Of a stretch of 44,162 nt of DNA, positions 1 through 44,162 are shown piece by piece; position 1 is the stretch's first letter; each line of letters begins with the position of its first letter. The notes beneath the pieces are model-generated. The model ran no database searches. It had not been told where the DNA came from and was given only the letters and a program-made list of their open reading frames with translations. This stretch comes from Spirochaetales bacterium (GTDB lineage: Bacteria; Spirochaetota; Spirochaetia; DSM-27196; SLST01), in the NCBI GenBank assembly GCA_007130265.1, contig SLST01000114.1, forward strand, positions 1 through 44,162, written 5' to 3'. The position numbers were made by a program, and so were the translations under genes.

Positions 1-501
1 ACACAGCACGTTGGTTTCCGCGTGAACGAAGGCCTCGATCCGTACACGCTTGAACGATACCTCGTATTCCACCGTTACCGTGGCGTCCGAGAGCGACAGC
101 CGCTGTATCTGGTCGTAGAGCGAGCCGGCAAGCGGGAGAAACGCCTCATCGAGGCCGATCGACACATTCCCGCAGAGCTTGGGACACGGGTAGGGTGCAT
201 CGTATGCGGGCTCAGAGGCGAGCGCCCTGCGCGCGCTTTCCGGATCCGCGGCCAGGAGCTCCTTGAACCGATCGAACGCCAGGAGCTCGGCCTGTTGTGT
301 TCGTCTATCCCAGACGTCGAGCTTCGTGATGCCGAGCTCGATACGGTCAGGGCCTTCCGGTTGCCATACCATCGCGCCGAGATGGCCATTGCCAATAGGA
401 AACCCGTCCTCCCAGACTCTCGGCGGGATCTCGTAGACCAGGTCATGCTGCTGGACCATGCGCACCGCGCTCGTCTCAGAGCTACGGCTGTCTTCGGTCA
501 T
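1..501 (-). CDS. GH95-like (alpha-L-fucosidase-related) glycoside hydrolase, N-terminal part; runs off window start
   Basis: Not in the ORF track. Minus frame from ATG at 501 (TGATG overlap with the upstream stop) reads MTEDSRSSETSAVRMVQQHDLVYEIPPRVWEDGFPIGNGHLGAMVW..., the W-x2-GxPIGNGxLGAMV motif of GH95 N-termini. Confidence 0.8.
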   Translation of the reverse strand, partial: MTEDSRSSETSAVRMVQQHDLVYEIPPRVWEDGFPIGNGHLGAMVWQPEGPDRIELGITKLDVWDRRTQQAELLAFDRFKELLAADPESARRALASEPAYDAPYPCPKLCGNVSIGLDEAFLPLAGSLYDQIQRLSLSDATVTVEYEVSFKRVRIEAFVHAETNVLC

Positions 502-3128
502 CACGGGTTTTGCTCGCGCGAGGTGGCGGACGACGGTCTTGGCGACACGGTGTAGACACTGCCCTGCCGGGTGTCGAAGCGAAGCCGCTCGCCCTCCAGG
601 TCCCACACGCCGTCGTCCGACCGCACCTTCACCGGGACGCTCCAGGGGTTCGCCATCAGGCATTCCCCGCCAAGGGTGGAAGTGATCACCACTGGCGCAA
701 TCTCTCCGTTCTCCACCCTTGCCCGGACCCTGAACCCGTCTCTGGCGTAGAGCTCGAACTCCGCGTTGTGCTCCAGGTTCCAGGCCGGGAAGAGCCGGAT
801 AACGCCCCTGCGACCCGGAGCGCCACCGGAACACTGGAGGAGCCCCATCTGGAGTCCGGCCGCCGCGTTTCCGAGCCGTTGGGCGCTCATTGCGTTGATG
901 CCCTCCCGCGCCGTCAGGCGGTTCCAGTAGGGCGCTTTGCTCCCGTTCTCCTCGTAGTAGCAGTGCTCGTTCGGTGCGTCGACGCACCGCAGCTGCCCCA
1001 GGATGTTACGGACGAGCATGGAACCGTTGCCCATCCCCGCGAGCAGCCGCGGCCAGTACGACATCTCCATCGTGTACATCGCGTCATCGGGGTCGTGGAG
1101 GCTCAGCGTATAGTCCACCGTGTCGCGGCCGACCCGGTAGAGATCGGGGTCGACTTCCTTCGTCTGCATCGTACACATGTCCATGTAAACGCACGGCCAC
1201 ACGGCCGTGCGGCTGACCATGTGCGGGTACCCGTCTCCAAGCGCGGGTATCCAGATCTCCCTGGCATCGTCCTTCGGCGTCACGTCTGCGGCGTCCGGAT
1301 GCCTGTTCGTCGGCAGATCGGCCAGGTTCCTGTGAAGCTCCTCCCAGATCGGGATCAGCTCCTGATCCTTACCCAGCAGTCCAGCTACCTGGATCGCAAC
1401 CGGGTAGATACCCTTCATCGCGGTGAGCGACCCTGCCGAGTCGAAGGCGCCCCAGTACTCTTCGCCGTCAGTGGTGCCATGTATGTGATAGATGCCGTCC
1501 TGGTCCTTCCTGGTTCCCGGATAGGTTCTGAAGAACTCGGCAACCCCTCGAATCATCGGATACGCTGTCCGTTCCAGGAACTCCAGATCGCGTGTGTAGC
1601 AGTAGTAGAGGTAGTACTGGTAGGCGAAAAAGCCCATGCTGCAGAAGAAATGGGTGACATGCGCGAATCTGGGGAAATGGGGCGCCAGGTCGTAGTTGCA
1701 CCGGAACTGCCACCTCGATTCGAACAGGTGCCGACTGAGTGCCATCTCCCGCAGCTGCTCTGAGCACTTGCTGAAGACGTCGGGACCCCTCCCCAACAGG
1801 AAATCGCGGAGCTCCGCGGCGATGGCCTCCGGTAGTTTCTCCGGGCCGAGGACGTGAGTCGTCTCACCAATGAAGATGCCATCTGCCCCGAACTGCTGCC
1901 GCGCCGCTTCGGCGAATGCGGCCCGCGCGTTGGAGTACATCATCAGAAAGGGGTCCATCAGTTCGCGTCGCCCTGACGGCAGCACCGCATTGTACATGAG
2001 GTTGAGATTGCTCCACCACTGCATGTTACCCCAATGACGAAGGTCACCGCGCGTGCTGAACAGCAAACCGCCGAAGTTGGGGGCGAAGTCGCTGCCGCGC
2101 GAGCACGAGGCCATGATGTAGAAGTAGTACGTGTAGTGCTGCTCTATCTCGTCCGCGCCATCGAACCCCCAGAGCCGTACGTAGGAATCTCGCCAGAAAC
2201 GATGCCACCACGCGATGTGTTCACCATGCAGCGCTCCATAGCCAGATTCGGCGGCACTCTGAGCCTCACGAGCTGCGAGCGCGACGACGTCTACGTCACG
2301 ATCGAACGTCGCGGCACTCGCCACGGAGACCACGAACTCCCCCGTGCCCGGTGCGAGGCAGAGTCGCATCTCAGTCTCTGACTCCGCGCCGAAGCCCACC
2401 ATCTGAAAGTCCGAGCGAACTGCGTTGTCGCGCCGGTGGGCGTCCCTTCGGATACCGTTGACGTCGCCCTGGAACCGTCGGTTCGGGAGCACCGGCGAAC
2501 GACCATTGTTCTCGCTGTTGATGCGTGATACACCGTGCCGCCCGGCGACGGCGAGCGCCACTGCGGACGCGCAGAAGTAGTCGTCCTCCATGAACACCTG
2601 GCGCAGGACAATCACGTCGCCGACACGGTGGAATGAGGAGACTGAGACGTGGTTGAGGTGGAGCACCTCCGGGTACCGCAGCATCTTCAGCTTCAGGCTG
2701 ATGCCGGTTGGTTCCTGCCTGCCATCCCGAATCCGGAACATAAACGCATCCCGTTGGGCTGCCGCGAATCCGTCGATCTCGACTCCTCTCGACCGGATAC
2801 CCGCGCGCGCGTCGTAGACGTCGAGATGCCAACGCATGCTCTCATCGAAGACATCGGGGCCGTAGTCCACGAAGTCGAAATCGACGAACGCACACGCATA
2901 ACCGTAGCCGCTGTGGAGCGTGTTGAACGAGGAGGTCGCTGGCCCGTTCGCGATTACGTCGGTTCGGTTCACCTGCATCTTCAGTGCGGAGGGCGAGGTC
3001 CACAGCAGCGTCCCCATCCTTCCGTTGCCGATCGGCAACCCGTCCTCGCTCCGTGGTACGGTTCCTTCGTATTCCAGGTCAGCATGGCGTACAAGCTCCG
3101 CAAGCCAGGAGTCATCGCGGTTGGTCAT
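501..3128 (-). CDS. GH95-like glycoside hydrolase (875 aa), no signal peptide
   Basis: DGLPIGNGRMGTLLW N-terminal motif; GH95-like C-terminus (IRLFPAW...FELYARDGFRV); ATG at 3128 with GAGGAGG SD. Confidence 0.8.
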   Translation of the reverse strand: MTNRDDSWLAELVRHADLEYEGTVPRSEDGLPIGNGRMGTLLWTSPSALKMQVNRTDVIANGPATSSFNTLHSGYGYACAFVDFDFVDYGPDVFDESMRWHLDVYDARAGIRSRGVEIDGFAAAQRDAFMFRIRDGRQEPTGISLKLKMLRYPEVLHLNHVSVSSFHRVGDVIVLRQVFMEDDYFCASAVALAVAGRHGVSRINSENNGRSPVLPNRRFQGDVNGIRRDAHRRDNAVRSDFQMVGFGAESETEMRLCLAPGTGEFVVSVASAATFDRDVDVVALAAREAQSAAESGYGALHGEHIAWWHRFWRDSYVRLWGFDGADEIEQHYTYYFYIMASCSRGSDFAPNFGGLLFSTRGDLRHWGNMQWWSNLNLMYNAVLPSGRRELMDPFLMMYSNARAAFAEAARQQFGADGIFIGETTHVLGPEKLPEAIAAELRDFLLGRGPDVFSKCSEQLREMALSRHLFESRWQFRCNYDLAPHFPRFAHVTHFFCSMGFFAYQYYLYYCYTRDLEFLERTAYPMIRGVAEFFRTYPGTRKDQDGIYHIHGTTDGEEYWGAFDSAGSLTAMKGIYPVAIQVAGLLGKDQELIPIWEELHRNLADLPTNRHPDAADVTPKDDAREIWIPALGDGYPHMVSRTAVWPCVYMDMCTMQTKEVDPDLYRVGRDTVDYTLSLHDPDDAMYTMEMSYWPRLLAGMGNGSMLVRNILGQLRCVDAPNEHCYYEENGSKAPYWNRLTAREGINAMSAQRLGNAAAGLQMGLLQCSGGAPGRRGVIRLFPAWNLEHNAEFELYARDGFRVRARVENGEIAPVVITSTLGGECLMANPWSVPVKVRSDDGVWDLEGERLRFDTRQGSVYTVSPRPSSATSREQNP

Positions 3129-4728
3129 GGTCTGGTTCCTCCTCGATCGTCCATGTGTCGTCCTGGGAGAGTCCCGAAAGAGTCCCCGGGACGATCGCGC
3201 GCGCGCAGTCCGGGCCGATGTCATAACGCATGGACAGGCCGTTCCGGATCGCTGTCACCGCGAAGTCTGCTCCTGTTGGCCGCCGCTCGTCGCGCTCGAA
3301 TCGCCACGTCCCGGTTGCGTCGCCCGCCGGCACAACCTCCACGGCCGTTACCAGTCGGTGCGCCGTCGCGGCGGGCGCGACCATCCGCAGCAGGTTGGTC
3401 GGCCGGTAGTGGTCGTCAATCCCCTCAACGGCGATGACGGTCTGCACGGGCTCCCAGTTGAGCGGCACGATCCGGAGGTACGCCTTTGTGCCCTCGACCC
3501 ACACTACGCCGTCCTGGTCGCGCATGGCGAAGCGCGAATTGAGGCGGAAGCTCATCGCCCACTCATGCGCCATCTCGATCTCGTCGTCGATCAAGTAGAG
3601 ATCGGCTGACGGGGAACAGACCCGGCGCCGGTTGAGGGTGAACAGGCCTTTGTCCCAGGCGTTCGTGTTGTTGCTCGCCAGCAGGGTGACTCCGTCCTTT
3701 TCCAGGGCCGACGTCAGCACGGCTCCGGCGGCGTGCCCGGGCTGGTGGACCAGGAACCCGTCCGGGTGCTCGGGGTAGAGCAGGTTGTGCCGCGCCGCCG
3801 TCCCGATCAGCCTCGTCTCCGGGTGGTCGTAGTTCGTCACGCCCCGGTCGCAGGCGAGCGTCTCGCCCTCCACCTCGACGATGAACGAGCCTTTGTCCGC
3901 GTGGAAGTGGCCCCCGTACGTCGGTCCGCCGCAGAGGTGGAAGAGAACGTGTCCCAGCCGCTCGTCGTGTCGCACCGTGCTTACCTGTCCCACGTCCGGC
4001 AGGACGTCGAAGCGGGGTCTGACGATCGAGGTCGCGGTGCTGACGACCGGCGGCGCGACGATGAGGTGGAAGATATCTGCGCTGAGCTCTCCGGTCTCGC
4101 GGAGCGCCGCGTAGAGCTCGTTCCACTCCGCCCGGTCCGAGAGCCGGCTGTACGCCGCCGCGAGCCCGGCCGGGATGGGAGTATCGTTATGTGCGTCGTT
4201 GATCCCCAGGTACGTCACGCCGCCGCCGGCCGTCGATCGCATCGCCAGCGCGTAGTCGCCGGTGCGGATCAGGTCCGGGCTCGCGTACTCACCAAGCGTC
4301 TTCCCGTGGTGCCGGGCGAGGGCGTGCACGAGCGGCATCACGGTGCCGAAGGTATAGCACCAGTAGGCCATCCCCTCAAGCGTGCCGCCGTCCGGGTGCA
4401 CGTAGTTGCCGATCATCTCGTGCAGGTCGCGTTCGGCCTCCTCAATGAGACCGCGATAGCGAGGGTGCGTCGGGAGCACTCCCAACAGCCCGAAGATGCG
4501 CCCGGAGCTGAAGACGATGCCCTGGTTCATGTGACGGATGTACTCCATCCGCTTGAAGTCCGACTCGATCCGCGGGAGCCCCTTCATCACGATCGCGTCG
4601 CGGATGATCTGTTTGCCATGGCCGGTGAGGAAGCCGCCTGCCCAGTCGAGAACCACGGCGCAGCCGCGGCAGTATATCTCCTCCGTGAACGACCGGTGAT
4701 GCCACGTTGCTCCCGGGAAAACGCCCAT
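3112..4728 (-). CDS. Heparinase II/III-like protein, C-terminal segment
   Basis: GHFHADKGSF...GETLACDRGVTNY...TAARHNLL and DGGTLEGMAYW motifs typical of Hepar_II_III proteins. Confidence 0.6.
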   Translation of the reverse strand: MGVFPGATWHHRSFTEEIYCRGCAVVLDWAGGFLTGHGKQIIRDAIVMKGLPRIESDFKRMEYIRHMNQGIVFSSGRIFGLLGVLPTHPRYRGLIEEAERDLHEMIGNYVHPDGGTLEGMAYWCYTFGTVMPLVHALARHHGKTLGEYASPDLIRTGDYALAMRSTAGGGVTYLGINDAHNDTPIPAGLAAAYSRLSDRAEWNELYAALRETGELSADIFHLIVAPPVVSTATSIVRPRFDVLPDVGQVSTVRHDERLGHVLFHLCGGPTYGGHFHADKGSFIVEVEGETLACDRGVTNYDHPETRLIGTAARHNLLYPEHPDGFLVHQPGHAAGAVLTSALEKDGVTLLASNNTNAWDKGLFTLNRRRVCSPSADLYLIDDEIEMAHEWAMSFRLNSRFAMRDQDGVVWVEGTKAYLRIVPLNWEPVQTVIAVEGIDDHYRPTNLLRMVAPAATAHRLVTAVEVVPAGDATGTWRFERDERRPTGADFAVTAIRNGLSMRYDIGPDCARAIVPGTLSGLSQDDTWTIEEEPDHDQPR

Positions 4729-4737
4729 GATGCTCTC

Positions 4738-5613
4738 TCACCATGTGTCGCAGTGCGCCGCGGAGAGCGCCATCCGCGCGGCCATGCGGCTCATCGCCGG
4801 GTTGGCGTCGACGAGCCCCACGAAGGCGAGGAACTCCATATCCGCGGCGGTGGACGTACGCTTCATGTCGCGGTTCCTGCACCAGCGTCGGTCCGGCTTC
4901 GGCACGAAGTAACCGATGTCGGCCTCCGGGGTCGAATCGAGCAGGCGTTCCGCCGCCTCACGCAGGCCTGCGAAGACCTGCGCCATTGGGCCGCCGGCGA
5001 TCTTCGCGCGCAGCTCCGCGAGGTCCTGATCGTCGAAGGTGATGCCGATCTCAGGTCCCGCGTCGCGCGGCTCCGTCTCGAGCGAACCGTGCCAGTCCGG
5101 CGTGTAGGGGCTCGTGCGCGCCTCCATCCGGTCCTGCGCCTGACGGTTCGAGAGACCGAGCCACATCAGGCTCACCCCCGCGGGTCTCGGCTCGGTCACT
5201 GCGAATGTCAGCCGGAGCCTCGACATGCGCGATCCCTTGAACCGTCCGTCGAACTCGTCGTTCGTGTCCGGCCCCGTGGTATCGATCAATAGGCAGTCCC
5301 CGCCGTCCACGACCGCGCTCACGGTCATGCGAACCCAGCTCGGAAGCGAACCGAAGACCCGGAAGACGTCGTAGTCCGCGACCGAGAGGTCACAGTCCCG
5401 CTCCATTGTCACGACCGGCTCGCCCGGCTCCGCACGGTCGATTCTGACTTCAGCCGCGCACCAGCCCTGCGTTACCTTGGCGCGCGCCGCGCTGCTGACC
5501 GCCACCGTGTAGCGATCGACGAGCGACAGCTTGTTCCCGGGATGCTCGCTCGACCCGCCGTCCCAGAACGGCTCGATGATCGCCTCCGCCTCATTGATGG
5601 GCGCGATTCGCAT
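4738..5613 (-). CDS. N-terminal segment of the heparinase II/III-like protein
   Basis: 291-aa ORF with coding-like codon usage, ATG at 5613 after a GGGGG SD-like run; in frame with 3112..4728. Confidence 0.5.
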   Translation of the reverse strand: MRIAPINEAEAIIEPFWDGGSSEHPGNKLSLVDRYTVAVSSAARAKVTQGWCAAEVRIDRAEPGEPVVTMERDCDLSVADYDVFRVFGSLPSWVRMTVSAVVDGGDCLLIDTTGPDTNDEFDGRFKGSRMSRLRLTFAVTEPRPAGVSLMWLGLSNRQAQDRMEARTSPYTPDWHGSLETEPRDAGPEIGITFDDQDLAELRAKIAGGPMAQVFAGLREAAERLLDSTPEADIGYFVPKPDRRWCRNRDMKRTSTAADMEFLAFVGLVDANPAMSRMAARMALSAAHCDTW

Positions 5614-5636
5614 GGATGATCCCCCGTCTCCCCGGC

Positions 5637-5645
5637 ATTCTACCA
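5637..5645 (-). promoter_or_regulatory. Candidate extended -10 promoter (TGgTAGAAT) for the leftward operon
   Basis: TGn-TAGAAT about 25 nt upstream of ATG 5613; no good -35. Confidence 0.35.
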
Positions 5646-5959
5646 GAGTGGCCGGGGCGATGCATCACCGCGGATAGAGCAGGCCTCCTGTCTATTGGTT
5701 GTTCGGTGTCTTCCTATGGGCCGGACCTGCGCCCTCGCTGCCCGATCATCGGCTCTACGGTCATGTGCCCATTGCCCCTCACCCCCGACGCAGCTATGCG
5801 TACCGGGTACCGCCAAGGTCACGATGTCTGTCGCTTTGCCGGGCGCTCGAGAGCCCGTCCGTACCGCGAAACCGGTGCGATCGAGCTGTGCGCACAACCG
5901 CCCGTTGATGGGCACGTCAGAAACAGTATACCGTAGCTGAACCAAAGGAGTTCGCAGGC

Positions 5960-8758
5960 ATGGCCCCAATCGATCCTCTGAAGCCGGTTCGACTTCGCTG
6001 CGAGTACCTGGAAGACCCCCTCGGGATCGATGCTCTGCAGCCCAGGCTTAGTTGGGCACTCGCAGGCGGTGGTCCCGGAGCCCGCCAGAAGGCGTACCGC
6101 ATCACCGTAGCGAGCGACCGTGAGCGGCTGTCCGCCGGCGACGCCGACCTGTGGGACACCGGCCGTGTCGATTCGGACGAGACAGTGCACATTCGCTACG
6201 ATGGAACGCCTCTCCACAGCGCGCAGCGATGCTGGTGGCGAGTTGATCTGTGGGCCAACGACGACCGGCCGGGTGCGCCATCTGACCCCGCCTGGTGGGA
6301 GACAGGCCTGATGCGACCGTCCGAGTGGATCGCTCGCTGGCTAACCGCGGATTCGCCGACGCCGCTCCTGCGCAGGAGGTTCCGTCTCGAGCGCCCCATC
6401 CGTTCGGCACGACTCTACATCTGTGGGCTTGGGGCATACGAGTGCTTCATCAACGGAAAGCAGATCGGTCACCCGCCCATGGCTCCGCTGCTCAGCTACT
6501 ATCCGCGCTGCGTCTATTACGATGCGATCGACGTTACGCATCTGCTCAGACCGGGTGAGAACGTCGCGGGTGTGTGGCTCGCCCCCGCATGGTTCGGCGA
6601 TCCGGAGATGGCTGCGGACATGGGGACCGGCAGTGCAGCGTGGCGACGTGATGGCGCTTCGTCGCCGGCCCCGCCTGAGATACGCACCGCCCTGCTTGCC
6701 CAGCTGCTGGTTCACTCTACGGACGGCACGAGCTGCGTTCTTGCCACTGACGAGCACTGGCGCACCAGCCATTCGGGCCTCCGGCCGGTTGCCTCCTACC
6801 GGCACTACTGTTTCGGGTTCGGCGGCGAGGTCTTCGACGCAGCTCGCCAGCCACACGGGTGGACCCACCCGGACTATGACGACGCCGCGTGGCGGCCCTC
6901 ACGCGTTATCGCCCCGCTGTCGGTATCTGTGCGCGCACGGCCGATGCAGCCAAACGCCGTGCTCGAGCGAGTGGAGCCGGTTCGCAGCGCCGAACTTCCT
7001 GTCCTGGGTCCGGACGGGGTCCGGGCCGCCTCGTGTGATGCCGCAGTACGCAACTGGGGTACCTCCGCCACCGTGCCGTTTCTTCGAGAGCGGCTCGAGT
7101 CCACCGTACGTCAGGCGGCTGACCTGCCTGAGGTTCCGCTTCGCCGGGCGGTTGAGCTGGACTTTGGACGCCACGTCAGCGGGTGGGTGGAAGTGGAGGT
7201 CAGTGGCGCAGCCGGCGACTGGGTGAGCCTGTTCGGCCTCGACTGGTACCGGTTGCGCGGCGAACCCGGAGAGACCGTGCGGCTGCACTTCATGCACCGT
7301 GCCTTCCGCTACGTTACGCTCTTTCTGTACGGCGCCTCCGGCGCGCCGGTCGTGGAGTCGGTATCGGCCGCTGCAGTTCAGAATGCGATTCCCGTCAGCG
7401 GCCGCTTCGTCTGCTCAGATCCGGAGCTGAACCGTATCCACGACGCGGCGTTCAGGACCTGGTCGTCGCTACTTCTTGGCGGCATGCCCATGGACTCGTG
7501 GCAGGAGCGTTTCGGAACAGCGTTGCCGCAGAATTTCGAGCCGGCCGTCCTCTGGTTGGAGAGCGGCGCTTTCTATACCAAGTGGCTTCGTGATCTTCTC
7601 GACGCGCGAAGGCCGGACGGCTATATCTCCACGAGCGGCGGACCGGTCGCGATGGACTATTGGAGCAGCCCGGCCGGGCAGTGCACTCCCGTCATGGTAC
7701 CGTGGCTCATGTGGCGTTACTACGCGGATCAGGATGTGATTCGCTGGATGTACCCGGCTATGCGTGACTGGCTCGCCTTTGCGGCGCCTCCGGAGCACGA
7801 GCTGGATGCCACCTGGAAACCGCCGGCGGACCACGGCCAAGCCGAAGTTTGTGTGGGTGACCATGGACGGTTCACCGCGCGCTGGTACGATGACCGCGGA
7901 GGCGACCTGATCGACACGCTGTTCATCATCCGTCTCCACCAGATTGCCGCCGAGCTTGCCGGGGTGATCGGGGAGGATGTCGACGTTCAGCGCTACCAGG
8001 CCATCATCGAGCGACTCACCCGGAAGGTCAACCGGCCAGAGTTCCTCAACGCCAGCACGGGACTCTATCTGGACGGTGACCAGGGATGTCATGCCGTCGC
8101 GCTCGCCTGTGACGTCGTTCCCGCGGAATCACGTCATGCCGCGTCCGATGCATTGTTCCACGATATCCTGACTACCCGCAGCGGGCACCTCAACACGGGT
8201 TTCTACGGCACCTCGTTTCTGTTCGAAGTCCTTGATAAGCTCGACCGGCCTGACATCGCGCACCGGATCATCACCGCTCCTGATGCGCCGAGCTGGGCGA
8301 GCATGCTGCGCCACCCCGCAACACCCGAGCCGCTGACGGTGCTGCCTGAGTTCTTCACCGGCGGCATGATTCCGCATCCGGGCTGGTGCAGCGTGGGGAA
8401 GTGGTTCTATCAATCGTTGGGAGGGATCCACCCGGATCCATCCGCACCGGGCTTCCGGCGGGTCCTCATTCGCCCCCGGATCCCGCCTGGTCTGGCATGG
8501 GTACAGGTTGAGTACGATTCGATCCGTGGCCGCATCTGTGTGCACTGGTCACAGGTGGACGGCGTGGTCGATCTGACCGTTACCGTGCCGCCGAACGTCA
8601 CGGCGCTTGTTGAGGTTCCCGGATCACCGGTGGGCGCGGCGTCAACGGCTCGAGACGGTTGTCCGGAATATGCGGATTCGGGTAGTTGTTCATACGAGGT
8701 GGGGGCCGGTCGCCACTCATGGAGACTGGATCTGCTATCCCGCGGGGACGAGCGATAG
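5960..8758 (+). CDS. GH78-like (alpha-L-rhamnosidase family) glycoside hydrolase
   Basis: LRCEYLEDPLGID..PRLSW, LWDTGRVDS, ARLYICGLGAYECFING, YDSIRGRI, VPPNVTA..EVGAG motifs; AAAGGAG SD. Confidence 0.88.
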   Translation: MAPIDPLKPVRLRCEYLEDPLGIDALQPRLSWALAGGGPGARQKAYRITVASDRERLSAGDADLWDTGRVDSDETVHIRYDGTPLHSAQRCWWRVDLWANDDRPGAPSDPAWWETGLMRPSEWIARWLTADSPTPLLRRRFRLERPIRSARLYICGLGAYECFINGKQIGHPPMAPLLSYYPRCVYYDAIDVTHLLRPGENVAGVWLAPAWFGDPEMAADMGTGSAAWRRDGASSPAPPEIRTALLAQLLVHSTDGTSCVLATDEHWRTSHSGLRPVASYRHYCFGFGGEVFDAARQPHGWTHPDYDDAAWRPSRVIAPLSVSVRARPMQPNAVLERVEPVRSAELPVLGPDGVRAASCDAAVRNWGTSATVPFLRERLESTVRQAADLPEVPLRRAVELDFGRHVSGWVEVEVSGAAGDWVSLFGLDWYRLRGEPGETVRLHFMHRAFRYVTLFLYGASGAPVVESVSAAAVQNAIPVSGRFVCSDPELNRIHDAAFRTWSSLLLGGMPMDSWQERFGTALPQNFEPAVLWLESGAFYTKWLRDLLDARRPDGYISTSGGPVAMDYWSSPAGQCTPVMVPWLMWRYYADQDVIRWMYPAMRDWLAFAAPPEHELDATWKPPADHGQAEVCVGDHGRFTARWYDDRGGDLIDTLFIIRLHQIAAELAGVIGEDVDVQRYQAIIERLTRKVNRPEFLNASTGLYLDGDQGCHAVALACDVVPAESRHAASDALFHDILTTRSGHLNTGFYGTSFLFEVLDKLDRPDIAHRIITAPDAPSWASMLRHPATPEPLTVLPEFFTGGMIPHPGWCSVGKWFYQSLGGIHPDPSAPGFRRVLIRPRIPPGLAWVQVEYDSIRGRICVHWSQVDGVVDLTVTVPPNVTALVEVPGSPVGAASTARDGCPEYADSGSCSYEVGAGRHSWRLDLLSRGDER

Positions 8759-8795
8759 ACGTGCCGCGAATGTGTGCGGCAAAGGAGACGGTGTC

Positions 8796-10538
8796 ATGAC
8801 GCTATCGATCCAAGGCAATGATTTCGTGCGGAACGGCAGGCCCGTCCGGCTGCTCTCCGGAGCTTTGCACTACTTCCGCGTCGTACCCGAGTACTGGCGC
8901 GACCGCCTGATCAAGCTCCGCGAGATGGGGCTCAACACCGTGGAGACCTACGTGCCCTGGAACCTGCACGAGCCGCAGCCGGGCGAGTACTGCTTCACCG
9001 GCGACGTCGACATCGAGCGTTACCTTTCGATCGCGCACGAGGTAGGCCTGATGGCGATCGTGCGGCCGGGGCCCTACATCTGTTCTGAGTGGGACCTGGG
9101 TGGACTCCCCGCCTGGCTGCTCCGCGATCCGGCGATGCGCCTGCGGTGCTGCTACCGGCCGTACCTCGATGCGGTCGACCGTTACTACGACGAGCTCCTG
9201 CGGCGGCTCGTGCCGTTCCAAGCCTCCCGCGGCGGCCCGGTCGTCGCGATGCAGGTGGAGAACGAGTACGGCAGCTACGGAAACGACCGTGCGTACCTCC
9301 GCCATCTTGCCGAGGGCATGCAGCGGCGAGGAGTCGACGCCCTGCTGTTCACGTCCGACGGCCCCACCGAATGGATGCTCGAGGGAGGGACGCTGCCCGG
9401 GGTGTTGAAGACGGCCAACTTCGGCTCACGAACGGACGAGGCGTTCGCGAAGCTTCGCGAACACCAGCCGGACGGTCCGTTGATGTGCGGCGAGTTCTGG
9501 AACGGGTGGTTCGACCACTGGGGCGAGGAGCATCACAGCCGGAGTGCAGACGACGCGGCGCAGGAACTCGAGCGGATGCTCTCGCTCGGCGGGTCGGTCA
9601 ATTTCTACATGTTCCATGGCGGCACCAACTTCGGCTACATGGCCGGGGCCAACCACACCGGCTCACGGTACCAGCCGGACGTGGGGAGCTACGACTACGA
9701 CGCTCCGCTCGACGAGGCAGGCGCGCCCACCGCGAAGTTCCACGCCTTCCGGGAGGTGATCGCGCGATACGTCCACATGCCCGAGCTTCGGCTGCCGCCC
9801 CCAATCCCGCGTCGGTCCTACGGCACCGTCCGCCTCGAATCCTCTGCCCGCGTGTTCGATCAGCTCGACCGTCTGTCCACTCCGATCCGCGAACCTGCTC
9901 CGGTGCCGATGGAGCAGCTCGGGCAGAACTATGGGTTCGTCCTCTACCGGACAACGGTTCGCGGGCCGCGTGAAGCGTTGCCGCTCGTGCTCCAGGACGT
10001 GCACGACCGGGCGCTCGTCTTCGTAGACGGCGAGTACCGGGGCGTCATCGATCGCGACGGCACCGAGCCCGCAGTGGAGCTCGCGTTCGGACCCGGCTCG
10101 TTCCGGCTGGACATTCTTGTGGAGGCGATGGGCCGTGTGAACTACGGACCGCAGCTCCACGACCGGAAGGGCATCACGCACGGCGTTCGCCTGGGCAACC
10201 AGTTCCTGTACGACTGGACCATCTACCCGCTTCCTCTGGATGATCCCGACGATCCGGCCTATGGGCCATGGGCGCCGGCTCATAACGATCCGGCGCTCCA
10301 CCGGGGCAGCTTCACGGTGGACGCTCCGGCCGACACCTTTCTCGCGTTGCCGGGCTGGACGAAGGGCGTTGTCTGGGTCAACGGGTTCAACCTCGGGCGG
10401 TACTGGGACGTTGGTCCTCAGCGCACGCTCTACGTACCGGCGCCCAAGCTCAGGCGGGGAGAGAACCGCATCGTCGTGTTCGAGCTTCATGAGTGCGGTA
10501 CCGACGTCGAGCTGCGGGACAGTCCGGATCTCGGCTGA
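8796..10538 (+). CDS. Beta-galactosidase, GH35 (580 aa)
   Basis: LSGALHYFR, GLNTVETYVPWNLHEP, RPGPYICSEW, QVENEYG (acid/base), EFWNGWFDHWG (nucleophile), YMFHGGTNFG; ATG 8796 with AAAGGAG. Confidence 0.95.
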   Translation: MTLSIQGNDFVRNGRPVRLLSGALHYFRVVPEYWRDRLIKLREMGLNTVETYVPWNLHEPQPGEYCFTGDVDIERYLSIAHEVGLMAIVRPGPYICSEWDLGGLPAWLLRDPAMRLRCCYRPYLDAVDRYYDELLRRLVPFQASRGGPVVAMQVENEYGSYGNDRAYLRHLAEGMQRRGVDALLFTSDGPTEWMLEGGTLPGVLKTANFGSRTDEAFAKLREHQPDGPLMCGEFWNGWFDHWGEEHHSRSADDAAQELERMLSLGGSVNFYMFHGGTNFGYMAGANHTGSRYQPDVGSYDYDAPLDEAGAPTAKFHAFREVIARYVHMPELRLPPPIPRRSYGTVRLESSARVFDQLDRLSTPIREPAPVPMEQLGQNYGFVLYRTTVRGPREALPLVLQDVHDRALVFVDGEYRGVIDRDGTEPAVELAFGPGSFRLDILVEAMGRVNYGPQLHDRKGITHGVRLGNQFLYDWTIYPLPLDDPDDPAYGPWAPAHNDPALHRGSFTVDAPADTFLALPGWTKGVVWVNGFNLGRYWDVGPQRTLYVPAPKLRRGENRIVVFELHECGTDVELRDSPDLG

Positions 10539-10575
10539 GCCGGTGTCATCCCGGCATCCGGAAGCACGGAGGTGA

Positions 10576-13140
10576 GTGATGGTGGAAGAAGACCTGCAGT
10601 CGTCTCGTCGCGATGAAGAGACGGATCACGGGACCGACGTTGCAGCCTACCTTCGCAGGCACGATCTGGTGTTTGAATCGCCACCGACCGAGGGGTGGGA
10701 AGGGCTCCCACTGGGCAACGGCAGGCTTGGCGGTCCTCTCTGGGTCCGCCCCGAAGGCCCGGTCTTCCAGATTAACCATACCGACGCCTATGAACTGCCC
10801 GATCCGGAGCGCCGAGACGAAGGGTGGGCGGTGCTCCGTTCCTGCGGGCGGCTCTTTGTCGAGCACGCCGTCGCCCCGTACGACTGGATTGCGATGAACC
10901 ATTTTGAGGGCCGTCTCGCCTTGGGAACCGCGACCGCGAGCCTGCATGCGCGAACCGCCTTTGGGGACTTTGGCACCACCGCGTACGTTCACGCCGAGCA
11001 TCCCGTTGCCGTCATCGAGCACCGCGCGGCGTACCGCGACGCGGTAGGCGCAACCGGGGCTCCCGTGCGCGTATCGCTCGAGCGATGGGGTAGCCGCGTG
11101 TTTGGCTGGTGGTACAACACGATTCACGCGGGAGCCGGCATGGGGCTCGGTCCGTGCAGGGCGTGGGTGGACGGCAAGGACGCCTGCCTCGAGCTACCAT
11201 TGCGAGGCGTACGCGTTGCCGTGCGCTGCCGGATAGTCGGCGCGAAGGTGGCGGCACGTGTTGTGCACGACCACCGTGTAGAACTGGAAGTGGCCGGCTC
11301 AGCGGTGCAGGATTTCCGGATTCTGCTTGCCTGCCTGACCAGCCACGAATCAGACGATCCAACCGCCGCGGCGCGCGATGCGATCGCGACGGTTGAACGG
11401 ATGCCCGAGGCCTACGACGACCACAGGCGATGGTGGGGTTCATACTGGAACCGCTCCTTCCTCCACGTGAGCGAGGACTACGTCGAGAACCTGTACTACC
11501 TTCACCACTACCTGATGGGTAGCTCGGCGCGAGGGCACTACCCGCCGCTGTTCAACGGAGCGCTCTGGATCTGGAACCGCGACGTTCGCAACTGGGTCAA
11601 CCCGCATCACTGGAATCAGCAGATGGCTCATTGGTGCTTGCCTGCCGCCGACCGTTGCGACCTGCTGGCGCCATACCTTGACACCTATCACCGCCTGATG
11701 CCTCACGGCCGGGCTCTGGCTCAGCGCCGTGGGTTCGGAGGCATGTTATGGAATGAGATGCACGATTTCGCCGGACGGCAACTCGGCGAACAATCTGAGA
11801 ACATGAGAGACAATCTGACCCCGGCCTCGCAGATTGCCCTCTTCTTCTGGTGGCATTACCGGTTCACCGGCGACCGCGAGCGATTACGCATTCAGGGTTA
11901 CCCGTATCTCCGCGATGTTGGCGACTTCTATCTCGATTGGGTTCGCTGGGACGAGGCCAGGGAGGTCTATGAGCTTCCTCTTGCCTGCACGTACGAGGAA
12001 TATGACCGGTTCGAGGAGGGCCGAATCCCCCGTTTCACGGATAGTGTCACGAATCTTGCGATGATCAGGGCGCTGTTCGCCGCACTGCTCGCTGCGTCGG
12101 AGGATCTGGAGATCGACGAGCCGCGCCGCGATCGGTGGCGTCACGTGCTCGACCGTCTCCCTCCCTACGCGCTGAACGACCGTGACACCGAGCGCGGAGT
12201 TACCCTCGGGAGCGGCTTGCTCGACGGCCGCGAGCTTCCGGCGAAGGAGAACCACAACCATGGGCCACTGTTCTGTCCGGTCGTGCCTGCCGGCGACCTC
12301 GGCCTGAAGGACGAGGGGTCCGTCGTTTTTGAGGCTGCATGCAACACCGTCCTGACCTATCCGCCGGCCGCGAACTGCATTACCCCCACCGTAGCAGTCG
12401 CCGCGCGACTCGGCCTCCCCGATGAGGCGCTACGACGAGTCGACGCCATGGTGCGCAACCTTCAGCTCTTCCCGAACGGGCTGTTCTTCAACCTGGACTG
12501 GTGGTTTACTCATTCGCGCTACAGCCCCACGTCTCTCGACGGATGGGCGAACGACCTGTCGTGCGTAACCCACCAGCGCGACTATCTCGACGACCGCGGC
12601 GCCAAATATCGCGGCGTGCACGTCCGTGCCAGCCAGGATGAAGGCGTGCAGGAGCATCACACCGACACGCCGGCCTGGCCGTTCACCCAGCCCGGCTTGG
12701 AGTCGCACGGGCTTCTCGCCTTTGGGCTCCAGGAAATGTTGCTCCAGAGTCACGAGGGCGCGATTCGCGTATTCCCCGCGGTGCCCGACTCATGGGCGGC
12801 CGAGTTCGTGTTACTGGCGGCAGGATGCTTCCGGGTGGAGAGTCGCCGCGAGCCGTTCGGGTTGCCGGTGTACGTCTCGATCACGAGTCTCCACGGCGGG
12901 ACGTGTCGCCTCATCGTGCCGTGGCCGGACGGAGCGCAACTATTCGAGGGCGACGTTGCGGCTTGCCGGGAGGAGGCCGATGGCCGGTCTGTTCTCGTGT
13001 GCGCTTCCCCGGGAGATCGATATCTCTTTGGGCCCGTCGGCTGCGGCAGACCGGACACTGCCTCTCCTCGCGAGATCGTCACGAATGATCGGCCCAAACG
13101 CTACCGCGAAGCTACGATCGGGAAACAACGGAACTACTGA
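10576..13140 (+). CDS. GH95-like glycoside hydrolase (divergent)
   Basis: WEGLPLGNGRLGG N-terminus; QEMLLQSHEGAIRVFPAVPDSW C-terminal GH95-type motif; GGAGG SD. Confidence 0.8.
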   Translation: MMVEEDLQSSRRDEETDHGTDVAAYLRRHDLVFESPPTEGWEGLPLGNGRLGGPLWVRPEGPVFQINHTDAYELPDPERRDEGWAVLRSCGRLFVEHAVAPYDWIAMNHFEGRLALGTATASLHARTAFGDFGTTAYVHAEHPVAVIEHRAAYRDAVGATGAPVRVSLERWGSRVFGWWYNTIHAGAGMGLGPCRAWVDGKDACLELPLRGVRVAVRCRIVGAKVAARVVHDHRVELEVAGSAVQDFRILLACLTSHESDDPTAAARDAIATVERMPEAYDDHRRWWGSYWNRSFLHVSEDYVENLYYLHHYLMGSSARGHYPPLFNGALWIWNRDVRNWVNPHHWNQQMAHWCLPAADRCDLLAPYLDTYHRLMPHGRALAQRRGFGGMLWNEMHDFAGRQLGEQSENMRDNLTPASQIALFFWWHYRFTGDRERLRIQGYPYLRDVGDFYLDWVRWDEAREVYELPLACTYEEYDRFEEGRIPRFTDSVTNLAMIRALFAALLAASEDLEIDEPRRDRWRHVLDRLPPYALNDRDTERGVTLGSGLLDGRELPAKENHNHGPLFCPVVPAGDLGLKDEGSVVFEAACNTVLTYPPAANCITPTVAVAARLGLPDEALRRVDAMVRNLQLFPNGLFFNLDWWFTHSRYSPTSLDGWANDLSCVTHQRDYLDDRGAKYRGVHVRASQDEGVQEHHTDTPAWPFTQPGLESHGLLAFGLQEMLLQSHEGAIRVFPAVPDSWAAEFVLLAAGCFRVESRREPFGLPVYVSITSLHGGTCRLIVPWPDGAQLFEGDVAACREEADGRSVLVCASPGDRYLFGPVGCGRPDTASPREIVTNDRPKRYREATIGKQRNY

Positions 13141-13225
13141 TGCTGCCTGCGGGCGTCGGCCATAGCGCAGAGCTGTGATCCACGGTACACTGCGCACGGA
13201 ACAGCACGGTCACGCCGGAGGTGCG

Positions 13226-14107
13226 ATGATGCGACCGGAGATCCGCAAGCAGGGTACCGTCGATTGCGACATGGTAGAGACGACTCCCGTGGTCCATCGC
13301 GGCGAGCTCTACCGCTTCGAGTACGTTCGGCCGGGATACTGGAACAACGAGACCGGCAACTCCTACTTCAGATTCGTCCACGTGAATAGCGGCCGCCTGT
13401 CGCCACCGTTCGCTCATGGTTATCACCTGGGGAACGTGATGGCCGAGGGCGACACGCTCGTGGTGACCGCGACCGACGTCTGGGACGGCGAACGGATCGA
13501 CCTGTTCATCTCCAGAGACATGGAGCATTGGGAGCGGCGCAGTGCGCTCCACCTTCCGGGCTACGGGTTGTTCAACACGAGCATGTGCAAGGCCCGCGAC
13601 CGGTACGTGCTGATGTTCGAAGTCGGCAAACCTACTGAAGTGGCCGGGGTGCGGTTCACCGCTCGTTTTGCAGAATCTGCCGACCTGCATACCTGGACCC
13701 TCACTCCGCCCGAGTGCGTCTATTCCAGGGACCGGTACACCGCGCCGCACTGCCTGCGGTACCTCGAGCCCTACTTCTACAACTTCTACCTCGAGGCGCT
13801 CCCCGGTCGCTGGGAGCAGTACGTGGTCCGGTCGCGCGATCTGGTCGAGTGGGAGGTGAGTCCCCGCAACCCGGTGCTGGCTTCCGCAGAGGAGGACAGG
13901 AGACTGCTGAACACCTCCCTGCCGCAGGACCTCAAGGACCGGATACGTAGCGCCGAAAACATCAACAACTCGGACATCGACTTCTGCGAGTATGACGGCC
14001 GGCTGGTGATCACCTACTCCTGGGGGAACCAGTCGGGCGTGGAGCATCTCGCGCAGGCCGAGTACGATGGTTCAGAGGCCGATTTCCTGCGCGGCTGGTT
14101 CGACTGA
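13226..14107 (+). CDS. Beta-propeller glycoside hydrolase-like protein (Asp-box repeats), family unassigned
   Basis: Three S-x-D-x3-W repeats (SRDMEHW, SADLHTW, SRDLVEW) and SPRNPVL; GGAGG SD before ATG 13226/13229; paralog at 23168. Confidence 0.7.
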   Translation: MMRPEIRKQGTVDCDMVETTPVVHRGELYRFEYVRPGYWNNETGNSYFRFVHVNSGRLSPPFAHGYHLGNVMAEGDTLVVTATDVWDGERIDLFISRDMEHWERRSALHLPGYGLFNTSMCKARDRYVLMFEVGKPTEVAGVRFTARFAESADLHTWTLTPPECVYSRDRYTAPHCLRYLEPYFYNFYLEALPGRWEQYVVRSRDLVEWEVSPRNPVLASAEEDRRLLNTSLPQDLKDRIRSAENINNSDIDFCEYDGRLVITYSWGNQSGVEHLAQAEYDGSEADFLRGWFD

Positions 14108-14183
14108 GTAGACGGGCGTACGGTTGTACCGGATCCGCCACGGGCCCATCATGACTGCGACTCAAGCGTTGCGGGAGGTCACT

Positions 14184-15419
14184 ATGGCAGCTACCAACTA
14201 TCCGATCGGCTTCTGGAACTACGTGAGTGCCGAAAGGCAGGGACCGGAGGCGGTTCGCGACTGGGCCGATTGTGGTATGACGCTGGCGATGGGTCCCGAG
14301 TACTCGCCCGGGTCCGAGGCTGCGCGAGAGAATATGCACGGTATCCTCCAGGAGGCCGCATCCCATGGCATCCGCGTGATCCACTGCCATGCAGACACCA
14401 CGTGGCGCTCCATGACGGCGCACGGCAGGGACGAATACCGTCGGCGGGCGGAGGTGGCCGTGGCGGAGTTCGGGGGCTACGGCTCTCTCATGGGGTTTCA
14501 CGTCGGTGACGAGCCGGACCTGTTCCGGAAGATCGATTACCCGGACGTCGTCGCGAGTTTCCAGGTCCTGAACGAAATCGCTCCTCGCCACCACCACTTC
14601 TCGAATTTCCTGCCCTGGTGGCTTGGGATCGAGCGCGAGATCTACTGTCCGGAGTCCACCTACGAAGAGCACCTGGAGAAGTACGTCACCGAAGGTGGGA
14701 TCCGGCAGCTGTGCTACGACTGCTACGCCCAGATGAAACCGGCTCAACACGGGTGGGATCAGTTCTTCCGCAACCTGCGCTTCTACCGCGAACTCGGCCG
14801 CAGGCTGAACGTGCCCGTCTGGACGACGCTGCTGTCGGCAGGGCATTACGACTACAAGGCCCCGAACGAGCATGAGTACCGGTGGCAGCTTCACGCCGCT
14901 GCGGCTCACGGCATGCAGGGAGTGCTCTGGTTCGTCTTCTACCTTCGCGAGGGCGGTGGAGATTACCACGGAGCGCCCGTGGACGAACACTGGGAACGCA
15001 GCCAGTCGTTTGAGTGGCTGAGCAGGGTCAACCGTACGTTCAACAAGAGCGTCGGTCCGAAGCTGATGGAACTCTCTCATGTCGAGACCAGACACGCAGG
15101 TCGTTCCTTTGGAGGATGGCCGTCACTAGCGGCAGGCGACGACATCGTGCGTGCGGTTTTCGCGCAGACACCGTTTATCTACTCCCGCTTCACCGCGCCG
15201 GGCGGCGTCCCCTATATCCTGTTGATGAATAACTCACCCGATACTGCCACCCATGCCTACTTGCGAATCAGCAGCGCGGTGAAATCGCTGCATCGAGTCG
15301 CCTGGGAGGGCGAGGAGCGAGAGGAGGCATTCGACGCGAGGTACGACGCGTTCTCCGAGTTCGGAAAGTGGTTCATGCCGGCCCAGCTCGAGCTGTACCG
15401 CGTGTCGCTGGTGCGGTGA
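14184..15419 (+). CDS. Uncharacterised TIM-barrel glycoside hydrolase-like protein
   Basis: GFHVGDEP resembles a clan GH-A acid/base motif; LCYDCY; AAAHGMQGVLWFVFY; GGAGG SD before ATG 14184. Confidence 0.6.
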   Translation: MAATNYPIGFWNYVSAERQGPEAVRDWADCGMTLAMGPEYSPGSEAARENMHGILQEAASHGIRVIHCHADTTWRSMTAHGRDEYRRRAEVAVAEFGGYGSLMGFHVGDEPDLFRKIDYPDVVASFQVLNEIAPRHHHFSNFLPWWLGIEREIYCPESTYEEHLEKYVTEGGIRQLCYDCYAQMKPAQHGWDQFFRNLRFYRELGRRLNVPVWTTLLSAGHYDYKAPNEHEYRWQLHAAAAHGMQGVLWFVFYLREGGGDYHGAPVDEHWERSQSFEWLSRVNRTFNKSVGPKLMELSHVETRHAGRSFGGWPSLAAGDDIVRAVFAQTPFIYSRFTAPGGVPYILLMNNSPDTATHAYLRISSAVKSLHRVAWEGEEREEAFDARYDAFSEFGKWFMPAQLELYRVSLVR

Positions 15420-15434
15420 GCCCCGGGCGAACGG

Positions 15435-18109
15435 ATGGTCTGCCTCGAGAACAACGATGTGCGGATCGGGTCTGGCGCCGGGACCGGTAGACACAGTAGC
15501 CTGGTGAGCAAGCCGCGAGGGCGCGAGTACGTGACGAACTCGCAGGCGAGCGCGCCGTTCGGTGTCTGGCGCAGTTCCCGCGAGCCGTACCGGTTCGGCT
15601 CGCGGGCCGAAGGCGGAGCCTGCGGCGAGCCTCCGAACCCGACGGCCATCTGAGACGGCTGGATGGTCACCGGTACGCTCGCAGAGATCTCGGCCGACGG
15701 CGACCGTGCGGCCCTGAAATACCGCGTGCCGGCTTCGGCTCTCCTGGCCCGTGTGGCCGTGGAGCTGAACGGCAGGGAATGCCGGTGGACGCTTGCCGTG
15801 GCCAGCGATGGTCCCAACCCGGTTGAGCTGATGGCCGACTTACCGCGCTGGGAAGGGATCAACCTTTGGCGTGACGCGGGCGCCAGCATGGTCGCGATGA
15901 ACCGGGGCGGGTACGTGGGCAGTATCTGGCGCCATCGCGGCGGTCTGTACGGCGATGCGTTTCAGCAGAGCGCCCAGTTCGGGTGTCTGTACGAGCGCTC
16001 GACCGCGGGCTTCCTGGGGTTCTACGTTGACGATCCGGAATTTCGTGCCAAGGAGATCCTCTTCGTCGAACCGGACATCGTTGTCCGATGGTTCCCACAG
16101 GTGGGTCTGGCTCCTGGAGCGTCGGTCGTCTTCCCGACAACCGTGCTCATGCTATACGACGGGTCGTGGCACGAGACTGCGCAGGCGTGCGGCGGATGGT
16201 ATCGTACGATCGTTCATCCGGACTCGGTGCCGGAGCGGGTGCGGTCTTCTGAGTCGGACTCCGGTGCCTGGATGGAGGAGCGCGGCGACGAGTACGAGAC
16301 CCGGCCCGGTCCTGCCGGCGCGGAGATGCCCCCGGCAGCGATGGACTCGTTCGACGACCTACCGACCCACTACCAGCGGACACTCGCGCTTACCATCGAG
16401 TTCGCCTTCCTCTGCCGGCAATCGCGGGTCCCGGCGCTTGGCGACGAGGGGTCGCCGCTTAGTCCGCAGCCCCGCCGCCATACCGACGGCTGGAACGAGA
16501 TCAGAGAGGACCTTGGCGGGACGGCCGCGCTGGCCAGGGGGGGGTAGAGGCCATGCACCGGACGGGTCGGCGGGTGACACTCTACGTGGAAGGGCTCATC
16601 GTGCCGGACGACAGCGAGCTGTTCGAGCAACTACCATCGGCCCGGGACTGGGTTGTCCTCAACGCCGACGGGACAACGAACGGCCTCTACACGAGACAAC
16701 GACTCGTGGACACGGCCACTTTGTGCGGCCTTCCTGTCTGAGAGATAGTTCTCGGCGAAGATCGACGGGGCGATATCGCCGTGAGCCGGATGACGACCCA
16801 TTCGGTTGTAGAACACCTCGATGTGTTCCTGGATAGCCGCCTGGGCCTCGATCCTGGTCCGAAAGCGACGGTGGTAGACCAACTCCTCCTTCAGTGTGCC
16901 CGAGAAACTCTCCACCGGGGCGTTGTCGTAGCACTTGCCCTTGCGCGACATGGAGGGTCTCATCCCCAGCGCCACGACGGCGCGCTGGTAGCTCGTAGCA
17001 CAGTACTGGCTGCCTCTGTAAGAGCGATGGATGCGGCCCGGCTCGGGCCGGCGGCATCGAACCGCCCGATCGAGCGCCGCGTGGGTCAACTCCTTGGTCA
17101 TCCGGCTTGCCATCGGGTATCCGCCGCGATGAGGCGACGCAATCCTGATGCGCTTCTTTCCACCGAGGCGCCGGTCGATCTGAAGCATCGCCATTTCAAC
17201 CGTGCGCTGCACCAGGCATTCCGTATGGAGCTCTCGCGAGCCCTGTGCGAGGCAGCACGGCCGATGCGCGTTGCGCTTCCCGCCTACCGGCTCCACACCG
17301 GAGCAGCCGGCTCGGGTCCTTCGCTTCGGGTCGCGCCGCTCTGGTTGGTGCCCGGAGCCGACGAGTCGCCGTGGCTCGCGGTGTTTGCGGCCGTAGGCCG
17401 GACGATCAACGACCGGCAGATCAGGTCTGATCCATGCGCCACTCCAGATGGTGTCGTGTGCTGGCACGTCGCCGGCGACGACGAGGATGTCGTCATAGGC
17501 GTCCGGCCGGGAGTCACCGACGACGAATCACACCGGCTTCGGGTCTCCCCGGACCAGCAGCCCTCCGCGGTCACCGTCTCGCTCGCCTACCGGCCGAGCG
17601 AGGCGTGGCTTCACGACCTGGATCGTGGCTCGATCCGTTCGCTCGAATGGAACCAGGCGGATGGCGTCGTCGGCTTCCGCGCTGACTCGTGCTGCTTCGT
17701 AGCCGTCTTCCGACGGCGGTCCTGTCCGGTTCCCACCTGGATCGACATGCCGGGAGTGGTCCGTGCCGGTACTCGTGCTACTCTTGATATCTCCGCGATC
17801 GGCCACACCGCACCGGTGTCCGCGACGCTCAGTGTGCCCGGACTTTGTCGCGCGACCCGGCACGAGTTGAACGTTCCCGGAAGCCGTAGGCTGGGTGTCC
17901 CGGCCGGCAGGACACCTGGCTGGTATCGTGCGGAACTTGCCGGGCCCGGGATCTGCAGTTCGGTGCGCCTGTTCATGGTCACCGGACACGGGAAGCGAGG
18001 GGTTCGGGGCAGGTCCAGTCGATCGCCGGTGCACCATCGTCGGCTCCAGCAGGATGGTCTCCGGCGGGTCGCTCAGCTCGCCGGAGATCCGCTGGAGAAT
18101 CCGCTCTGA
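15435..18109 (+). pseudogene. Degraded large glycoside-hydrolase-like gene
   Basis: Collinear fragments with an in-frame TGA (15651-15653), a frameshift at a G8 run (16537-16544; restored reading ARGVEAMHRTGRRVTLYVEG) and an IS3 remnant (16706-17122); host-like sequence resumes at AAMRRRNPDALLSTEAPVD. Confidence 0.7.
16706..17122 (-). mobile_element. IS3-family transposase remnant (OrfB C-terminal integrase core), degenerate
   Basis: Minus strand GYPMASRMTKEL...IHRSYRGSQY...MSRKGKCYDNAPVESFSGTLKEE...FYNRMGRH; canonical HSDRGSQY Asp replaced; GTGTCCAC resembles the inner part of an IS3 right end; no OrfA, terminal TG/CA or target-site duplication seen. Confidence 0.85.
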
Positions 18110-19021
18110 AGCGATCCTGCCTACCCGCTCGGGGGTCTGCTCGAAGGTAGTCAGAGACGGAAAAATGCCGACGATACTCGGCAGGTTGCCGAAGCCGAAG
18201 ATCGAGAGGTCCTCCGGAACCCGCAGCCGGCACTCCTGGGCTGCACGGTAGACATGGTAGGCAATGTAGTCGTTGAAGGCGAAGACCGCGGTGGGACGGT
18301 CGATCTCGCGCAGAAGACAAAGGGACTCCTCGTAGCCCCCGTGCACGCGGGATATACGCACGACTGTACAGCGGGCTTCACCGTGATCGTTGACCCGGGA
18401 GATGAACGGCTCGCCGCGTCCGCCGTCCTCCGTCAGCCCTCCAGCCTCGCTCATGTAGCAGATGTGGCGGTGACCGAGCCCCAACAGATGATCAGCCGCC
18501 AGGCGAGCCCCGAGCGCATTGTCTGTGACGACCGCGTCGCGGTGGACCGCTTCGACCGCCCGGTCGACCAGGACCACCGGGATGGACAGATGGTCGATGT
18601 AAGTGTAGAAGGACTCTGAGAGATCGTCACTGCACATGATGATCCCATCCACGCGTTGGTCCACGAGGCGGTGTACCTGTGCGGCATCATGGTACCGAGC
18701 ATCGTCATGCCTTGGCCAGACAATGATGGGCAGATAGTCGGCGGGTATAAGGGCGTTGTGGATTCCAGCGAGCACCCTGCCGCGGAACAAAGGGTCGTCG
18801 GTGATATCAAGAAGAACCCCAACAATTCCCGACCGCCCAGTCTGCATGGTTCGTACCGCGAGGTTCGGCCGGTAACCCAACTCGCCGGCGATTCTTTCGA
18901 TGCGTTCGCGAGTCTGCGGTGAGATCTCCCCCTTATTGCGGAGTACCCGCGACACGGTGCTGGCGGACACGCCTGCAGCCTGCGCTATCGATCTGATACC
19001 AATGCTCTTGTCGAATCGCAT
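17528..19021 (-). CDS. LacI-family transcriptional regulator with anomalous ~150-aa C-terminal read-through
   Basis: IRSIAQAAGVSASTVSRVL HTH, LGYRPNLAVR hinge, PTAVFAFND, VPEDLSIFGF, ending HRRSTGP near 18010; ATG at 19021 with GAAGGA. Confidence 0.9.
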   Translation of the reverse strand: MRFDKSIGIRSIAQAAGVSASTVSRVLRNKGEISPQTRERIERIAGELGYRPNLAVRTMQTGRSGIVGVLLDITDDPLFRGRVLAGIHNALIPADYLPIIVWPRHDDARYHDAAQVHRLVDQRVDGIIMCSDDLSESFYTYIDHLSIPVVLVDRAVEAVHRDAVVTDNALGARLAADHLLGLGHRHICYMSEAGGLTEDGGRGEPFISRVNDHGEARCTVVRISRVHGGYEESLCLLREIDRPTAVFAFNDYIAYHVYRAAQECRLRVPEDLSIFGFGNLPSIVGIFPSLTTFEQTPERVGRIASERILQRISGELSDPPETILLEPTMVHRRSTGPAPNPSLPVSGDHEQAHRTADPGPGKFRTIPARCPAGRDTQPTASGNVQLVPGRATKSGHTERRGHRCGVADRGDIKSSTSTGTDHSRHVDPGGNRTGPPSEDGYEAARVSAEADDAIRLVPFERTDRATIQVVKPRLARPVGERDGDRGGLLVRGDPKPV

Positions 19022-19034
19022 TGTCTTTCCTTCT

Positions 19035-19063
19035 ACTATGGAGTACTTTCGGCCAGAGCGCAA
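19035..19063 (-). promoter_or_regulatory. Candidate sigma70 promoter for the LacI gene (TTGCGC-N17-CATAGT)
   Basis: Exact 17-nt spacer; the -35 lies inside the 16-bp palindrome. Confidence 0.5.
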
Positions 19064-19095
19064 GTACTTGCGCAAGCGTGTGCAAATACTTGTTG
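19058..19095. promoter_or_regulatory. Candidate operator pair: perfect palindrome GCGCAAGTACTTGCGC (19058-19073) and imperfect copy GTGCAAATACTTGTTG (19080-19095)
   Basis: Located between the LacI gene and the divergent ABC operon, overlapping both -35 boxes. Confidence 0.65.
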
Positions 19096-19121
19096 ACAGA
19101 TGCCGGCTCGCGTAGTAGGAT
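19093..19121 (+). promoter_or_regulatory. Sigma70 promoter for the sugar ABC operon (TTGACA-N17-TAGGAT)
   Basis: Consensus -35, 17-nt spacer, TAnnAT -10. Confidence 0.75.
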
Positions 19122-19131
19122 GCGCGCAACC

Positions 19132-20082
19132 ATGACTGAAACGTCCGTGGAACAGACCATCGTTCACCGACGGAAGTCCTTCGGTCGATATTTCGCCGTG
19201 AACAAGGCTCTGTACGCGATGCTCGTTCCGGGCCTGCTCGTGCTACTCGTCTTTCGTTACCTGCCGATGTACGGTCTGATCATTAGCTTCCAGCATTTCC
19301 ATCCGGCCGTCGGAATCGCCGCAAGCAGATGGGTCGGTTTCGCCCATTTTGTGAACTTCTTCAACGATCCGTACTTTGTCCGGCTCATCCGCAACACGTT
19401 CCTGCTCGGTCTCTATACGCTCATCATCGGATTTCCTGCGCCCATTGTCTTCGCCATACTGCTCAACGAGCTGCGAGTGCATACCTTCAAGCGGGTCGTC
19501 CAGACGATATCCTACATGCCTCACTTCCTTTCCATTGTCGTGGTGATTGGCCTGTTGCGACAGCTCACCAGCATGAGCGATGGCGTCATCAACGACATGA
19601 TCGAGAGCTTGGGCGGTGCGAGGATCCACTTCTTCGCTCGGCCCGAGTGGTTTCGCCCGCTCTACATTACTTCCGTGATCTGGCAGGGAGTTGGCTTCGG
19701 CTCGATTCTCTATCTTGCGGCCATTGCTGGCATCAACCCCGAGCTCTACGAGTCTGCCGTTATGGACGGCGCCAACCGTTTCGCACAGATATGGCACATC
19801 ACCCTGCCGTCGATTCTACCCACGATCACAATTCTTTTCATCTTGGCGGTCGGGGGCATACTCGGGAACGATTTCCAGCGGGTCCTACTCATGTACAGCC
19901 CGTTCAACTATGAGACGGCGGACGTAGTTCAGACCTATGTCTACCGGGTGGGGCTCGAGAGCCCGAGCCCGAACTTCAGCTACGCGGCCGCCGTAGGACT
20001 CTTCATGGCGGTCATTTCGCTCGTCTTCCTGATCGTCACCAACAGGCTAGCGAAGACGGTTGGAGAGTCGTCGCTGTGGTAG
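19132..20082 (+). CDS. Carbohydrate ABC transporter permease (LplB-like)
   Basis: YLPMYGLIISF, QTISYMPHFLS, EAA-type loop LYESAVMDGANRFAQIWHITLP; multiple TM segments. Confidence 0.92.
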   Translation: MTETSVEQTIVHRRKSFGRYFAVNKALYAMLVPGLLVLLVFRYLPMYGLIISFQHFHPAVGIAASRWVGFAHFVNFFNDPYFVRLIRNTFLLGLYTLIIGFPAPIVFAILLNELRVHTFKRVVQTISYMPHFLSIVVVIGLLRQLTSMSDGVINDMIESLGGARIHFFARPEWFRPLYITSVIWQGVGFGSILYLAAIAGINPELYESAVMDGANRFAQIWHITLPSILPTITILFILAVGGILGNDFQRVLLMYSPFNYETADVVQTYVYRVGLESPSPNFSYAAAVGLFMAVISLVFLIVTNRLAKTVGESSLW

Positions 20083-20101
20083 AGCCTACCATGGAGCACG
20101 A

Positions 20102-20977
20102 ATGAGATTATCCCGACGATTTGACCTATTTGACGTCGCGAACACTCTCTTCTTCGTCGCCGTCAGTATAGCGTTCCTGTATCCCATTCTCAGAACAGTC
20201 GCCGTTTCGTTCAGCGATGCCGCTGCGCTACGCCACCAGCGAATCGGCCTGTGGCCGGCCGGATTCTCGACGGATTCGTACGCCACGCTCCTGTCGGACG
20301 GACGGATCATGCGGTACTACCTCAACACGGTCAACTACGCCGTGACAGGCACGATTCTGATGCTCACCTGCACCTCGCTCCTTGCGTACCCGTTGACATT
20401 CCGCGATTTCCGCGGTCGTACGCTCGTCACCATCATCCTCGCCGTCACGATGTTTTTCGGCGGCGGGCTGATCCCGTTCTACCTCGTCGTGCTCAGACTT
20501 CGACTCATCGACACTATGTGGGCGCTGGTCATCCCGCCGGCCGTGCAGGCGTGGAACGTCTTCATATTCCGGACCTTTTTCGCGACGATACCAGATTCGC
20601 TGCGAGAGTCTGCGCACATTGACGGCGCTGGCCACTTCACTGTACTCGCGCGCATTGTGCTGCCGCTCTCCAAGCCGTTGTTGGCGACATTCACGCTCTT
20701 CACAGTCGTCGCTTTCTGGAACGATTTCTTCAATCCGCTCATCTTTTTGCGCAGTGAGAGCAAACAGCCGGTTCAACTCTTTCTCCGACGCATCCTGATT
20801 CTCGTGGACTTACGCGATCTGGACAACATGCACATAATCGAGGCGATGCGCAATATTAGCAGCCGAACGGTGCAGGCGGCTGCGGTGATGATCACGATTA
20901 CACCGATCCTGTGCGTCTACCCGTTCCTGCAGAAGTACTTCACCAAGGGGCTTCTGATCGGTGCGATCAAAGCATAG
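20102..20977 (+). CDS. Carbohydrate ABC transporter permease (LplC-like)
   Basis: MFFGGGLIPFY, IPDSLRESAHIDGAG...IVLPLSKP, YPFLQKYFTKGLLIGAIK. Confidence 0.92.
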   Translation: MRLSRRFDLFDVANTLFFVAVSIAFLYPILRTVAVSFSDAAALRHQRIGLWPAGFSTDSYATLLSDGRIMRYYLNTVNYAVTGTILMLTCTSLLAYPLTFRDFRGRTLVTIILAVTMFFGGGLIPFYLVVLRLRLIDTMWALVIPPAVQAWNVFIFRTFFATIPDSLRESAHIDGAGHFTVLARIVLPLSKPLLATFTLFTVVAFWNDFFNPLIFLRSESKQPVQLFLRRILILVDLRDLDNMHIIEAMRNISSRTVQAAAVMITITPILCVYPFLQKYFTKGLLIGAIKA

Positions 20978-20989
20978 CCGGTGTTTCGG

Positions 20990-21029
20990 TCGAGTCGCGT
21001 GAAGCGTCGCGTTGCGGCGGGCGACTCGA
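20990..21029 (+). other. Intergenic stem-loop upstream of the SBP ribosome-binding site
   Basis: TCGAGTCGC / GCGACTCGA 9-bp inverted repeat, no U tract. Confidence 0.55.
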
Positions 21030-21050
21030 ACCAATACCAAGGAGGACGAT

Positions 21051-22673
21051 ATGTCCAAACGCATCCTTTTTCTATTTTTGGCAGCGATACTTCTCGTCGG
21101 GTTCGGTGCCGCGGCTCTAGCAGGAGGTCGGCAGGAGGCCTCCGTGACCGAGCTTCCAGCCGGTCCACTGCTTCCATGGACCGGCTCGGAGATCGTGTGG
21201 AGCGGATTCGGTGCCGATCTTGGGATGGTGAACGATCCCTCGACGCCCGTCTATGCAGAGTATCTGCAGGGAACCGGCAATGCGCGAGTTGAGTGGGAGA
21301 CTGCGCCGTGGGGCGACTACGACACAAAGCTAACCCTCTACATGAGCTCCGGCGACCTGCCGGACATCGTCTGGGCGCGTGACTCGGTCACCAAGGCGTT
21401 CGAGCTTGGAGATCTCGGGATGTTCCTGGACTGGAACCAGTTCCTCGATCGGATGCCCAATGTTGAGCGCTATGCAGAGGAGTACCCACACTTCAACCAC
21501 GTAGTGACAGAAGACGGCGAGCGGTTCGCAATAAACGACCTGGCCAACGCCGAGTACATTGGGGAGGGGTGGTTCTACAATCCCGTGGTACTCGAGCGCG
21601 CGGGAATCCCGGGACCGCCGGAAACGATGGAGGAAATGATCGAGCAGATCAAGACGATCAAAGAGCGCGTTCCGGGAGTCGACGGCTATCTCTCGTACTG
21701 GGGCATGGGCTACGTGCTGAACGCCTTTGGCAGTGCGATGAACGTGCGGCCGGCGAACGTGCGGCAAGGGATCGCCTACGATACGGATCGCGGTGAGTGG
21801 ATTCACCATCCGACGATGAACCCGGACTACCGTCTGCTCCTTGAGTACCTGCATGAACTCTACCAGGCCGATGCGTTCAACCCGGATGCCATTGCCGTGG
21901 GCGTGGAGGACGAACGGGTGAACGAGCTCCTGGAGGCTGGCAACTACGCCTTCATCTACTGGTACTACTTCGAGCTCGAGAACAAATGGGGCGAACACGG
22001 TGAGGAACCTCCGGTTGTCGGGATGAGACCGCCGTCCCATCGGGGGCACACTTACTACCATATCACGGTGCCGCATGACGCGGTGGGCAATTGGGGCTAT
22101 ATGTCGCCACGCGATGTCAAGATGCCCGAAGTGCTCGCTTCGTACGTAGATAACATCATGTCCTTCGAGAGCTACATGCTTTTCACCTGGGGGATCGAAG
22201 GGCTTACCTATGACATCGGTCCTGACGGAGCTCCGCGATTCCTCGATACCTACGATGCCGCAGGCAGACGAGACCTGGGAGTGGGCAATTTCTGGGACGT
22301 GCGCTACATCAAGTTCGACGACCGGTACGGAAACTGGTTCGCCAGTGCTATGCCTCCGGAAAGCGCCGCACACGCTCCCGCCGTGGAAGATGTTCGTCGT
22401 CTCCAGCGCGGCGAGATGGTCCCGATCTGGAACTGGTCACGGCCGCTCATGACGCCTGAGCAGAACGCAGAGATTGCCAGAATCATGACGCCTATCAACA
22501 CTTTCATCGAAGAAGAACAGCTGAAGTTCATCACTGGTGCGAGGTCCATGGAAGAGTTTGACCAGTTCGTCGCGCAGATAAACCGCATGGGCAATCTCGA
22601 CCGCGTGCTCGAATACTACAACGGTGGTCATCAGTGGCTTATGGGTGATCGCCGGTACCCGCGGATCCCGTAA
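21051..22673 (+). CDS. Carbohydrate ABC transporter solute-binding protein (family 1)
   Basis: Signal peptide MSKRILFLFLAAILLVGFGAAALAGGRQE; SGDLPDI, WGIEGLTY, KFITGARSMEEFDQF; AAGGAGG SD. Confidence 0.92.
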   Translation: MSKRILFLFLAAILLVGFGAAALAGGRQEASVTELPAGPLLPWTGSEIVWSGFGADLGMVNDPSTPVYAEYLQGTGNARVEWETAPWGDYDTKLTLYMSSGDLPDIVWARDSVTKAFELGDLGMFLDWNQFLDRMPNVERYAEEYPHFNHVVTEDGERFAINDLANAEYIGEGWFYNPVVLERAGIPGPPETMEEMIEQIKTIKERVPGVDGYLSYWGMGYVLNAFGSAMNVRPANVRQGIAYDTDRGEWIHHPTMNPDYRLLLEYLHELYQADAFNPDAIAVGVEDERVNELLEAGNYAFIYWYYFELENKWGEHGEEPPVVGMRPPSHRGHTYYHITVPHDAVGNWGYMSPRDVKMPEVLASYVDNIMSFESYMLFTWGIEGLTYDIGPDGAPRFLDTYDAAGRRDLGVGNFWDVRYIKFDDRYGNWFASAMPPESAAHAPAVEDVRRLQRGEMVPIWNWSRPLMTPEQNAEIARIMTPINTFIEEEQLKFITGARSMEEFDQFVAQINRMGNLDRVLEYYNGGHQWLMGDRRYPRIP

Positions 22674-22708
22674 CTCCTGGGAGATGCTCGGACTCGAAGA
22701 GCAACAGC

Positions 22709-22738
22709 AAAGCCGGCGCCTCGTGAGGCGCCGGCTTT
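22709..22738. terminator. Intrinsic terminator, probably bidirectional
   Basis: AAAGCCGGCGCCT-CGTG-AGGCGCCGGCTTT perfect stem 36 nt after the SBP stop. Confidence 0.8.
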
Positions 22739-23167
22739 CGATAGGAGTCGGCCTTGAACAGCTCTCTTCCTGTGCCCGAGGTTCACTGCAAGTCCATGGC
22801 TTTCAGCCGAGACGATGGCCGCTCAAGGATACAACGTTGGCCAGGCGTGCCTGGTGCTGTCCTGTCGTGGAGCAATTTGCACCCATCGACCTTCCAATAG
22901 CCTAACGTTGTACCTTTGGGGTGCCCGCCCAAGAGCAATTTCGAAATCGGACTAACAGAGGCGCATGTTCGCCTCTAACGGTGCGCCGCGCCCCCCCACA
23001 CGAGCGAAGTATAGCGCGGACAGACGCTTGGTACGCAAGAACAGCTCCCGCTGAAGGGACACGGCAAGTCAAGCTACTATCGCTGGGTTCCAGCCGGATA
23101 TTGCTGCGATGACTCCGGGAGCGTGGCGGAGGAACCGGATGTGTGATAGGGTCGAGTGGAAGGGGTG

Positions 23168-24067
23168 ATGGCTATGGGTCGTGTTCAGTATAGGGAGAAT
23201 GGTCTGGCGGGAAAGGCCTTCGCTACCAATGGCCGTCTCGTCCGGAGTGGCGTTGAGTCTACCGACTTTCTCGAGATGACGCCGTTCGTGTTCGCCGGCC
23301 GACGATGCATACTCGGAAGTGCCCACGGCAAAGCGCCGGCGAATCCGTATGAAGGTAGGTGTCTGTGGATCGAGGATGTGGCGAGTTCGGAAGTGGTGAC
23401 TGCATTCGCCGAGGGGTACGGCCTGGCAAGCGCGTTCGTTGACGACGAGACAGTCTATGTCTATGCGATCCCGAACGATAGCCGCGGCTCTGACCGAATC
23501 GACTGTTTCAGGAGCCGTGATCTGGAGCACTGGGAACCCTCCAGCGTTCTCGTGGCGCTGGAGGGAGAAGAGCTGTTCAACCAGAGCGTGTGCCGCGCCG
23601 GTGATCGGTACGTCATGGCGTACGAGAGCCGGGATACTCATTACCCGCCGTTTACCATCTACTTCGCAGAATCCCAGGACTTGATGGCATGGTCACGGAT
23701 ATCCGGACCGGTGTACGGAACGGACCGGTACACGGCGTGTCCCACCATCAGGTACGTGGATGGGATGTTCTACATGCTGTACCTTGAGCATCTGAAACCC
23801 CGCTGGTGGTTCGAGACCTACCTTACCAGATCCTCGGATCTGGTGAACTGGGAACAGAGTCCCCTCAACCCGGTACTCGCTCCGGTGGGTCCAGAGCACA
23901 TCAATGCGAGCGATGCCGACCTCATGGAGCATTCCACCAATGGCCGTCCCGTGGTGAGCGTGTACTATGCCACGGGAGACCAGAAGACCTTCGGGGCTGT
24001 CACGTCGGCAGACTACGCGGGAACAGAGCAGGAGTTCTTCGCCCACTACTATCCGGCCTCTCCATAG
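23168..24067 (+). CDS. Beta-propeller glycoside hydrolase-like protein, paralog of 13226..14107
   Basis: SRDLEHW, SQDLMAW, SSDLVNW Asp-boxes; shares LFNxSxC, DRYTA, SPxNPVL, INxSDxD with the first copy; start 23168 or 23174. Confidence 0.7.
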   Translation: MAMGRVQYRENGLAGKAFATNGRLVRSGVESTDFLEMTPFVFAGRRCILGSAHGKAPANPYEGRCLWIEDVASSEVVTAFAEGYGLASAFVDDETVYVYAIPNDSRGSDRIDCFRSRDLEHWEPSSVLVALEGEELFNQSVCRAGDRYVMAYESRDTHYPPFTIYFAESQDLMAWSRISGPVYGTDRYTACPTIRYVDGMFYMLYLEHLKPRWWFETYLTRSSDLVNWEQSPLNPVLAPVGPEHINASDADLMEHSTNGRPVVSVYYATGDQKTFGAVTSADYAGTEQEFFAHYYPASP

Positions 24068-24158
24068 GTCCCATGCCAGTCACGGTTGACCGGGCGTTAC
24101 GCGTGTCGGCGGAGTACTGGTTCCACGAGGATCTCGCTGCCCCTCCTCGTCAGGCACC

Positions 24159-24480
24159 ATGGAAAGGATATGCCGCCGGGACGTCTGCGTTGCGTCGGCA
24201 GAACCTGACTTCATCTGGACCGATGACGACTTCAGGCGCCTTCGTCACATGCCGGTACGCGCCGCATGTTTCTGCACGAGATGTCTCGAAAGGTCCGCAG
24301 AGGAGTGCGGCAGCTCCGTTGACCGGGAATCGCTTCGGAGGGCGTTTGCCGAGGGGTGCCTGCACGAAAAGTTCCAGACGAGGTAGGTGTGGCTCGAGCA
24401 CAACCGCGAGGCTATCGCGAAGGTGCTATGCGCGGTCGAAGCGTCGGTGCATGACGTGCAGCCGGATACACTGATGGCAA
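24159..24480 (+). pseudogene. Fragment of a GH-like hypothetical gene with in-frame TAG
   Basis: PDFIWTDDDFR...CFCTRC...RESL then TAG (24384-24386), continuing in frame as VWLEHNREAIAKVL...VHDVQP; no intact start or end. Confidence 0.55.
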
Positions 24481-24654
24481 AAGCAAGCGCGGCACGACTC
24501 GGGGAAGCAGGGAGACGGACCGGAAGCGGGCGAACGGATCGCGCGGAACCAGCCTCTCGAGTGCGTCGGTGCCCGCACCGGTGGCGATGCCGTCGCGCGC
24601 AGGGGCAGACTGGGCGACATTGGCATGGATCGGTGAGAAAGAAGAGCCCGGAGA

Positions 24655-25728
24655 TCACCTCCAGGCGAGCTCCTCCGATAAATCGAGATACGTCTTGATG
24701 GCCTCACCGGGGACGTTGAACGGAATGTGGTTGCCGATGCACATCATGTAGCCTCCGGACATTCGGCCCGTTTCCACCATGGAACGTACCATCCGCTCGA
24801 TCTCGTCGCGGTCGTTGCGCATGAGGATACGATTGTCACCCTCGCCGGCGATGAAGCAGTTCTCATAGCGGCGGGCGATCGATCTGTAGTCCGTATACGG
24901 CTCGCTGATGATGCCTCGGGCGCCGCACGACATCACGTCATCGACGAAGGCGTTCACGCATCCGTCAACCATGAAGATGACCTGCTTGCCGGCATCCTTC
25001 AGGATCGACCAGAACTCCTCGTAGCGAGGGAAGATGTGCTTGCGCATCCAGGCGGGACTGCACACCGGTCCGCTCGAGAGCACGATGTCGTCATGACAGA
25101 TGACGAAGTTGACCGGGAGCCGCGCAAAGGCGCGGAAGACCCTCCGGTTGATCTCCGCGAACTCCTCCATGATCCGGTCGAACTCCGGCTCGAGGCAGAT
25201 GCTGAGAAACGGCTCGTACCCGAAGACGAGGAGCGGCCACATAAACATCGTGTTGTAGAACCCGACCGAGGCAGGTGAGCCCTCCGGAGCCTTGTCCCCC
25301 CACTCCGCCGGGTAGTTTTTGCGGTACCGCTCGTAGACAACCTGTTCGGACCGGAAGTCACCGTCCACCACGACCTGCCACCCGGTGAAGTCACCCTGTT
25401 CGAGCGGGCTGAACCGGAGCATCGTCTCGTGATCGGGGAACCGGTGCGATGCGATGTCCTGCTGCCAGTGATCCCGATACGAGTCGCCCCAGCGGCCCTT
25501 GCCCAGGTCCTTTTGCTCCTCCGGGCGGGGCCGCGGATCGTCGGTCTCGGGGACCGGTAGCCGCAGTTGCGGATACAGCTCGCTGAGCTTCAGTCGGCAT
25601 CGCCGAGGATGAGCATAGTAATCGATCCCGGTGAGATAGCTCTCTGCGTCGGGGTTCGACCAGTGCTCCCAGTGCGTCATGCGCTTCGGTCCGAGCCCCA
25701 TGTAACTCTCGTACACCGGATCGTTCAT
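24655..25728 (-). CDS. Uroporphyrinogen decarboxylase (URO-D/CmuA/MtaA) superfamily protein
   Basis: HDDIVLSSGPVCSPAWMRKHIFPRY, GKQVIFMVDG, GGYMMCIGNHIPFNVP; GGAGGAG SD before ATG 25728. Confidence 0.8.
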   Translation of the reverse strand: MNDPVYESYMGLGPKRMTHWEHWSNPDAESYLTGIDYYAHPRRCRLKLSELYPQLRLPVPETDDPRPRPEEQKDLGKGRWGDSYRDHWQQDIASHRFPDHETMLRFSPLEQGDFTGWQVVVDGDFRSEQVVYERYRKNYPAEWGDKAPEGSPASVGFYNTMFMWPLLVFGYEPFLSICLEPEFDRIMEEFAEINRRVFRAFARLPVNFVICHDDIVLSSGPVCSPAWMRKHIFPRYEEFWSILKDAGKQVIFMVDGCVNAFVDDVMSCGARGIISEPYTDYRSIARRYENCFIAGEGDNRILMRNDRDEIERMVRSMVETGRMSGGYMMCIGNHIPFNVPGEAIKTYLDLSEELAWR

Positions 25729-25750
25729 CGCTCCTCCAGTCGGCATCGCC

Positions 25751-25779
25751 ACCGTATTAAGGCGCCGGTCCGGTGTCAA
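25751..25779 (-). promoter_or_regulatory. Candidate sigma70 promoter for the URO-D-like gene (TTGACA-N17-TACGGT)
   Basis: Consensus -35, exact spacer, just upstream of the SD. Confidence 0.6.
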
Positions 25780-25868
25780 GCAGCCGCGACACGCGAAGCT
25801 CCATTCGTGCGTCCAGTTACCCGGAAGCTCGAAAGGCCTCCGGCTTCACCGGCCGCTCCGACGGTTGT

Positions 25869-27461
25869 TCAATAATCGTCCAACACGCGAGGATCGATCG
25901 CCGGCATCGTCTCGAGCTTCCAGATATCGACGGGCACGTCGTTCTGTTGCGCCCGTCCCGGCGTGCTGCGGCCGTCGGCGACGAGCTTCTTCAGACGAGC
26001 GAGCATGGCTTTGACTCGGTCCGGTTCCTGCGCATGGAGGTTCGTAGTCTCCCCGGGGTCGGCGTGCAAATCATAGAGTTGCACGAGCGGCAGACCCTGT
26101 TCCGCCGCCTCGCGGTCAGGGTGGGTCCATCCTCCTGAACCGGGACACAGCACCAGTTTCCACTCCCCGTCACGGATCGCAAACTTGCCGTCGATCGAAT
26201 GATGCACGACATGGTCGCGAACCGGCTCGTCGGGATGCCGGAACAGAGACAGCATGCTGAAGCTGTCTTCGCCGGCGCTGTCGGGCAGAGCGTCGCCGAC
26301 GATATCGGCACAGGTAGCCATCAGATCCGAAAGACAGACCAGTTGGCCACAGATGCTGCCGGGTTCGATGGCTCCCGGCCACCGGGCGATACAGGGGATA
26401 CGGTGTCCGCCGTCCCAGGCATCGGACTTGTAGCCTCTGTACGGGCCGCTGGGGAAGTGGCCCTGCGGTTCCATTGCCGACTCGTAGTTGCCCCGGCCAT
26501 CTTCCTTCGCTCCAACGTAGTGCGCGCAGCCGTTATCGCTGGTGAAGACGACGAGGGTATTGTCGGCAACCCCGTGCCTCTCGAGGGAGTCGAGGACGCG
26601 TCCGAACACATCGTCGGTCTCAATGACCAGATCGGCGTAAAGATTGGCGAGTCCACTTCGGCCAATGAACTCCTTGTTGACCGATAGCGGCGTGTGCGGA
26701 GACGTCATAGGCAGATAGAGAAAGAACGGCTCTTCCGCGGCGGCCCGTTCGCCGATGTAGTCATCCGCCTTCTTCGCCCAGGTTGGCAGGAGCTGCTCGA
26801 AGTGCCAGTAGGGCATGGCGGGGCCACGCCAGCTCGCCAGATTCTGAGCCATCAGACGCTCCGGGATGAACTCCGACGGGATACCTACCGTCCGATCGTT
26901 TTCGATGAAACAGTATGGGGGCCAGTTGGGAACGTCCACGCCAAAGTAGTAGTCGAACCCGCGCTTGGTAGGCCCGCCGGTCGTCGGCTTCGAGAAGGCC
27001 TCGCGCCAGAGAGCCTTCTGCGCTGAAGTCGCTTCGAGATCCTCGGGGAGCCTGTCGGGTTGGGTGAAGGCCGGGACTTCCGGGCGGAAGTCCTCCGGTG
27101 TCGCCTCGAAGTCCCACCCCTGTCCCAGATGCCACTTGCCGATGCACGCCGTGTGGTACCCGTGCGTCTTGAGAAATCCGGGTACGGTCAACCGGGTTCC
27201 CGCGATCAACGGATCCCCATAGACGCCGACGATTCCTCTCTGCAGCGTGGACCGCCAGTTGTAGCGCCCGGTAAGCACGCTGTAACGCGACGGCGAGCAC
27301 ACCGCCGAACTGGAATGAGCATCGGTGAAGACCATGCCCTCTGTGGCGAACCGGTCGATATTCGGCGTCTTGATCATCCCGTCCGGGTTCAGGCACGAAG
27401 CATCACCGTAGCCCATGTCGTCGACGAAGAAGTACACGATGTTGGGTTTTGAGTGCATCAT
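25869..27461 (-). CDS. Arylsulfatase (formylglycine-dependent S1, Cys-type)
   Basis: PNIVYFFVDDMGYGD, CSPSRYSVLTGR, GKWHLG, TSDNG, GYK...GGHRIP. Confidence 0.95.
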   Translation of the reverse strand: MMHSKPNIVYFFVDDMGYGDASCLNPDGMIKTPNIDRFATEGMVFTDAHSSSAVCSPSRYSVLTGRYNWRSTLQRGIVGVYGDPLIAGTRLTVPGFLKTHGYHTACIGKWHLGQGWDFEATPEDFRPEVPAFTQPDRLPEDLEATSAQKALWREAFSKPTTGGPTKRGFDYYFGVDVPNWPPYCFIENDRTVGIPSEFIPERLMAQNLASWRGPAMPYWHFEQLLPTWAKKADDYIGERAAAEEPFFLYLPMTSPHTPLSVNKEFIGRSGLANLYADLVIETDDVFGRVLDSLERHGVADNTLVVFTSDNGCAHYVGAKEDGRGNYESAMEPQGHFPSGPYRGYKSDAWDGGHRIPCIARWPGAIEPGSICGQLVCLSDLMATCADIVGDALPDSAGEDSFSMLSLFRHPDEPVRDHVVHHSIDGKFAIRDGEWKLVLCPGSGGWTHPDREAAEQGLPLVQLYDLHADPGETTNLHAQEPDRVKAMLARLKKLVADGRSTPGRAQQNDVPVDIWKLETMPAIDPRVLDDY

Positions 27462-27493
27462 AGTTCCTTTCTCCGTGACGTGAGATCCTGGGT

Positions 27494-27522
27494 ATTCTCC
27501 TGGGCGCGCAGGTTTTCGTCAA
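27494..27522 (-). promoter_or_regulatory. Candidate sigma70 promoter (TTGACG-N17-GAGAAT) for the leftward sulfatase
   Basis: 17-nt spacer, in the divergent intergenic region. Confidence 0.45.
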
Positions 27523-27602
27523 GTGGAGCTACACCACCGACGGCCCTCCAAGCCGTCGGCGCAGACATGTACAATCCCCAACCAACGTAGTAGGCTCGGG
27601 CC

Positions 27603-29105
27603 ATGAAGAAGCGGCCGAACCTGATCTATGTCCTTGCGGATGATCTGGGCTATGGCGACGTCTCGTGTCTCAACGAGCGCGCCGCATGGCGGACTCCAGC
27701 GTTCGATCGTCTTGCCGCCGAAGGAATGAGTTTCACCGATGCGCATGCGTCCTCTGCAGTGTGTACACCCTCGAGGTACTCGATCCTGACTGGACGGTAC
27801 AATTGGCGATCGCGGCTCAAGCAGTCGGTCATGGGCGGATACTCGCCACCGTTGATCGAGGATGGACGATCGACGGTCGGCTCAATGCTACGCGAGGCAG
27901 GGTACCGGACCGCCTGCATCGGCAAGTGGCACTTGGGTATGGACTGGGCCCGCAGCAGAACGGTTCCAGAGGCGCCTCAGTTCGGTCACACGGAGGGCGT
28001 CGAATTCGACCGCCCTATCTCAAACGGGCCGGTAACGCGTGGCTTCGACTATTTCTACGGCATTGCCGCCTCTCTGGATATGCCGCCGTATGTGTACATA
28101 GAGAACGAAAGGGCAACCGAAGTCCCGGATCACGACTCCGAGAATACCGGCCAGCAGGTATGGCGTGAGGGTCCCACCGCGCCGGGATTTCGGCACGATG
28201 AAGTCCTTCCACGCCTGACGAAGAAGGCGCTTGAGATCATCGATGCGTGGGCCGACGAGCCTTTCTTTCTCTACTTCGCGCTGCCAGCGCCACACACCCC
28301 AATACTCCCGGTGGGTGACTTTGTCGGCAAGAGTGGGACCACGGCCTACGGCGACTTCGTGCTGATGTGTGACGACGTGGTCGCCCAACTGACCTCCGGG
28401 CTCGAGGAAAAAGGCATCGCGGAGGACACCATCTTTGTCTTTACGAGCGATAACGGTTGTTCACCAATGGCCGACTTCAAGGCGCTTGCCCGGTACGATC
28501 ACAACCCTAGCTATGTCTTTCGTGGCGCCAAGGCCGACATCTACGAAGGTGGGCACCGGATTCCACTCCTCGTTCGCTGGCCCGCTCAGATACGGGCCGG
28601 CAGCCGCTGCGACCAGACAGTGTGTCTCGCGGATCTCTACGCGACCATGGCGGAAGTTACCGGGACATTCGTCCCGGACGAGGCGGGCGAAGACAGCGTC
28701 AGCAATCTGCCACTCTGGATGGAGTCGGCGGGCGATGCTTCCTTGCGGGAGGCAACGGTACACCATTCCATCGACGGATCCTTCTCGCTTCGCAAGGGCA
28801 GGTGGAAGCTCGAGCTCTGTCCGGGATCCGGCGGGTGGAGCGAGCCGCGACCGGGCGAGGAGCCTCCGGGCTCGCCGGAGTTCCAGCTCTACGACCTGGA
28901 GTCAGACGTAGGAGAGCGGCGGAATCTCGTAGATGAGCACCCTGAGGTCGTCGATGAGCTCAGGGCCCTTCTTGCTGAGTACGTTGTGAACGGTCGAAGC
29001 ACGCCCGGCAAGCCGCAGAAGAACACCGCACCCGAGTGGTGGGAACAGCTGAAATGGATGGAGCGGGACTATTCCACGCCCTTGAGCGAGAGCTCATCCG
29101 AATAG
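27603..29105 (+). CDS. Arylsulfatase (S1, Cys-type), paralog of 25869..27461
   Basis: [52 protein letters not shown]. Confidence 0.95.
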
Positions 29106-30112
29106 TGACACGCAGCGTAGTGGTCCGGCGAGACCTCGCGCCATTGAGGTACTTCAGTCCGGCAACGGTCGGTCGCATGCCCGCACCGGGGATGGAACGG
29201 GCAGCCGGAGGGTACTGCAGCGGGGTTCGCTACCTCGCCGGGCAGTACGATTCGGTTCGTTCTCCAATCCGGATCGGGACGCGGAACGGCAGAGAGCAGG
29301 GCCTCGGTGTACGGATGCTTGGGGTTGACGAATAGCTCTTCAGTACGGGCCATCTCCACGGTTTTGCCCACGTACATGACCATCACCCGGTCGCTGATGT
29401 GTTCGACCACGCTCAGGTTGTGCGCGATGAACATATAGGTCAAGTGGAACTCCTGCTGCAGATCCTGCAGCAGATTCAGAATCTGCGCCTGGATGGAGAC
29501 GTCGAGAGCGCTCACCGCCTCGTCGCAGACGATCAGCTGTGGATTCGTGGACAACGCCCGAGCGATGCCGATCCGCTGCCGCTGGCCGCCGCTGAACGCG
29601 TGAGGGTAACGGTTGAGGTGCTTGACCTCGAGTCCGACCACCCCCATCAGATAGCGAACCCGATCCTTCAGCCCGTCTCCGGATGCAAGCCCGCTGACCC
29701 GCAGTGGCTCACCGACGATATCCAGGATCGTCATACGTGGATCGAGCGAACTGTAGGGATCCTGAAAGATCATCTGGGCATGCCGTCGAATGCGGCGAAG
29801 CTCTCGATTGTCGAGTGAGGTGACATCCACCTCTTCGCCTCCATTCAGCCTGAACGTTACTCTGCCGTCGGTGGGCTCGATCGCACGCAGAATACACCGA
29901 CCAAGTGTGGTCTTGCCGCAACCGCTCTCTCCCACAACCCCGAGAGTCTCGCCGCGGTTGATGAAGAGGCTGACGTCGTCGACAGCTTTCACATGACCGA
30001 GCACCTTCCTCATGAAGCCCTTCTCGATCGGGAAGAACTTCCTCAGGTGCTCTACCTGCAGAAGTCGCTGATCCTGACCGGTAGTCGGCGCTGCGTTCAC
30101 TTCGGCGCTCAT
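29069..30112 (-). CDS. Opp/Dpp-type ABC ATP-binding protein (OppF-like)
   Basis: [31 protein letters not shown], Cys-rich C-terminus GCPFHPRC. Confidence 0.95.
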
Positions 30113-31209
30113 AGCTGGCTTCCCTCGGCTAGCGGTTCTTCATGCGGCGCCCCTGCAGACCTCCGTCGACGTGTCTTGCGAAGCTGCTTCGAAGTCTCAG
30201 TCGGTCTCGACTCCTGTCCTTCACTGTGCAGGAAGCATCGAACCCTGTGCCCGTCACCCATGTCGACCAGAGCGGGCACTGCCACATCGCAATGTCCGGC
30301 CTTCCGGTCCGGGCACCGATTCCAGAAACCGCACCGCCATGGTGGGTTGATTGGTATCGGGACAGTTCCGCTTATGGCATCCAGACGAACGCGGGCCTTC
30401 CGTCCGAGCATCGGTATACTTTTCAGAAGCCCGCGCGTGTAGGGATGGAGCGGAGAGTGGAAGATCTGCCGGGTAGTCCCTTGTTCCACGACACGGCCCA
30501 GGTACATCACCGCGACCTCGTCGGCAATCTCGGCGATGACGCCAAGATCATGCGTGATGTAGAGTATGCTCATCCCGTACAGATCCTGCAATTCGCGCAT
30601 CAACTCGAGTATCTGTGCCTGGACTGTCACGTCGAGCGCGGTGGTCGGCTCGTCGGCGATCAGCAGTGTTGGACGGCACGACAATGCCATCGCGATCATC
30701 GCTCGCTGCCGCATCCCACCGGAGAACTGGTGCGGATACTCATCTATTCTCTGTCTGGGATTACTGATTCCCACTCGTTCGAGCATCTCAAGCGTTATCT
30801 CCCTGGCTTCCCGGTCGTTCGGCGTCCGGTGCAGCAGAATCGCCTCCATGATCTGGTTGCCGATTGTGTGGACCGGCGATAGGCTGGTCATGGGCTCCTG
30901 GAAGATCATCGATATATGCCTGCCTCGGATCGAGCGCATTCTTTCGCCACTCTGATCGAGTGCCGTGAGGTCGACCGGCTCCTCCTCATCGGTCTGCAAG
31001 AGGATCTGTCCTCCGACGATCTGCCCTGGATTGGGGACGATCCGGAGGATACTCTGCGCGGTGACGCTCTTACCGCAACCACTTTCGCCGATGATACCGA
31101 GCGTACGCTTTGAGGCGACGTCGAAGCTCACACCATCGACAGCCTTCAGAACTCCGTCATCGAGGTTGAAGTAGGTACGCAGGTTGTTCACTTCTATAAC
31201 GCTACTCAA
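30109..31209 (-). CDS. Opp/Dpp-type ABC ATP-binding protein (OppD-like)
   Basis: [28 protein letters not shown]; probable TTG start at 31209 after GGGGAG. Confidence 0.92.
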
Positions 31210-31235
31210 AATCTCCCCTCGTTTCGCGTCCCGGC

Positions 31236-32369
31236 TCACTTGTACGGATCGGCAGCGTCGCGCAACCCGTCGCCCAGAAAGTTGATCGCAAGCACCGCAA
31301 CAATTACGAAGAGCGCCGGTAGGAGCAGCCACGGATGAAGCGCGACCGTCTGTACGCTCTGTGCGCTCTGGAGCAACACTCCCCAGCTGACCGCAGGCGC
31401 TCGTAATCCAACCCCAATGAAGCTCAGCGCCGTCTCCCCAAGAATCATCGTGGGAATGCGCAGCGTCATGTTCACAATGAGGTAGCTCATGAACGAAGGC
31501 AGGAGATGTTTGGCGATGATCCCGGCGTCCGTCATGCCCGCGATCCGTGCAGCCATCACGAAGTCCTCCTTCCTCACCTGGAGCAACTTGCCTCGCACGA
31601 CGCGAGCCTGTCCGGTCCACGCCATCGTCGCGAGCACGATGGTGATCCCGAAGTAGACCCGCACTATCGGCCAGTCCGGCGGCAGGGCTGCTGCAAGCGC
31701 GAGCCAGAACGGTATCTGCGGAATCGCCAGCAAGAACTCGATCAGCCGTTGGATAACCATATCCACGTAGCCGCCATAGTAGCCTGCGAGTCCCCCGAAT
31801 ATGCACCCCAGGACGAATGCGATCAACACGCCAATCAACCCGACTGACAACGAGAGCCGCGCGGCGTACAGATTCCGGGTGAACAGGTCACGGCCCATGC
31901 TGTCGGTTCCGAACAGGAAGATTACTCCCCCGGGTTCGACACCGAACAGGTGGATATCGGTCTCGACGAGACCCCAGAAACGATACGGTGTCCCCCGGGT
32001 GAAGTAACGGATTGGGTAGACTTCTGAGGTATCGTCCTCGTAGACGCGTCTGAACGTCGCGCGATCGAGGGTTCCGCGGTACCCATAGACGAACCCACCG
32101 GGGTAGAACCGTCCATCCTGGTCGAAGAACCGGACGCGCATCGGTGGGCTGTAGATGTAGTCCGAGAAGCGTTGTGTGGGAGTGTACGGAGCGAGAAACC
32201 CACAGAAGATCCCCACCAGGTACATGAAGGCAATCACTACCAGTCCAGCAATGGCAAGTTTGTGCTTGAAGAACTTTCTTCTAATCAGCACCCACTGGGA
32301 TGCCATGTAGTACGATTCTTCCTGCGTTGCCTCTTCTGCCGTTGTGAGCACTTTCGATTCGTCAGTCAT
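31236..32369 (-). CDS. Opp/Dpp-type ABC permease (OppC-like)
   Basis: FGTDSMGRDLF, DFVMAARIAG, ETALSFIGVG, NFLGDGLRDAADP; AAGGA SD. Confidence 0.93.
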   Translation of the reverse strand: MTDESKVLTTAEEATQEESYYMASQWVLIRRKFFKHKLAIAGLVVIAFMYLVGIFCGFLAPYTPTQRFSDYIYSPPMRVRFFDQDGRFYPGGFVYGYRGTLDRATFRRVYEDDTSEVYPIRYFTRGTPYRFWGLVETDIHLFGVEPGGVIFLFGTDSMGRDLFTRNLYAARLSLSVGLIGVLIAFVLGCIFGGLAGYYGGYVDMVIQRLIEFLLAIPQIPFWLALAAALPPDWPIVRVYFGITIVLATMAWTGQARVVRGKLLQVRKEDFVMAARIAGMTDAGIIAKHLLPSFMSYLIVNMTLRIPTMILGETALSFIGVGLRAPAVSWGVLLQSAQSVQTVALHPWLLLPALFVIVAVLAINFLGDGLRDAADPYK

Positions 32370-33345
32370 ATCGAATCCTTGGATCAAGCGCTGCGAGCAA
32401 TATGTCGGAGATGAACATGCCGAGGATCGTCAGTGCGCTGAGCAGCATGAGAATGGATGCGGAAAGATACATGTCCTGACTCAGGAGCCCCTGGAGCAGC
32501 AACGGTCCAACGGTCGGTAGATCAAGTACGAGCGCGACGATCGTCTCGCCCGACACGATCGCCGGCAGGACCCAACCGATCGTACTGACGATCGGGTTCA
32601 GGGCAATTCGTACTGGGTACTTGAACAGGATAGTCCGCTCGTCCACACCCTTGGTTCGGGCGGTTATGACGTACTGTTTGGACAGCTCGTCGAGAAGCGT
32701 TGCACGCATCACCCGGATTATGCTCGCCGTGCCGGCGGTGCCAATGACGATGACCGGAATCGGGAGGTGTTTGATGAGGTCCCAGACCTTCCCCCAACTC
32801 CACGCTGCCCGCAGGTACTCAGGCGAGAAAAGTCCGCCCACGCTCATACCGAGGTAGCGATAGGAGACAAACATCAGGATCAATGCCAGCAGGAAGTTAG
32901 GTACGGCAAGGCCGACGAATCCGACCACGGTCGCAGCGTAGTCACCAATGGAGTACTGTCGCGTGGCAGAATATATCCCGATGGGAATCGCGACGGCGTA
33001 CGTGAACAGGAGGGTGATCAAACTGATCGTGACCGTCAGGGCAAGACGTTCACCAATAAGCGCAGCTACCGGACGGTTGTACTGAAAAGAAATCCCGAAG
33101 TTCCCTCGAAGCGCGGAGCTGATCCAGCGGAAATACTGAACGTAGACGGGCCGATCCAGCCCGTACGCCGCCCGCATGGCCGCAATCTCCTCGCGGCTCA
33201 CTTCCGCGTCCATCTCCTGTCTCGAAGCTATATAGGTTGATAAAAAGTCACCGGGCGGAAGCTGAATGACCATAAACGACACGATCGACACAAGAAGCAG
33301 GAGAACAAAGGTGTAGAGCACTCTTCGGACAAGATAGCGGGTCAC
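32362..33345 (-). CDS. Opp/Dpp-type ABC permease (OppB-like)
   Basis: IQLPPGD, YGLDRP, YVITARTKGV, ALDPRIR; GTG start with AGGAGG. Confidence 0.93.
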   Translation of the reverse strand: MTRYLVRRVLYTFVLLLLVSIVSFMVIQLPPGDFLSTYIASRQEMDAEVSREEIAAMRAAYGLDRPVYVQYFRWISSALRGNFGISFQYNRPVAALIGERLALTVTISLITLLFTYAVAIPIGIYSATRQYSIGDYAATVVGFVGLAVPNFLLALILMFVSYRYLGMSVGGLFSPEYLRAAWSWGKVWDLIKHLPIPVIVIGTAGTASIIRVMRATLLDELSKQYVITARTKGVDERTILFKYPVRIALNPIVSTIGWVLPAIVSGETIVALVLDLPTVGPLLLQGLLSQDMYLSASILMLLSALTILGMFISDILLAALDPRIRYD

Positions 33346-33421
33346 GGACGCTCGCCTCCTGGAGCACTGCTCGCCATTCGGTCACAGGCAGTTATCACTA
33401 TTTGCGGAAACGGACCTGGGG

Positions 33422-33481
33422 ATTTAAGCATGACTCAGGCCGGTTGTCAAGCTTGACGGTATGCCGATACTGGCCTACAGT
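33422..33481. promoter_or_regulatory. Back-to-back sigma70 promoters: minus TTGACA-N17-TTAAAT (permeases) and plus TTGACG-N17-TACAGT (SBP)
   Basis: The -35 boxes are 2 bp apart and form the palindrome GTCAAGCTTGAC (33446-33457); the plus promoter is conserved in the paralog at 38961. Confidence 0.7.
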
Positions 33482-33487
33482 AACGAT

Positions 33488-33720
33488 TGGACGGTGCTGT
33501 CATGCCGACTGTCAGGCAAATCGCTAGACATATGAGCTTCGCTGATCGCAATTCTGCTGGCTTGTTACCTTCTTCTGTCAGAGTGATGCTCATGGAATCC
33601 AGCACGGCCTCATCCTATTTGTATATATCAAAAGGAGATGCAGACGGGAGCATTGGCTGCCGTGACGACGAGGGGGCATCGAGTTTCCTCGTCGAGATGT
33701 TCCAGTAGAGGAGGGACACG
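33488..33720 (+). ncRNA. Candidate structured cis-regulatory 5' leader, copy A
   Basis: Helices shared with copy B with compensatory changes (see findings); family not recognised. Confidence 0.5.
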
Positions 33721-35709
33721 ATGAAAAGGTTTCTGTTGATGCCGACTCTGATGGTGCTGCTCGCGCTGTCCGCTTTCGGCGGGGCGCAGCCGGAAGAAGT
33801 GCAACCGGCCACAGCACCCGGAGTTGATGCGGAAGTGTGGGAGACCCCGGCGGTGTACGCAACCCCTGGGGATTTCCAGCGAGAGACCGGCGCTCAGTTG
33901 CCGCCGTACAATGAAGCGCCTGTCTTCCGGGAGCGAGTCGAGACGGGAGAACTGCCGCCAGTCGAAGACCGGCTGCCGGTAGAACCGCTCGTCGTGCGGC
34001 CGTGGAACCAGATAGGCACGTACAGCGAACGGGAGATCAGCGGGGACTCGGGAGATATTGCTTGCGCGAATGCACAGCATCTTCTGGAGATCATCGCGCC
34101 GGACTTCGCCACGCCGGTCCCGAACGTGTTGAAAGGGTACGTCCTCTCAAGCGATGCACGCAGCATAACGCTGCACCTTCGGGAAGGTCTGCGTTGGTCC
34201 GACGGCCATCCGCATACCGCCGACGACTTTGTGTTCTGGTATGAGGACGTTCTGAACAACTCGCAGCTCACACCCGCAAGACCGGCGATCTACACCTCGG
34301 GCGGTGAGTTCATGGATCTGACGAAGATTGACGACTACACCGTGCGGCTCGACTTCGCAGAGCCGTATCCGGCCATTACTGACGTCCTCGCAAGCGACCA
34401 ATGGTGGCAATACCCCATTCCGCCAAAGCACTACATGCAGCAGTGGCATATCGATTACAACCCGGATGCAGACGAGCTTGCGCGCGAGGAAGGGTTTGAG
34501 ACGTGGTACCAAGCATTCCTGATGCACAATACTACCGGGGCAGGCCAGCAGGACGTCGATCGTCCCGTTGTCTACCCGTGGAAACTCGTATCGATCGACA
34601 GCGCACAGAACCAGTATTGGGAGAGAAACCCGTACTTCTGGAAGGTCGATATCGCCGGCAACCAGCTGCCCTACATCGGACGCCTGAACGGTGTGCAGGT
34701 CGGGGATGCCCAGACCAAGCAGCTGCGCGTTATCTCCGGAGCCTTCCAGATTGGAGGCATCCTTCAGCCGCTGGCCTCTTATCCTCTCTATCTGGACAAC
34801 GCTGAGCGGGGAGATTACCGCGTGATGCTATGGGACGATCCTCGCGGCGCTTTTCGCGGTGCAGTTACGCTGAACCAGACGTCCAAGGATCCGGTGAAGC
34901 GTGAACTGTTCAGTGAGCTGAGGTTTAGACAGGCGCTGTCACTTGCGATCGACCGAGACGACGTGAATGAGACCTTGTTCTTCGGTCTGGGGGAACCGCG
35001 GCAGCCAGCCCCACCACCACCGGCCAGCCAATTCTACGAAGAGTGGATGAGGGATCACTACGCTGAGTACGATCCCGCCCGGTCGAACGCGCTGCTTGAT
35101 GAGATGGGGCTTCAGTGGGATGGCAGGCGGCAGTACCGTCTCCGACCTGACGGAGAACCACTCTCCATAAATCTCCAGTTCGTTGGGCAGTTTGATGGTA
35201 TTGCTCAGCTACTGCAGGAGTATTGGCAAGCGGTCGGGGTTAGAGTGGCTCTGCGAGAGGTCACCGGTGCAATGTGGACCCAGCTCGTGGACGCCAACGA
35301 TACGGATCTCGGAATTTGGTCAGTCGAGAATACTGACTTTGGAATGAGGCGAACTGGAGCGTCACCGGCGCGGCCACCGTGGACAGGAGCAAACGTACCT
35401 TGGGACCTCTGGTATGTCACGGGAGGAGCATCCGGTGAGGAGCCTCCCGAGGCTGTTCGAGAGCTGTACGCTTTGATCGATGAGTGGACACTGACGATTC
35501 CCGGCACTGAAAGGTACGTTGAGCTCGGAAAGGAAATCTGGAGAATCAACATAGAGAATCTTTTCATGATTGGCGCGGTCGGCCTTGTCCCGTACCCGGT
35601 CATCATCTCCAACAGTCTGGGTAACACAATGCCGGACGAGAGTCTCTGGAGCCCGAGTTTCCAACAGTGGGTTCCGTACATGGCTGAACAGTGGTTCTTC
35701 GTCGATTGA
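33721..35709 (+). CDS. ABC solute-binding protein, family 5 (OppA/DppA-like, probably oligosaccharide-binding), copy A
   Basis: Signal peptide; GELPPVEDRLPVEP, LREGLRWSDGHPHTADDFVFW, ERNPYFWKVD..GNQLPYI, FRQALSLAIDR; AGAGGAGG SD. Confidence 0.93.
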   Translation: MKRFLLMPTLMVLLALSAFGGAQPEEVQPATAPGVDAEVWETPAVYATPGDFQRETGAQLPPYNEAPVFRERVETGELPPVEDRLPVEPLVVRPWNQIGTYSEREISGDSGDIACANAQHLLEIIAPDFATPVPNVLKGYVLSSDARSITLHLREGLRWSDGHPHTADDFVFWYEDVLNNSQLTPARPAIYTSGGEFMDLTKIDDYTVRLDFAEPYPAITDVLASDQWWQYPIPPKHYMQQWHIDYNPDADELAREEGFETWYQAFLMHNTTGAGQQDVDRPVVYPWKLVSIDSAQNQYWERNPYFWKVDIAGNQLPYIGRLNGVQVGDAQTKQLRVISGAFQIGGILQPLASYPLYLDNAERGDYRVMLWDDPRGAFRGAVTLNQTSKDPVKRELFSELRFRQALSLAIDRDDVNETLFFGLGEPRQPAPPPPASQFYEEWMRDHYAEYDPARSNALLDEMGLQWDGRRQYRLRPDGEPLSINLQFVGQFDGIAQLLQEYWQAVGVRVALREVTGAMWTQLVDANDTDLGIWSVENTDFGMRRTGASPARPPWTGANVPWDLWYVTGGASGEEPPEAVRELYALIDEWTLTIPGTERYVELGKEIWRINIENLFMIGAVGLVPYPVIISNSLGNTMPDESLWSPSFQQWVPYMAEQWFFVD

Positions 35710-35723
35710 TTGGTTCATATTCT

Positions 35724-35749
35724 ACCGCTACCGGCCGGCCGGTAGCGGT
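35724..35749. terminator. Perfect 26-bp palindrome after SBP A (stabiliser or leaky terminator)
   Basis: ACCGCTACCGGCC|GGCCGGTAGCGGT; no U tract. Confidence 0.55.
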
Positions 35750-35920
35750 GTGTGCAGTCCCGTGCGGTGCTGGTCTCAATGAGAGGCCAATGGACGACGA
35801 TCAACGAAATGTGTCTGAGGGAGCGTTGATACCGCATAGTAGAACCTCCGGAACGCATCTCTTTGTGATTGGGGCAAAGACGATCGGCCAAGCGCGATCA
35901 TTCCGTATGAGGAGGTTTCT

Positions 35921-37363
35921 GTGATCAGCCGCCTACCGAATATTGTTCTGATCATGTGCGATGATCTCGGTTACGGGGACACTGGGTTCAACGGTAACGA
36001 GGTAATACGAACCCCCAATCTGGATGAACTTCGTTCCGAAGGAGCACGCTTCACCAGGTTCTTCGCCGGAGGTCCTGTCTGCTCTCCTACACGTGGCACC
36101 TGCCTGACGGGACGCCATTATTCACGCTATGGCATCACGCACGCGAACAAGGGGCGTCTTCCGACGCAGGAGATATCGCTGGGCGTGGCCTGTAAGCAGT
36201 GCGGCTATCGGACCGGCCATTTCGGCAAATGGCATCTTGGCACCCTCACCACGGATATCCCCGACAGCAGGAGAGGCGGTCCAGATCATCTGCATGAGTA
36301 TTCACCACCATGGTTGCATGGGTTTGACACCTGCTTCTCCACAGAAGCCAGAGTGCCAACCTGGGACCCGATGGTGACACCAGATGAGATTGGTCCGAAA
36401 GGGCAAAAGCACGGAGTGCCCGGCTCACCTTTCGGCGCTTTCTACTGGAATCAGGAAGGAACTATCGCAAAAGACAACCTTCGAGGCGACGACTCAAGGG
36501 TGATCATGGACAGGGTGGAGCCCTTCGTGCGCGAATGCGCTTCCGCCGACGAACCCTTCCTCGCGGTCGTCTGGTTTCACACGCCGCACACGCCGGTTGT
36601 TGCCGGCCCCGAATACCGGGCTATGTACTCGCGCTTCAGCGATGACGAGCAGCACTATTACGGGTGCGTTACTGCGATGGACGAGCAAGTAGGCAGACTT
36701 AACCGCTTGCTCAAGGAGCTTGGGCTCGAGGATAGAACGATGCTCTGGTTCTGTTCGGATAACGGTCCTGAAGGTTCGGAGAACGTCTCTCAGAACGGAC
36801 GTAACAGGGGCAGTACCGGAGGCCTCAGAGGACGCAAGCGTAGCCTCTTTAACGGCGGTATTGGCGTGCCGGCATTGCTGAAATGGCCTGGGCCCGTTTC
36901 TCCAGGAACCCAATACGATATGCCCTGCAGCACCCTGGACTATTTCCCGACGATCACTGAACTCATTGGCTTCACCGTGCCCGACAACAGACCCATTGAC
37001 GGCATCAGCCTCCTACCACTCATAGACAGCCAGTTGTCGATACGCCCGAAGCCGATTCCTTACCGCTTCATGGAAAGGAGGGACTCGATGTTCGGATCGC
37101 CGACACACGCCCTCATAGACAGTCAGCACAAATATCTAACGAACTTTTCGGCTGATGGGTCCGAGGACATGCTCTTCAACATTGACTCGGATGTCAATGA
37201 ATGTACAAGTATCCTGAGTGGCTGTCCGGACCGTGTACGTGAGATGCGCGAACACCTGCAGAGCTTCATCGAGTCCTGCCGAAGAAGCCACTACGGGCAC
37301 GACTATCCAGAGCCGAGCGAACCCATAGAAGACTTTCAGGAGATCACCGGGACGTGGCGATGA
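35921..37363 (+). CDS. Sulfatase (S1, Cys-type; GalNAc-6-sulfatase-like)
   Basis: PNIVLIMCDDLGYGD, CSPTRGTCLTGR, GKWHLG, CSDNG, GRKRSL; GTG start with GAGGAGG. Confidence 0.93.
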   Translation: MISRLPNIVLIMCDDLGYGDTGFNGNEVIRTPNLDELRSEGARFTRFFAGGPVCSPTRGTCLTGRHYSRYGITHANKGRLPTQEISLGVACKQCGYRTGHFGKWHLGTLTTDIPDSRRGGPDHLHEYSPPWLHGFDTCFSTEARVPTWDPMVTPDEIGPKGQKHGVPGSPFGAFYWNQEGTIAKDNLRGDDSRVIMDRVEPFVRECASADEPFLAVVWFHTPHTPVVAGPEYRAMYSRFSDDEQHYYGCVTAMDEQVGRLNRLLKELGLEDRTMLWFCSDNGPEGSENVSQNGRNRGSTGGLRGRKRSLFNGGIGVPALLKWPGPVSPGTQYDMPCSTLDYFPTITELIGFTVPDNRPIDGISLLPLIDSQLSIRPKPIPYRFMERRDSMFGSPTHALIDSQHKYLTNFSADGSEDMLFNIDSDVNECTSILSGCPDRVREMREHLQSFIESCRRSHYGHDYPEPSEPIEDFQEITGTWR

Positions 37364-37512
37364 GGAATCGTCATTACTGAGCGGTGTCGCGCCACGAGGC
37401 CGTGTGCCGCTCGCGAAGCTTGGGAGGTCTCACCGTACCAGAGATGAGTCGGTCTGAGAGTCCATCTGCGTTGACTGGCGGACCGAACTCATTTATAGCA
37501 TGGGAGGAATAC

Positions 37513-38838
37513 GTGCCATCACCTAAGCCCAACTTTCTCTTCTTCTTTCCTGACCAGCAACGTCCTGATTGGCTGGGATTCGGGCCCGGGCTGGACGTAC
37601 AGACGCCTACGCTCTCCAGGATCGCCCAGCGTGGCGTTCGTTTTGCCGAGGCACTGACGCCAAGCCCGCTGTGTGCACCGGCTCGCGCTTGTCTTGCCTC
37701 CGGACGTGGATACCGTGACTGTGGCGTTTCCGACAACCGCAGCGACTATCCACTTGAACTTCCGACATACTACCAGGTGCTACGGGACGTCGGATACCGC
37801 GTCGCTGGGGTTGGTAAGTTCGATCTGCACAAAGACACTTCTGATTTCGCACAACTTGATTGGTACATGGACGGATCTCGGCTACTCTCCGAGTGGGGTT
37901 TCACCGAGGGCGTAGATAACGAGGGGAAGATCGATGGTAGCATGAGCTACCGACAGGCGGGTCGGGCCAAGGGCCCGTACATGAAAACCCTCGCTGACCG
38001 TGGCCTGGCCGAGGCCTATCTGGCAGAACACGACCGACTGGGTGATGGCCCTGGTGCCTACACAACGATCGTCCCGGACGACCTCTACTGCGACAACTGG
38101 CTCGCAGAAAACGGGAAGCAGATCCTTCAGGGTTTCCCGGAAGATCAGCCGTGGCATCTAATCGTCAACTTCACAGGACCTCATAGCCCAATGGACGTGA
38201 CCGAGTCAATGCGTCGAAGTGTTGAGCATCGCACCTATCCTCATGCTATAGCAAACGACCGCCACGATGCAGACGCCATTCTGAGGGTTCGACAGAACTA
38301 CACGGCCATGGTGGAGAACATCGATCGGCTCATGGCCGAGATGATTGAGATTGTTCAGGGACGTGGCGAACTTGAGCGAACCATGGTCATCTACTCCAGC
38401 GACCACGGCGAGATGCTGGGGGACTTCGGTCTATTCGGCAAGGGCATCTGGCGGTACGCTGCCGCTCACATTCCGCTTGTCATTCAGGCACCCGGCGCCC
38501 AAGGCGGTGCGGTATCGGACGCGCTGGTCGACCTGACTGATGTTACTGCAACCATACTCGACTATGCGGGATGCGAGCCGCTGCCGGAGATGACTGGCAG
38601 GAGTTTGCGGCGGGTGCTTGAGTTCCCCGGCCAGCCTCACCGCGACGTCGCCGTATCAGCTTTGGGCGACTGGCGTCTCGCCTACGACGGAAGAAACAAG
38701 CTTGTCCTCGAGAAAGGAAGAGCTCCGCGGCTGTTCGACCGCCAGCATGATCCGTTTGAACAGATCGACTGCGCGACCGAACGTCCCGAGACAGTCGCCT
38801 ATCTTGGCCGATATCTCTGCGAGGTGTCGAAGACCTGA
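37513..38838 (+). CDS. Sulfatase-like hydrolase (S1, Cys-type; choline-sulfatase-like)
   Basis: PNFLFFFPDQQR, CAPARACLASGR, SDHGEMLGD..LFGK; GTG start at 37513 with GGAGG. Confidence 0.88.
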   Translation: MPSPKPNFLFFFPDQQRPDWLGFGPGLDVQTPTLSRIAQRGVRFAEALTPSPLCAPARACLASGRGYRDCGVSDNRSDYPLELPTYYQVLRDVGYRVAGVGKFDLHKDTSDFAQLDWYMDGSRLLSEWGFTEGVDNEGKIDGSMSYRQAGRAKGPYMKTLADRGLAEAYLAEHDRLGDGPGAYTTIVPDDLYCDNWLAENGKQILQGFPEDQPWHLIVNFTGPHSPMDVTESMRRSVEHRTYPHAIANDRHDADAILRVRQNYTAMVENIDRLMAEMIEIVQGRGELERTMVIYSSDHGEMLGDFGLFGKGIWRYAAAHIPLVIQAPGAQGGAVSDALVDLTDVTATILDYAGCEPLPEMTGRSLRRVLEFPGQPHRDVAVSALGDWRLAYDGRNKLVLEKGRAPRLFDRQHDPFEQIDCATERPETVAYLGRYLCEVSKT

Positions 38839-38960
38839 CACCCTCGCAGCGAAAGCCTCGATTGCCGTCTCCGGCCTCCGACTCCCGAAACCGGAGCGGG
38901 TGCCGTGCCGGTTCGATCAGCCGCGCCCTGCGCGTCGAACACCGTCAGCGGACGTCGCGA

Positions 38961-38989
38961 TTGACGGCACCTCTATACTGCTCTACTAT
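38961..38989 (+). promoter_or_regulatory. Sigma70 promoter for SBP B (TTGACG-N17-TACTAT)
   Basis: Positionally homologous to 33453-33481. Confidence 0.72.
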
Positions 38990-38995
38990 GGCGAG

Positions 38996-39228
38996 CAGAT
39001 GGTGCTGCCATGCCGATTGTCGAGCGAGCCGATAGAAACTGCTGCACAGCTGATTTCACACTTCAACCCGCTATCGACTTCTCCTGCCAGAGCGGTACAG
39101 ATCGAGGCCAGCACGACTCTATCCCATCTGCCATATCCACGGGAAATGCAGACGGCAGCATTGATTGCCGTGACGGCGAGGAGACCTCCAGTCAACTCGT
39201 CGAGATGTTCGAGTAGAGGAGGGACACG
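38996..39228 (+). ncRNA. Candidate structured cis-regulatory 5' leader, copy B
   Basis: Covarying helices relative to copy A. Confidence 0.5.
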
Positions 39229-41217
39229 ATGAAAAGGTTTCTGTTGATACCGGCTCTGATGGCACTGCTCGCGCTGTCCGCTTTTGGCGGGGCGCAGCCG
39301 GAAGAAGTCCAACCGGCCACAGCACCCGGAGTTGATGCGGAAGTGTGGGAGACCCCGGCGGTGTACGCAACCCCTGGGGATTTCCAGCGAGAGACCGGCG
39401 CTCAGTTGCCGTCGTACAATGAAGCGCCTGTCTTCCAGGAGCGAGTCGAGGCAGGAGAACTGCCGCCAGTCGAAGACCGGCTCCCAGTCGAGCCCCTTGT
39501 CGTGCGGCCGTGGAACCAGATAGGCACGTACAGCGAACGGGAGATCGCGGCCGACTGGAGGGATCTTGCTTCCGCGAACGCACAACACCTTCTGGAGATC
39601 ATCGCGCCGGACTTCACCATGCCGGTTCCGAACGTGCTGAAAGGCTATGATCTCTCAGATGACGCACGCAGCATAACACTGCACCTTCGAGAAGGTCTGC
39701 GTTGGTCCGACGGCCATCCGCATACGGCAGACGACTTCGTGTTCTGGTATGAAGACGTTCTGAACAATTCGGAGCTCACGCCTGCACGGCCCGCGGTCTA
39801 TTTTTCTGCCGGTGTGTTCATGGATCTGACGAGGATCGACGACTACACCGTTCGGCTCGACTTTGCCGAACCGTACCCGGTCATCCTCGACGTTCTCGCG
39901 AGTGAACTTTGGTGGCAATATCCTATTCCGCCAAAGCACTACATGCAGCAGTGGCATATCGACTACAATCCGGATGCAGGCGCGCTTGCGCGCGAGGAAG
40001 GTTTTGAGACCTGGTACCAGGCATTCTTGATGCACAATGCCACCGGCGCAGACCAGCAGGACGTCGACCGCCCAACGGTCTACCCATGGGTACTGACGTC
40101 TATCGACAGCGCCCAGAACCAGTACTTCGAGAGGAACCCGTATTTCTGGAAGGTTGATATCGCCGGCAATCAGCTGCCCTATATCGGCCGCATGACTGGC
40201 GTGCGGGTCGGTGATGCTCAGGTCAAGCAGCTGAGAGTCATCTCGGGCGACTTTCATCTAGGGGGGGTGTGGCAATCGGTCGCTAACTATCCGCTCTATC
40301 TCGATAACGAGGAGCGCGGAAACTATCGAGCGATGCTGTGGGAAGATCCACGCGGATCAATGGATACTGCGATCAGCCTCAACCAAACCTCGCCGGATCC
40401 GGTCAAGAGGGAAATGTTCCGAGATCTTCGGTTCCGACAGGCGCTCTCGCTTGCCATCGACCGAGAGGAGATGAACGAGACGCTCTTCTTCGGCCTGGGC
40501 GAACCGCGACAGGCCGCACCACCGCCCGCAGCGAGCGATCTCTTCGAAGAGTGGATGCGCGACTACTATGCCGACTATGATCCTGCAAGAGCAAATGAGT
40601 TGCTCGACGAGATGGGACTCCAGTGGGACGCCCGACGTGAGTTTCGTCTCCGTCCGGACGGACAGCCGGTCACGATAAACATGCAGTTCGTCGAGCGGTA
40701 CGATCCCATATCGCAGCTGCTGCAGGAGTACTGGCAGGCGGTAGGCGTGAGGGTCACACTCAGGCAGGTGACCGGCGCGATGTGGACCGAGCTTGTACAG
40801 GCCAACGAGACCGACATGGGGCGCTGGGCGCTTGAGAACACCGACTTCACGATGCGGCGCACCCGTGCTGCAGTCGCACGGCCGCCGTGGACCGGCGCCA
40901 ACTATCCATGGGGTACATGGTACACGACGGATGGTGCGTCAGGTGAAGAGCCACCGGAGACCGTCAAAGAGTTGTACCGCGTGATTGACGAGTGGTCGAC
41001 GACGGTGGCTGGGACGGATCGCCACATCGAGCTGGGCAAAGAGATCTGGCGAATCAACATTGAGAATCTTTTCGTGATCGGAGCGGTCGGTCTCGTTCCG
41101 TACCCGGTTATCATCACCAATAGTCTGGGTAACACAATGCCGGACGAGAGCCTCTGGAGCCCAAGCTACCAGCAGTGGGTGCCGTACATGGCCGAACAGT
41201 GGTTTTTTGTTGATTGA
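39229..41217 (+). CDS. ABC solute-binding protein, family 5, copy B
   Basis: Same length and motifs as copy A. Confidence 0.93.
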   Translation: MKRFLLIPALMALLALSAFGGAQPEEVQPATAPGVDAEVWETPAVYATPGDFQRETGAQLPSYNEAPVFQERVEAGELPPVEDRLPVEPLVVRPWNQIGTYSEREIAADWRDLASANAQHLLEIIAPDFTMPVPNVLKGYDLSDDARSITLHLREGLRWSDGHPHTADDFVFWYEDVLNNSELTPARPAVYFSAGVFMDLTRIDDYTVRLDFAEPYPVILDVLASELWWQYPIPPKHYMQQWHIDYNPDAGALAREEGFETWYQAFLMHNATGADQQDVDRPTVYPWVLTSIDSAQNQYFERNPYFWKVDIAGNQLPYIGRMTGVRVGDAQVKQLRVISGDFHLGGVWQSVANYPLYLDNEERGNYRAMLWEDPRGSMDTAISLNQTSPDPVKREMFRDLRFRQALSLAIDREEMNETLFFGLGEPRQAAPPPAASDLFEEWMRDYYADYDPARANELLDEMGLQWDARREFRLRPDGQPVTINMQFVERYDPISQLLQEYWQAVGVRVTLRQVTGAMWTELVQANETDMGRWALENTDFTMRRTRAAVARPPWTGANYPWGTWYTTDGASGEEPPETVKELYRVIDEWSTTVAGTDRHIELGKEIWRINIENLFVIGAVGLVPYPVIITNSLGNTMPDESLWSPSYQQWVPYMAEQWFFVD

Positions 41218-41240
41218 CGCCATGACCCAGTCTTGACGTC

Positions 41241-41277
41241 AGGCGGGAGCGCATACAGCGTTCCCGCTTTTTTGTTT
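41241..41277 (+). terminator. Intrinsic terminator after SBP B
   Basis: AGGCGGGAGCGC-ATACA-GCGTTCCCGCTT followed by TTTTGTTT. Confidence 0.85.
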
Positions 41278-41316
41278 CCTTGCCGCGACAGTGCGTACGT
41301 GAAGGAGAACGCTGAG

Positions 41317-42579
41317 ATGCGACCACCGAACATCGTGATTATCCTTGCCGACGACATGGGATACGGGGACCTTGGCTGTTACGGCAATACGATGATCAAG
41401 ACCCCTAACATTGACGGCCTCGCGTCGGCCGGAATGCGATTCACTGATTTCCACTCAAACGGCGCCGTGTGCAGCCCAACGCGAGCGGCGCTCCTGACAG
41501 GCAGATACCAGCAACGCTGCGGGATCGAAGGTGTGGTAACGGCCGCCAACCATCGGGATGTCGGGATGGCGCTCTCCGAGTATACCTTCGCGAAAGGTCT
41601 TAAAGAGGCAGGATATCAGACGGCACTCTTTGGAAAGTGGCACTTAGGATACGACCGGCAGTTCAACCCGGTCCGTCACGGGTTCGATGAGTTTCGTGGA
41701 TTTGTCTCCGGGAATGTCGACTACCAGTCGCATATCGACCAGGCCGGCGTGGAGGATTGGTGGTTCGATGCCTCGCTCGCACCGGAAGACGGGTACACAA
41801 CGGACTTGGTGACGCGCTACGGTGTACGCTTCATAGAAGGACACCGAGAAGACCCTTTCTGTCTCTATCTTGCCCACGAGTGTCCGCACTATCCTTACCA
41901 GGGACCCGATGATCCGGCCTTTCGCACGCCTGGTCATCCGGAGCCAGTCCAGGGGCCACGGGAAGATAGAGCTGCCGCGTACAAGGAGATGATCGAGGCG
42001 CTCGACCAAGGTGTCGGCGAGGTGATGAGAGCTCTCGACCGCTCGGGACTTCGCGAGAACACTTTGGTCTTCTTTTTCTCCGACAGCGGACCCGCGGGTC
42101 CGGGATCTGCGGGAGGACTGCGCGGGCGAAAGGGAAGCGTCTGGGAGGGAGGCCATCGAGTTCCGGCGATTGCCTGCTGGCCGGGCCGAGTAGGGCCGGC
42201 GACCGAGACCGATCACCCGGCGATGGGGATGGACCTCTTCCCCACAATGCTCGAGCTTGCCGGCCTGGCTCCACCGGAGACACCAAGACTGGACGGCGTG
42301 AGTCTTGCGCCTCTTCTCACGGGTGCGGGCAGCATGACTGAGAGAGATCTGTTCTGGCGATGTGGCAACGGGAAGGCCGTGCGCCGAGGCGACTGGAAAC
42401 TCGTTGTATCGCCGGAAGACGGCCCGTCGAGCGCGAACACGGAGCTCTTCAATCTCGCGGTAGATCCGGCAGAGGCGAACGACATTGCCGGTAGCGAACC
42501 GACGATCACGGAGGAGCTATCGCGCGCTCTGGAGGCGTGGGAGGCCGACGTATCTGCCGGTGTTCGGCGGTTGACGTAG
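41317..42579 (+). CDS. Sulfatase (S1, Cys-type)
   Basis: PNIVIILADDMGYGD, CSPTRAALLTGR, GKWHLG, GRKGSVWEGGHRVP; AAGGAG SD. Confidence 0.93.
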   Translation: MRPPNIVIILADDMGYGDLGCYGNTMIKTPNIDGLASAGMRFTDFHSNGAVCSPTRAALLTGRYQQRCGIEGVVTAANHRDVGMALSEYTFAKGLKEAGYQTALFGKWHLGYDRQFNPVRHGFDEFRGFVSGNVDYQSHIDQAGVEDWWFDASLAPEDGYTTDLVTRYGVRFIEGHREDPFCLYLAHECPHYPYQGPDDPAFRTPGHPEPVQGPREDRAAAYKEMIEALDQGVGEVMRALDRSGLRENTLVFFFSDSGPAGPGSAGGLRGRKGSVWEGGHRVPAIACWPGRVGPATETDHPAMGMDLFPTMLELAGLAPPETPRLDGVSLAPLLTGAGSMTERDLFWRCGNGKAVRRGDWKLVVSPEDGPSSANTELFNLAVDPAEANDIAGSEPTITEELSRALEAWEADVSAGVRRLT

Positions 42580-42753
42580 CAGGGCATGCGGAGGGTCTCT
42601 GAGCCAGGATGGTTCGAGTGGACCCTCTTCACCCATCGCCATCACGCGCAGTGCCAGGGTTCTTCCTCCTGGCTTCGCAGACTCGCATCGCCGTTCCGGC
42701 CGCAGAGGCCGAGCTCTTCTGCGAACCGGAGGCTCACTGGAGCAATGCCTCCC

Positions 42754-43533
42754 TCAGCTGCAATGGGCGCGCAGAACATCCAGGGTGCCGGTCCCCGTGT
42801 CGCGCACGGCAGTCACGTCGGCGGCGCAGGTGACGAACAGAAAGCCCTTCTCGAGCCAGTACTCACCCATCGCGCCGCCGGCGATTCCCGGCACCTTGCC
42901 GGTGCTGTCGCAGGCATCACGGACCCGCAGAATCGCATCCTCGTGGCTGCGACGGCCGGCGGTGGTTGCGAGATCGACGCCCATGCTGAGCGCCAGATCG
43001 CCGGGACCGATCCAACAGCCGTCCACGCCGTCGACCGCGAGGATCTCCCGAGCGGACTTGACCGCCTCTGCCGACTCGATCTGGACGGCCAGGAAGAGCT
43101 CGCGGTCTATCCACGATTCGTAGTCGTCCGCTGTGTAGAGCGCGGTGCCGAATCCGCCCTGTGAGCGGCTTCCCCGGGGCGGAAAGCGTGCGGCACGCGC
43201 GGCGGCGCGGGCCTGCTCCGGGGTATTCACCATGGGAACGACGATCCCCATCGCGCCACGGTCGAGGACAGCGCCTATGGCAAAGAAGTCGTTGATGGGC
43301 ACACGGGCCATGGGAACCGCCCGGCCAAGAGCGATACTCCGGAAAGCGACGGTCATGGTGTCGAGGGTCCAGTTCCCGTGCTGGCCGTCTACGAGCACAA
43401 AGTCCCATCCCTGCCGAGAGTAGATCTCTCCGGCCAGAGGCGCCCCCAGGGCGATCGCCGCCCCGAGCGCCGGGCGACCTTCGAGCATCCGGTTCTTCGC
43501 GGTGTTGGTTACCTTTCCTTCGATGTCCGCCAT
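42754..43533 (-). CDS. HpcH/HpaI-family class II pyruvate aldolase (2-keto-3-deoxy sugar-acid aldolase-like)
   Basis: VDGQHG, PMARVP, LDRGAMGIVVPMV, VQIES, IGPGDL. Confidence 0.92.
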   Translation of the reverse strand: MADIEGKVTNTAKNRMLEGRPALGAAIALGAPLAGEIYSRQGWDFVLVDGQHGNWTLDTMTVAFRSIALGRAVPMARVPINDFFAIGAVLDRGAMGIVVPMVNTPEQARAAARAARFPPRGSRSQGGFGTALYTADDYESWIDRELFLAVQIESAEAVKSAREILAVDGVDGCWIGPGDLALSMGVDLATTAGRRSHEDAILRVRDACDSTGKVPGIAGGAMGEYWLEKGFLFVTCAADVTAVRDTGTGTLDVLRAHCS

Positions 43534-43650
43534 CGCAGCCTCCCCTTCTCGCCGCCGGGACGACGAAAGCGCAAGCCTACCACAGAATGCGGCTTGCCGC
43601 GAAGGCGCAGGTTCATCCGGATTACTGAGCTCGGTCGGCCGTGCACGGCC

Positions 43651-44162
43651 TCAGGTGACAGGAAAGGTGATGCGAAAGGTCGTCTCACCATTCTGCGTGA
43701 CCGCGGCTTCGCCGCGCAGCTGTGCGGTGAGGATCCGGATCAGCGTCATCCCGAGCGAACCGGTGCGCTCAAGGCTGAAGCCATCGGGCAAGCCGGCGCC
43801 GGTGTTCGTCACGCGAAGGACGGCGTACTCACCCTGTCGTTCCAGTCCAATGGTCAGTGAGTTGTGGTGAGGCCCTGTAAGCCCGTGCTTGAATGCGTTG
43901 GTAAGCAGTTCGTTCAGGATGAGTCCCAGCGGCACCGCTTGCCCGATGTCGAGACGAATGCGTTCAGTCTGCTGGACGATCCGAACCTTCCGTTGGTCTG
44001 AGGCAAAGGATACCGCGATCATCCCGAGAAACTCGTCTATGTACTCTCTCATATCGACGTCGGAGAACGAGTCCGTCCGGTAGAGCTTGTCATGGATCAT
44101 GGCGATCGAGCGGATTCGGGACTCCGTATCTTGCAGCACCTTCGATGCTTCCCCGGCGGCCT
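43651..44162 (-). CDS. Sensor histidine kinase, HisKA_2/HATPase C-terminus; start outside window
   Basis: SRIRSIAMIHDKLY, PLGLILNELLTNAFKH (N box), GSLGMTLI (G2); frame open to the window end. Confidence 0.88.
   Translation of the reverse strand, partial: AAGEASKVLQDTESRIRSIAMIHDKLYRTDSFSDVDMREYIDEFLGMIAVSFASDQRKVRIVQQTERIRLDIGQAVPLGLILNELLTNAFKHGLTGPHHNSLTIGLERQGEYAVLRVTNTGAGLPDGFSLERTGSLGMTLIRILTAQLRGEAAVTQNGETTFRITFPVT

Follow-up and report, generated by a model that had tools for sequence, protein, structure and literature searches.

In enterobacteria, oppA and dppA are family-5 solute-binding protein (SBP) genes with long 5' untranslated regions (UTRs), and both are targets of the small RNA GcvB. 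Stabilizing hairpins within a 5' UTR are known from the ompA leader of E. coli and the aprE leader of B. subtilis, and Borrelia possesses multiple oppA paralogs with separate promoters and one permease/ATPase set. The window analyzed here, a whole stretch of 44,162 nucleotides from a Spirochaetales bacterium (a lineage with no known small RNA), resembles the Borrelia arrangement in that several separately promoted family-5 SBP genes lie beside a single membrane/ATPase gene set, although the two share no common sequence and the paralogs in our window are interleaved with sulfatase genes.

The assembly originated from a soda-lake metagenome, and the locus is a polysaccharide-utilization locus. 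Encoded in the window are GH95-like, GH78 rhamnosidase, GH35, and heparinase-II/III-like enzymes, six sulfatases, a LacI-family regulator, a CUT1-type ABC transporter, and, on the minus strand, an Opp/Dpp-type ABC transporter. The last of these is presumably the membrane/ATPase partner served by both SBPs, whose cargo is likely a sulfated oligosaccharide rather than a peptide. One of its ATPase open reading frames (ORFs), of 565 aa (30109-31806, minus strand), overlaps a permease ORF (31236-32387), and its ABC domain begins at residue 223; the real start of this ORF probably lies much further in than the one listed. The LacI-family regulator gene, on the minus strand with a likely start at 19021, and the CUT1 permease operon diverge from a promoter region (19022-19132) that contains a perfect 12-bp palindrome, GCAAGTACTTGC, at 19060-19071, and a near copy at 19082-19093 adjoining TTGACA; the two are likely an operator pair. 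A LacI-type operator at the SBP promoters was rejected: no copy of this palindrome is found close to them, and a LacI-type operator consensus has 0 matches in the window.

The sequence-only reading of this DNA had proposed that a leader of ~230 nt in front of each family-5 SBP gene is a cis-regulatory RNA under selection for its structure. Both leaders are present, and the features relevant to them are the following.

29069-33345, minus strand: divergent Opp/Dpp-type ABC transporter genes (ATPases 29069-30112 and 30109-31806; permeases 31236-32387 and 32362-33345).
33453-33481, plus strand: promoter-like site A, TTGACG-17-TACAGT; homology between the copies starts at ~33450.
33488-33720, plus strand: leader A, the presumed 5' UTR of SBP A; an RNA-library contig from a relative begins at the position matching 33497.
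33493-33513, plus strand: conserved 21-nt block, GGTGCTGYCATGCCGAYTGTC, with 19/21 positions identical in copy B (39001-39021).
33494-33605, plus strand: proposed 5' domain A, in which helix i (33494-99/33600-05) encloses helix ii (33534-43/33582-91).
33502-33708, plus strand: 68-codon ORF of leader A; its TAG (33706-33708) abuts the Shine-Dalgarno sequence (SD) of the SBP gene, the last G being common to both.
33609-33704, plus strand: 3' domain A, with hairpins iii-a (33619-33643), iii-b (33644-33663), and iii-c (33666-33694), closed by CATC/GATG (z -3.68).
33708-33723, plus strand: SD, GAGGAGGG (33708-33715), and ATG (33721) of SBP A.
33721-35709, plus strand: family-5 SBP A (662 aa).
38961-38989, plus strand: promoter-like site B, TTGACG-17-TACTAT, from the motif scan.
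38996-39228, plus strand: leader B, the presumed 5' UTR of SBP B, with the conserved block at 39001-39021.
39002-07/39109-14 and 39042-51/39091-100, plus strand: helices i and ii of the proposed 5' domain B, which pair in the alignment.
39010-39216, plus strand: 68-codon ORF of leader B, spanning that leader.
39117-39212, plus strand: 3' domain B, with hairpins iii-a (39128-39151), iii-b (39152-39171), and iii-c (39174-39202) (z -1.56).
39229-41217, plus strand: family-5 SBP B (662 aa), identical to A at 546/662 residues (82%).

The TTGACG-N17-TAC(A/T) boxes, which had been described as equidistant from the two start codons, were confirmed, each lying 268 nt from its own ATG; the motif as such is not enriched (3 sites in the scan vs. 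2.4 +/- 1.4 in shuffles). Counted from 33483 and 38991 to the ATG, the leaders are exactly equal in length at 238 nt, and their alignment of ~244 columns comprises 170 invariant, 72 variable, and 2 gapped columns.

The SBP pair is an ancient duplicate with a recent gene-conversion tract that is centered on the 5' end of the gene and reaches the 3' leader, and the duplicated unit is exactly promoter, leader, and gene. The limits of homology are sharp, falling at the -35 box (~33450) and the SBP stop codon (33450-35709 vs. 38958-41217). Ungapped identity is ~0.25 upstream of 33450, 0.66 at the -35 box, and 0.94-1.00 over 33700-33900, past which it decays along the SBP gene to reach ~0.3 right after the stop codon. 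Identity at fourfold sites is 0.97 in codons 1-60, 0.79-0.81 in codons 61-180, 0.23-0.29 in codons 361-600, and 0.52 in codons 601-660; the duplication must be old because synonymous sites are saturated in the third of these segments. Within the leader, block identities run, 5' to 3', 0.77, 0.55, 0.49, 0.63, 0.81, 0.72, and 0.97 (alignment A2); columns 214-244 are 0.97 identical, while columns 143-213, at 0.72-0.81, fall below the neighboring synonymous sites. The earlier description of two heavily diverged sequences therefore suits the leader middle (0.49-0.55) but not the remainder, where block identity is as high as 0.97. Because the conversion tract runs into the 3' leader, the near invariance of the 3' hairpins is uninformative on structure; further, as the 3' hairpin region is less conserved than its neighboring synonymous sites, the sameness of these hairpins requires no structural selection.

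We consider an ordinary promoter followed by a long 5' UTR with stabilizing hairpins to be the best reading of the locus, with a probability of roughly 0.5. Each SBP gene would be transcribed from a sigma-70-type promoter of its own, with a 5' UTR of ~230 nt. The promoter-leader-gene unit was duplicated long ago, and gene conversion has since homogenized its 5' part, comprising ~25 nt at the 3' end of the leader and roughly the first 0.5 kb of the gene. Within the final ~95 nt of the leader, three hairpins are predicted, immediately before a strong SD. These may act as an ordinary mRNA element, protecting against decay and/or tuning translation initiation, a role that would suit a binding protein that must outnumber its membrane partners. 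The promoter would then control transcription together with the 21-nt block (~+6 to +26), which may be a protein-binding site or an element of the 5' end.

Three features fall within the 21-nt block: the 5' arm of helix i, the start codon of the 68-codon ORF, and a direct repeat with 12-nt spacing (CTGTCATGC / CTGTCAGGC). Helix i pairs the block with a complementary second island of conservation, CCAGCACG. Beyond its two copies, neither the window nor the whole genome contains the block again, a third site (3 mismatches) being at the level of the controls. The block is conserved above the leader middle even though it lies further from the center of conversion. It could bind a protein near the transcription start, supply the 5' strand of a real long-range helix, or be where translation of the ORF initiates.

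The stability of the 3' hairpins on the sense strand is the only real structural signal in the leader. The three hairpins and their YATC/GATG closing helix pair in both copies, as had been claimed. Alifold analysis of the 3' domain yielded a z of -3.14 for the plus strand (2/200 shuffles as low) and -0.23 for the minus strand, and dinucleotide shuffles placed copy A at -3.68 (0/200) and copy B at -1.56 (14/200). Against the ordinary-UTR reading, the 7-bp base stem of hairpin iii-c is built of words that are common genome-wide (CGRCGAG...CTCGTCG with a 9-17 nt spacer, 74 vs. 16 for the reversed control). Asp-Glu / Leu-Val codon pairs in a GC-rich genome probably account for their abundance, which inflates the number of apparent hairpins. 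A stretch resembling hairpin iii-b (39153-39171) is also found at 38847-38872, upstream of the copy-B promoter and just past the sulfatase stop codon (15 nt at 87% identity; a 26-nt repeat at 73%); it may be the remnant of an older leader copy.

Of the competing explanations, the one that survives best is a lineage-specific structured cis-regulatory RNA, although we regard it as possible rather than likely. Under this model the 5' domain would sense a ligand or bind a protein and signal to the three-hairpin junction, where alternative 4-bp closings would free (YAUC/GAUG) or mask (UCCY/GGGA) the SD. The pairings on which it was founded are accurate as described: GTGCTG/CAGCAC is invariant, and helix ii differs between copies by three double changes and one change from G-U to G-C. 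Left out of that description are 3/20 unpaired cells in helix ii, one in copy A (U.U) and two in copy B (C.A and A.G). Two further double changes are located in an extension of helix i (alignment A2 columns 7/128 and 10/126), and all five fall within the 5' domain. With this extension, the claimed structure has 40 pairs, 96.3% of cells paired, and 5 double changes, compared with 0-1 in slid controls; against this, the same two sequences served both to choose the structure and to test it.

The inference of selection on RNA structure through covarying helices did not hold up in alignment shuffles, in which invariant and variable columns were permuted separately so as to preserve the conservation pattern. 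For the full leader, alifold gave a z of -1.0 (45/300 shuffles as low) and an SCI of 0.56 vs. 0.51, and shuffled alignments contained a mean of 4.7 compensatory pairs. For the 5' domain, the z was -0.92 (35/200), and the 3 compensatory pairs in the real alifold structure compare with a shuffle mean of 3.48 (138/200 shuffles had at least 3). Nor does the 5' domain carry a thermodynamic signal: its dinucleotide-shuffle z was -0.04 in copy A and +0.87 in copy B, where the minimum free energy (MFE) fold is without helix ii, and single-sequence MFE z values for the full leader were -0.77 (A) and +0.62 (B). Helices i and ii are not a demonstrated structure.

Several observations nevertheless favor structure in the leader over an ordinary 5' UTR. 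The pairing of helix ii is kept through three double changes in the least conserved stretch, and a comparable 10-bp window (at least 17/20 cells paired and at least 3 double changes) arose in just 5/200 shuffles; the criteria were set after the helix had been seen, and this rarity is suggestive only. Helix i joins the two most conserved islands outside the conversion tract, which are mutually complementary (chance ~0.04 by a rough hand estimate). Paired columns vary less than unpaired ones (18/80 vs. 53/135; Fisher p 0.016), a comparison biased by the choice of a structure that pairs in both copies. Finally, even the worst leader block (0.49) is alignable, vs. 0.25 at synonymous sites, which could reflect constraint rather than older conversion. 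The restriction of 3' domain stability to the sense strand is likewise consistent with a regulatory RNA.

For a switch acting on the SD, alifold offers an alternative 4-bp pairing of columns 132-135 with SD columns 232-235. The predicted accessibility of the SD is unequal, however, with a mean unpaired probability of 0.51 in copy A (half accessible) vs. 0.22 in copy B (mostly paired), and the SD has different pairing partners in the two copies. Neither leader contains a terminator-like site, the sole one in 33200-39400 lying outside them at 37671-37688. With no terminator and inconsistent masking of the SD, an expression platform is not clearly recognizable in the leaders.

Known families were not found either. 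A scan of the whole window with Rfam 15 (4227 models, small RNAs included) at gathering thresholds returned 0 matches, in agreement with the earlier judgment that the leader is not a T-box or a cobalamin, TPP, lysine, glycine, or c-di-GMP riboswitch; a regulatory RNA here would thus be new. At E<=1 over 33300-39300, the only hit was sR28, at 35586-35610 inside the SBP A coding sequence (17.7 bits vs. a threshold of 39). In the full-text literature, as far as it was accessible to our search, we found none on such a leader.

Relatives of the leader were sought with covariance models built from the two copies, R1 for the 3' domain and R2 for the 5' domain, and none was found beyond the two copies themselves. 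In the organism's own 4.47-Mb assembly (86% complete), BLAST and both models agree on 2 copies. R2 recovered only these among 12 genus genomes and 99 order genomes. R1 gave four weak foreign matches: the best (G002:C48, 28.5 bits) was rejected because it lies within an open-ended 817-aa ORF, and the others (G023, G006, and G019), at 20.6-21 bits and per-genome E values of 0.04-0.08, are at chance level over 99 genomes. At the first 52 listed of 189 SBP-homolog loci, there was nothing credible upstream of the SBP gene and no match to R2; two R1 matches, one in an SBP coding sequence on the opposite strand (L009) and one 2.7 kb upstream on the opposite strand (L122), are spurious. Covariation among independent homologs, as a riboswitch should display, was therefore not seen, only two paralogous copies being present among the sequences searched. 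The SBPs themselves have no homolog above ~45% identity in the collections searched. Among 41 related genomes, the best match besides the second copy (82%) is 42% identical; the best values on JGI metagenome contigs (best 80 of 197) and GTDB genome contigs (best 80 of 183) are 45% and 41%. As none of these SBP relatives (up to ~45% identity) is close enough, their leaders are unalignable. Judged by these searches, the leader element appears confined to one narrow lineage.

Contigs from sequencing runs offer further hints. In metatranscriptome run X8, a 2686-nt contig, ~92% identical to the window, covers the equivalents of 33497-33591 and 38902-41298, the latter comprising a B-type upstream region, promoter, whole leader, and gene. 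The presence of the leader in this RNA library agrees with an ordinary 5' UTR and also with a cis-regulatory role, and since the contig runs through the leader, a transcription start downstream of the helices, which would have undercut the proposal, is unlikely; this is a contig-level hint. Contigs cannot show RNA ends, and the end and coverage of the X8 contig are hints only; the 21 letters past its end (the 33497 equivalent) are presumably Illumina adapter. The equivalent of 33497-33591 is joined to that of 38902 via 16 other letters, skipping SBP A and two sulfatases. In this relative, B-type upstream sequence accordingly follows where the A-type leader part ends at the equivalent of 33591, and helix i is missing its 3' arm, an arrangement that speaks against a regulatory RNA. 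The contig also has a 1-nt insertion behind 39141, in apical hairpin iii-a, that is uncompensated (3 gaps in this piece, all listed). X8 contigs are absent from 33396-33496 and from most of the SBP A and sulfatase genes. DNA contigs at ~92% identity came from sediment and soda-lake runs. In a second relative of about this identity (a DNA run), the end of the first sulfatase (37363) is joined to 38976 and the second sulfatase is skipped. SBP and sulfatase cassettes would seem, from these junctions, to be gained or lost in the lineage.

In sum, what stands of the proposed cis-regulatory RNA is a real, long, duplicated leader of no Rfam family with stable sense-strand 3' hairpins, while its covariation and 5' fold do not.

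Somewhat less probable still is a leader that has no sequence-specific function beyond promoter and SD, its alignability owed to repeated gene conversion and its hairpins to chance in GC-rich sequence. The gradient of identity centered on the 5' end of the coding sequence agrees with such a view, as do the lower conservation of the 3' hairpin region relative to adjacent synonymous sites and the genome-wide commonness of the CGRCGAG...CTCGTCG words. In addition, the alignment of a DNA contig from run X5, which matches the permease genes at ~92% identity, breaks off at 33451, its 516 further letters being unplaced among the matches listed (a hint only). Opposed to it are the conservation of the 21-nt block and promoter (0.77, vs. 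0.49-0.55 in the middle) despite their greater distance from the conversion center, the 3' domain of copy A, than which none of 200 shuffles was as stable, and the exact agreement in leader length.

The boldest form of the regulatory model warrants even less credence, and we consider it doubtful. It would have a young, lineage-restricted riboregulator of sulfated-glycan uptake, in which the GUGCUG/CAGCAC helix closes a fast-evolving sensor, helix ii is kept by compensatory change, and the three-hairpin junction, triggered by a sugar, sulfated oligosaccharide, or protein partner, toggles between SD-free and SD-masked states. A true ligand-sensing RNA at this position would be a rare carbohydrate-linked riboswitch and a handle on the control of sulfated-glycan uptake in a soda-lake bacterium.

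We also considered whether the 68-codon ORF is a translated upstream ORF, such that ribosomes reading its codons would unfold the hairpins, with coupling or tuning of SBP translation as the result; this is very improbable. The frame is open in both copies, where the other two forward frames contain 3-5 stops, and its start (an ATG preceded by GGTG) and TAG are conserved, the latter 12 nt before the SBP start. Both peptides are also called as proteins in a public collection, in which each forms a singleton cluster. Yet differences by codon position (30/35/28) lack a third-position excess, GC by codon position is weakly gene-like, and +1 and -1 indels (A2 columns 69 and 142) put homologous bases out of frame for ~24 codons, leaving the peptides 40% identical. 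In X8, the insertion behind 39141 would, projected onto the letters of the window, stop the frame at 39162-39164. No Pfam match reached the cut-off, and no other homolog was found in 5.8 billion proteins (2 matches from 3 candidates, both the window's own). The sole other match in 1.84 billion representatives, a 1931-aa repeat protein (P0003), was rejected as a homolog: its score sums weak repeats, and the matching segment is not common to A and B. The database records are probably false gene calls, and a conserved coding or coupling role for this ORF is unlikely.

An antiterminator-protein target (RAT/BglG-type or ANTAR) was set aside, as the leaders have no terminator and none of 29 window proteins scanned against Pfam has an antiterminator domain, and a dispersed repeat (REP/MITE-like) was rejected on the presence of just 2 leader copies in the genome.

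As the evidence stands, the main value of this locus is as a caution that gene conversion between paralogs mimics covariation. The misleading pattern consists of invariant hairpins adjoining a diverged stretch that carries a few "compensatory" changes; the column-shuffle control demonstrates that 3-5 such changes are expected by chance when a structure is optimized over two sequences of this divergence.

Compared with riboswitches and other cis-regulatory leaders in Rfam, the SBP leaders are similar in their position between promoter and SD, their length, and a multi-stem junction adjoining the SD, and differ in having no Rfam match, above-chance covariation, terminator, or consistent SD-masking helix, and in being restricted to two paralogous copies in one lineage. 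They share with enterobacterial oppA and dppA the combination of Opp/Dpp-type family-5 SBP genes, their own promoters, and unusually long leaders, post-transcriptional control being a feature of oppA and dppA. The sequences are unrelated, as are the organisms, we identified neither a small RNA nor a C/A-rich target site, and the SBPs of the window probably carry a sulfated oligosaccharide where the enterobacterial ones carry a peptide. The ompA and aprE leaders differ in that these classic stabilizers are situated at the very 5' end, whereas the hairpins described here are 130-215 nt downstream of the presumed start; they are alike in placing stable stem-loops, with no ligand, in a long leader before a strong SD on the mRNA of a highly expressed envelope or secreted protein.
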